Counted from the stretch's first letter, positions 1-64,000 are shown. The stretch: DNA of 64,000 bases from Kudoa neothunni (GCA_964304625.1 OZ199839.1:945616-1009615), one strand, 5' to 3'. Notes: generated by a model not told the origin, from the sequence alone. Made by a program: numbers and translations.

Positions 1-99
1 ATAACGAATTGAAGCTGTTAAGACAAGTAGTTCTCGTTTTTCTATCATTTTGACGAACACAGAGATGACGCCCGTTTTTTTTTTGAAAATATTGGTAGA

Positions 100-1023
100 T
101 TAATGCATGAACTTATGTTTATTGCTTCTATAAAATCTTCAAATGGATATATAATTATTTTTTACCTTTTTGTTGATTTTCTCTTCTTTATGTTGCAAAA
201 GAAACGATTTCAAGAAATCTTTTCGTCGTACTGGACTTCCTGCTTTCACACAATATAATAAATACATCTGCGTTTGTTGACATTATATCTGAAAAATGTG
301 GAATATAACCACTGGCCATCTTCTAGTTGTTCGATAGGTTACGTAGTTAATAAAAGTTTGACCGACTGTGTCTATTCCTTTCTATGCAAACGAAAATAAT
401 TTCTGGGAGTTTTTTTGGATGTTCCCCATTTATTATTGGCCTAGGATATAATGAGCTTAACAAACTAATGGAATTTTAAAATTAGAAGTTATTTTAGGTA
501 TACCATTTGTGGAGCCAATAATATTGTTTAACATTTTATCCTTGAAAAATTAACTCTAAGTGTCATTTTCTATAATAACATTATCAAGAATATCGATTTT
601 ATGTTTATGATAATATTGTTTTCCTCTTTTTAGAAAATGGTTTTACATGTTAAACAGACAATTCGGAACTTTTACCACAAAACTTCTCATCGTTTGACTT
701 AAAAATTTCTCACATTGAACGATTCATAATTAAGTCATCTTAATTTTTATTTTCACGATATGAAAAAATGGATTCATCGCTTGTATCCACCGAGCAATTT
801 TCATAACAAGAGTTGCTGCTACAAGATTCCATGTTCGACACATTTGAATTGTCATTTTAACGGCTAAAATTGTTTTAAAAATTATTTATTATCTTGAAAC
901 AGTTAAATAGACAATAATATGCAGTGAAAAATTTTTTAAAAGCAAAATATGACTCTAGTTAAGATTTTATAACAAATTAATTTCATGTGGGGTCCAATTG
1001 AACAGCATGCGTCCTCTGAAGGG
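100..1023 (-). mobile_element. Decayed, internally deleted piggyBac transposon with 5' terminus
   Basis: Minus-strand peptides KLPEII / KGIDTVGQTFINYVTYRTTRRWPVVIFH (~295-415) match the piggyBac C-terminal KGGVDxxDQ...RxTRRWP region. Acidic Ser-rich N-terminus MSNMESCSSNSCYENCSVDTSDES (~770-843). Terminus TTAA|CCCTTCAGAGG (TTAA 1024-1027) with GGGGTCCAATTG subterminal motif. Left boundary approximate. Confidence 0.75.
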
Positions 1024-1808
1024 TTAATACCGCAAATAAAAAAGAATTTGCATTATTATTCAATGTTTTCTGGTTTTCAATAAAAAAAAGATATTTTAAA
1101 AAATGAAAATATCCCCAAGCTCTGGCAGCCCTAGCATTATCCAGAGTATGCATTAAATGAGAGGCCATTTCAGTGCGCAATATCCAGGTTTTGCTACATA
1201 GGACGAAATTATTAAATTTTTCGCGTATTACATTGAATAATAAACATAATTTGTTTGGAATAAACCAATAAATTTATCAGGTAACATTAAATCATTACAG
1301 AATATCCAGGGACGATTGTATATTTATTTTCTGATGATAGTTAGATCACGAAACCAATGGAGTAACGATATAATTTTAAAAAAAGTAGTTCTGGAATAAT
1401 AGCAGCTTCAATTCGTGAGAAGTAAAATTGCATGAAGCAATCGAAAATCATCATGAAACTATCTTTCGTTTGTTCTAAACGATTTTCATTAACTACTAAT
1501 TAAATAACCCACTCAAGTTGTTTTAACCTAATTTAAATTAATATAAATATCGTAATATCTAAATGAATGCTTGTCGCGGACAAAGTATTAAGTCATACAT
1601 TATCGCATTTTTACTCAGAGGTTATAATTTTATTGAGTGAATTACCTGAATATATAAAAGTTCGGGACAAACTCATACACCCAAATAAAAAAATGAAACG
1701 CAAACGAAGAAAAGACCACATTAAATAGGATTGATTAAAAATATACAAATTGAATTGGGTTATTCACACAATCAACTAAATATTCAGGATCTAATAAAGC
1801 CACATTTT

Positions 1809-2388
1809 TCAATAGAATATTTTTTTCACCAACAGATACAATTGTTGGTCCATTCCGATGCGTTGAAGTTTGTTCACATCACCTGTAATATTCATGAGTA
1901 GACCACCAAAGCTAACAAAAATGGACCTAAAACCAATCCAAGAAACAAAATTAAAAATGTGGGGCATACACTTTTGGGATGGCCGAATCTGCATGAAATG
2001 AGCTATCGTGATGATCAACATCCTTCAATTTGTACGAACGACCGTACATAACATAGTCGAACTGATCGACTAATGTACTTTCTTTTTGTAGGTTACGATC
2101 ATACTCGCCACTATCGACCGATCCATCTTCCGCCAACGATGTGGTAAGAATAAGACGCAACTTATCACCAGGGTGAACTTTGAATAGTTGCGAATTGATA
2201 TCAAGGATGATTTTCACATGAAAACCTTCACTTTCTCCGACGACTCGATCAACTATCAGAAACCAGTTCAATTATTATTCTGAAGCTTAAACAAAAACTC
2301 GTTATTCACCTTCACCTCTATCAAATTTTTTCCCCCCAGGATTCAAGTCTGTAACTTGAACGATATCTTCAAAGAGAATGGCGGCCAT
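1809..2388 (-). CDS. RPB8: DNA-directed RNA polymerases I/II/III shared subunit RPABC3 (RPB8/POLR2H), 3 exons: 2388-2316, 2252-1970, 1926-1809
   Basis: Spliced protein [35 protein letters not shown]...ILDINSQLF...FDYVMYG...SIFVSFGGLLM...LYLLVKK carries the RPB8 KKFDRV, YVMYG and SFGGLLM motifs. GT-AG introns of 63 and 43 nt keep the frame. Confidence 0.96.
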
Positions 2389-3025
2389 TAGGACGATTCA
2401 ACGTGTTAGCTTAAACGGAGTTTAGGAATACGACGCGCGCATGAGACCTTCAGGGGAACTCAGGGATTATGGTTAGTGGGTGGCAGCATAGATATTGTCG
2501 CCACGTGTTATCGTGTATACATTTGATTGATTAAGAATGCTTGGTTCTTTTTTTTTTCTATTTTTTTGAGCTAAATAAACAGAAAGATATCGTGGTTTGG
2601 ATGGGATCCGGCTTGATAACCAATTGTATAAATTTCTAGGGAGAAATCGATATCGTTATCGACAAAAGTAAATGCTATAGATGGTTATGTTTAAAAACGC
2701 ATACATTTGAAAAATATTTTTCAATGAAAATAGTATCTTACTATAAAAGAAGCCATTGAAATTTTGCCCACATTTCCTAAATCTGTCAATCCGGCTATAT
2801 AATTATCAATTTGTCTTTTTTTTCTATCCATAGTGAAGTGAACAATAATACAAGAATTATCGTGATTTTAACCGAAAAATGCAAAAATGTAAAGAAGAAT
2901 TGACGTCCTTCGATGTTTATCTATTTTATTCGAACATTGCAACCTCTGGATATAATTTTGGATTTTTTCACTGACTTTCACATTTGCGTAATGTGCCGTA
3001 TTTTTTAAAACAATTGACATTAATT

Positions 3026-3880
3026 TCAGATAAGATACCGTTTGATGTTTTTTGTAGCATCAAATTTGCATCGTAAAATATATTTAGTATTTGATAGAAA
3101 ATCATGACTAAACATTTTATTATATCCACTTTTAAGGCAATGAATCATTACATGATCGAGTGGTTCCAAACTCTCGTTAAATTTGTAGGTAAAAGGAGTA
3201 ATTTTATATTGCTTAAATAAGTGATGTTTTTGGATTCGCTGGGTTTTAAAATATAAAATGATTAATAATTTTCGTTTCTCTGATTCCATTATAGAATTTA
3301 ATTTTTTTTACCTGGAAAAAATAACAGAGGTCAAACAGGAATTTTTTGGGGCATAATACTCAAGGTGAATTCTTGGCCCTTTTAAGTCACCCTGGGTTTT
3401 GGTATTTTCCAATCATGACTAATGGCGACTTTTCTTCATCTAAAGAGCATGATACCATAATCTTTTACGTTTTTTATAGTTTTTTACACTTTACGCTCTT
3501 TTCTTCTTGTAATACATAATTTCTCACAAAATAAAGCAGTTTCATCAATATTTATTGCCTCTCGGGTTATACATGTTTATCAAAATTGTATTTTCATTGA
3601 TCTACGTAGCAATAAATGTAAGGATAGTGTTGAAAACTTCACCATAAAATGTTTAATAATGATTCAAAATCTTTTCTTAAACCCTAAAGTCAACTCTTAT
3701 TTTCTGTAAAATTCTGGATTTATTATTTTTCGCTATGATAGCAGCCATTTCAAAAGTTATTTTGTAAGAAATAATGTAACAATTGGTGCTTTTTTGATAA
3801 AATTATTCATACATTTCTTCGTCTCTGCCGATGAATCTTCCTACTTCTTGCAACTTCAGAATTGTTTAGCATGGTTTCAC
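3026..3880 (-). mobile_element. pogo/Tigger (DDE_1) transposase relic
   Basis: Frameshifted minus-strand fragments NIDETALF, CSLDEEKSPLVMIGKYQNP and KRKLLIILY...LEPLDHVMIHCLKSGYNK match the Tigger NxDETGL, GEKLxPLVIGKxxxP and LQPLDQGIIxxxKxxY motifs. Confidence 0.75.
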
Positions 3881-4878
3881 GAGAAAAAATGCTGACAAGC
3901 ACTGAATGTCCTTGAAGATATATATTATTAATATTAATATTAAGAGAGAATGAAAGTAGCCAGGAAATTAAGTATAAATTTTTCAACCTCCACTTATTTG
4001 GCATTTATTGTTGATTTTTTTGAATCGAAATACTGCATTATTCTAATTTCCTAAGAGATTTCACTCTACCCTTTCGATATAATAAAGATAAAATCACGTA
4101 ATATTGACTCAAGTTTGTTTTTCGTTACTCAATAAGAAAGTTTTACGTAATATTGAATTTGGAGTCAGGGACATATAGAACAAATATTTTTTAATTATTT
4201 TTGAAACTAATAATTTACTAATTGAAATGATAATAATTTAAATTCGATGATTTCCATATTGAAAATCTTGAACTTACGCTGTATCGAACCACGCAATATC
4301 CAATCTCGACTGGAGTATTATGAGAGTAAATTTAGACTTATTTTGTTGTAAATGATTTTCTTTAATGTCATACAAGATTTGTATATGAAATAATTTTCAC
4401 AAACATTAGTTATGTAGTTAATGAATATTCTTATTAATATACAAAAATTAAAATTTTATAAAAAGAACAATATTCAAAATTAATTAGAAGATAGATTTTT
4501 TAATGTTACTAGAAAAAGATATAAAATGTGACAATTCTTTTTCAGGGGTGAGTAATTCAATTTCATTTGCAATCGATTCTATTATTACTTATAAATGATG
4601 AAAAATGAATACAATTTATTTAGGGTCATGATTTTTCAGTTCGCCCCAGTTAAACAACAAACATCTCATGAATTTTTTAGGAAATATTAATGGATCCAAT
4701 TAACTTTGACGGAAACGAAATGAAAAGTTTGATAGTAAATTATATACTTAGAAAATAATATGAATATCATTATTGTATTGAATTAATAGAATCGTTAAAT
4801 ACTATTATATTTTCATATGAATATCAACTATTTGATCAAAATATTCAATATAATCTGATTTACATTATTTTGTTGAAA

Positions 4879-7812
4879 ATGAAAAACACATATTTCAAAT
4901 TATGCATTCTAATTGGATTATTGTGTAATTTATATAAACCTGCTATATTTTATAACATTTTGTGTAGCTTTTAATGAATTTTATGCAAATGAAATAAAAG
5001 GTGTAACCTCAACTCCTACAAAAATACTTTCGTACAGCATTGCAAATGAAAAAGTTAAGCTGACATTGACTGGATCAGAATATGAACATGCCACAAAACA
5101 TTGTCTCATAAGAAAGGAGAATAATGATAGAACTGACTTTGATTCGATAAATTCCTGCACTACTAGTGGTTCAACCAGCGGAGGTAATCAATGCGTGCCT
5201 AAATGCTCTGCAAGCGACATCGAATTGGCGTTTAATTTGTTGTCACCCAGAGTCAATTTTATCTATGTTTATTCTGGGACAACCGCTGACGAAATAAAAG
5301 GAAAAAATTCTGGTGGTGACGTTTTTGGATTTTCTACTCGTAAGTTAAACGTAACATTATAATTTGTTGAACTAAAATTAGCATTATTGGTGAACCCAAT
5401 AATCGCAATAACGACAGATGCTACAACAGGCAAGTTAAAACTTGCAGCTAAAACGTGTAAAAATGTTGCCTGCCCTATTTTTTACAAGGGAATTAAATAC
5501 CAGGCTGGTACACAAGGGAATGACTGCGTCACTGAAAACAGCGCCAATACAGTGGATTTTGATTTGATGATTCCTCATTATGAGATGATATGTACGAATT
5601 ACCCTAGTTTCTTTTACGAAATGCCAAATTCCTACATGAAACAGAATATAGACATATACAAACCACAATACTACGTTACTTACAAGAAAGATGACAATGC
5701 AAAGAAAATATATGTTATAAAATTCACCAATGCTTTTCCTTCCGAAATATGCTTATTCAGTATCAAGAATGCTGCCAGTGGCGCAACTGCACCTACGAAA
5801 GATTACGCTTCGAATTGTGGAGGTGGGTCTCAAATTCCTTGTTACGCACCTTGTAATGACGTCGAGTTAACTCTCGCTGAATCCAAACCGATCGTCGAAA
5901 TATTAATTCAGACTAGAAACTGTAACTTGGGATTACCAGAAGGTAGTTTTAGGGGTTATGAAGAAAGAAAATATGGTAAAGTTTTAATTAAAAGGAAATA
6001 ATTTTTGATTAATTATAGCTATTGTTGAGCCTGCTGAAGCGAATAATGCACTATTTACTGCGGAAACAACTGTAGGAATAACACTTAATCCTTCTCCATA
6101 CGGCTCTTCCTCTAGTGATGTAAAATTCGACAGTTGCACGTTGAAATATTTCCTTGCTGGAAATTCCAGATATACTGGAGGAGCAGATACACAGTGCTCC
6201 AATAGTGACGGTTGTAAAACTAGTTGTGCGACAGCTTCTGTCATACAGGGACTGGGTGCAGGAAAAGCGTACATAATTGAAATTACGCCACAAACAATTA
6301 ATAATCACAATAACTTTAAGGAATATTTATTTTTCAGAACTAGTAATAAATTTTATAGTTTTATACTTTAATTATTCTTAGAAAAATCTGAAAATCTTAA
6401 CTTTGACGACGCTGTACCAACCGCGACCGACGTGACTGCTACAATCAAAGCGGTTGGCGGTAATATTGCAACAAATGCGAATGTAAATGAACCAACTTGC
6501 TCGTATTATCTAAGTATAGCAGAAAGAAACACATTCGTTGATGCAGAGTGTGAAGACAGCAATCCTTGCAGAGGGTTTTGCAAAGACACCAAAAAACTGA
6601 TAAATTTGGATCCCAAAACAAGTTACGATATTGAAGTTGTTTCACATAGAGACTATGGAAATAAAATATACAAAAATGTCTCGACTAGTAAAATAATTTA
6701 AACGTAACTAATCTAGCCTAAATTTTTTAGTTTCGTCAACCCTTGTTCTTTCCAAGAATTTCTTAGATAAAGGATTTCAAGTGGTTGGAACTTTGACCTC
6801 AGCCTATCCACAAGCGCTATGTCAATACAAAGTTAAAGTAAAAAATGGAACGACTTTAGAAGATATTTATTCTTGTCCATCCATTAATAATGTTGCTAAT
6901 CCTGCTACATCTCCCCAATCCCGAACAACGCAAGAATCTCAGTCGGTCAGCGGTTCAAATTTGTCTAAAATAAAAATAGCGAGAGCAAGTACTGAGGCAA
7001 ATAATAATAATACTCCAACAAACCAACCCACAACTACTGCTATTAATCAGTCCAACTTTCCACCGTGCAACAAGCCACCACTGTGCAGCAACATAGTAAT
7101 CAATGATGGATATGAGGCTGATAAAGTCTATCAAGTTTTGGTGACAGCCATAGGTCGATCTGAAGAAGTCACTATAGAAATTCCCAAAAGTAAAATATTC
7201 ATAGATCAACCAAGAGATTTTAAATATCAACTAAATATAGATTCTATTCCAGAATCGCCTCAGGATGAAAACAAAAAAATTACCGTAATTATTGAAAGAG
7301 TTGGCGAAACATTAAAAATCACCTCATTGCTTCCAAAAGAAAAGGATGAAAGATCAGTTTGTCGTTGGATACTAAGAGACATTACGCATGTTTCCCAACC
7401 AATAGTGAAAAAGTGTGAATCAATTGGCCCTAACAGATGTACTTTGCCTACTTGCAAATCGTTCACCATTGAGAACGTAAACGATACCAACGATTATCAT
7501 TTAACAGTCATTCACTCCATAGATTCCACTGTGAGTGGCGTTGGAATAATTAACAAAGGTAGCTTACAAGGAATAAATAAATTATATTTTAATTGTTATT
7601 TTAGGTGAGACTTCTAATCAATCGAAGTAAACTTTATTAATTTAAAATATTAAATAAAATTATTTATAGGGCGAGTACCTCAATGTATTATTTTTTTTAG
7701 TCAATTATGTTGTAATACTTAAAAATTTAGGATTATTGGGATAATTGTTCCAATTGCAATAGTTGTTTTAGGGATTGGATTTTATTTTGGTTATTGGAAA
7801 AATAGAGGATAA
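4879..7812 (+). CDS. Type-I membrane surface protein with ~7 cysteine-containing FN3-like modules (multi-exon)
   Basis: Signal-peptide exon MKNTYFKLCILIGLL|SFNEFYA (intron 4925-4967). Phase-1 GT-AG introns of ~40-50 nt at 5341-5381, 5976-6018, 6342-6381, 6688-6730 and 7190-7240 join the ORF-track pieces. FN3-like motifs GLGAGKAYIIEI and LDPKTSYDIEV. Final exon IIGIIVPIAIVVLGIGFYFGYWKNRG* (TM plus short tail), TAA 7810-7812. Confidence 0.82.
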
Positions 7813-9568
7813 AACTATATCATTTTATCGAATCTATATTTATAAATCTTATTTTTTTGTCATATTTATATGACGAAAATCTTTCATCTTAGCGTAACCG
7901 TGGGTATTTTTATCCAACACAGAGACAGAGTGATTAAATGATCTATCAGATTACATTGAGTTAAATTCACGAAAATCCTGAAAGTAAATTAGGAATTACG
8001 TAAAGAATTTTTTAAAATATATAACGAGAATTTAAACTTTTGATTGCAATAATTATTGAAAAAGTAAACAACACGGAATTTATTACATGGTATAAATATA
8101 AATAAAGATTGTGGTTAGACACTGCCAAATTAATAATTCTATTTAACCCATAATGGACATAAATTATACTCCAGAACAAATTCATTTTTGATAGATTTCT
8201 CATAATTTATTTACACAAAAATAAAATATTATAGTTAATGTGTAAATAGGTGTATTATTATTATTGTTATTTCCATTAAGTATACAATAATTCAAATTTG
8301 TTCCTGTCTTCCAGCCTAAAAAGTAACACTTCTGTTATTTAAGGTGTGTGGCAAATGTACAATATCCCTTAAAAATATACCAAAATTTTTTTAATATATC
8401 AAATAAAAGTGTCGACTTAAAAAAATAGAATATCAATCGGGTTTCATTAGTCCATTTGAAATCTTCATTGGTCATGATGAGAAAGGCAAAAACTATTTGT
8501 ATGATAAGTATATGTTCTAAGAGTATTTACTCACGTGCAACGAAAATTCTTAATTTTAGCAACTCTTATCCAAAGTTGTTTCCAGTTTTAATTTTAAGAG
8601 TCCAAAAATATTGGATTATTTTTGACCTAACGTTTCACTATTAGGATCTGAAAATAATTAAATATGGACAGAACTAATAACACCTGAAAATCATTTACTA
8701 TGCAAATAACAACTTTTTAAATAAAAAACTGCAAAATTTTTAAAAAGTTTTATTCCAAAGTTGAGTTTATTAGAGGATTGTGAAATTTGTTTTATTTAAT
8801 AACCACTGGTAGGATAAAATTTTATTTCCCAGAATAAAAGTATACAGTCAAGGTTTGATATTGAGAAATAATTACGCAATACCAAATCAAGGACACAGAA
8901 AAAATATTAAATTTATTTTTTTAAATTAATAAATTATTAAATGAAATAATAATAATAAATATTTATTATTTAATTCCTATGTAATTAGTTTCATAATGAA
9001 AATCTTAAATAACGATATAACGAATAATGCAATCCAATATCCACAGTATAACTTAAATCAAGATAATACTTATATCAAATAAATATATCGCGATTGCACA
9101 AGATAGAAAAATATTTTTTATATCGAAGGTATCCTACACTACAGGGGTCCATGTTTTCCTGCGTCGTCAAAAAATGATCAAAAATTCATGAACCATGACC
9201 CATGGTTAGGGAAAACTGCAATATACATAAAAACACACATGTGTATCTCTCATAACAATTATTAATCATTTATTAAATTATAATTAATCTTATTTATATA
9301 TAATCAAGTGTTACAAAAATTTAAAGGGAAGACACTAAAACATAATGATTAATTTAAATAAATTTAATATTGTTTAACCATATGAATTTAAAGAATTTAA
9401 CAAAAAAATTATTTCTACTTACTCAATACCGACTGCACGCTGATTAGTAATTCTACTTTATTAAAAAAAATGATAAATATACAAGAAAAAAATTTCAAAA
9501 ATACAAAACAAATATTTTTATGAATACTAAAACTAAATACACTTGATTATTATAAAATAATATCACTA

Positions 9569-10538
9569 TTATTTCTTTCGCAATAAATTTTCATTTATTT
9601 CGAAAACATTCCAGTTGGTGGATTCTGACGTAAAAGAAGAAGATGAAGATTTGATATCATTATCTGAGATGTCATGATTGGATGAAACCAGGTTGGATGC
9701 ATGCTCCATATGCGCCTCGAACTCACCGCCACTTTTAATCTCTTCACCCACTTTTTGGACGAAGTTCTAAAAGAAAAGTAAGAATAATATTAATGTGAAC
9801 AAATATTTTAAAAAATTAATTAAATATTTGAAAGGATTTATTTCCAAATAGAAATCGAGGTGGGATGAAAAAGGAACGCGGCTAATTATTGAGACCAATT
9901 ATACTGGATTTTAGTCAAAAATTTTAAGGATACGAAATTACATCGAATAATTTCATCGCAAACCAAACCTCGGCCACACTCATTTTTAATACTCTGGCAG
10001 CAGCTACCGGAGTGGACCCCTTACATAGCAACCTTTCAAAATAGCCAAAAACTTTTCTTATATCGTACGACTCCAACGACGTATTATCTAATTTGATGGT
10101 ATCCAAGAAAATTTCGTTGCCTTCTCTGTAGTCGTTTAATAACTGTTTAAGTCGACCTTTCAATAACGCCTCACTTTCTAACCGATTTTTAGATTTACAA
10201 AACTACAGTAATTGTCAATAATGTTTCTAATAAACACTAAAAAAACTTTAATTAAATTTTCAAATGATTTTATTTGACAATTGTTGTCTGGTGTTCCGGC
10301 CATGTGGAATATAAGTTGTACGTTAATGGTGTTGTCAGCGCATATAATAACATTATGTTATATAAGGAAGACGGTCCATGGGCAGTTGGTATTCAGCGGA
10401 ATTCTCAATATTAAAAAATGTATATAGATAGATAAAAAATTTCAAATTATTAATTGCTCGATACATTTTTTTAGTTCGGCGATTATCGCACACTTTCGGT
10501 TGATTTTTTATTACTATTTTTCTACCATTGTTGGTCAT
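9569..10538 (-). CDS. Probable multi-exon gene of unknown function
   Basis: Three same-strand, GC-richer ORF segments (10353-10538, 9924-10163, 9569-9751) separated by short AT-rich gaps with splice-like ends. No family recognised and exon boundaries not resolved. Confidence 0.4.
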
Positions 10539-11419
10539 TAATATTTAATTTTAAATCGTCTAAAATTTATTTCTTCATATATCTTGTACTATTTTAATTA
10601 ACTTAGTTGTTTTGATATTAAGAAAAACGAATTTTTTGTTGTTGGGAAACTGACCACAAAATACTGGAATAGTAACAATGATTGTATAAAAACTATTTAT
10701 TAAATTATTAAGAATATAAGATTTAAAATTAAATACATGAAGACGTACTTAATGTTTTGTTAAGTGGTTATCGGGATTTCCCAGCCTACATTTAATCAAT
10801 GTTACTGAGAAACACACTATGTATAATAATGTATTTAAATAATTTTAAACAGTATTGATCTTAACATAATCGTTCTATAAGGTCTTCATAGAAACCCTTC
10901 AGACAGAATATCTATGTGATTGTTGAAACGAAATTCTTAAAAATTTAAACAATAACTGTTACATCGTGAAAGAAACTGTTGAACAAAATCCATAAGTACA
11001 TCTTTAATATGTTTATGTTTAATAGATTTAATTTTAATAGATTTTTATTGTTTATTTACAGAAACATTTACTGACTAATGAACGTTACATTTTAATAAGA
11101 TTTATAATCGCTCATAAAGTATTATCAATAATCAACATTCCACGCTTTAAAAAATGAAACTGTTGGTATTTTAAGTGAAATATTTAATAATTAAGAATGA
11201 GAACAGAATCAAAAAGTTGATGTTTAACAATCGATCGTAATTGAATTAATAGATTAAGGAGTCGTATTATATTTTATCTTATTGTTTACAACACGATAAT
11301 CGTTAAACTACGATCATGTAATTTGAAACACGTCCCTTTGAAATCTTATGAAAAATCCTGGTTGTTAACTTTCCAGTTCTAAAGTTAAACCGCATAGTCT
11401 ATTGTTTATCTCTCTTTAG

Positions 11420-12652
11420 GAGTTCGTTGTTTGTTGAATACACTGTGGCATAGGTTTAGCACCTGTAGCGAGTTTTGTGGTGGATGTGGTATGAGTTCAA
11501 AAAGTATTTCTTTGCTTTTGGAGTTATTGATGTTGGATTCTATCTGATTTATGTGTAATTTCAACAAAACATAGACATTTCCAATAAGCAGGATAACGAA
11601 CAACGAAATTCTCTTCTGAATCTATCAGATGAGCAACTTAAAGGTATTTTTCTGTTTGTAGAAATTAATTTTGTAGGTTGATTTTTTTTCTAGAGAGGTT
11701 GTGCCATGAGTGTTACAAAGATTATACTTTAGACAGTTCAACCCTCAGCAAATACGAAGGTGGTGGAGAATTTCTTAGGTTCACTTGGAGGTTACGGAAA
11801 AATATCCAAAGACATTTCCCTGGTTGCCCATCCAGATTAATAAGCAGTATCCTCTCCAAATGTTGGAAATACATGCCTCTTACCAGACATCTTTTAAGAT
11901 CTTCTGATCCTAGACTATGTTGTCATTGTGGCCAATTGTAGGTTTAAAATAACTGGAACTGTTCTCTCATATGTTTAGGAAAAGAGAAATTGCACCGCCT
12001 AGTGAGGAAAACGAGAAATGTTCTATCCTATCAAAATTACGTAATCTTCTTTATTTTTATGGCGATAGTGTACATTCTTATGCAGAGCGATATGAGATCC
12101 TAAAAATGTCTGATGGAAACTACCTCACTCCTGATTCACCACAAGAACTCGAATGGTTACTTATTAGGGGAAAATATCTACAAGCAACCTCCAACAATGC
12201 CTCCTCTAAATGTAAAGGACGAAACAACCTTATCAAGGTTGCGTCGAAAAGAATATTTGACTCACAACCGATGGACATCACTGGGTATAATCAGTTAGCT
12301 AATTGAAATATTTCCGATTAAAATCAGATATAGTCATTAAAATAAATTTTATTGCTATATTTGCTAAATGAACGTTTAAAATTATAGAAGCACAACATCT
12401 GCAAACCTCTGTCCAAATCTTGAACCCAGTGGAATCAATTTGGGTGGACAAGGTTTTCACTCTGGTCACTCTTATCCTTTGTCTTCTGGTATGCTTGATC
12501 AAACTCATGGTGTTGAATCAAACCAAGTATATTCCAAAGAACCTTTCTGTGAAAAGAACATCATGTTGTGCATTCTTAACAATGTGTCCACTGGTGATGT
12601 TAGTTATCCTGATGAAAGTTGCCTCACTAACAAATCTGATTCCAGATTCTAG
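11420..12652 (+). CDS. Divergent HMG-box protein (HBP1/BBX/Capicua/SOX-like box), multi-exon; boundaries approximate
   Basis: EFLRFTWRLRKNIQRHFPGCPSRLISSILSKCWKYMP (~11768-11878) fits the HMG-box pattern FxxFxxxxRxxIxxxxPGxxxRxISxILxxxWKxM. Flanked by GC-richer exons with GT-AG ends. Start codon not determined. Confidence 0.55.
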
Positions 12653-14479
12653 TTTTGGTGTTTATCCATATTCGATTATATTTCTAGTGTCTAATGTAAT
12701 AATTGTTTGGATTTCTTTCGCAGTAGATGCTTGTTAAATGATTCTCGTCTCGTATTATTGTTTTCATTAGGTTTAATATAATCGATATTAGAATAAATCG
12801 TGATTTTCAAATGAATAAAATTAATTTAATAGTTTTTAATCTTTTTCCCGTAATTTTGATATAATTCAAATGACTCAATTCACGTAACGTACTGAAAGAC
12901 CATCAGAGTTAACCAATGAAGATGTAAGATTTGACTTAAATATCGGCATCGCATAGATTTTATAGAAGGTCAAGCTGGTGAGGATTTGCAGAAACGAATG
13001 ATTCATAAAAAATTTATTAAGAAATATTTTTAATGTCGCCATTCAGTGAATGTCTGTCCTATCTTATTTAATGTCGTATATGGAGTTATGCTTTAATATG
13101 ATATTTTCTGGCAACATAAAATGATTGACGATTCTTCTTGTGTGTTATTCGTTTGTTTTAACTACTCAAGTTAGAATATACTCGCTTCGTATATAAGTTA
13201 AATCTGTCACCGAAGATGCAGTGGACTTCGTCGCTGCGTCACCTATAAAATTAAGAATTTTATGTTGAATCACGATAAACCTATCATTACTCAAGCAAGA
13301 AATGAAAATTTGGCTAAACTATAGTATCGGTGTGCGAATTTCAGGCGGTGTCGAGCATGCAATGGGAAATGAAGTCGTTTTGTACAATTCGTCCTGTTAA
13401 CACATCGCTTTTTCAAAAATTTTTTCACTTTTGTTTTTATCACAAAAAAATAACTCAGACTTACTAAATTTTAGACTAATAAGAATTAACTTGTAAATCG
13501 GAAATACATCTCAAGTCAAGCACATTCGGATGCACTTGAAGTCTTCATATTGTTGAGAAATACATTAAAAAAATTTATATTTTTCCATAATTTTAAAATT
13601 ATTCTTGTTCAACATTGTTAATCTATTTTTTATTTATATCTGTTAGTAACAAGTGGGTAAAGTTCCAGTCTTGTGACCTCGTAATTTATAAATATAACTT
13701 TCTGATTTATTCTATTCACGATTAGAACATGAACCGGGATTTTTAAATTTAATCATAGAATTTTTAATTAATTTTTTAGTTTATACATTTTTTTTGGTAA
13801 ATTATTCTCGGTAAAAAAAATTTGACAATATCTGTTCTTTAAAAATTCAAACATAAAAGTTTTTAATTTATTTTATTTAGCTATCTTCTCATTTAAATAC
13901 ATTTATTAACTTGTAAAAAAACATTTGACTGGTATTTTTCAAGTAAAATTAACTTTAAAGTAGAGTAATCGTCACAAATCAAAATTTACGGTTTTATAGT
14001 GATTAAAAAGAAGACATTAATATTATATGGATCGGTTTTAATTTGTATAATTTTTTAACATGTACTAAGATATAAAACGTGGCAACCAATAAGTTATTTG
14101 ATAAATCTCTGTTATTTATTATAAATAAATTTTTCCTTAATAAAATGCATATCACATATGGGCCCGATTTTGCTCGATTTAAGATTTCATAATTACTTTT
14201 TTGGATTTGAATTTTATTATTTAGTATTATTTCTTTATGATAAAAACAATCGTAAAAAATTTTAGATTAAAAATTTGCAATCACGATGAATATTTTGATC
14301 CCTCTACTAGCAGATTTCCGTAATCAAGATCGGAAAATAACCGCGATGTCTAGTTTTAGAATAACATTCATATCGAAAATATTGATTCAATCATTGTATT
14401 TGACTATGCTTATTTTAGAGTTGATAAAGATTATACTCTCAAAACCCTTTCAAATCTCAGTCTCTTAAGAAGCCATCAA

Positions 14480-15130
14480 AAATATGTGTGGCGCGTCAAT
14501 GAGCATTACAGCAAGAAGAGACACATGTGTTAGTTATCAATATAGTTGCAAATTATGCAAGAGGAGATGATCAATCAGAAAGGACAGTATTTTTGTATAC
14601 TCTAAATTACGGCTTGGGGAATTCTTTGGTTTTATCCTCTATATGATCCAACACCCAAAAAGTAGCTACGAAGACATATTGCACCATCTTGATTTAGCTA
14701 CATTTTCCAATATAATTATATCAGAATGGGAAAGTCTAATTATTAAAATTATTTCTTCAGAATTAGACGAAAAATTTTAAAAAATCAACAATGTTGGATG
14801 GTCGGCGGGATTGATAAAAACGGTAATTATTTCCTTAAAATAACCAGATTTAGGAATCAAGAAATTCTCGAAAATATTATAAATAATGTTGAAGATGGAT
14901 CAAAAGTATGGACTGATGGTTGACGAGGTTATAAAGTTTGGAAAGTCTAGGCTTCGCCAACAGAACCGTTATTCATAAAAGTAGATTTTATTCACCTGAA
15001 GGAATCCATACCAGCCGAATTGAAACTATCTAGGGGGTTTCAAGAGAAAATACAGAAATTCTACCAATAAAAACCCCGACAATTTATCGGAGTATATTCT
15101 GATTATTTATTTAGGAAAAAATATGCTAAA
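14480..15130 (+). mobile_element. Merlin (IS1016/ISXO2-like) transposase relic
   Basis: Fragments YSCKLCKR...SIRKDSIF and NNVEDGSKVWTDG*RGY...LGFANRTVIHK...SPEGIHTSRIETI match ISXO2/Merlin GSxIxTDxWxGY...TVNH...GxHTNxIE. Stops and frameshifts present. Confidence 0.8.
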
Positions 15131-16961
15131 ACAGAATTAAACACTCTTTTTAAATATATAATGATATTATATACAAATTCACATAAATTTGTTTATTTCC
15201 AACACCGCACAAAGTTCGTACACAAATACTGTAGTTTAGCCGAAAATTTTATATATTTTAATAATATAAGGAATATTTTTGATCATTATTCTACTTCAGT
15301 TAATTTTACAAGGTGAGTAGATATTTTTGTGCTGTCTCAAGAAATAGTTTTCAATTTTTTTATAAACTTATTCATAATTTATATTGAAAAATTAATTCAT
15401 TTGTTTTCTTACTTAAAAAAAAAGTTACGGAAATTGTTACCACTTATATATTCCTGGTGAATTTTCTATCAGATCACATAGATCTCTAATTCCAATTAAA
15501 TTAGATCAAATAACGCTTTTATTTTCTACTTTCGAAAAACTATAGCGAATGAATTTGTTATAATTATTTTTATTATTTTGATCAAGTTTAAAATTTAACC
15601 AATTATATTATTATAAGTTTTTATTCAATCTCTTCATGATTTAGGGGCAACAAATGAAATATATAGTTAATTCAAACGACAAAAATTTAATTTGTAAAAC
15701 CAATAATTCTGTGATGATAATAATTCAATTCGGTAAAATTCTCGTAGTTAAATTAATTTATTATTTTTAAACTAGTTACTCCATTATATATAAATAATAG
15801 ATGGGTTTAACACTAATGTTCAAATGAATTTGTGTGCAAGAGCTTATAAGCGCCTGGCGCATACTTATTTGGGTTTACGTGATATTTTTAATATAGTACT
15901 AATTTTTAAGAAATAAAATTTTTTAAATTAACGTGAATATTTTTAAACAATGACTAATTATATTTAACAAACAGCGGCGCATGGAATATATTACGATTAT
16001 TCTCAAAAATAAATTAACTTAAAATGGCGCCATTTCTTATTTTTAAATCCATATTCTAATGTAATGATTTACTAGGTTTATCTTAACTTTGTTTTTAAAT
16101 GGATAAAAATCATTATAGTATTTTAAAACTATTTTCGAGATATTCAAAATAGAGCACCACAGAAGAGCTATTTTATCTCTTGTTCATTTAAATTTTAAAT
16201 GAATATTAAGCATAAAAAAGATAAAAATACGATTAAAAAAATTAAATATTATAACTTTTACTATTCCTCATATTAATCAAAAATAAATTTATGAAGAACT
16301 GCTTGAAAAGCTCAGTTAACACTAAGCTTTAACCCGACCAATTAAAAAATATCATAAAAATATTACACATTTTTCATAGTACCTACTAGGTAGAAAGAGG
16401 ACCCCTCGATGCCAACATCCTTGAAAGGATAGGGTTTGTAGTATAGACCCCAAGGACGCAGATTTTGAGCAAGTCAAACTGATGGGTTCGCCTATTCTCC
16501 CATCCTGCATTACCTTGTATATACGCCCCGCTATGATTTGTTTTGGCGTTTTTCTTAACATGTGATGATTCGCTAGGGTCTAAGTGGTGCACTTTAACAT
16601 TTAGTTTATAGTTTTTGAGAGACTCTTGGGAAAGGGTAATCTCGCCCGAAAGTTGCGGTGGGGAGTTTCACTGCGCAAACAAAAAAAACAAAAAAATATT
16701 AGCTATTTTGATTCATAGGTGTTTATACTCTATTTTGTTTTAAACGTAAAATTACTAAGATTTCCATGGGGAAAAAATATCCAATTAAGACAACAAAGTT
16801 GGGATTGAAAAGTTTTAAATTTAAACAGATTTATCCTAGGAAACAATTGACTCTCAAATATAAAAAAACAATTATTCTAATAGAAATGAAATACACCGCG
16901 CTATAACAGGAATAAGTATACAATGGGAATATAATAAATCTAAAACTACAAGAGCGTGTTG

Positions 16962-17958
16962 TTATCGTTTTCTGGCAAAGCGCCACCTATATTGAGGTTG
17001 GTTGTTGCTTTCTTGGTCATCATTCACTACGCAATATTTTTCCTCACATTTTTCACTCTAAAACTCAAAATAAACTCAGCAAAGATTTCACAGTTTACAT
17101 ATTTGATATTCTTTGAGAGTAGTAATTCGTTTCGTTTTTGTTTAAGTTTTTTCAATCTTTCAATTCTGGAAGATAATTCATTGTAGTCCTTTATGCTAGA
17201 GGTATTGGTGCTATTAGGTATATTTTCAGATTTCGTATTGTCAAGGCCGCTACAACACGAATCACGAGAAGTTTCATCTTGTGCTGTAAACCGGAATTAA
17301 TAAAACTAATTTTTGACTAGAAACAATACATTCAGCCTTATCATCGATAAATACAATATGACTGCGCTTTATAGATCCCGCTAAATCTGTGAAATGAAGT
17401 TTTGATTCTAATTGTTTTATCTTAGTTTCCTCAGATTTTATTTTGGAGTTAAGATAATTAATATCAAGTGTATTTGAAAGGATGTCATGTTCAACTGTTT
17501 TGGGCTCAACTTTATTCACATAATGAATTCCATCCTGTGAGGCAAAACAAAAAAATGCAATTATTAGAACTATTAAAATTTAAATTAAATTCACATACCT
17601 TTGTTTTCTCATTTATCATTCTATAATAGAAAGCATCTGGATTTTTGTCTCTCGCCTAAACGAATAAAATTCCAATCAATTCTTAAGAGTATTACCAATC
17701 TCTTAAGTTTTTTCAGTTGGTCTCTCTTTTTATTGTAATCACTATAATCATTAATACTCAGAAACTCCAAAACAACCCTCTACTTTGCTCGTAGTTTGTA
17801 ATCTTTATGTTTTTCAAGAAAACCCAAATTTTTTCGACCTCTCAGCTTCAACAAGTTTAAATCAAAAATTCAAATATAATTACTTGTGATCTTTCTTTGT
17901 GGGATCGCTGGGTACTTTTGTAAGCATTTTTAAAAGCTGAAACACCCGTGTTAACCAT
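16962..17958 (-). CDS. UTP11: U3 snoRNP-associated protein 11 (SSU processome), multi-exon
   Basis: Spliced MVNTGVSAFKNAYKSTQRSHKERSQ|LRGRKNLGFLEKHKDYKLRA...KNPDAFYYRM...HIVFIDD...PQYRWRFARKR* matches the UTP11 HKERSQ, GxLEKxKDYxxRA, KNPDEFY and C-terminal RKR motifs. First intron 17883-17846 (38 nt). Confidence 0.93.
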
Positions 17959-18022
17959 GAACAAACTTTCGGGTGTTATCGCGTGCTCTCGATTATGGAC
18001 GCTGTTACCCTTACGTTAACAT

Positions 18023-18088
18023 GGGGGGGGGGGGGGGTTAACTCGAACTCGTTTTTTCAAGCAATGACTCAATATATATATATATATA
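18023..18088. repeat. Poly-G run and (TA)n microsatellite upstream of UTP11
   Basis: Run of ~15 G at 18023-18037 and (AT)n at ~18072-18088, read directly from the sequence. Confidence 0.8.
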
Positions 18089-18203
18089 TTTATAATGTTT
18101 AAAAATTTACTATTTAAATAATATAACTATTTATTTTTATTATCGATAGTTTGAAGGGTTTAATATATTCTTCTGTACTTATCTTACTGTATTTCATCTA
18201 GGT

Positions 18204-20243
18204 CAGGGGTCTAAAGCCAATATGACCTTAAGAGTCAATTATTAATGGCTGATAAAATTTTTCTATTTCTGAAGCCGCACGTTATATATATATATATATT
18301 GGATCGAAAATGAAAATATTTACATTTGAAACCATGAAAACATACATTCTAAGAAAATCGGGGTAAAATTATCGAATTAGACTGTCTATACGTTTTTCTA
18401 TAATTAAAATAATCTATTATTCTAATCTAATGTAAGGAAATAATAAAAAAATATATATTTGAATTTGTCTGATTACTTAGAGTAATATAATTTTGTTTTC
18501 AATAATTTCGATTATGATAAATTAAAAATTCTGCCATAATCCTCTGATTAACAAATACTCGATAAAAAAGTCTATTTTCGTGGGTGTTATCGTCAACAAA
18601 AACAAAATTTCCACAACATACTTTAATTTATTGAAATAACAAAAATAATTTACGTTCCAGTGTATATTCATCAATTTAATTATTTCAACGACATTTTATA
18701 AGGAGTTTTCTATATATCAAAACTAATGAACAATTAATATTACAAGAAAATTCTTTTTAATGGATAAAATTTAATGAAAATGTATGTATCACTATTTCAT
18801 TATGTAAAAAAATCTACTAAAAAAAATTTGTAAACTAGAAAAAATATGAAAACTTCGTTAGGTCTAATTTAAAAGTTTAAATTAGTTTTGCATATAATAA
18901 ATAAAATATATTTTGTAATATGATTGAAAAATTTATTTTTAAGGGGTTTCTATTTATTATTAATCTTTAATTAATGAGTAATTTTAAATGATAATAAAAA
19001 TTAATTTTTTAATCTAAAACAAACAAAAAATGAGAACCTTTAGAGTTTATGTGTCTCGTTAATAATTGCATATGTATAGGACAATGTTCTATAAGGAATT
19101 CTTAATATTTATAAGTTACTTTTGTAGAGACAAAAAAAATAGAAAAATTGAGTTTCCGTTATTGATTTCGATTTTCTTCCGCTATCGCTATTTGATAAAA
19201 AATGTTTTTTGTGAGGAGCTCTTTTCAAATTTTTTTAAATTTGTAATGGTCCTAATACGCGCATGCATACTATTGGATCAACCCAGGGCGTCCAAACCTT
19301 GGAGTTTACACCAAGATCTTGGGACTTTTCTATTGATCTTTGGTTCTTGGGGAGTTTGTTTCACTCTAAGCTAAATCTTGGGGTTTTTTGTTTATTTAAA
19401 AAAAATTGTATATTGTTGAATTCTTTGAAATCAGTTTGTAAATAATAAGTTTTAGAATTAGGTAACATAAATATATGTACTGGTTTAATAATGGAGAGAA
19501 TTGAAATCATTCGAAATTTTAAAAAGGTATCACGATTGTCGTCAACGCGCTGTTTTCCGATCCTTAGATAATTGTTATTTGATAAATTGTCCTTATTATT
19601 CTGTGGTTGTATTTGAGTATATCAAATCAACGCTGTCTTAAAATTTTATAATTTTTTTAATAAAATATTTCAAAATTATTGACGAATATTATTTTAATTT
19701 ATGAATGAAAATTCCATTCGAGCTAACAATATTTTGGTATATGAGCTTCAACAAGATTGGTAAAAAGTAAAAGATTTTAAAGATTGGTTTGATCAAGATT
19801 CTAAGGTCAGCAAATCCAGCTAATGCAAACGTTAACCGAATTTTTCATTATTTAACACAGTAAAAACTAAGAAAACTAACTCGTTAAATGTTGAAGCCAT
19901 TAAAAATTTAAATTCCTCGCAAAGCAGTTGATTCGAAGAAATAATAATACGTGTTTGACGTCGCATCCATCAAATAAACATATATGTGATGGGAGCAGCA
20001 GTGCTGTGGGTAAACGATACCTTGAATGCTTGAAAAATAGATCAGACTTCTTAACTAAGGGTTGTGTAGATGATGAAAGAGTTTCAATGGACGCCCTGGA
20101 TCAACCAAAATAAACGTCGAAAACTTCGATCCCTAGTTATAATCAGACATATTGTATTTGATATTATGCAAATAAGATGGGTGCCGCACCTAAAACCTTA
20201 AAGAGCCACATGCGGCTCGCGAATCGCAGGCAGCCCATTTCTG
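18204..20243. mobile_element. Possible older hAT non-autonomous element hosting the 19284-20098 MITE
   Basis: Left CAGGGGTC at 18204. Right subterminal AAAGAGCCACATGCGGCTCGCGAATCGCAGG (~20200-20230) resembles hAT 3' ends. No matching TSD found. Confidence 0.35.
19284..20098. mobile_element. hAT-type MITE with 8-bp TSD
   Basis: TIRs CAGGGCGTCCA / TGGACGCCCTG. Perfect 8-bp TSD GATCAACC at 19276-19283 and 20099-20106. Confidence 0.88.
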
Positions 20244-20838
20244 GAATATTATATTTTTAGAAAATTTACAAAGTAATGCCAAACAATGGAAAAAAATAAA
20301 AAGTCTATTTTGAACACAAATTTAAATGAATGGTATGACAAAATGTTTTGTTACCGAACTAGACTACAAAACAATACAGGTTATATACCAAAATACTTTC
20401 AGAGTGCTCAATGAATTCAGCATAACAAGATACTTTAAAATAAAACATTCATCTGAATGTTTAAAACACTTAGGAATAGATTATAATGAGAAATATAAAG
20501 CAATCAAGAAATCTTGTTTTCGCGCTAGTTAATTATAAAAGTACACATGTAAACGATTCAATGATGAGAGTCAGCTTATGTATGGTTTCTGACACCGAGT
20601 AACAACAACGCTCAGATGTGGGAATTGTATCAAACAGTTTGAAGACGCCTGATCTACACCACATTAATCTAATGAATTGATCTGATCGATCGATATTTAT
20701 CCCATTTTTAGAATTATTTTGCTGGGTTTATGAATACACTCATATACACGATAGATTATACTACCGATTACGATGATTTCATTTATCTTTAGGATAGTAG
20801 CTTAATTATTTTATTGTTTTGTGACCAATTGTTTATTT

Positions 20839-22135
20839 ATGGTTAATAATCATTTCATAAGATGTATACTTGTATCGATATGTGTATTTGCGATATTATG
20901 CATGATAAAATATACCTTTATCATCAAAAGTAGTTAAATAATCTAAAATAGTCGTTGCTTATCTATTTTTAGATTTATCGTATTACTGGAAACCCAAAAT
21001 GATAAACGTTGATTGTTTCAGACAACCTCTATGTATACAAAATTTCGATAAAAACATCATATGGTTATTTAGTTACATCACTATCTATAAATCTAAATGA
21101 TATATCTGTTGCAGAGGTGGAAAATTTATTTAAAGAAAAATATAAACAGAAATTAAAAAACACCAGAATTTTGGGGAATGCTGAATGCGGAATAGAAAAT
21201 GTAAAAATGTTTCATCTCATACAAATGCATATAATCCATTAGGTTGCTATTATTGTCCCACACAAAAATAGACCTAAACAAATAGGTGTGTTTTTAAGGC
21301 ACATGCATCCATTCCTCCAAAAGCAAAATATAAATTATAGGATTTTTCTGGTGAATCAAGTAAAAAATATACAGATTGATAGTTAACATTTGAGAATATT
21401 ATTAGACAGATGAATCTCCATTTAACAGAGCTATATTGTTAAACGTGGGATATCTTGAAAGCTTAAAATTAGGAAAATATGAATGTTTCATATTTTCAGA
21501 CATTGATTTATTGCCAGAAAATGAGTTCAACCGATATGATTGTTCCCATTCCCCAGAACATTTTGCTCAAAATATTAAATCAAACGATTATCAGTAATAT
21601 TTGTGTAGAGAAAATGTAACAACAATGATTATTATAAGACTATTATATGATACTTACTTCGGTGGTGTGTCAGCACTGTCTCAGAGACACTTTCAAAAAG
21701 TGAATGGATTCGCTAATGTTTATTGGAGCTGGGGTGGTGAAGATGATGATCTATATAATCGGTATGAAAATATATCTCAATTAATTCATGAATTAATTCA
21801 TAATATGAATTTAGCCTAATATCAAAAGGATTTAGTTTGTACAGAAAGCATCCATCATTAACACGCTACACTGATAATATGGAGCATCATACTAGGCATA
21901 GTGGGAAAAATCCAAAAAGGTAACAAAATATTATTATTATTTTTTTATAATTATGCTGCGAAGGTGGAAAATTTTAGGCGCGATGAAAAATTCTGAAAAT
22001 AAATCTGGATTGAATAATATTATATACAATATTACGTCAATTAAAGAGCATATGCTATTCACTGAGATAAATGTAGATTTAGAAGACTCTACAAGGATTA
22101 TGTTGCTAACTGGGATCCGTTATTTTGATAGTTGA
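20839..22135 (+). CDS. Beta-1,4-galactosyltransferase family (GT7) type-II membrane glycosyltransferase, multi-exon
   Basis: N-terminal TM MVNNHFIRCILVSICVFAILCMIKY. Motifs VAIIVPHKNR, HPFLQKQ, FNRAILLNVGY, CFIFSDIDLLP (DxD), YFGGVSAL, VNGF..YWSWGGEDDD and SGLN, split by short introns. Confidence 0.93.
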
Positions 22136-22268
22136 TTATTATTTTTCCTTCAGTTATTCAACTTTTTTATTACAAAAAATAACTTTCACATTTATATAAA
22201 TAACAAGAGTTATTTTGGGGAGCACTTTTTATATTTACCGTATTTATTGTTTACTGGTCTATTCAAAA

Positions 22269-25010
22269 CTAGCACAAAAGCCCCGCTTCGCGAAAGTTCC
22301 CTTGCGCAGACTAATGCTTTTTTGATTTTTAAGTAAATAGCGCTAATGCCTAGCTTTGCCCTGGTACTGGGTGATGGAAAAATTTTAACTTTTAATTTTA
22401 TTTTTGAATGGAGAAATTTTACGGAAAAGTTAATCTAATCAACACTTTAAACCCTGTAAATTTTATTTTTCTATTTTAATTTACGCATCTTAAAGCTTAT
22501 CATTATTTTTGCAATGTGATGATTTAGATAAATTTTTCCCAACCTTTTTTCTATCGTTCCCCACTTTTTTCTTTAAAATAAGTTCTGCCGCCCCACCTTT
22601 TTCAAATGTATTGATTTTTTAATTTAAATTGCTTATAAATTTTAAATCAAGCTTCATGCCACATTAAAATTAAAAAATAACAAAAATATATTTCTTTTTC
22701 ATTAGAATTAAAATATATTCGATCAGATCTAATTTAATTCACAGATGGACTTTAAAAATTAACATTTTTACTTTTTCATTCAGTCAAAAATCGCGTTGAG
22801 TGAAACTTGTGGTAAACCAACCTGCATCAGGCAACACTTTTCTGTATTCGGCGGGCTTATAAATCGAAATTAAATAATTAATATTCACAATTAATCAATA
22901 TTGTCTTTGGATAAGTCAAAAAAAAGTGGGAATCACGGTAATAAATTTGACAACATTTGAATTATAATCATTCCGATTCTATTGAGCAAAAACCGTGTTA
23001 AACGTTATTATATTTTTTATATAAATTAATCAATGCCTTTATATTTTTTTAGGATATTAACGTTCGCTTAAAAATAAACAAGATAAAAAATAGAAGTATT
23101 GATTTCAATGTGCGTTATACTATTCGATTATCTCACAATTATCCATGTCACAGCAATGCCCTGGATTTTCCACGCCCTAAAAGAGTCGTTCATTAAACGC
23201 TGAAAGATTTCCATGCCCCACCAAAATTTTTTCACGTCCCATCGGTGGGGCGTTGCCCCAACGTTGGGAAACACTGATTTAGAGAAAACGAAATTATGCG
23301 CACACTTTCCATTCAAATATAAATAGAGGTAAGGAGAGAAATTAATGAGTAATTTTAAGTTTATTTTACAAATTATTGACTAAAACTATGGTGACATTAA
23401 TTTTATGAGCAATTTAATTAACGATTAAAGTTCCGTTATTTATGTAACAAAATCATTAAGTAACTTAAATAGGACTTTCAGTTCTTTTCAAAATTTTGCA
23501 ATGAAAATTAATCCTTCTAATTATAAAATGTATTATTAGGCTACAAACGATAAATAAAATAAAATCGACCTAAGGTGTGTCAGAAACAAAATATTAATTG
23601 TTAATCCCCTTTTTCGCAATTTTATAATGATGCCAATGATGTTTTAAAAAGCTGTGAGCAGTAACTTACGTATTCACTATTTTAACATAATTTCCCCCAT
23701 TTTTAAATAAATCCAACCTTGCTTTTTATCAAGAATACTTATTGGTTCAAAAATATACACATTTAATTAACAAAATACGATTAAATCAAAAATGTAAAGG
23801 TGTTTTTGGTTTGAAAAATTACAGTAATTCTAAACATCAACCGGTTTTCTTGATGGAGTGCTGCACCCTTTTAAAAATTAACGTATTGTTTGATTTCCCC
23901 AAAAAAATTTCGTTGTATTGAACTATTCTTAGATTAATGAAAACTTTGTGAAAATATCGGTTAGATCGAATAGACCAATAATTTCTTATTAACTTACATG
24001 ACACGTGTTGAGATCGAGAGGGGATTGTATTTTGTGCAAAGGTAATCGTGAATATAAATTCTTAAACTATGTATAGAATGCGGTGTTGCATATTTTTATG
24101 CAGCTTTTATATCATAATGAATTAATGCGAGCCTAAAAAACAGTATATTGATTTGAATATTCACTTTAAGGTTTGGGGGTAAGGAATAATTAGGTTATTA
24201 AGAACTTAAACATATTTAAAAAATTATCTCATCAAATTTAGAAAATTATCGAATTAATGATGCCAGATATTTTTCAAGAAAGGTTAGGAAAACCAAAAAA
24301 TAAGTAAAAACTTATCGAAAAGACGAATAGAGTTTTAATCTCAATCGATATTTTTGATAAAAAGAAATGTTCACATCCCAGGAATTCCAATTGAGCATAA
24401 TTTTCATTTAAGTTACCACAAAAATTTTTAATATTTAAAAGCTCTACACACATTTCATATCGTTTTTAGGATACATGTAAAGACTCAAATTATATGTTTT
24501 ATTTAAAATGATCATAATCTATTTTGCGTAATTATATCCATAAAGTTTTAAAAATGAAAATACATCCTAACTAATTTGATTATGCATCAAATTTTAAGGG
24601 GATGCAGTATCTATTGTAATATGTGATGTTAATAGTTTTATTTGTCCTAAAAGTACTCCGAACAGGCATATGTAACATTTTTTAGAACATTCTATACCAT
24701 AATTAAGAGACTCTTTTATATATATTGTGTAAAAGTTCATTTTATTTGGCTATCAATCAGAAGTAAACAAATATCAATATTATGCAGGTACTTTTTAATC
24801 TGATATTTGTGAAGACAACCAGAAAATTCCTTACTTCGGACAGTTTTTTTTGACTATAATTTATACATCTAAATAAATGATTGATTTTCATTAATTGTTC
24901 GATCTATTCAAGGACAAACTTACAGCTATATTTAAAGAAAGCTTCTCCGTGGCTCATGTGTACTGCTGTAAAACTGACACACATAAAAACTTTATTATGT
25001 ATATAGAAGA
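22269..25010 (-). mobile_element. Non-autonomous Helitron, copy 1 (2.7 kb)
   Basis: On the minus strand A|TCTTCTATATAC...CGCGAAGCG hairpin...CTAG|T: TC 5' end, hairpin plus CTAG 3' end, AT target and no TSD. Long similarity to 30763-32492. Confidence 0.82.
22530..23276. mobile_element. Buster-type hAT MITE nested in Helitron copy 1
   Basis: Segment is absent from Helitron copy 2. TIRs AAATTTTTCCCAAC (decayed) / GTTGGGAAACACTG. TSD ATTTAGAT (22522-22529) / ATTTAGAG (23277-23284) fits the nnnTAnnn pattern. Confidence 0.8.
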
Positions 25011-25399
25011 TAATTGTTAAATTTATATTTTAATATTCAGCTAATGTATTAAACAACTTATTTGGCCTGTTTTATTATTTTTTCGTAATTTTTATCTAGT
25101 GATTTTTGCCCTTAAAAGGTAATTACTTTTTCGTGTTAATGAGCCCCATTATCTGACATTAAAAATCACATAATATATATAATTTAATTTTTCTATTGCA
25201 GCAAAATAATGATAATTTTAAACTTACTAGGCCGTTTTAGAAACAATCAAATTCGCATCCATATATTAATAAGTTTCTAGTATTTCTAATATTATAATGC
25301 AAAAAAAACATTTGAAAAAATTATAAATAAGTAATTGCTAAACTAAAAATAATATTAAATTAAACTATAACTAAAATTAGGCCAAACCATTTTGGCGTT

Positions 25400-27356
25400 T
25401 CATGAAGACCCGGGATCTTTCCACGATCTGTGGTAAACGAAACCTCCAACAATCAAGGCTATTATTACCACCACCACAATCACACTAGACAACGCAGTTA
25501 CATTGGTTTGGCTCTTTCCATTATTCAATTGTATTGTTGGAGTTACAGAGGATTGATTGTAATCAGAAATTCCCCTCTGATTAGTCTCTTTTATTGGGCC
25601 TAAATTATGAAGGTTTGTTTTCTTTTCCTTAGGTATAGTATATTTAGGATTGTTTCCTTCTGGGGGTGTTAATCCATCCTCAGTATTTGGCTCTTCTCCC
25701 GTTACATCTCCGTCGTCGTCTGTGAACAGATCTGGAACAGCTTCTAGTTTTGGAATATCTTTAACAACGTTTAGTTCAGGGATTGATTTAGATTTATGTG
25801 AGTTGAATTGCTCTTCCAATTTTTTGCCATTGTCTATCAAATGATTATAATATGTATTGACATCCATATGGTGGTTATGGGCATCAATTAATGTTTTTTC
25901 AATTAGATTCTTTTTTTGTTTGAAGAGATCCACATACTCAGTAATACTTTTTGAATCGGCATCGGCATGCGTTGAATAGCCCCCGGGAGATCTACTGTAA
26001 GCTCTCAACTTCATTAAATTGTGATGTGCATATGCAAGAGAGAGTTTGTTTTCTATATCTCCGGTAATTTCAAGCACCTCGACGGCTAATTTCATATTTT
26101 CGATAGAAGTATTTATTTGGTTAAGAATTTCAGTATGCTTTGATTTGATCTCTGTAAAGGGACTGTCCAATTGTTTAACTACTTGTTTTATATTGTTGGT
26201 ATTGCTTTTCACATTCGGTCGGTTGTTTAAATGTTTATTCAATAGGGTGATAGTTAGTTTGAGCACATTTTGGCTTTCTGATGGAAATTGAACAAGTTGT
26301 TGAGACACATTGGAAATTAGTCCTTGAATTGTGCTAGTTTCCCTTTCAACCGTCACATGTAAACTATCAACATAGCTAATGTAACTCTTTATTCTATTCA
26401 TTTCATCATTGAATCTCGATATTTGAACTCCTGTAATTTCATCTTTCCAAGCTTCATACATTCGGATTTTTTCATTCAACTCTTGGATAGTTTGTTGCAT
26501 ACCGCCGCGAATATTTGTCAGTGCTTTGACTATCTCAACGTATTTCAAATACGTCGACTCAATTACGGGATCTGCTTGAGGAACACCTTCCATTTTATCA
26601 CAGACATTTTGAATATTTTTTATAATTTTAGTTATCTCACCAAAAAGTTCATTGAGTTTGTTTTTTAATTTAAAACTGCTAACAATATTTCTGTATTCAA
26701 GATAGTCAAATTTATGTCCGCCTTCACACAATTTTATCGATGTTTTGATTGATTCTAAATATCTTTTCAATTCTGTTTTTTTATCACTCAAATTATTTGT
26801 AGATGACATAGCATTTCTTATTTCTTCCCTGAAGTTTTGATTATCATTTTTCAAATTGTTCAAAGCGGTTTTGGAACGAGTAACATTCGAAATTAATTGA
26901 TCAAGTTGATTATAATAATTGGTTAATACATTTGCGGTAACTGGAATATTTTCAGTGACAAACATTGACTTTTTCAAGAATTCAAAGGTTGAGTTCATTT
27001 GCATGAAGAAACTCATCTGTTTTGGAAAAACGGTTTTAGGGTCGATCATCTTTTGCTCTGTTGATATGCGTAGTTCCCCTATATTGCAAAGTTTTTTTTC
27101 CATTTCTTTATAATCGTAATCATTTTCCTTATATTGACTAAAGGGAATATTTTGATTGTTTTCACATTTGATTGCGTGAATTGTCGCATAATCTTTGTTA
27201 TTACTTACTTGGAGGTTTTGATTATTTCGAAAAGAATCATCCAAAAATAGGGGCTTGGTGTACGCAAAACATCTGACTATTGATTTTAATCGAATAATTA
27301 CAATGAAATCTATAATTATTACTTGAAAATAACAACACTAGTTGTAATTTAATCAT
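25400..27356 (-). CDS. Type-I membrane coiled-coil surface protein (~636 aa, 2 exons: 27356-27323, 27276-25400)
   Basis: Signal exon MIKLQLVLLFS|IRCFAYTKPLF splices (46-nt GT-AG intron) in frame to the 614-aa ORF. Long heptad-like helical body, acidic/Pro linker, TM LSSVIVVVVIIALIVGGFVY and a short tail. Confidence 0.85.
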
Positions 27357-30300
27357 TTTAGTTTCGTAAACTTCCGAATAATTATAATTTGAATTGAATC
27401 GATTGTTAAAAATAATATAATGAATATAATTACACATTATCAAATTTCATCATAATTAAAATTCAATTAGAAATTTAGAAATTGTCGTTTGTAGTCATTT
27501 TTCGCTAATATAATACAATTCGGTGATAGACACTTCAATACCTGTAGGTATAGAACGAAGTACATCCAAACTTAATGGAACCTAGCGTTGTCGCCGAACA
27601 ACGTGGAATAATCATCCTTGACTATTGATATCACTCAATATGTTTAATCTTATTACATTATTTACACATTTTTTCAATTTATTTCGATAAAAAAAGTTTA
27701 TCTTTGTCTTAATAACTTTATTATACCTTCAATGAGAGATGAATACCTTTATTCCACTGAATGGATTCAACAAATCTGAGTACCCTAACTAAACTTTTTG
27801 TCATATAAACGATATTATCTATCATATCGAAGCTAATTATATGTGGTTTATTTAAATATAATTATTAAAACTACTTTTTCGCAACGTGAAAACAATATTA
27901 TTTATAGATAAGATAAATAATATAATTCTAATAAATATTCTAATCGACAATAATTTTTGATTTAATATAATTTAAACTGAAATATGGAATATCACTTGTT
28001 TAGAACCAACACTTTTTTCAGTAAAGTTCAGTTATAAGCATAATCTTATTTAAGGATAAAAATGTTAAATAGAATTTAAGGTTAGCCAAATAATAAATAT
28101 TCCTTATCAACAAACCCCATATATATTTCGAACTCGCGGGAACTTCCCAGCCTTGCGTGGGATTTAGAACAATTTATTATAAAGATCATGTTGTGGTGAC
28201 TCAAGTCATGATTAAAATAAACATTTATCAGTAAACAAAATTATTTACATATTTAACAATCGGCATTTGCCGATAGAGGTCGATAAATATTTTAAACCGT
28301 TGGTTTTTTTGCGCACAAAAAAAAGAACTAAAAAATCGCTACACATGTTTAAAAAATGGAAGAATATACGAATCCTTTCAATTAACTCTGAGAAGTTTAC
28401 AAACTTTTTTTAATATCATACTTTAGCGACTGTGATAAACACAGTTAAAATTAAGATCACTTTAGGGAGATCGTAAAAATAGAAAGAACAATATAATTCG
28501 ATTATGACCTGCGGCGATTAATTTATACTGCTCAGATTGATATTCCTTTATTCGACATATTTGTATACGCTCTTCAATGAAAACTGCTGAGTAGACCCTT
28601 AATATCGACAAAAATATTTTGAAAAATTATACAAAATATAATTTTAACGTATACCTTAAATCTATTTGGTCAAAGTTAAATTTAAAGGACGATTCAACGA
28701 AATTTGATGATCCAGTCCCAATATAAAAGGCTTTAATCTATCAGATTATAATATACGCTACCAATTCGTCATCAATTTATCGAATTTACATCTTTCTATG
28801 TTATTTAAACCGTCGATAAAATTTTGAAAATTTACTTAGTAAGTCAATTATATTCAGGTCCCAATATCAATATAAGGAGTATATTTACACACACAAACAA
28901 ATGGGTATTACCGTTATTTATATACAGAAATAGAAAAAGTTGTTAAATTAACGGTAGATTGAAGCATATAAGAAAAAATGTTAATTTTAACCGACTGTAA
29001 CTCCGAAATCAACACATTTTAATCCTATTTTTGAAATTGTGTCAACCGTTTAACAAACTTGGAACCGATAAGATCAATATTTTCAGATTGCTATTGCAAT
29101 TTTTGATAGTAGAATAACAAATTATAGATTTTCCCCTACATTACAAATTATTTAACGTTTCATAAGTGTACCTAAATAGTGAAAAAATTGACGCATTTTC
29201 GTACTTAGGAAACACACGAACCGACAGTTCTCTTTTATTCCTCCCTAATATATAAAGTCGTAATGTCCATGTGTCTTTCATTGTGTGTGTGTTCGCGAAT
29301 TCATATTCTTATACAGACTTTTTCTACTTAATGATTCTTTTAGTATACTTTAAAAAATACAAAATTAACTACAAAAATATATCGGAAAGTTCTGCATGCG
29401 TACAAAGTGGGGGGTTGGTAGAGAAAACTTTTTGTAAGCAAATTAGCGCTGGCAATATTATTACATCGCGTGACTTTCAATACATACGGTTTCTCAATTG
29501 AACGCGACACTTTTTTTGGTTCTGACCAAAATTCGCACTCAAACATTAAAATCTCTATAAATAAATCTTTTTATGATTTTTATTTTAAAAGACATACTCC
29601 AGCGGAAAACGTATATACTTCCACTTTATGATTAAATTCATTTCGAGTACTTACAAAAATTTTACTTACAGTCTATGATAGGTCCGCTTTAAGTATTCTT
29701 ATTTAAATTTGATTCCTAGAGATTATATAACATAAAATGAGCCGCTTTTACATTAATATAAAATATAGATAAAAATATCTTTTTAATAAAATACAAAAAT
29801 AAATGCAAAGCGAAAACATAAAAAAATATAAAAAATTGAATGGGCTTCTTTGTCACCCCCATAAAATGGGATTAGAAACAGAATGCTCTCATTCTATTAA
29901 TCACATATGGTGGAAACGAACCAAGTTCATTTGGTTGTAAGGTTGAGTTTTCGAAGAGAAATTATTCTAGAATATGACCTATAAAACCATTAAATTTAAT
30001 GTTTTTTTTTCATTGTTTTAATAGGTACAAAATTTGTTAATAATTTTGTATATTAACAACACTTACTTTTAATCTGGGTGCTTGATGGATGATATTATTT
30101 AATTTATCCAAAAATTGAATGGAAAAGAGTAATTTCGAAGCTTAAAACATAATTATCGAAGAAAACAATATCCGGCATGTAAAGTAGTTTCATTATAAAC
30201 TATTATCGTAAATTAAATATATACATAAATTTAATAACTAGTCTTGGTTTAAAATTAATATTATGGTGGCTTGAAAAGGGTTTTAACGTTGAAGTATGAA

Positions 30301-30762
30301 TATTGGTCAGATCTAAAAATGTGCCGAGTAAATTGAGAAACCCTATAATACAGAGATAAGCGTAAATAACCTTGATTTTCCGCTTCTGCTTCAACTATAA
30401 ATTTGAAATATTACGTTTTTTATTATTCGAACATAGTTAAGACGTTCTGGATCGTTTTAGTTATCCTAGGCCGGGGCGGCTGGGTAAACAATCACGTGCT
30501 ATTCGAATATTTGATTAAGTCAAGTGCAGATATTATTTACTTTGCATGTTTATTTCGAGATAAAATGTTCATTATTTTTATAGGAATTTAAAATGAAATT
30601 AACACATTTAGGCTACGTACAGAGCTGTAAAAATATTTTTTGATTAGTGGATTTATCGGCGGGTTAATTAATGTGATTAACTCTTAACCTTCCGAGCGAT
30701 TCAAAATCAACTATACACTTAGTGCTTTTGGGGGCTATTAGATCCCACTTTTTTATTTAATA

Positions 30763-32492
30763 CTAGAGCAAAAGCCACGCTTCGCAAAGGCTTCCTTGCC
30801 CAACCAAGTAGGCTAACACCTGGCGCATACTAAAGCCTTTTTGATTTTTAAGTAAATAGCGCTAATGCCTAGCTTTGCCTGGTACTGTGTGTTGGAAAAT
30901 TTTAGCTTTTAGTTTTATTTTTTGAATGGAGAAATTTTACGGAAGAGTTAATCTAATCTGCACTTTAAACCCTGCAAATTTTATTTTTTTATTTTAATTT
31001 ATGCATTTTAAAGCTTTTCATTATTTTTGCAATGTGATGATTTAGATAAACGAAATTATGCGCGTGTTTTCCATTTAAATATAAATAGAGGTAAGGAGAG
31101 AAATTAATGAGTAATTTTAAGTTTATTTTACAAATTATTGACCAAAACTATGATGATCTTAATATTAAGAGAAATGTAATTAGCGATTAAAGTTCAGTTA
31201 TTTATGTAACAAAATCGTTAAGTAACTTAAGTAGGGCTTTCAGTTGTTTTTAAAATTTTGCGATAAAAATTAATCCTTCTAATTATAAAATGTATAATTA
31301 GTCTACAAACGATAAATAAAATAAAATCGGCCTAAGGTGTGTCAGAAACAAAAATATTAATTGTTAATCCCTTTTTCGCAATTTTATAATGATGCCAATG
31401 ATGTTTTAAAAAGCTGTGAGCGGTAACTTACGTATTCACTATTTTAACATAATTTCCCCATTTTAAATAAATGCAACCTTGCTTTTTATCAAGAATACTT
31501 ATTGGTTCAAAAATATACACATTTAATTAACAAAATACGATTAAATTTAAAATTTAAAGGTGTTTTTGGTTTGAAAAATTACAGTAATGCTAAAATATTT
31601 AAATATCAACTGATTTTCTTGAAGGAATGCACCCTTTTAAAAATTTAGGTACTGTTTGATTGCCCTAAAAAAATTTCTCCGCATTAAACTATTCTTAGAT
31701 TAACAAAAACTTTGAAAAAATATCGGTTAGATCGAATAGACCAATAATTTCTTATTAACTTACATGGCACGCGTTGAGAAGGGACTGTATTTTTATGCAG
31801 CTTTTATATCAATGAATTAATCCGAGCCTAAAAGAAACAGTATGTTGATTTGAATATTAACTTTAAGGTCTGGGGGTAAGGAATAATTAGGTTACTAAGA
31901 ATTTAAACATTATTTAAAGAATTGTCTCCTCAAATTTAGAAACTTATCGAAAAGACGAATATAATTTTAATCTCAATCGATATATTTGATAAAAAGAAAT
32001 TTTAATTTAAGGAGTTATTAGAAAAATTATAAAATTTGAAAACACTCACACATTTTACATCGTTTTTAGAATGCGTATAGGGAACCAAATTATTCCAACG
32101 TTGCAACAACTCTTGTAATTGTGACGTTAATAGTTTTATTTGTCTTAAAATTACTCCAAACAGGCATATATAACATTTTTGAAAATTCTATACCATAATC
32201 AGTAGATTATCTCGTAAATAATATAATAAGTAAAAATTCATTCTAATTGAGTATCACTCTGAAGTAAACAAACATCAATATTAAGCAGGTATCTTTAATC
32301 TGCTAATTGAGGTAGAAAACCGGAAAATTCCATACTTCTGATAATGATATTGATGATTTAAACAATTATAAGTTAATTAACCATTTTCATAATAGTATCA
32401 TCCTTCCAAATGTATATTTAAGCGGTATTTAAAAAAAGTTGTTCCATGGCACATGCGTACTGCCGCAAACACACACAGTAACATATATAAGA
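30763..32492 (-). mobile_element. Non-autonomous Helitron, copy 2
   Basis: A|CTAGAGCAAAAGCCACGCTTCGC end and colinear similarity to 22269-25010, minus the nested hAT MITE. 5' terminus decayed. Confidence 0.78.
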
Positions 32493-33699
32493 GTTTATAT
32501 ACACTAGCGCGAACTGCCCAGCGTTACTTGGGAAGATTTCGCATAGATACGTTTCTTAATAATATTCAAAAAATATAATTAAGTTACAAATTAACCTTTA
32601 GATGTAAAATAACTAAAAATTTTTAAGTTGCATACTTTCAACGATTTGGATTTGCGAAATTTAAATTATGATCATTTCTGTCAAGGAAAGCAAAAATTCA
32701 CAGCGTTTACATAAAAATTTCGTGGTTCGGCACCAACGCCAAATAATTTAAGGTCAGAGTCGTATTTTTTTCATTCCATAATTATTTAATCTCGTTAAAG
32801 TGTTATCTAAAACGCTATTTTTTGGTCCGGCGGATTTTTAAAAGTCGAATTCTGGCCCGGCTCGGAAACTGCGTGCATCGCTAAGTTTTTAAAAGATAAA
32901 AAAATAGAAAAAGTAATGGAGATAGGAGAAAATGTATGAAAATTAACTGATATTGCTAAAATTAGCATCGCTTGGTTCGGAATAAACAATAGTGCACTTT
33001 TCCCAAACAAACAACTAAAAATTGCTTCAATATCAATAGAAATAATTTATATAATTAGATGAAGTAAGAGTACAACCATCTGCATTGAATTTAATCACTG
33101 AAAGTTGAACATAGCGGATAATTTCAATGAAATCCACGGACACAGCTCTTGCATTATATAGCTCCGATCAATATGATTTTAACATTATCAACCAATTCGT
33201 TATTCATGTAACATATATAGATTTTTTATCATATCTAAAACTACTAATAAAACTTTCAAAATATATTTATCAAGTCAAATACGTTAAACCTCCACAAATA
33301 ATAAATGAATTTGCGCAAACACCCATATCTAAATGCCAACGTTATATAAAAAGTCAGATAAAATAGAATAATTTAAATTCGATAAAGTATATAAGGAGGA
33401 AAGTAAATTCCAACCGACCATTAACATGACATAAACAGATGTTAATTCTATTATTGAACTCAAGTAATCCGGTAAACAAACTTTGAATTGACAAAACCAC
33501 CATTTTCCAAACATTTATAGGAACAGTTGAAAATGTGAAAATTAATTAAAGATTTTTTGAAACATTGTGATTTGTAAAAAAATTCATATATGTCTCTCTA
33601 TAAGGAAAACATTTTGGCTGCTGTGGAGCATGTGGCTCCCCTATTTTTAGTGTTTTATACGACTTTGTTCGCCGGAAACAGTCCCAAAAAATATTATAT

Positions 33700-34013
33700 G
33701 CTCTTATCATTCGGAGCAAATCAAAATTCTTCTCAAAATTATAAAAATAAATTTAATTATGGAACTAATTCAGAAAAGAAATAATATTCTTCTATTTTTT
33801 CCACCATATTCGCAATTTTTTAATCCTATCAATAAGTTTACCCATCAATTAACAACGATTGAAACGAATAAATCTCAAAAAAATTATGAACTACTAAACA
33901 CCATTACGGAGAGTCTCGTAGAAGTTACCTTACAAAACTATCTTAATTATTCAAACCAAGCTGAATCTTACTTTCAAAGATGTTTAATGTTGGAAAAAAC
34001 AATAAATAATTAG
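33700..34013 (+). mobile_element. Tc1/IS630-like (DDE_3) transposase C-terminal relic
   Basis: LLFFPPYSQFFNPINK matches the LPPYSPxxNPIE signature. Confidence 0.6.
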
Positions 34014-34378
34014 ACTAATTCATTTCTAAGGATGTCGGATTTTGATTTTTCTTAGTCGCATATAGATCTTGAAAAATTGTATATCCATTTTTTATTATAA
34101 TGTATATTTCTTCTTGTATATTAATAAAAAAATGTTTGTGTGATGGCGAAATGTTAGGGTTGGGGCATTAGAAACGATATATGATACTCGAAAAGATGAT
34201 TAATGTCCATTCATATAGAATTATATCACATATGAATGGTATTTATCTTTTCGGAAGATGGGAGTTGGTAATTTTTTCGATTGAATGGGGCTAACGAATA
34301 ATAAGCTAAATAAATTCCATCATTCATTTTGATAGATATTTAAAAAATCCAGTTTTTCGTTAATTTACCACCAGTAAG

Positions 34379-37300
34379 ATGATGGTGATATTGTCTTTAA
34401 GGCAACCATATGCTTCAACAATATATCTCGTTATTTTTACTTGTAATTTTTTGTATTTTGTATTTTATATTTATATATTAATCTTTATTAGTGTCTTTTG
34501 CAAAAATGTGATTTCTAATAATATTGATAATAATATACTGAACGTTAATTTCTCACATAATCCAGAGAAATATATTATTTCACTTTCTGGATACAACATT
34601 GAGAATAGCTTTAGACATTGTGCGCTCCAATATTATGGACATAATAAGAAAACAATAAGCTCCATCTCTACATGTGAAAATAACATTAATAAGGCAAAAA
34701 TGAATGAAAATTCAAAGATGTGTATTATCAATGTCAAAAAGTCGAATTAAAACTCGATGGTGAAGAGTATAAAACCATTAAATTTATAAAATGGTGTCAA
34801 GGTATAAATGAGAATGACGTAAAAAAATGCTCCACGAAGAGGGTATTTTCTATAAAAGGTATAAGAATATATTAGATAATCTTTTAATATTACAAAATAT
34901 ATATATACTTAAAGGGTTTGCTGACAGCAGCCAAAGAAAATAATACGTTCAATGTTTCAGTTAAAAGTAAAAAAAACAATAGATTAACTGTCAAAGATTC
35001 TGCTTTAAAAGAAAGCCAACAATCGTCGGACGATTTTTATACAACCAAATCTATTACAATACTTTCCAAGCCATATAAACCTACGTTTGTGATTGAAGTC
35101 GACAATGGCTCACCAGAAATTTTATTGAACCCAAAAAGCTTTGATGAGGATTGGTTTATTGCTACTGGGTCAAATGCTAACAATAAGTATTATACAATTA
35201 CACTTCAAAATCCAAAACCTTCACAAATTTGCCACTTCGGAATAAAGCATATTAATGACTCACATTTTTCCTCTAATTGCTCAGATATGAATATAGCTGG
35301 ACCCTGTCTTCAGCCTTGCTACAAAGCTATCTTATATCATGATAAAACTTTGATATTCGCTCAAGTACTTGTAAAACCCCTTGACCAGATAATATCCAAA
35401 GAGTTTATTCAAACTGTCACATGTAAATTGTAATTTGTCCAACGTCTCATATCAATTTTATAGTCGCTACCAGTCAACCCACGGTTACTCCTACTGGAAA
35501 GAATGAGGCATATATAAATTTAACTAATTTAAAAAAAAATGAAAGTAGTGATGAAACCGTAGGAGGAGCAGCTATCGCAGAAATTAAAATAATAGAAAAA
35601 AATCTAGGAATTACGAATAATTGGGAAGATCCTACATGTAGTGGTGAGTGTAAGAATTTTCAAGAGATAACTTTGAAATCGCTTCTATCATTAACGGAAT
35701 ATATTTTAAAAGTTAAAATAACAGGACTTGAAACATTAGATTCTCCCAAAGTTAATTATTATCACCGTTATTTTTATTTCAAAACAAAAGGTAACGAAAA
35801 ATATTCACTGTATCTATGAATTCATGTAGGTGATGAATTATCAGGAACTGTTGATCTTACACCGACCGTTATTTCTGGTGAACATAATAAATTAAATTTA
35901 AATCTTTCTAACTTATTTATCGATGGAAAAAACAATGACGCTATATGTGATCTCTATTATTCATTCGAGGGTGATGATTCATCGTTATATCCTGCAACAT
36001 GCAAAAAAGATGCAGATAAAAGCTTTTGTTCTGGTGCTTATCAGGGTGAATTCAATATAATAAACCTTGATCCTAAAACAACATACAAAATAACTGTTTG
36101 CCCGAGAGGACATAACTGTGTTAAGAGCAATGCACAATCGAGTAATTTTATAATATAATCTAATAATAATTTTTTAAATAGCTAGCGGAATCGATATAAA
36201 AGTAACATTCTCAAAAGATGATGAGCAAAAGAAAACAACGGCTACATTGACATCTGCTGATACAGGTCAAGCTTGTGGAACTACTTGGGCATACGTTCTA
36301 CTGGAACAAGAATCTAAGAAAATCATCATGGATTGTTTGATTGACGGTTGCAACGCAGCGGAAACGAGTTATATTGACAAAATAGATTTCTCATGGAATT
36401 CACTCAACACCGAAGTTATATATACGCTAGTTGTTATAAACAAAGACTACTCTAAACCTAAAAAAGAAATCATAGAATGTAATTCCCTATTTGTATAGAA
36501 ATATTTATTTTATATTTATAGATGGCGTCGATGAAGGTAATCAGGATATGATACTATATTACAGTCAATCTTCACGCAAGTATAAGATAAAATTCAAAGA
36601 TAATGATTTAACTAACAAGAAAGAAAAAGAATGCACTGTCAAAATATCTAGTCATAATCCTTTGCGTTATGTTGAGGCTGGAATTAACGGGGAAACTCCA
36701 AAAAAATGCAACGACCTGTCAAATAAATTCGACGTTGATCCTGATAGTCAGAATAAATTAAATTATATTTCCGTCACTTATTCACACACTGAAACTATCA
36801 CTGTAGAAGAAACTAAAAAATCGGGTATTAATGATGACACTATTGGAAAATCCAATGTAGATCGCGGAGAGACACCTCTAGGAGGAAAAAGTGGCGCAGA
36901 CGAAAAAATAGAAGATTCTCTTCAGCCACCCGCAAAAGAACAAGAACAAAAACATGAGGAAATAACTGTCACTTTTAATGTTGGGAAGGTCTTTTCATAT
37001 TACATAGGTATCATTTAATTTTGTTATAATTTTAATCATTTTTGTAGATCATTTCGAAGAACTAACTCACACAGCTAAATTAGAAGACGACAAAATAAAA
37101 TTGGGTCTAAATAAATGCTCCCTACAATGCAAAACGTATAAGGATACCCAATTCCAAACTTCTAGCGCAGTACAAATACCTGTAAACTCCCCATGTAATT
37201 TTGAAAGTTACTCAATTCAATTCGATGAGTTAATAAATGACTATTTTATAAGCTGCCCTAAATATTTTGATTTTCATTATTTCTACGACAATACATTTGT

Positions 37301-40300
37301 TAATAATCATGCACCGATTTTCAGTAGATTTTATTACGAGCTAAAAATTGATAAAACAAAGAATGCATTCACAATTCAATTGGTTATTCCAGAGCCATCC
37401 GAAATTTGTACATTCGAATGGATGGATGCCACAGCATCAAATTCAAACAGTTTCTTTTCGAATAAATGTAATAATAAAGACAACTGTTTCTTCAGTATGT
37501 GTAACAGCTACAAATTCGTAAATTTGAAAACAACTGTAAAGGCGATTAAAATAAGGGTGCTAAAATTGGGAATGAAACCTACTACCGGTTATCAAAATAA
37601 TATACACTTACGTAAGATTTAAATGTATTTAATATACTAAAAAAATTTTTAGTTGAACATGGAGACGATGCTTCTGTGACAACAGTCGAAAGAAAAATCC
37701 AAATAAACCTTAATGGAAAAAATAAAAATGAAGAAGGTGTGGATACTGTTCCAGAAGCTACATGCTCTGTAAAGTTTTGGAACACTTACGATCCATTAGT
37801 TACCGAAACTGAAAGGAAAGATGTAAGTGATTCATCATTTTCTTGTAGCTTTGGGGAGGTTCAAATTAGCCCTTCTCCAGCTCATTTACATAACGATATT
37901 ATGGTAACCATAACTAATATACCTAATTACTCACCAAGAAAATATTTTTTACATAAAATAAGTATTTTATAAAATTAAACGATATTTTATATATATTTGC
38001 AGCCCATGCCAACCAACTTTCCATTCAAGATACTTCAGTCTCCCCCAATGCAAATGGATTCACGATTACCTAAAATTCAGAAGCTCCAGAAAAAATTTGC
38101 ACAATCTTTATAAAAGAAAAAAGTGATTTATATTATCCTGCAATATGTTCAAAAAATGTGTTGTGCATTAAATCTTGCAAATCACAGTTCGAGATTACTG
38201 GGCTTAATTCCGATACTACTTTTGAACTGAAAATTGTACCAAGTGGAGATTATAACACTCAAATTATTAACAAAAAACCAAGTTATTTCCACGCATTATA
38301 TAATTAATAATAGAAGAAATGATTAATAGGCGGTGAAAAAATTGATTTTGTGGTTTTGATTAATTCCAGGAAGAACAATCTCATAATACAAATGAAACAA
38401 ACTTTCGATGACACTATCAATACAAAATGCTATTATCAGTTATATAAATATGAAACTGACGAAGGTAATCTGTTCACATTACTTCTTCTATTTTGAAATA
38501 GTGTCACCTACGAGAATAATAAAGTCTTGCATTGATTGCTCTAACTCTGATGCTAAAAAATGCAACGATATCACGTTTGATCATGATGTATACAATAATA
38601 AGTATAACTACAGGTTGATGATTTATGCAGACCAAAAATCTTCACCATGCAAGCTATCTATACCAGGTAAATTTTAGAAGAATTTCAATTTATATGCATG
38701 CGTTTATAGCTTTTACTCGACGCGGAAAACTTGAACAGAAATATCTACCATCATTGAATGGAAACGCTGAGAGATTTTCAGTTATACTGTCTAATTTTCA
38801 TGAGACTTATAAATGTCTAATAAAAATAGTTAATTTTGCAGGATCCGTATTCAAAAAACCACAACTCTGCACAGAGTTAGATGGAAATGAATTTGAGGTC
38901 GGATATATCAATTCCAAAGTTGATCGATATATATCAGTATGTTACGGTGTGGACAAAATAGAAGCCAAAAGTTGTAAAATGATTCAAGTGTTTCCAATAA
39001 TAATGAGTAATTAAACTGAATAATAGTTTATTTAAAAGTTATATTTAATTAAAAAATTTAAATAAATATGTAATATTTATTAATATATAATTTTTGACTA
39101 TATTTTTATAGATTACAAACTTGATAACACTTATAGAATATCTTACACTGACGGCAAAGTTAGTTTATCCTACAAATCGAACTCAATAACTAAATGGAAT
39201 ATACAAAATGACGGAAATGATGATGAACAAAGTAGTACAGAAAAGACCAACTTGATAATAGAGACTTATTCTGAGACTCCAGAAGCTAAGTCCGCTTCTC
39301 TCTTAATTGATAGACAAATAAGCTATTATAATATCAGTTCAACGCTGTTATGGCCTGGGATATTCTATTACATAAATAATACTTATTTAAAATACGAGAC
39401 CCCCCTAAAATCTCGGATCATCTATTCTGTTTCAGGCATTGCAAATAACAACAAAAAACTTCAAATAAAATTCTCTCCTGGTCCATATAACGGCGAGATT
39501 TGCCACATCAAAATATTTAAGGTAAGTGAAATTGGCGAAGAACAAGAAAGTATTGTTCTTAATGGATGTACTGATGATAATAAAGAGTGCTTCTGTCTGT
39601 GTCAGGACGGTATTATCAATTTGACAAAGGAAAATGAGAACATTGGAATTATTGTAAAACGAAGGTTTGATACCGATGGATTTAAACAATACTTTAAAAG
39701 TAACATTAGATTTAAATTAAAATATAACGTCTTTTAGGAAATGACAATGGCATAAATTTAAGCGGCATTACAAATGAAGGAGTCACCCTTACCGGACTTG
39801 ACGTCTATAAGGATATGAAGATCAGTGACTCTAATGTACAGTGTACAATTGAAATACGCCGAGCAAATACTTTTTCGACTGAAGCAAGATCTCATTGTGA
39901 TAACAATGGCGTATGCAATACTTACTGTGATGAGAGATATTCTATTACTGGTCTTACGGCTGGTACGAATTATTTAATTTCAGTTGCGATAACCAACGTT
40001 ATGATTAATGGATATGTGAAGAATGTAACATTCAGAACAGGTAATAGCAAACGTTATCGTAAAATTTTAAACACGACTTTAGCTGGAGGGGATGATTTAA
40101 CGGCGATCGATACGCAACCAATCAAAAAAGGTCCTACTGCTAAAATAACACCTTTTGGAACTGGAGCATATTTGCCAGTCTGTAGAATTTATGTTAAAAA
40201 ATATAATACTTCAGGGCCAAAATTTATGGCTACGTGTGATGGAATGGGATCATGCGAGAACAAGTGTGATGGTGAGTTCAAAATTATTAGCCTAGAATTA

Positions 40301-41277
40301 GGAGCGACTTACAATGTGACCGTTGAACCATCTGATGGCAAAAAAAAAGGAGTATTCTATTGAAACAAGTAATCAAAATCAATGAGTTTATGTTTAATAA
40401 TATTTTTTAGTAAATGGTGCTATTTCAACTAAACATTGGTTAAATGGTGATAGCGATTTGACAATTGAAGTGAATTTCACAGAAAAAGATGACAATTCAA
40501 GATGCCCATTTATGGTTCAGGAAAAAGACGGAGATAATCAGGAGGTGCAAATTATTACATGGTGTAATGAAGATGAAGAATGCTCTACCAATAAGTGTAC
40601 CGTTGATATCAATGGATTGTCGAAGGAAAAAGATTATATAGTGAAACTGAAAGTGAAAGATTATTCACTTTATAACAAATTTGATATACAATGTAAATAA
40701 ATTTTGTTTAAATTATTAAATAATCCTTCATTTATAACGATATATTTTTCGAAGACTCAAGAATAGGTAAAATAAAAGGGTAATAGAATTCTCATTATCT
40801 ATTGTATAATTGTTATGATTTATTTCTAGTAAATTAAATCGAAAACCTAGTAGGATCAAAAATTTTTAGATGGAGAAAACATAAGGAGTGAGCATGCCAA
40901 TATTGTAGTAGATGATATCGTTCAGAAAGTAATGAAAAAGGTTGAGAAAGGGTAAAAACAATTTTGGTCGTATTTATAACATTATATTTAGTAAAATTAT
41001 TATAATCTAATAATTTAAAAAATAAGAAACATTTTAATTAATAAAGGAAATCACAATTATGATGCTAAAAAGAATAGTCATTCGTAATTTAAATTTGTAT
41101 TTTCAAGTTGACATTAGATAGGTCTTTCGGAAGTTACATGTACCAGACAGTATATATAGGTTGTAGATCATCATTTTTAGATTATACGCAATGATACCCA
41201 TTGTGGTTTCACTTTTGGTGACGACAGGTATAATAGCTTACAAAAAGAATTCTACGGACGCTTCTTATGATCTATAA
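34379..41277 (+). pseudogene. Large paralogue of the Cys-FN3-like surface protein (~18 modules, three tandem cassettes, C-terminal TM) with apparent disablements
   Basis: Modules homologous to 4879-7812 (PSQIC/PSEIC/GEIC modules; LDPKTTYKITV, GLTAGTNYLISV, SLELGATYNVTV) separated by short, mostly phase-1 introns. Last exon LYAMIPIVVSLLVTTGIIAYKKNSTDASYDL* (TAA 41275-41277). Frameshift near 34700-34740, in-frame TAA 38071-38073, A9-run frameshift ~40340. Confidence 0.72.
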
Positions 41278-41801
41278 GACTATGATAAATTCACCATTCA
41301 TTACATCAGTTATCTCCTATATTATAATAAAATTTAATTGACAAATTTTGTTTGTTTGTTTGTTTGAAATTATATTTGAATTATTATAAATATAATTGAT
41401 AACTATTAGAATTTGTTCGGATTGAAATTCGATTTATTAGTTCCTAAAACCATTAAGTTGTTAAATAACATTTTTATAGAACAATAAACCTTATTTTTTA
41501 TTAATTAAAATAAGTTTTAGATTTTTAATATTTTTAAAATCTATTATGTGTAATAGGAAGTAATTAGAATTTATATTTATTTTAACAAAACAGAAAATAA
41601 CTTAAATCTCTTAATTTTTAAGTCGTGGCGTATTTATCAAATAAACACGTAAATAAACAAGTACTTTTCTATTCATTACACAATGAGACCACCTTTATTA
41701 TTTAACTATATTATCGAAAATTCTTAAAATTTTTCGGATATATTTTTAACTAGTGCGTATTTCCCAGCTCTGCAGCGCACTGTGAATATTCCATCATAGA
41801 A

Positions 41802-42413
41802 CAGGGATTCTCAACCGGGGGTAAATTAAGTAACAACCAAATTAGACAGGGGAAATTTTTACATTATGAGTTTGTGACGTATTTGGGATTTTCAAGTAAA
41901 TATATTATTAAGGGTTATTAGCTCAATAAGAATTAAATAGAAATATTTAAATGTTTTAGAAATGAGTATTGAATAACTATTTTTGACACTATTACCATTG
42001 TTTTTCTTTTATGACTCGTTTATCTTTTAGTGGTGTGGCATAATAATAATAATACATGAAATGATTATTTTCACGCTAAATAATATTCAATTGTCATCAA
42101 TTTTTATTATTTTTAATTATTTCTGGCCCTAGGAGTTAAGGAGTGGACAAGAAATAATTTATTTTAGCAAAAGCTAAAAAATTAAGTATATATTCAGCAT
42201 ATGATTAAGGTATGATTTGATTAAAAATTGTCATCGAACAAGCAAGCATACATGTCATTTAGGATTAGAATTTAGCCTGCTAATAGCCTCCGCTAGAACT
42301 AAACCGATATAAAACCTTAAAGCAAATATGAATTTGGCTTCAATGTTAGGGGTAATTTTATATTTTTATTCAGTTCGAGAGAGTAAATTTTAAAAAATGG
42401 TTGAAAACCCCTG
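41802..42413. mobile_element. Buster-type hAT MITE
   Basis: TIRs CAGGGATTCTCAACC / GGTTGAAAACCCCTG. Left flank TCATAGAA, right flank TCAGAA (TSD with 2-bp loss). Confidence 0.72.
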
Positions 42414-43249
42414 TCAGAAGAGTATGTTCAAAAAATAAAGAAATATAAGAATCTTCCAATTAGCCGAGACGAGAAATTATATAAAATATATAATAAATTA
42501 TCATACATTTATAGATTGTGATAGACACAATAAAAAATTATGATCATTTAAGAGTGACCATTAAAGTATAAAAAATTGTATAACTCGATGATAACGCGCG
42601 ATAGTTAATTTTTATTGCTCGGATGAATATTTTTATCAGACACAGTTGAGAACATTTTTTCTTCAAAGCTGCTCTATAGCTCATTATTATAAACAAAAAT
42701 GTGTTAAATAATTAGATAAAATAAAATTTTAATCCAAACATTAAATCTCATCGCTTAAAATTAAGCTTTACAGGTGCTTTAATTTAATGTAATTTGAGGA
42801 CCTATTTTCAGTATTTAGGGTTTGATTCTATCTTATTAAATTGTACACTACAAACGTTTCATTAATCTTGCAAATTTCCATATTAGTATCATATTAAAAG
42901 CCATCTAGAGAACTTTTAGAGTGTATTAATCAGGCCCATATATTAAAGTTCCAATACGAAAAGTGTATTTAACTACATCCAAATGCACAAACTGTCTCGA
43001 AATGTACAGATATTTAAGGGATATATGATTTGACTGATTGTCATTAATATATGTTGACACCTATCAATATGAAAATATAATAGAGACTTCTAATAGCATC
43101 GCGGAATTCCGAAAATAAAGTACAAATTATTGAAATTAGTTTAAAATTAAATCATTTTATTTTATGTGATTGATATACCGATTATGTCAGAAAATTTAAC
43201 ACAGTAGTAGGAAGGATTATCACCAAGTATCTAGCAGCTGTTAGCTTTA

Positions 43250-44010
43250 ACCATCTGATCATTGCCCTCAATAATTTTTAAATCATATTCCATTAATTTC
43301 TTTTTGTGATTGTCCTAGTCACATCCGTTAATAATTTTTTTGATTATTATCCTCCAAGAGATAAGACTCATCAAATTTTAAGTTGTTTGATTCTTTTGAA
43401 TCGACTCTCGGCGGTATCATTATTTGAACTCAATAATAAGCTATCAATATTGATTACAACATTATATAAAAATGTTCATTGTGGGAGTTAGTCACACATA
43501 TTTGGCGGTAATCTTCGCCTTAATTCAAATTCACATCAAATGTATCATTATTAATTGGATTATCAGAAAATATATTAGATGAAATATAAACATTATTATC
43601 GCGATATCGGTATAAAAATTAGTAATATTAAAGTTGTCATGAATATTAGAGGACAAATTAAGTACAACATCATTCGTTATGTCGGCACCAATGATTTACG
43701 AAGATTGTTCGTATCACGCCGCTCGCAGAATGATTTGTCACGATGTTGGTTGGCGTCGTTGCCTCAGAAACGTCATTATCAAATTGTTTAGCAGTATTCA
43801 TATCATCAATTCTTACGGGATTAAGTTTATATAGGTTCCATTTCTCCTCATAGGAATTGATCGAATTGTATCCATTGGATAAGTTGCAGATGGTAATTAA
43901 TGGAATTGTTGGTGAGGAATTTGATGTTTGTATAGGTGTATTTGACTTAAGCGTTGATGTGGAGTAATCTAATTGCTCCGAATCTGAATCTATTAGAGGT
44001 AACACCACAC
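43250..44010 (-). pseudogene. Possible fourth, highly decayed copy of the 53-61 kb ORF family, interrupted by the MULE
   Basis: Across the MULE insertion the minus strand reads NTLYNKV-LPLIDS, similar to SHLYNKIPIDNS and EYYRKMLPLY in the other copies, followed by Asn/Ser-rich sequence. Confidence 0.35.
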
Positions 44011-45590
44011 CGAATGGAGAAATTTTGCCGGTGGAGAAAGATTGCGTGCGCGAATGCAAAAAATACATCAACCGTAATTTTTTATTAAAAAAAACGCAAA
44101 CTACCTATAATTTTATTTTAATTTCCAATTATACGTTTTAGATATAGCTTCTACACAAAATGTACCATAATTCGAGCATATCTCCTTCAATTTTTATTTC
44201 CGTCTTTTTGTTCTGATTTGTTGTATTTGGATTACATAGCTGATACATAATTTCCTGTTCAATCAAACTTTGTTGCTCTTTTAGATTTGTGATGAATGTG
44301 ACTAATCCTGAATGTGATTGGTCAAAGCGGGAATAAAAGTGGCGATTGAATATTTCTGCGTTGTTAGATGTTAGTTTTACATCGTTCAGCACTCTTTGGT
44401 ATGCATTCCATGATTCAATGGGATACGGATACTTTTTGCTTCTAATAAAGTTTTTTTCAAAATATATTAAGAATAATTGAAGATTAGGAATCTGAAATTT
44501 TTCAGCAGAAGTACACAATTTTTTGAATTCAGCTTCAACAAAATCTTTAGGAACAAATGCGAGTGACATAACGCATTTAATGAAAACTTTAAAATCTAGG
44601 TTATTTTGGTATTCCTCGGAAAGTCCAAATGATTGAATTTTTCGGTAATTACATTGTCCGAAATGAAACAAACAAAATTGTACATCATGTTTTGATGCTT
44701 TTTTAAAAGCATTATATGCTGCTACTTCAAAGTCAATAATTATTGATTTCGGTAACTCCATATTACCCTTCTCCTTGATTATTTCAATAATCTTCGTGTA
44801 ATTTTTCTCAGACTTGTCCGACATTAAAACAAAAGCTAGTGGAAAAACCCTGTTGAATACATTACCATGAATAGCATATAACTGAAAAAAACCCTTCGGC
44901 GCAACGTTAAAAGTTCCATCCGCAATCCGAAAATCTGAATTTTTCAGATGTAAAAGGTTTTTCTCTGTAGATAAAATGATTATTCTGTTTTCGTCATCAG
45001 AACCTGAATCGAACAAACAAAAGGATTCATCTCTCAGAGTCTTAATTTCATCACAAAGATTTGTCGCTGGATTAATTTGAATATTGTTTCTTTTTCTTAA
45101 ATTTCTTGTTTTTGTATACAAAAGATTTAGGAATAATCGGCAATTCATTAATGTTTTCTTTGCTGGTTGCAATACTATACACCTTGTTTGTTGGATATAA
45201 AGTAGTTTCTGCTAAGAATTTTATTTTATTGTGGAATATTTTTTTATTTTTGTCCTCCTCCGATACGACGTGATTGTGAAATCCAGTTTTTTCAATGTTT
45301 TCCGTATTATCAAGAGTTGTTATTCTTAACCTTCCTCTACATTGTCTAACTTGACACCTCCAATATTGAATTTCATTTTTTTGTAATCTTTGACGTAAAA
45401 ATAATCTTCATAAAGCATCATGTCGGTATTTTTGGTAGTCTTAAGCATAACAATATCTTTATTTAAATTTCCACTCATCCTGGGTCCCTTAACTGGTCTT
45501 GCTCAGTTAATATGCGTTTAAAATTAAGTTTTATTCACGTTTGCGCATGCGCGGACAATCTTTCTCCGCCGGCAAAAATTCTCCATACCG
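44011..45590 (-). mobile_element. MULE/Mutator DNA transposon with ~40-bp TIRs and a FLYWCH + MULE transposase (44138-45478, frameshifted near the N-terminus)
   Basis: TIRs GAATGGAGAAATTTTGCCGGTGGAGAAAGATTG / CAATCTTTCTCCGCCGGCAAAAATTCTCCATAC. Motifs YWRCQVRQCRGR...HNH, ADGTF, FFQLYAIHG, PLAFVLM, IIIDFEVAAYNAF, CLFHFGQ and TSNNAEIFNR. Confidence 0.92.
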
Positions 45591-47149
45591 TTTGTATAGG
45601 TGTATTTGACTTAAGCGTTGATGTGGAGTAATCTAATTGCTCTGAATCTATTAGAGGTAACACACCTTATTATAAAGGGTATTTGCCATAAACAGCAGAA
45701 TAATGGACATGATCAATATCGATTATATCGAACACAATTGACACTGCGTAATATTTTATTTTTTTGCATGTATTAGTTTTAATGTGTGTAGATTTTATAC
45801 TTAATATTTTATTTATAGTATGGTAGTTATGTAATATTGTGATCATTTAGTTTCTTCTCTTAATTATTTTAATAATTTAAAACATTCAGTTTGGCGATGC
45901 ATCCTTTATATTCCTCAAAATTTGTTAATTACAATCATTATTTAGATGTACAGTTAGCGAACGGTTTTGCGCACTTATTAAAAATCAACACAATTTGAAT
46001 AATCAATTGTTCAATCAATATATAATTATTTTTTAATGTTTTTACTAAAGAATTTCGATCTAAATAATATAATCAGGTTGAGAAATTTCAAGATTATTAA
46101 CTACATGACTGTCCTGTTTTATGTACTTTTTCCGGAACGATTTTGAAAAAATGGAGAAATTTTGTTTAATATTCGAAAGAATAAATAAAAAAAATCAAAT
46201 CAAAACATGAAATAATAAAATATGTCCACAATATCTCTTCAAAGGCTGCCGATTTTGTTACTATAAAGAACCAGACATATCCGACATCATATCCAACCGC
46301 TATGGCATCTTTATAAAAATTTGTTTAACCCTCTTAGAGCTCAAAAGGTTACATACATTAAGTCATTTTGGGGTATAAATATACCCCAATTTTTTAGATG
46401 ATTAAAGGATTGAACACAAAACGATAAATGTTTTCATTTGCGAATTTATTAATATGACTTTAAAAAATTATCCGAGTTCGACAAAAAGATCAATCGATCA
46501 TGATCGCGATGATGAAAACTATATTTCAAATATTTATTCAATTTTTTCTGGCCAAATAACTAATTTTTTTATTTCTGAGTGAAAAAATTATTTGTTTCTA
46601 AATGTATGAAATTCAATTATATTAAATAGTTATGTATATTATTATGTGCTCGTGCTTGTAAGTACGCAAAACTAGATGTAGCCAATTTCACACACATTTT
46701 CAAGCGATTCCGAAGGAATTACTCAATATTGGTTGGCGACTGTTCTTTCATTTAAAAAATATTACACGTTTTTACTAAAAATTCGATATTTTAATCACGT
46801 TATTTAAACAATTATTGAATAATTTTATGTAATATTGCGCAGAAAAATGCGTAAAGCCCAAAGAGTGATCAATTTTACACACTTTTTTCTGGAACCAAGG
46901 GGATTACATAAAACCAGCCACTGACGGTATTAACAAAATTTCTATTTAATGATAACCTAATTCTAATTATAGGAATCTAAAACAATTTTTACACATTTTA
47001 TACCAAATTATGTTGAGTTATAGAAGTGTTTAACATAACGATCACTAACAACTTATTGGATGAAATACAGATAATCCTATTATTGTTATTTGTTAAATAA
47101 ATATCTCAATATTCTGATTCATTAATGTTGGGTTAATCGTAACCTTTAA

Positions 47150-48807
47150 TAGCCGTCTCTATTCTGCAGTTCTTCGAAACTTGGCATTAGTCACATTGAG
47201 CCATGAATAATATGCAGAAATTATTTGGGCAAAATACGAATAATGTTGTTAAAGGTTCAATAGCAGAATGAGTTGATGAATGTCACGACGAACCATCGAG
47301 TCAACATTAAACTTTCATTTGAACATTGGGAAAAAACAAAAGCACCACGTTCTTTCTTCATTAGCTCTTTTTTTGGAAGCAAAGGACATCCTTTAATTCG
47401 ATTATTCCGGATGGTCCCACAATAAATCCCTCTTTTCTAATATTATTTACATCTTGAATGACGTAAACCAATTATCAAAGTACACTAGAAGATTTTTATT
47501 TCTAGGAAAATGATCGCATAATCTCCAAAACTTAAGCCACAACTTTCAGCGACCATAGGAGGTAGGTTTACCGTCATATAAATTATAGTTATAAACCATC
47601 ACACTACATCTACATAATGGAAAAACTTAAACCCCCATTTTGTAGGTTTATTTGGGGTTTATTGTTTTGCTCAACATTTACCTCTGAATGGGACCATCTG
47701 CTCATCCACCGGATTGATAGTTTTGGAACTGATTTTTAAAAACGTTTATTCCCAAATGTTCCGAAAAGGGTCAAATTTTTGTAAATCGATCAAAGCACCG
47801 AGCGAGATGGTTGATCATTTGTAATTTTTTTGTTGTCGTTAAAATGTGAATATTTTGATATCTGCTCGAATCTATCTCTCGAAACGACATCAGAAATAGG
47901 GAGATAATTAAAATATTTAGACCAATAACATGTGTGTAAGGGGGCATTTGAACGATCCCTGTCAAGATCGGAATTCCATGGTAGCTTTAGATTTCTGGAA
48001 GAGGTTCTATAGTTAGAATTATTCTGGATTGCTTATCGATTTGATTCGACCACAATCAATTCAACAGTTCATTATAGAATAATCTATTAAATAATCTACG
48101 GGATAGATTAACCCGTTTAGATTTTCAAAACGATCGTTATCGTTGGATAATTTCTGTGACAAACCTATGTTGCTTAAGGTTTTTTTCCGTTTTATTTCTG
48201 AATTAATTTAGGAATCAATTTCAATATCGGAATCATCTGATGATACACATTCTTCTTGTTTCGTATTTGATGGTATAATCAATGGATCGTCGTCAGAATA
48301 CGTATCTGGTTCAGATGTCAGCATCAGGTAGAACAATGATTTCTGAAAGTTCGTTTTCATTTCCATCATTGTTAATCCGAACGTCATGATTCACTATGGC
48401 TAATCCAAGTCCAGGCCACGAGTGCCGGATGTCCGGTATACGGACGAGTGTTATACATTGTATTATTTCAAAAATCATGCGCCTGATTCGTTTATAAATC
48501 AATCAGTCTATTTAATGAAATTGATTATTTACACTACCTCTAATTTATTTTGTTTGATCATGAAAACCCTAAATTTTATGATCAAATTTTTTTGAATGCT
48601 ACGGTGGGGTGGTATGGCGGTTAAACTTTTAATGATTAGTTTAATGATTATAATGTGTTAGTAATAATTGTGAAATCTATTAATAAGAAACAACTATTTA
48701 ATATATTATACCGATATTTATCACATTACAAAATTTCGCCTATGTAAGTTTCAGAATTAGAGACAAGTTGTTGTCCTGTATACTGGACAACATCCGACAC
48801 GAAAGGG
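47150..48807 (-). mobile_element. piggyBac transposase relic (PGBD2/3-like) with 5' terminus
   Basis: Fragments GIVQMPPY, SRDRFEQISKYSHFNDN, VDEQMVPFRGK..KQ..PNKPTKWGFKFF, LVYFDNWFT and GTIRNNRIKGCPL. Terminus TTAA|CCCTTTCGTG (TTAA 48808-48811) with subterminal palindrome 48770-48791. Confidence 0.88.
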
Positions 48808-49433
48808 TTAACGTTAATTTTGTAATTTGTTAAATCCATCAAATATGTGTGCAAATACATAAATAAAGTATCTGATATTGCAATGTACTCGCCAAACAAG
48901 CAATACATCAACGACAAAGTTATGCAATTTCGAATGGAAAGATACATTAGCACTAGCGGAGCTTTTTGGCGGATATTTGGTTTTGAAATTCAAAATCGGT
49001 ATCCCGCCACTCAGCATTTCAGTGTCCATCTGGAAAATGGCCAACGCATATACTTCACCGAAGAAATGTTGTTAAGTCAGGTACAAAATCCAAGGATACA
49101 ACACTCATTGCGTTCTTCAAAATGTATGGAGTTGATTCCTTTGCCAAAACTCTCCTTTACAATCAAATACCGTCCTAATATATATGGAAAAATAACAAAT
49201 GGGTTCGAAAAAAGCGTGACCTATCAGTTGAAGGACACCCGGGTGTTAAAGTTGATCTAATATTGGGAAGAGTATACACCATTCATCCTAACCAGTATGT
49301 CTTCCTTCGAGAACCCTGTTTTCACGCGGTGAGTTACATGTTGTCGTGCCTCGCGTTGGTTCAAACGAAAGCTTTACGTTGGCACCGGATGGAAAATCAA
49401 ATAGCATAGTCTATTCGGAGGCGTTAAGATAAT
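48808..49433 (+). mobile_element. Helitron Rep-helicase fragment, internally deleted
   Basis: KSIKYVCKYINK...RYISTSGAFWRIFGFEI...VHLENGQRIYF, then TTLIAFF...LLYNQIP...LGRVYTIHPNQ, joined directly to the helicase C-terminus FSRGELHVVVPRVG...APDGKSNSIVYSEAL*. Confidence 0.88.
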
Positions 49434-52400
49434 AAAATTGCCATCGTCTTGGTACGAGTACACACGTAACTTTTAATATTCTTACATTAAATTTTGTCAA
49501 TTCAACAATAGTCGAATGATAGTTATCTATGTAATGTACATTCAAAACCTATTTTTTGTATTATTTGCCAATAGTATGATTTGTTGAAATTCTTTGTTTA
49601 ATTAATTTCCCTGTGTAGCTAAATATTTAATGGAATTTATGCTTAGGCTATATCTTTTGAAATTAGAAGCCTGAATATGATTTTGGAAGATAAATTTTCG
49701 TTGAAACCATGCAAGGTTATTCGTTCTAAATTATTTTATTTTCGAAACAACCCTATCTATTTCATTTATTAGATTAGATTCTGCGGACTTTTTACTTTCG
49801 TTAATTCTTCTCTTATTGATAAATAACACATGTGTTTACTGAAGATACCTACTGAATACAATTAAACATTATTGTTTATGTCGAGTGATATGATTATTGA
49901 TATTTCTATGAAGAAGCGTTGAACATTATTTTAGATTGGTAACTAAACCAAAAACTGGATTAATTCAGTTTTATCCTTTTTCTATTATATTCGCACCAAA
50001 TGGAGTATTAAGATTGTAAGAAATTAATGTCTATGTTATACTGAAATAATCATGGCATTATTTAGAAAATACCCTGGAAGATAATTGAATTTACTTTTTG
50101 TAACGACTACCAACCCATTGGTTTTATGTCGAGTATGCTATTTCTTATTTTGCAAACACTTTAATATCGTGATTTAATGGTTTATTCTGGTTTTTATCGG
50201 TAATAAACGACTAATATGTTTTCGCATAAACCATCATGAGAATTAGTGTGTTTGTGAATGGCTATGAGAGGTGCGTTGGTTTGTACGAAAACATATTTGT
50301 CTCTTAAAGTGTTTTAACGGAGACCGTAAAGATTCTATTTCTGATAACAAGTAATCGAGTATACACGACGTTCGGACAAAGTTGGAAGTTGGGCAATTTT
50401 TAATACATTTATACATTAATTTTTATAAAGTATAGATTAGTATTTGTATATGTCCATGAATTTTTTTGAATCAGTCATTGTCCTAAATGGCAATAGGGTT
50501 TTCTCGATTTTAAAAGCCCTAACCTAATAAACAAATATGTTGAAAATGGAATTATTACTTTATTTGCATAAGAATAAACATTTTAATATCGCGTAAGGTT
50601 TATTATTTAAAATATAAGGACAACTATCGCGATTTGCTAAGCTTCGCATGGGATTGGGCTATATTTTATCGTCGCAGAACACGTTTAAAAAATACATGAA
50701 TTCATTCAAGCTATTAAAAAATTAAATTGATTTTATTTAAATATCTTACTTTAACTGAACTGATATGCACAATTAAAATTAATATCATCATAGGAAGATC
50801 ATAAAAATAGCGATCAACTATACAATTTAATTTGATGTCAACTTGGGATCGTTAACAACACTTTATGCGCACTCCTATAGTCTTGATGCAGCCCAATTTC
50901 CACTTTTGTTCGAATAATTTGGCATAAGCGTGATAACATGCTAATTGAAGATGAATTTTCAGCTGTAAACTGAAATGCTTTAATCGACTTCATTTTAACT
51001 TTAAATTTAAGGATTAAAATCCAATTCCACCCTGCCGATGAATAGTAAATCACAAAATTCACCAGTAACGTTATATCTCTCACCGTAAAATATTAACATG
51101 GTCGGTCTTTGTTTCTAACGAAGCTTCGCGTATATTTAATGGCATGTTCAATTCAATTGCATTCTTTCCTCTTTCGCTCATGTATTTTTTTAAATTGGGT
51201 CTCTACGCCCCGTTTCGTCTCTCTTTCTTTCGTCTACTCTTTACTATCTTCATTCGTACATTTATTGATAATTTTATGTATCACAGTAAATCAAATTTAA
51301 TCTACTTTTCTGATAAAACAGGAAAAATTGTACTAGAAAGTTGGGTTATCTGTTATAATTCGTCATTATTTAGTAGATTTATTGTGATGGGAGATTACAT
51401 GTTAAATGAAATTCATATTAAATTCGCGAGGAAAGGATTATTAAAAATCGGTTGCGTTATTATTCAAATCATTTGGGATCTCTCTCGATTTCGTCAATGT
51501 CAAATGTTGAGGTAAATAGACGACTTAATAAAAAATTTCATTTTCTCAAATTAATAGGAAACTTTTGTACCACTCATGGTGGTGTCCTTTGTGCCTTAGT
51601 TCCAACAGAATTATTATCTGAATGAAAGCTTCAACTCATCTTTTGAAAACGAAAAATTTGGTCTATTACTATTTCAGAAACATTTTTAAATCGAATAATG
51701 TGATTTTTTCATTTAGTTTTTTTATTGGAAATCTTCATCTGAATATTCGTATTCAATCTTATTTAAGTATTTAAGAGGCTAAATTTGTGATTTGACGACT
51801 TCGTCTTGAGTATTACCTTTTCACGATATTGAATAATTTTTCCCTGCTGTCATCTGTCGTCCAACTTTTTGAGGGTCTAATAGTTGATATCTGGCCCTAG
51901 GTGACGATAGTTTTATACATTAAGGATGAGTTTTATTTTAAGAAATTCGGAAAGGTATTATTAAATGAAGTTTTTATTAATTTCATTAATTTGGGAATAA
52001 AATAAACAGTTGATAGAAATTTCGTGTATTCTTTGGAAATCTATTTTGTACCCTGGCGACCTCCCTCAAGTCTACTTTAAATTTAAATCATTGAGAATAT
52101 ATAGTCATTTTTCATTTTTTATTCCTTATGGAATATTTAAACCTTGAGGTAACACATGTAATCAAGAATCGTTATACATTTTATGTTCCGTCTCTATATT
52201 GTCTGTAATGATTTGTCAAACTACATTTTCATGTATTTTATTTTATATATTTTCGGCATAAATTACATTCATTCTTCTATTCTATCGTCCATCCATCATG
52301 TTTGCTGTTAATGTGATTCCAATCACATTGTTTTGTTGGTAACTTAAAATGTTAATATATTTCTTTCATAACCTCCTAATGTTCGAAAATCCTTAACTGG

Positions 52401-53019
52401 CTTTGAAAATATCCATATTAATACAACAACATTCCGTTATATTATAAGGATTGATCATAAGATTAATAAAGACGAAAAGAATAAAATAGAGTTGACTCTT
52501 ACTGACATAACCAAGAGATGAAGACAATAAAGCCAAAAATTAAATGAAATCATTGTTGTCATTTACTAAAAACCTGTTCATGGATTCACCATACATCACA
52601 TGTATTGTTAGTGTTAATAAATTCTTAACATGGTTATAATTGTTCCAACATTCACCTATGCTCCTTGTTTAAATAACAATAATTAACCAGTCTCCAATTA
52701 TTGTTTACAACCTTTTCTTTTTTATGCAGCCTATAAGGGTCTTCATTTGGCGCTGTAGATAGTATTGCCGTTACCAATAGAACTACTGGAAATCATTTTA
52801 TATTATTTTAATTAATTCCCAACTTGTAACATGAAGAAGAAATAATTCCTAAATTATTTATTCATCTCAATTTGAATATAATAACTAATATGTACAACCG
52901 TGGTTTGTGATTTATTTTTTTGGTATATCTTTTCGTGTAATTTTAAAGATTATATTCTGCTATAATACAAAAAAATTAAATGTTTAAAAAGTTGACTATT
53001 TATGACTTAAATACAATCA

Positions 53020-55860
53020 GCTTAACTCTTCATAGCATCACCGGCTTTTCTCGCTAGTTGTTGATAGTTTTTTGGGAATATATTATTTGTTTTTGGAGCC
53101 AAACTGAAATCATTTCATTTTGTTAAATATTTGAAAATAGTTGAAAAACCGACCGACTGATTTATTTTGATATTTGTTGAGTTTATCAGCGTATGCTTGC
53201 ATTTTAGACTCTGGGCTAACAACCTGTGGAAAATGTTTTTTGGATGGAGCTGGTTGTGATGTTGAGAGGTGACATTGGATTAGAATTGGATTGGATTTTT
53301 GGATTACACTGTTGTGAATTTTAATGGGTTCTTGGAATTTGTTGGGATAATACTAGATTTGTAGAGTTATTTAATGTTGATAACAAGTGGTTTGTTAGAA
53401 TTTTTTGAATTTTTAGGTAATAGTTTCTTTGCATTGGTAAAATTTTTTTATATAGGAATTAACTTTTTAAGATGTTGGTATGTGCTGTTCATCAAATAAT
53501 TACAGAATTTTCCTCTACTACAGAATAGTAGAGGGTTTCTTTATTATGATTATGGCTGTGTCGAGATATATTTTGGTAGATAGTAGTAGACAATGTAAGT
53601 TGATGAATTTAGGTGTTCCTGTTGAATTAATTCCTGTTTAATAATAGTCACAGGGTTGTCCTCGTCGATTGATGTGTTTTAGGGTTTTTCGGGGGACAGG
53701 GGTGAATAACTTAAGTAGTTATTACATCCTCATCTTCAATGAGTTAATTAACGATAGTATTATTATTAATAGATTCTTCTAGAATAGCTATGTTCGATTC
53801 ATCCATTATTTCTACTACATCTGATTGGTTAGTTTATTAAAGCTGTATCTTTAAGAAATCTGCCACCATTAATGTGTCCATATCGTGAACAAACTTTGCG
53901 TGGTCATCATCAAACTACAGCATTTTGGCTGATTTTAAAAGTTTTGCATTAGTGGATGGATACATTATTTCCTCGATGTTAATTTCTTCTGGATTATATA
54001 TTGTTTGATCATTTGTGCTTTTAAGATTGTCTCACTTGAATTCTACCCCGATGGCGTCGTTAATTATAGCGATATTGTTGTCAATAAATTTAATTTCTTG
54101 AATGTAATTAATATTAATGATGTTAATATTATTTGAATTTATCTTTGAATTCTTGATGTTTTGAATATTGTTAACAAATTGGTCATTTGTTAGCTAATTA
54201 TGTTGGTTATTTGGAATGTGAAAATTAAATTGAGAGGTTGATGTGTATGTGCATTTATTAGAATTATTAATTTGATTTGTATGGTTTGTGTTGGTGTTTG
54301 ATTTTATAATGCTTCTTTTTTATTGTATAAGTGTACCAAGAAACCATGATTATTATTATTATTAAATTACGATTTTAATTATCATTCTCCGTTGATTGTG
54401 AAATAACATTAGTTGCGTTGACATATTATTCGTAATCGCATTGCGGTTGATTATTGGTAGATTATTCGAATGAACATAATTATGTAGAGTTCTAGATGAT
54501 TTAAAAATTGTGGTAATGTAAACATTAACGTTATTGACATGATCAACAGTTATATTGGTATCGTTACTATTAATGGAATGATTGTTGTTAATTGATAAAG
54601 ATGTAGGCGTATCATGTAGGTGTTGTTGATGTTGTTGACTTTGATGTTGATTTGCAATGGAAATGGAATTAGTAGAGTTAATGTGAATGAATAAGTCATG
54701 CAAGGATTATCATGTTGATTATTCATTACGTCTGTCAATAACGTTCAATGTAGGAATTATATTATTAGTGTTATCACCATTGATATTAGCATCGCAATGC
54801 ACTGTAGCTGTATTGTAAATTACTTTTTGATGGTCAGTTGAGTCAGCTGATTCAGTTTGTGGATTAGATGGATTTATGTTGAGAGATGAGATGATGTCGG
54901 AGAATTCGAAATTGATGGGTTCGAGTCGTTAGAGCATGCCGAATGCGTTAGATGTAAATTCAATGTATCATTTAGAAAGATGACAAGGTTCTCGCAATCA
55001 TACAATAGAAAGCCGTTGTCCGATTCTACTTCGGCGTGGGAGTCGCCTGATAAGTCCTATCAGCGTCGTTGTCAATGGTCAAGAGATAATTGTAATCCGC
55101 TAGCTCATTTCAGGTAATCTTATACGTTTCATTAGTAAGCAAATTAGTAGTGCTTTCTAACGATGTAGTGTGTGGTGCTTTGGAGGAATTGTCAATTGGA
55201 ATTTTGTTGTATAGATGAGAATGGTATTCCGTTGGTTGGATTGATATAGCCAAATTTAGTGGAATGGTGAGATTATCAGGGATTAAACCGATTTCCATAA
55301 AGTTGTCGGTTTTCTCATTCAGTTGGGCAATAATGGCATTTTTAAAGGCATCAGTGGATAGACCGTATCTTTGCTTTCGCTCAATACTCGTTTGGGAAGT
55401 TTTGGGCTACATCGATTTATGACCTTCCAAACCAACTTTAATGATGGCCTCATTTTCACTTCTGATTGTTCAATTGTTTCAATATTTGGACAAGCCAAGT
55501 CAAGTTTGTCTGTCGAAATACTCATCGATTGCATCATAAGCGTTTTCGCAATGCTTAGATGACGACAACTTTTCGGTGAAAAGTGACAGAACATTGAAAC
55601 AAAGTGATGTAATTTCGAACAAAGTCAGCCACACTTTTAACAGTTTGAGATAGTTTAGAACATGTCCATTTCATTTCTAAATAAATAGAATATAGATGGA
55701 AAATCATCGGCGAAAATTCGTGATAGAAATTCCTCATCACAGAAAGATCGCGTACTGATTTTAAAGGATCTTTGTAATCAGCGCATCATAATTGAACGAA
55801 TTGTAACAACATTTTTAATTTACGCTCCATACGAACGAAAAAATTTGTGCCTGCCAGGGG
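53020..55860 (-). pseudogene. Decayed copy C of the Asn-rich ORF family (probable 5' half of an RLE non-LTR element)
   Basis: HEFSPMIFHLYSIYLE...VADFVRNYITLF, MRPSLKLVWKVINR and GLIPDNLTIPLNLAISIQPTEY align with ORF 60356-61027. Ends in MQAYADKL...FSTIFKYLT and YQQLARKAGDAMKS. Confidence 0.65.
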
Positions 55861-55932
55861 TTAAGTATTTATTTAGTGCGAGTTAATAGACTTGTGTAAC
55901 CGATAATATTAGATTGTTTAGCGTGATTATTG

Positions 55933-55978
55933 TTATCTCATTTATGAATAACGAATTCGTTATTCATAAATGAGATAA
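55933..55978. repeat. Perfect 46-bp palindrome without spacer
   Basis: TTATCTCATTTATGAATAACGAA|TTCGTTATTCATAAATGAGATAA; the two arms are exact reverse complements. Confidence 0.95.
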
Positions 55979-56059
55979 TCTAAAACTCTCCCCCAAAAGG
56001 GTTTTAAGTAACATCGGTTTCCAGAGGGTATAAGTAAGTTAAGGAACGTTTGGAGGATT

Positions 56060-57370
56060 TACATTGCTAAATCAAATGATTGCCGATCTCTGCAAATTAT
56101 CGTGACTATGGAAGTTCAATAATTTTTACAATTTTCGATGTTAATTTGGACCCCTCGTTTTTTACAATATCAATATTATCAACTTTCGGTGTCCTCTCGT
56201 TGTTATTATTGATACCAAGCACGTTATTATATTTTTCTCTTTAACTCAATAGATATTCGCGTTTCCAATGGTTATTGAATATAGATAGAAACTTGTAACC
56301 TTTTCTCCAATATTTATATGTATTCTCTTTTAATATCGTTGTCGAATGAGTCTGTCATCTATAGATTTTAGCGAATATGGTTCCCGTAAGGTTGATGTTA
56401 TTTTCCAGTAATTTTTTCGCTAGAAGTACAGGTAAAAAAGTTGTTAGCGAAGACACCCTACTGGTTCCATGGAAAGATGAAACAAGTAGACCACCCTTTG
56501 GCCTTGATGGATTTCGATCATTCAATTTATTTTTCTGGTATGCAGATGAATACTAAACATATAGGAGTTTCCAGAATTTATTGCGGGCCACAATTTGATT
56601 CCGAAGCTCCCAGGCTTGGTTTTCATATATACTTGAGAAGAGCACTACCTTTAAAAGTACAAGCCACTCATCAATAGTTGTATATCGCCCCGGAGAGTAG
56701 TATTTAAGACAATTCTCATTAAAAAGCTGAAATATTTTTATAATAGGTTCTAATTTATCACTTGATTTTTCGTATCGTTGAAATCTTGTGGTTTTATTAT
56801 CTTATCGAATTTTTTGATATGTGTAATGACATCTGTTTCTGGACAATACAGAGGAAAAGAATTGTTTGAATAATGGATTAGTATCCCATAAATTTTGAAG
56901 AGAGAGCATTCGTCCGTTACAACGTTCTGCAACAATCAAAATATTTATAAATGCTTCCATCTCCTCGTACGTTATGTCATCAGTGTTTTAGGTATTAATT
57001 TCCCCGCAACAATTATTAGTTTGGATTATAGTTTGGTCAATGATATTTTCTAAAAAAAACAGCTTGAATGATTCAGAAATGTTCGTAATATTTTTAACTT
57101 CTTCACAATTACCCGAAACGAAATGACAAAGTTGTGGGAAAGTCATTTTGTTCCTATACGACTTACGTATTTCATTCAATATCAGACTTCGACACCAAGA
57201 CTGAGTCAGTATTTTCATTTATAAACAAGCAGTCACTATCTCCTGATATTTCGCTTTCATCACTAGAACTATCTCTTTCGAGAGAATCGCCATATAATGA
57301 ATTATCAGATTCAGACACTTCATACTAAGAACTATCACCTAGGTCTGTTGACGAGAAATCCTCTTCAGCA
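56060..57370 (-). mobile_element. piggyBac transposase relic (third, distinct subfamily)
   Basis: Acidic N-terminus, then FKLFFLENIIDQTIIQTN, ITYEEMEAFINILI, YSPGRYTTIDEWLV, QVYMKTKPGSFGIKLW and NNFFT..LAKKLLENNINLTGT. Many stops and frameshifts. Confidence 0.85.
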
Positions 57371-57379
57371 TTAGTTGAT

Positions 57380-58706
57380 TCTTACAGAATGGCCGTATCT
57401 AAATCTAAATTCGGCACGTCTTCAATCATGGCAAGTTCCGCATTCATTAATGCTTTCATATCATTATTGAATCTTGTGTGATCATCCACATTGATTTCGT
57501 TTGGATTGGCGTAGTTTCTTGTTTGAATTATTGTTGTTGTCTTCTTCCATCTCATGCCTAATTTCTTCAAGTTTTGGCCTATCTCTTACGTGATAAGACC
57601 ACCATTTAGTTTATTTGGAGTTTTTCAAACTGAAATTAACATTGGTTTCTCTGATTTCATTGTTATTGTTAAAAAATTAATTCCCCGATGGTTAATTATA
57701 TTGATATTAAAGTTGTTGGAATTTTGGTTTTTGTGGGTTCATTGTGTATTGTTATTAATTTGGTTTTTCACATATTATAGAGGTTGGTTAAACTGAATAT
57801 TATGTTGATCATTATGTTGGATATTTTGCTGTTGTGCTAAGTGTAAGGGGAGCCAGCACAGTTGTGTCTTATATTGAGATATTTTGTTGATGGGTGTTTG
57901 ATAATATAACACTTCTTTTGTATTGTTCATGAGCACCAAGAAAATTATCAATATGGTTAGAATTATTCTCCAGAGTTAATTGTTTCATTGGTATATTGGG
58001 ATTTGAATTTGGATTAGCATAGTTATGCATTAAAATAGGTGGGTTAATATTGTTATTCTCATTACATCATTAGCAAAATAATTGTTATTATTTATATTGG
58101 TTAATTGATGTTGATGTATTATTGGCATATTATTTGGGTTAGAATCAGCGTTATTAGATGATAATTGCGTGATGGGGATATCTGAGCTAGTAATTCTTTT
58201 ATTATTATTGTTAATGTCAATATCAACTGTTAGATATGGCAGTTAAATTATCATTGCAATGCACTGCATCGTTCGCGTTGTTGTAATCATAGTTTACATG
58301 GAATAGTTGTGGATTAGGATTATTGGATTAACATCCGGAGAAAACAAAATTGGTCAGTTCAAGTCATTTGAGGAAATTGAGTTGTTGGCCGATTCGTTAG
58401 ATTGTGAATTTAATGGATCATTCAACGAGATCACAATGTCATCACATTCATAAGTTGGAGATTGGTAAGAGTCGGGTGCTGACTCATCGACGTCGTTAGT
58501 GGATGCCAGCTCATCGTTCGATTTTGAGGAGACAATATTGTTGATAACGTTATCAGCACTTAACGATAGATTCGTCAACCACAGCATCAACAGTGGAGGA
58601 AATATTGGGATTTTTGGTAGGATTGAGTAATAATTATTTATGGTAGTATTCACTGTTGTATTCTGACGGAGAAATTGAAATTGCCAAAGTTAGAGGAATA
58701 ATCAGA
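57380..58706 (-). pseudogene. Decayed, 5'-truncated copy B of the Asn-rich ORF family
   Basis: NLIIPLTLAISISPSEYNSEYY and SADNVINN...NDELASTNDVDESAPDSYQSPTYECDDIVISLNDPLN are near-identical to 60117-60540. DHTRFNNDMKALMNAELAMIE matches DHARFRADIEALMDTDLAMIE. Confidence 0.75.
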
Positions 58707-61110
58707 TTATGGGGGATTAGCTGGTTGTTGGGAAGATTGAGAATTATTAGAGTGGATTTTAGTTTCACCGCTACTTTGGATGACAATGGGGTGATTTCTT
58801 GTTGTTGACATTAATTTGTTAATTTCCTGAGATAAAGATTGCGATTTAGATATTGGGTTGGGAGTTAATTTAAATTTAGATTCAGATTTAAGCGACTCTT
58901 CGACCTCAATAATCGAATTGTCCTCTAGCGCTGAATAGTAGAAAGTGTCTTCATAGTTGAGGTGAGTCCTAGGCGCGAAATATTGAGGAACATTAGGAGA
59001 TGGGTCGTAGTAGATGACAAGCGAAGAATCTGGTGATAATGAGTTGTCTGGTGAGCTTTGGACTTGCTCTATTAATTCACTCTTGATGTGAATAGAACTG
59101 TCACTATCGTTAAGTGTTGGAAGTGGGGAAGTAACTTTAGTGATTATCACGTCATCATCATCATCTTCATGATTAGGTGGATCTTCAAGAATTGCCAAAT
59201 CTAGGATATGAGCTGGATTGGGATTGTATTCGATCATAGCAAGATCTGTGTCCATTAAAGCTTCAATGTCAGCTCTAAATCTTGCATGGTCGCCTTCTAG
59301 ATTGTTTTTGATGGGGGCTAAATTAGAGGGTGCCAACATAATGTCCATTATGTCGATTTCTTCTGGATTGCCCACCTGATGATAATTACAATAATTATGG
59401 TTGTTAGAGTGTCCCTCTATTTCATCAATTATCCTTTCCAATTCTAGCCGATCTCTCTCGAAATCTGCCCACCATCTAGCATCTCTATAATTTTCCGCGC
59501 GGATTTTTGCATTATTATTGGAATTAATAACATTACGTTGAGCAAAATGTTGTTTATTAATATTATAAGTTGTTTGGTTGGAGTTGGAGGTAGGATTGGA
59601 TTGTTGTTTAAGGTCATTATCGTTGTTGGCATTGGCATGGGTGTGTGTGGACAGAACATTTTTCTTGTACTGCACTAATGCATCCATAAAGCCAAGATCA
59701 CTGTTGTTGTTTTGGGTGGTTGGCATAATATTTGGCATAATATTTAGTTCAGTTGACTTATATTTGGCTTAGTGACTTCCTCCGGGGAATTATGATTAGT
59801 GTTAGTGATAATGTTAGGGTTAGTATTAGAAATAACTATTGGACTAACATAATTGTGCATAGGAACCAACGATTTTGTTATAATTATCATTATCCACATA
59901 AACATCATTATTATGATTAGAATTATTAGAATTATCATTAGAAATATCAATAGTGGTTATTGGAGGTAAATTTGAACTGATATTATTGGATATTGATTGC
60001 GTGCGTGAGTTGAAGATTATCATAATTATCAGTAATTTCATCATTATCAATGATTGCAGTATTAAGTGGATCATTTGATATTGGATTACAACGCATTGAA
60101 ATATTGCAATCATAATTTACTTGTAATTGAAGTGTGGATTAGGATTATCAGTATTAGTATTAGTACTAATATCATCTGAAGAATTCAAAGTTGGTGGGTT
60201 CGAGTCAAATTGATTGGCCGATTCATCAGATTGTAAATTGAGAGGGTCATTCAGGGAGATGACAACATCATCACATTGATAAATTGGCGATTGGAAAGAG
60301 TCGGGTGCTGACTCATCAACGTCGTTAATGGATGCCAGCTCATTATTCGACTTTATTAAAGTGGCATTGGCGATAATGTTATCAGCACTGATAACAGATT
60401 CATCAACCACAGAGTCAACAGTATAGAGGAAACATTGGGATTTTGAAAGGGGTAAAGTGGCAACATTTTACGGTAATACTCACTGTTGTATTCCGACGGT
60501 TGGGTGGAAATGGCTTTGGTAATTGGAATAATAAGACTATCCGGGATTAACCCAGATATTATAAAATTTTCATTTTTAGCGTCCAATTCTTCAATTAGAG
60601 CACTTTTGAGTTGGTTGACAGCAAGCTTGTATCGTTCTTTACGTTCCAGTATGGCTTTTGGGATTTTTCGTGATGACCGGTTTAAGACCATCCAGATTAA
60701 CTTTAAAGATGCCTTTATTTTTAGCTGTTCCTCTACAGCTACAGACTCATCAATTTTATATGGTATAGCCAGTGTTGGGGGCGTTGTATAAAAGTAATTG
60801 TCAATGATATCAAATAGCTCTTTAGGGAGATCCTCCCTAGATAAGATACCAGAAAAGATCTTCAGAGATCCATGGAACAACGAAATATACTTCCTAACAA
60901 AGTCAGCAATACATTTATCAACAACAGATAGTTTAGCACCACTAAGGCGCTTCTCCAAATATGATGAGTAAAGGTGGTAAATTATCGGGGAAATTTCGTG
61001 CTCAAAATATTGTAACAAATCAGTCACACAAACTTCGCAATTGCACCGTTAGAATTGTTAGGTCATACACACCGCAACATGCATAAATTTTCCATTTCCG
61101 CTCCGAAAAA
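58707..61110 (-). pseudogene. Copy A of the Asn-rich ORF family (ORF pieces 60356-61027, 60117-60410, 58707-59738; frameshifted)
   Basis: Consecutive same-strand ORFs with no intron-like gaps, colinear with copies B and C. Confidence 0.7.
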
Positions 61111-61121
61111 ACGAAAAATTT

Positions 61122-61156
61122 CGCCTGGTAGGGGGCTCGAACCCATGGCCTCAAGT
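61122..61156 (-). other. tRNA 3'-half-like sequence (variable loop, T-arm/B-box, acceptor 3' strand; Lys-like G discriminator) followed by oligo-T
   Basis: Minus strand ACTTG-AGGCC-ATGGG-TTCGAGC-CCCCT-ACCAGGC-G, then AAATTTTT. The spacing fits tRNA positions 39-73 with one T-stem mismatch. No D-arm/A-box or acceptor 5' strand upstream. Confidence 0.7.
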
Positions 61157-64000
61157 ACACAAAAATAGCGGGAAAAATAGTGTTTGTAAACTAATCTAAT
61201 AAATGTTTATTTTGGGAAGGTGGAAGTTGGAATTGGGATGGTCCTTGATTGGTTGGATGATCTAAATAAAAATTAACAATTATTAAACAAGTTACGTGCG
61301 GTTTGGTGGAGAAGATTTCGTTTTCGCCACTCCCTGTAAGGGGGGTTGCGAAGACGGAATCTTGGGAGGTATCTTCATCGGCTTTTTGGATGGTTGGGAT
61401 AGTGGTTTTTGGATGGATTTCTTAATGGATTTTTTGCGCGATGAAGGTGGAGGTGGAGGCGCCAAAGTCATCACTGGGGTAGCTTTGATAACCATGGGTG
61501 GCGTCACAGATTTCTTCTTCTGGGGAGGTGGATTTTTAAAGATATCATCAGTTTGGGATAGAAACACTTGGGATGATTGGGAGTTTTGAGGAGAGTTGGA
61601 GGTGGGAATTTCAATTGTTGGGATGACTTGTTGGATAGTCTTGATGATATTGGTGGATTTGGTTGCTGGAGTGCGTTTTTTAGGCGCGTTTCGCAGCAGT
61701 GGTTTTTGGTTGTCCACATAGACACCATTTCTACAAATGGGTGTAGCGGAGGTTCCAAAGACATGGGCTCTCCAGATGGTCGAAGAGTCCAAGAGAACAG
61801 ATCTGGTGATTGCTTTCTTTAAGGCTGACACCCTCTTTTTGTTTTTAACAAAAAGAGCTTTATATACATCATTATTGGGCTCATAATGAGCCCCCAAAGA
61901 ACCGTAGATCAGCGCATAAAGTTGGCACGAGTAGCCCTTTTCCATCCATTGTGATTGCTCCTCCCTGTACTTGGCAACCTTGTGTTGGTGTACTTCTTCC
62001 AGGCGAGAGAGTGACGATTCGAAGGTGATGGAAACGTCGCAGATAATGACATCTTTGGTTTGGTCATTGAGGAGTACAATATCTGGTCGACGGTTAGAGG
62101 GGATCTGTGGGAAAATGGTGTCGAGGAATGTCACCCAATTCTTATTGGGCTTCATCTGTTCAGCGATGAGGTCAACAATATGGTTGTGTCGAGCGGACCT
62201 TGCTCTTTCACCGAACTTGCAGCCACCCAGAATATGTCCTAGGTGTTCCGTTGCCACATGGCAACGTCTACAGTCGGATTCAGAACAAAGTTTACGTATT
62301 TTCAATACGCACTTTGTGGGGAGCGCATTCACTCGCGCCAGGATGCCAAAGCGGTAGACATAGGGAGATACATCACCTTGGTTAATCCAGGAGTTTGCGA
62401 CTTTGCTTCCCACAAAACACTCAACGGATCGTCCCTGCATACGCTGAGACTTCCATACGTCGAGGAACATCGACTGAACATGCCACCGAATACGGCGTAC
62501 TCGGGTGGCACCTCGCTGTTGATGAGGGGGAATGTGTGGTGGCGGACTGAGGTAATCAGAGTCAATGTCAATCTTTGAGGGAGACTGTTCATCGGCTTGC
62601 TTGACTTGGAGTCCAAGAGACTTTGCATTCAAGCGGATGCTAGAGAAGATACTTCTCACGTCTCTGGACTTGATATACTCAGTGTCCCTGTTAAAATAGT
62701 CCTCAGGGGTGAGACTTTCGTTGGTTCTCTTACCAACGATGGATAAAATTGCGTCCTCAGACAGTTTGGCGACTCTTTCATCCGCGGAATGGATGAGGTT
62801 GAGTGCGGAGGCTAATCGGAGGGCACAAAAGTCGAGTTTAAGGCATCTCAGACCGAATCCCCCCACTGCACATGGAGTGTACAGTAGGGACTTTGTAACA
62901 GATTCGGGCATAGCTAACCAATGGCGAACTGATGACCGAATCTCAGAATCGATTTTCTTGAGGTCCTCGATGCGGATAATGTTATTCTTCATAGAATACT
63001 CAAGGGTGGGCATTAAGTAAGTTTTCGTGAGGTTAATCTTCATAAAGTGCAGTAGGGGAGCGTTTGAAACTTTTTGAAGGTTCTCACTAAACTTAGGGAA
63101 GCAAGGTGGCAGGTCTTTAAACGACTTTAGATTTTTACAGGTACCTAGGTACTTATAAAAATCCTCCATCAGCGGGATTGGCACACCTTGGAGAACATAT
63201 GGTTGGATTAATGTGGAATTTACAATGCGTGTTTTATTCTTAAATGTGACATTAAGTGTCGCACTCTTGGAATGGTTAATGCGCAGACCAAGATCATTAA
63301 TAAATGCTTCGAATTGATGGAGGAGGACATTCATTTGGATATTATTCTCGGTCAGCAACACAATGTCATCGGCATATGCCAACGCACCAAAAACCTGACC
63401 GTGAAGTTTATATCCCTGTTTTGAGTCATCAATTCGTCGCAAAAAGGGGTCCAAAACGAGGTTAAAAAGTAGGGGGGATAAGGGGCATCCCTGTCGTACA
63501 CCTTTACCATAAGGATAAAGGTAGCCAGTTCCGCCGCTCTTATCCGTAACCTCGTTGAAGCTGTTTGCGTACATATGTTTTAAGAGGTTGGTGATTTGAT
63601 GGGGGATATTAAAGTGGTTAAGTTGCTTTAATATCTCGGAATGGGGGACGGTATCGAAGGCCTTTTTCAGGTCTATCCAGACAGCTGATAGAGGGTTCTT
63701 CTCACGTCGTACGTCATCTAAAATTTCCTGGAGAATGAATGCGTGTTCAACGCATCCATTTCCACCGACGAATCCTTTTTGAGACGGGCTTAGTTCAACT
63801 AGGGAGGCGAGCTTTTTATTGACCACACTCATAAACAATCTGTAGATTGTTTGCGTAATAGAGATTGGTCTATACGCTGAGGGGTCCAACACATTAATTT
63901 CGCCGTCGGTCTTTGGCAGGAGTATGAGACGGCTAACAAGCCAATCATCAGGGACTCGCTCAGAATTAAGGATCCTGTTGAACAACTTTGCTAGATGAGA
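61157..64000 (-). mobile_element. RLE-type non-LTR retrotransposon (NeSL/Utopia/R2-like), 3' portion including ~135-nt 3' UTR
   Basis: Contains the RT-CCHC-RLE ORF. AATAAA in the 3' UTR at 61206-61211, no poly(A) tail. Clearly more GC-rich than its surroundings. Confidence 0.9.
61292..64000 (-). CDS. Reverse transcriptase + CCHC zinc knuckle + restriction-like endonuclease polyprotein (5' end outside window)
   Basis: YRPISI, QKGF, WIDLKKAFDTVPH, GVRQGCPLSPLLFN, LAYADDIVL, KYLG; CRRCHVATEHLGHILGGC; RHN, RPDIVL...ICDVSITFE, KVAKY. The frame stays open to the window edge. Confidence 0.97.
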   Translation of the reverse strand, partial: SHLAKLFNRILNSERVPDDWLVSRLILLPKTDGEINVLDPSAYRPISITQTIYRLFMSVVNKKLASLVELSPSQKGFVGGNGCVEHAFILQEILDDVRREKNPLSAVWIDLKKAFDTVPHSEILKQLNHFNIPHQITNLLKHMYANSFNEVTDKSGGTGYLYPYGKGVRQGCPLSPLLFNLVLDPFLRRIDDSKQGYKLHGQVFGALAYADDIVLLTENNIQMNVLLHQFEAFINDLGLRINHSKSATLNVTFKNKTRIVNSTLIQPYVLQGVPIPLMEDFYKYLGTCKNLKSFKDLPPCFPKFSENLQKVSNAPLLHFMKINLTKTYLMPTLEYSMKNNIIRIEDLKKIDSEIRSSVRHWLAMPESVTKSLLYTPCAVGGFGLRCLKLDFCALRLASALNLIHSADERVAKLSEDAILSIVGKRTNESLTPEDYFNRDTEYIKSRDVRSIFSSIRLNAKSLGLQVKQADEQSPSKIDIDSDYLSPPPHIPPHQQRGATRVRRIRWHVQSMFLDVWKSQRMQGRSVECFVGSKVANSWINQGDVSPYVYRFGILARVNALPTKCVLKIRKLCSESDCRRCHVATEHLGHILGGCKFGERARSARHNHIVDLIAEQMKPNKNWVTFLDTIFPQIPSNRRPDIVLLNDQTKDVIICDVSITFESSLSRLEEVHQHKVAKYREEQSQWMEKGYSCQLYALIYGSLGAHYEPNNDVYKALFVKNKKRVSALKKAITRSVLLDSSTIWRAHVFGTSATPICRNGVYVDNQKPLLRNAPKKRTPATKSTNIIKTIQQVIPTIEIPTSNSPQNSQSSQVFLSQTDDIFKNPPPQKKKSVTPPMVIKATPVMTLAPPPPPSSRKKSIKKSIQKPLSQPSKKPMKIPPKIPSSQPPLQGVAKTKSSPPNRT

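What the first reader, a model, noticed from the sequence alone, without database searches (positions are those of the whole stretch)
61080..61292. RLE retrotransposon ends at a tRNA 3' half that also heads the next element: possible self-regenerating tRNA target
Seen: on the minus strand the retroelement 3' UTR runs directly into a tRNA 3' half (61156-61122: AGGCC-ATGGG-TTCGAGC-CCCCT-ACCAGGC-G), then oligo-T and CG..GGAGCG.AAAT..AAAAT leading into ORF-family copy A. Copy C has a homologous head (55860-55810: CCCCTGGCAGGCA-CAAATTTTTTCGTTCGTATGGAGCGTAAATTAAAAAT), so the tRNA end travels with the 5' end of this family. Known: RLE non-LTR elements are often site-specific, and some NeSL-group elements (e.g. 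YURE in Ciona) target tRNA genes. Inference: if the element inserts near the anticodon loop and carries a replacement tRNA 3' half plus terminator at its own 5' end, each insertion rebuilds the tRNA, as phage attP sites do, and recreates the target. That would give exactly this head-to-tail stack of a young copy upstream of older decayed copies. A simpler alternative is two independent insertions, one in and one just downstream of a tRNA gene.
Basis: partly seen in the sequence, partly recalled or inferred. Interest (0 to 1): 0.85.

Follow-up and report, generated by a model that had tools for sequence, protein, structure and literature searches.

The report
Retrotransposons that rebuild their tRNA target
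The 35-base tRNA piece is a leftover 3' half of the genome's only tRNA-Lys(UUU) gene, sitting between two members of a head-to-tail stack of R2-like retrotransposons that insert at the anticodon loop yet leave a complete tRNA gene in front of them, which would let them colonise an essential single-copy gene.

Summary
Observation confirmed. Window 61122-61156 (-) matches positions 39-73 of a complete tRNA-Lys(UUU) gene 32 kb further on (C2:1038751-1038823), 34 of 35 bases.

On the minus strand the locus reads: intact tRNA, E1, half, E2, half, E2, half, E1, half, E1, half, then decayed E2-family copies A, B and C. The last E1 ends in this window. There is one 5' half and six 3' halves.

E1 is a 5.8-kb element. 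One copy has an uninterrupted 1881-codon frame with a reverse transcriptase and an R2-type restriction-like endonuclease.

The same architecture was read at tRNA-Lys(CUU), Gln(UUG), Thr(UGU) and Ser(AGA), and in a contig from another sample. In 17 of 20 RT-endonuclease loci a same-strand intact tRNA of a different anticodon lies 1.7-5 kb upstream.

The 5' halves of three target tRNAs each occur once in the 40-Mb genome.

So the target is rebuilt at each insertion. The terminator-bearing trailer, and probably the last bases of the acceptor stem, travel with the downstream element. Whether the core of the half is RNA-borne or a ~30-bp target-site duplication stays open.

tRNA-specific endonuclease-type elements and long duplications are already published, so this is a new variant. 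First-stage readers noted the same architecture elsewhere in this genome.

The parts
61295..64000 (-). C-terminal 902 codons of the E1a ORF (RT and restriction-like endonuclease). The frame continues beyond the window to an ATG at window-extended 66937, 1881 codons in all.
61292..61294 (-). stop codon of the E1a ORF
61157..61291 (-). E1a 3' UTR (135 nt). It has no poly(A) and ends precisely at the tRNA half in all three E1 copies.
61122..61156 (-). tRNA-Lys(UUU) 3' half, positions 39-73 (first base A instead of T39). It is a dead remnant of the target downstream of E1a.
61104..61121 (-). 18-nt trailer with two T-runs (Pol III terminator-like). It is the 5' end of the E2-family copy A.
58719..61103 (-). 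copy A: decayed 5' part of an E2-family element (N-terminal coding region only, no RT)
57512..58494 (-). copy B: short decayed E2-family fragment
55848..55860 (-). decayed last 13 nt of the tRNA (10/13 kept) at the head of copy C
53059..55847 (-). copy C: trailer plus decayed 5' part of an E2-family element (75% nt identity to E2 over 1.4 kb)

Best explanation
The 35-nt piece is the downstream remnant of the genome's single tRNA-Lys(UUU) gene, left behind by a site-specific R2-type non-LTR retrotransposon (E1: reverse transcriptase plus restriction-like endonuclease).

Two deeply diverged families, E1 and E2, prime reverse transcription from a nick at the 3' edge of the anticodon loop. E2 nicks at 38/39 and E1 one base further on.

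Each insertion duplicates the tRNA 3' half. A complete tRNA with a Pol III terminator is left upstream of the new element, and a dead half is left downstream. Repeated insertion into the rebuilt gene stacks elements head to tail, each separated by a half.

The terminator-bearing trailer, and probably the last few bases of the acceptor stem, belong to the 5' end of the incoming element. The core of the half (about positions 37-65) comes either from a ~30-bp staggered-nick target-site duplication or from an RNA-borne copy that guides 5' joining by homology.

Shown: the architecture, the element's enzymes, the single-copy status of the target, and the recurrence at many tRNAs. Inferred: target-primed reverse transcription, the order of insertions, and which bases are carried.
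For: 1. Array structure. Six identical 3' halves and one 5' half occur on one strand. The units are E1 (3 copies, 99.4-99.8% identical) and E2 (2 copies, about 99.3-99.7%), interleaved, followed by decayed E2-family copies.

2. Enzymes. E1 has RVT_1 (E = 7e-37), a CCHC motif and an RHN..PD..D..K endonuclease motif. Residues 944-1731 align to solved R2 proteins through their C-terminus (E about 1e-81).

3. Other tRNAs. The same architecture was read base by base at tRNA-Lys(CUU), Gln(UUG), Thr(UGU) and Ser(AGA). It was also read in a contig from another sample.

4. Genome-wide association. 17 of 20 RT-endonuclease loci have a same-strand intact tRNA of a different anticodon 1.7-5 kb upstream of the RT region. 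About 0.05 would be expected by chance. Most of these heads carry the shared N-terminal ORF, and six control tRNAs do not.

5. Single-copy targets. The 5' halves of tRNA-Lys(UUU), Gln(UUG) and Lys(CUU) each occur once in 40 Mb at up to 3 mismatches.

6. Trailer belongs to the element.
- In the Lys array the A3/T5 trailer always precedes E1 (3 of 3) and the A4/T6 trailer always precedes E2 (2 of 2), whatever lies upstream.
- In the Gln array a quite different trailer type occurs twice.
- The E1 and E2 5' UTRs stay alignable beyond the 18-nt trailer, with no sharp duplication boundary.

7. Acceptor end. All 5-6 variants in 16 young halves fall in the last 8 nt, about (8/35)^5 = 6e-4 under uniformity. 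The two Gln variants go with the odd trailer and turn T-G wobbles into T-A pairs, so they would still give a working acceptor stem.

8. Independent reads. Short-read unitigs of a DNA run reproduce the junctions, with depths close to the assembled copy numbers.
Against: - No RNA evidence: three RNA runs gave zero reads on the element, which is no test.
- No empty site, no polymorphic insertion and no intact array tail could be examined.
- The halves of all young Lys copies are identical, so that array cannot say where the half comes from.
- The co-variation counts are small (5 junctions in Lys, 2 variant junctions in Gln).
- T-run and A-run lengths mutate easily.
- Neighbouring same-family copies (E1a/E1b, E2a/E2b) could have arisen by unequal crossing-over between halves rather than by re-insertion.
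- E2's source copy is not evident if insertion occurs only at the head.
- Three arrays contain 200-N assembly gaps, so copy numbers are uncertain.
Confidence: 0.75

Rival explanations
1. The whole tRNA 3' half plus terminator is part of the element RNA's 5' end. Both nicks fall at the same place, and the rebuilt tRNA is a chimera of a host 5' half and a transposon 3' half.
For: - The trailer and the acceptor-end variants travel with the downstream element.
- In E1 the only in-frame ATG before codon 108 lies in the T arm, in a GCCATGG context. The frame is open from that ATG in E1, E2 and the Lys(CUU) relative, while the ancestral CTAACGATG start is out of frame in all three.
- Copy C keeps a tRNA end at its head.
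Against: - Variants in young halves are confined to the last 8 nt, and the other ~27 nt never vary. That pattern is expected if the core is copied from the target each time.
- Two of the three reading frames through the half are stop-free anyway, and the T/A-run trailer cannot encode stops, so the open frame is weak evidence.
- No mechanism is known that would give an RNA 5' end exactly at the nick. No ribozyme was found.
Confidence: 0.3
2. Pure long target-site duplication. Staggered nicks about 53 bp or more apart copy the half and the native trailer, and the element carries no tRNA-derived sequence.
For: - Long duplications are known for endonuclease-type elements: R9 has an 'exceptionally long' one (Gladyshev and Arkhipova 2009, cited in PMC5035012), and reptile Utopia has 20 bp.
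- The LIN15_SM junction rows in S6 Fig of PMC4640811 show the tRNA running almost to its end on the 5' side and restarting in the anticodon arm on the 3' side.
- All young Lys halves are identical.
Against: - Trailer variants follow the downstream element family. Serial duplication would need about 5 exactly reverting indels in the Lys array.
- Two very different trailer types coexist in the Gln array, and in the other-sample contig.
- Related families at different isoacceptor genes share similar trailers: Val-CAC with Val-AAC, and Lys-UUU with Lys-CUU.
Confidence: 0.08
3. The elements insert immediately downstream of the tRNA, at the discriminator/trailer boundary, and carry a partial tRNA copy as their own 3' terminal module. 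The tRNA is never interrupted.
For: Any cyclic permutation of the unit (half, trailer, body) gives the same array. The first base of each half co-varies with the upstream family: A after E1 and T after E2.
Against: - The acceptor-end variants in the Gln array go with the downstream trailer and differ between near-identical upstream copies.
- In target-primed reverse transcription, the sequence after an element's 3' end is the target.
- Published tRNA-specific relatives have their 3' junction in the anticodon arm.
Confidence: 0.07
4. There is no serial targeting. Either two unrelated insertions lie in and beside a tRNA gene, or one insertion was amplified by unequal crossing-over, segmental duplication or mis-assembly.
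For: - Same-family neighbours are 99.7-99.8% identical.
- A 13.4-kb duplication and 200-N gaps lie inside arrays.
Against: - Families are interleaved (E1, E2, E2, E1, E1, then old E2-like), which needs several independent insertions at the same site.
- The pattern recurs at 17 tRNAs and in another sample.
- Read-derived unitigs reproduce every junction type.
Confidence: 0.05

Closest known systems
R2 (28S rDNA-specific non-LTR retrotransposons with a restriction-like endonuclease)
   Same: Single ORF with a central RT and a C-terminal CCHC plus PD-(D/E)xK endonuclease. The best solved-structure matches are R2 proteins, aligned through the endonuclease. Also shared: strict site specificity, a precise 3' junction and no poly(A).
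   Different: The target is a tRNA gene, not 28S. Pfam finds no N-terminal zinc finger or Myb domain; instead there is about 940 aa of unknown N-terminal sequence with a family-wide N-terminal motif. R2 inactivates the rDNA unit it enters, whereas here the target gene is left complete. No 5' ribozyme was detected.
Published tRNA-gene-specific endonuclease-type families NeSL-1_TV (tRNA-Pro), LIN15_SM (tRNA-Arg) and LIN25_SM (tRNA-Glu) (Kojima and Jurka 2015, PMC4640811)
   Same: Endonuclease-type non-LTR elements inserted inside tRNA genes. The LIN15_SM junction rows show a 3' junction in the anticodon arm and a 5' junction near the tRNA 3' end, meaning a long duplication of the 3' half.
   Different: - In that LIN15_SM row the 5'-side tRNA stops short of its 3' end. 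Here the duplication runs through the discriminator and is followed by a terminator.
- At least 17 anticodons are colonised in one 40-Mb genome.
- Three tested targets are single-copy.
- Arrays hold interleaved families.
- Relatedness of the RT to those families was not tested.
R9 of bdelloid rotifers and other long-duplication endonuclease-type elements
   Same: A long direct repeat of target sequence flanks the element (R9 is cited in PMC5035012).
   Different: In R9 the repeat is 28S sequence. The 126-bp length is from memory and was not checked here. In the present case part of the repeat, the trailer and probably the acceptor end, tracks the element and not the site.
Prokaryotic integrative elements with attP in a tRNA 3' end (phages, ICEs)
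   Same: By analogy only: the incoming element brings a replacement tRNA 3' end, so the gene stays functional and the site can be used again.
   Different: Those use a tyrosine or serine recombinase on DNA. Here an RT and an endonuclease act through an RNA intermediate, and no integrase was found by Pfam.
Pol III-gene-associated retroelements (Dictyostelium TRE, yeast Ty3) and Dada DNA transposons
   Same: tRNA genes serve as landing sites. Dada inserts inside small-RNA genes (PMC3706591 and PMC8869645).
   Different: TRE and Ty3 land beside tRNA genes by tethering to Pol III factors and are not specific for one tRNA (from memory). Dada is a DNA transposon. Here each family is found at a single tRNA species.

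Membership tests
Non-LTR retrotransposon with restriction-like endonuclease (RLE type) | Reverse transcriptase domain of the non-LTR type | tested here: met
   Pfam RVT_1 E = 6.6e-37, residues 1008-1229. PDB matches are R2 and LINE-1 ORF2 proteins.
Non-LTR retrotransposon with restriction-like endonuclease (RLE type) | C-terminal CCHC motif followed by a PD-(D/E)xK nuclease motif, with no APE domain | tested here: met
   CCHC at residue 1556. RHN, RRPD, D-V and K..KY motifs at about 1600-1690. The alignment to R2 chains runs to their C-terminus. No PF03372 hit.
Non-LTR retrotransposon with restriction-like endonuclease (RLE type) | Site-specific insertion with a constant 3' junction | tested here: met
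   All three E1 copies and both E2 copies end at the same tRNA position, each family at its own base.
R2 clade in the strict sense | N-terminal zinc finger(s) and a Myb DNA-binding domain | tested here: not met
   Pfam scan of the 1881-aa protein at E up to 1 found none. Structure-based detection was not tried.
R2 clade in the strict sense | Insertion in the conserved 28S rRNA gene site | tested here: not met
   All copies lie in a tRNA-Lys(UUU) gene.
NeSL clade (nematode NeSL / Utopia) | Placement in the RT phylogeny; Ulp1-like protease in nematode NeSL | tested here: inconclusive
   No protease domain by Pfam. Relatives at 28% identity include both Myb/ZF-bearing R2-like proteins and a U2-associated Utopia-like element. 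No tree with named references could be built.
tRNA-gene-specific RLE elements (NeSL-1_TV, LIN15_SM, LIN25_SM) | Insertion inside a tRNA gene at a fixed position | tested here: met
   Junctions fall at tRNA positions 35-40 in five families read base by base.
Long target-site-duplication elements (R9 type) | The direct repeat flanking the element is made from the target by staggered nicks | not testable with these tools
   A repeat of the 3' half is present, but its origin (target versus RNA) cannot be read from arrays alone. Trailer co-variation argues against a pure duplication.
attP-type tRNA-regenerating integrative elements | Site-specific recombinase | tested here: not met
   Only RT and endonuclease were found. 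This is an analogy of outcome, not membership.

The most novel reading that the evidence does not exclude
A radiation of R2-type retrotransposons has colonised at least 17 different tRNA genes of a 40-Mb genome, and the three tested are single-copy. The elements bring their own replacement tRNA 3' end and Pol III terminator. The host's working tRNAs would then be chimeras of a host 5' part and a transposon-supplied 3' end, and purifying selection on the host tRNA would maintain the transposon's 5' end. In the Lys-specific families the element's start codon lies inside the tRNA T arm.
Probability: 0.45. Interest if true: 0.88.

Novelty: new variant of a known kind. Interest (0 to 1): 0.77.

Why it matters
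Site-specific retrotransposons are thought to survive by hitting multicopy genes, where a dead copy costs little.

Here the targets tested are single-copy tRNA genes, which should be essential. That is only tolerable if every insertion restores the gene. This would be a retroelement counterpart of the phage attP/tRNA strategy, reached through a different mechanism.

Several things follow:
- It ties the fitness of the element's 5' end to the function of a host tRNA.
- It gives natural chronological stacks for dating insertions.
- It shows one protein scaffold retargeted to many different ~70-bp sequences, which is of interest for work on retargeting R2-type insertion systems. A 2026 review of R2 diversity does not mention tRNA targets (PMC13580325).

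Tried and rejected
- RNA evidence. The three RNA runs carrying the same organism label gave zero reads on a 5,991-letter stretch, which is no test.
- Ribozyme at the 5' end. Rfam at permissive thresholds found only tRNAs and noise in the window's 50-64 kb and in 14 element heads.
- Array tails and solo insertions (Trp, Asn, Phe, Cys loci).
- Pairwise BLASTP of the E1 N-terminus against the copy A ORF was not significant. Only a profile comparison gave a weak match.
- Organism identity. A protein-atlas look-up of a host ORF was blank.
- More distant protein relatives. Contigs L081, L082 and L083 showed no tRNA, and L084 is U2-associated, so they do not extend the tRNA-targeting group.
- A trailer hairpin as a general feature. 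It is present only in the Lys and Asn families and is not general.
- Literature. Searches for a described tRNA-regenerating non-LTR element found none.

Full report
**Coordinates.** The window is G000:C2:945616-1009615. "Extended" coordinates continue the window numbering beyond 64000 using loci L007-L011.

**1.
- On the minus strand, the stop codon of a long ORF lies at 61292-61294. It is followed by a 135-nt 3' UTR (61157-61291) and then 35 nt (61122-61156) with the form of a tRNA 3' half.
- The ORF carries an RT domain.
- ARAGORN finds no whole tRNA in the window.
- The same 35 nt, apart from the first base, are positions 39-73 of a complete tRNA-Lys(UUU) gene at extended 93136-93208 = C2:1038751-1038823 (ARAGORN; Infernal 66.5 bits).
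- After the half come 18 nt with two T-runs and then the head of copy A.
- Copy C's head keeps 10 of the last 13 tRNA bases and a homologous trailer.

**2. The locus is a stack.** The core of the half occurs six times, only here in the genome. Read along the minus strand, the order is:
- complete tRNA
- E1c
- half
- E2b
- half
- E2a
- half
- E1b
- half
- E1a
- half (the finding)
- copy A
- copy B
- copy C

Further details of the stack:
- There is a single 5' half.
- The E1 copies are 5.76 kb and 99.4-99.8% identical. The E2 copies are about 99.3-99.7% identical. E1 and E2 share no nucleotide similarity at E = 1e-20 and 45% amino-acid identity in the RT-endonuclease region.
- E2 ends before T39 of the tRNA. 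E1 ends one base later and shows an A there.
- Copies A-C are E2-family 5' parts without an RT, decayed and rearranged.
- Unitigs of a DNA run reproduce all junction types. Depths are roughly proportional to the assembled copy numbers: E1 12.6, E2 3' end 7.4, copy A 5, half 25. That run may be the assembly's own sample.

**3. The element.**
- E1a has one uninterrupted frame of 1881 codons, running from extended 66937 to 61295. E1b and E1c carry frame disruptions.
- It has RVT_1 at residues 1008-1229, a CCHC motif at 1556, and RHN, PD, D and K..KY motifs.
- Residues 944-1731 align to solved R2 proteins (9nl3, 9dou) through the endonuclease at E about 1e-81.
- Pfam sees nothing in the first 940 residues.
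- A short N-terminal motif is shared by all families. E1 matches it only weakly (hhalign E = 0.011; pairwise BLASTP against copy A is not significant).

**4. It is a genome-wide system.**
- A protein search with the RT-endonuclease region finds about 20 loci, many of them arrays.
- An incomplete tRNA listing of 38 genes, with ARAGORN typing, puts a same-strand intact tRNA 1.7-5 kb upstream of the RT region at 17 of them. About 0.05 would be expected by chance.
- Each of the 17 tRNAs has a different anticodon: Lys-UUU, Lys-CUU, Gln-UUG, Gln-CUG, Thr-UGU, Thr-AGU, Cys, Phe, Asn, Val-CAC, Val-AAC, Ile, Ser-AGA, Gly-UCC, Met, Arg-ACG and Trp.
- Most heads have the shared N-terminal ORF starting 50-170 nt after the tRNA end, and six control tRNAs do not.
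- Internal junctions were read at Lys-CUU, Gln-UUG (eight internal junctions), Thr-UGU and Ser-AGA. Each time an element's 3' end abuts the local tRNA's 3' half, starting at positions 35-40, followed by a trailer and the next head.
- The Lys-CUU array also mixes an E1-like and an E2-like lineage.
- The closest public proteins (48% identity) come from one ENA sample. Its 5.9-kb contig begins and ends its element with a tRNA-Gln-type half followed by a second head.

**5. The tested targets are single-copy.** The 5' halves of tRNA-Lys(UUU), Gln(UUG) and Lys(CUU) each occur once at up to 3 mismatches. A looser anticodon-arm pattern finds no other plausible Lys(UUU) gene. By inference, the rebuilt head genes must be the working ones.

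**6. What is carried by the element?**
- In the Lys array the trailer has three As and a five-T second run before every E1 (3 of 3). It has four As and a six-T second run before every E2 (2 of 2), regardless of what lies upstream. Serial copying of the resident site would need about five exactly reverting indels.
- The E1 and E2 5' UTRs remain alignable past the 18-nt trailer, with a 10-nt insertion in E1. So there is no sharp duplication boundary.
- In the Gln array a very different trailer type occurs twice. Both times the acceptor 3' strand is changed (ACGGCC to ACAACC or ACGACC). These changes convert T-G wobbles into T-A pairs and so preserve the stem.
- Across 16 young halves, every variant lies in the last 8 nt. 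These are the Gln changes, a Lys-CUU discriminator change, a 4-nt duplication in Thr-UGU, and the discriminator in the other-sample contig. None lies in the other ~27 nt. The chance of that is about 6e-4 under uniformity.
- The simplest reading is mixed. The trailer and the acceptor end come with the element. The core of the half is copied from the target by a ~30-bp stagger, or it is RNA-borne and continually purified because a faulty half would ruin an essential gene.
- A terminally redundant RNA (half at the 5' end, plus read-through into the next half at the 3' end) would allow homology-guided joining at both ends. This is inference only.

**7. Rivals.**
- Pure duplication including the trailer is disfavoured by the co-variation.
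- Insertion just behind the tRNA, with the half as a 3' module of the upstream element, is disfavoured by the Gln variants and by the logic of target-primed reverse transcription.
- Two chance insertions, or amplification alone, are excluded by the interleaved families and the recurrence.
- Unequal crossing-over may still explain same-family neighbours.

**8. Literature.**
- Endonuclease-type families specific for tRNA-Pro, tRNA-Arg and tRNA-Glu are published. YURE is reported to prefer U2-derived satellites (PMC4640811).
- The LIN15_SM junction rows in that paper's supplement show a comparable long overlap that stops short of the tRNA end.
- R9 is cited for an exceptionally long duplication.
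- I found no description of complete tRNA-plus-terminator regeneration, of single-copy targets, or of such a radiation.
- Other first-stage readers of this scan noted the same architecture at neighbouring and distant places of this genome. These are unchecked notes, and I reached the loci independently.

**9. Limits.**
- There is no RNA evidence.
- No empty sites or intact array tails were seen.
- Arrays contain 200-N gaps.
- The clade within the endonuclease-type elements is unresolved.

Noticed in passing
L007:6935-6937 (-), i.e. extended 66935-66937; the same position in E1b, E1c, E2 and the Lys(CUU) relative: The T arm of both Lys tRNAs contains an ATG (GCCATGG in Lys-UUU, where it coincides with a U50-C64 mismatch in the T stem). 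In E1 it is the only in-frame ATG before codon 108. The start motif conserved in other families (CTAACGATG) is out of frame in all three Lys-specific lineages.
   Followed up: partly
Heads L059-L072, 50-110 nt after each tRNA end: A motif close to GAATCTAACGATGC is conserved across deeply diverged families. In several of them (Cys, Ser, Gly-UCC, Val-AAC) its ATG opens the ORF.
   Followed up: partly
L007:6860-6912 (-), L008:9100-9148 (-), L051:5860-5897 (-), L062:134-180 (+): In the Lys and Asn families the terminator T-runs pair with a downstream A-rich complement to form a hairpin right after the tRNA end (Asn z = -5.3, E1 z = -2.0). It is absent in most other families and in control tRNA trailers.
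   Followed up: partly
L053:2541-2575 (+) and L079:120-155, 5155-5190 (+): The Gln-specific families have an intron-like or trans-splice-acceptor-like segment (GTAAGTT ... CTAA(C/T)TTTTTAG) directly before the ATG. It is conserved in the contig from another sample.
   Followed up: no
window 55933-55978: A perfect 46-nt palindrome (two 23-nt arms, no spacer) lies in the unassigned 1.6 kb between copy B and the head of copy C.
   Followed up: no
E2a nt 1524-1640 (L008, about 7510-7625, -): This segment of E2 matches short tandem repeats at many loci, for example C3:10980662-10981141, C3:8997332-8998795 and C1:16054519-16055171 (77-87% identity). Either it is a satellite related to an E2 coding segment, or it is low-complexity Asn-rich sequence.
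   Followed up: no
Extended 84365-84564; C3:3361431-3361630; C2:7586966-7587165: 200-N gaps sit inside three arrays. E2b's apparent 1.5-kb internal duplication flanks one of them, and a 13.4-kb 99.7% duplication flanks another. Array copy numbers are therefore uncertain.
   Followed up: partly
All junctions read: Insertion points fall at tRNA positions 35-40, around the canonical tRNA intron position 37/38, and always in the tRNA's own orientation. Whether this is meaningful is unknown.
   Followed up: no
L084:132-245: A TARA metagenome scaffold encoding a 28%-identical relative (P0005) has a U2 snRNA match directly upstream, so it is probably a Utopia-type element.
   Followed up: no
L082:1-100 and 6373-6471: A metagenomic contig encoding a 1948-aa relative (P0019) has the same ~100 nt at both ends, from a tandem or circular assembly. 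No tRNA was recognised.
   Followed up: no
Whole genome G000: There are three large contigs (17.15, 12.04 and 11.05 Mb) plus one of about 18 kb. The window is 30% GC. From memory, this resembles a small nematode genome; that guess is unverified.
   Followed up: no
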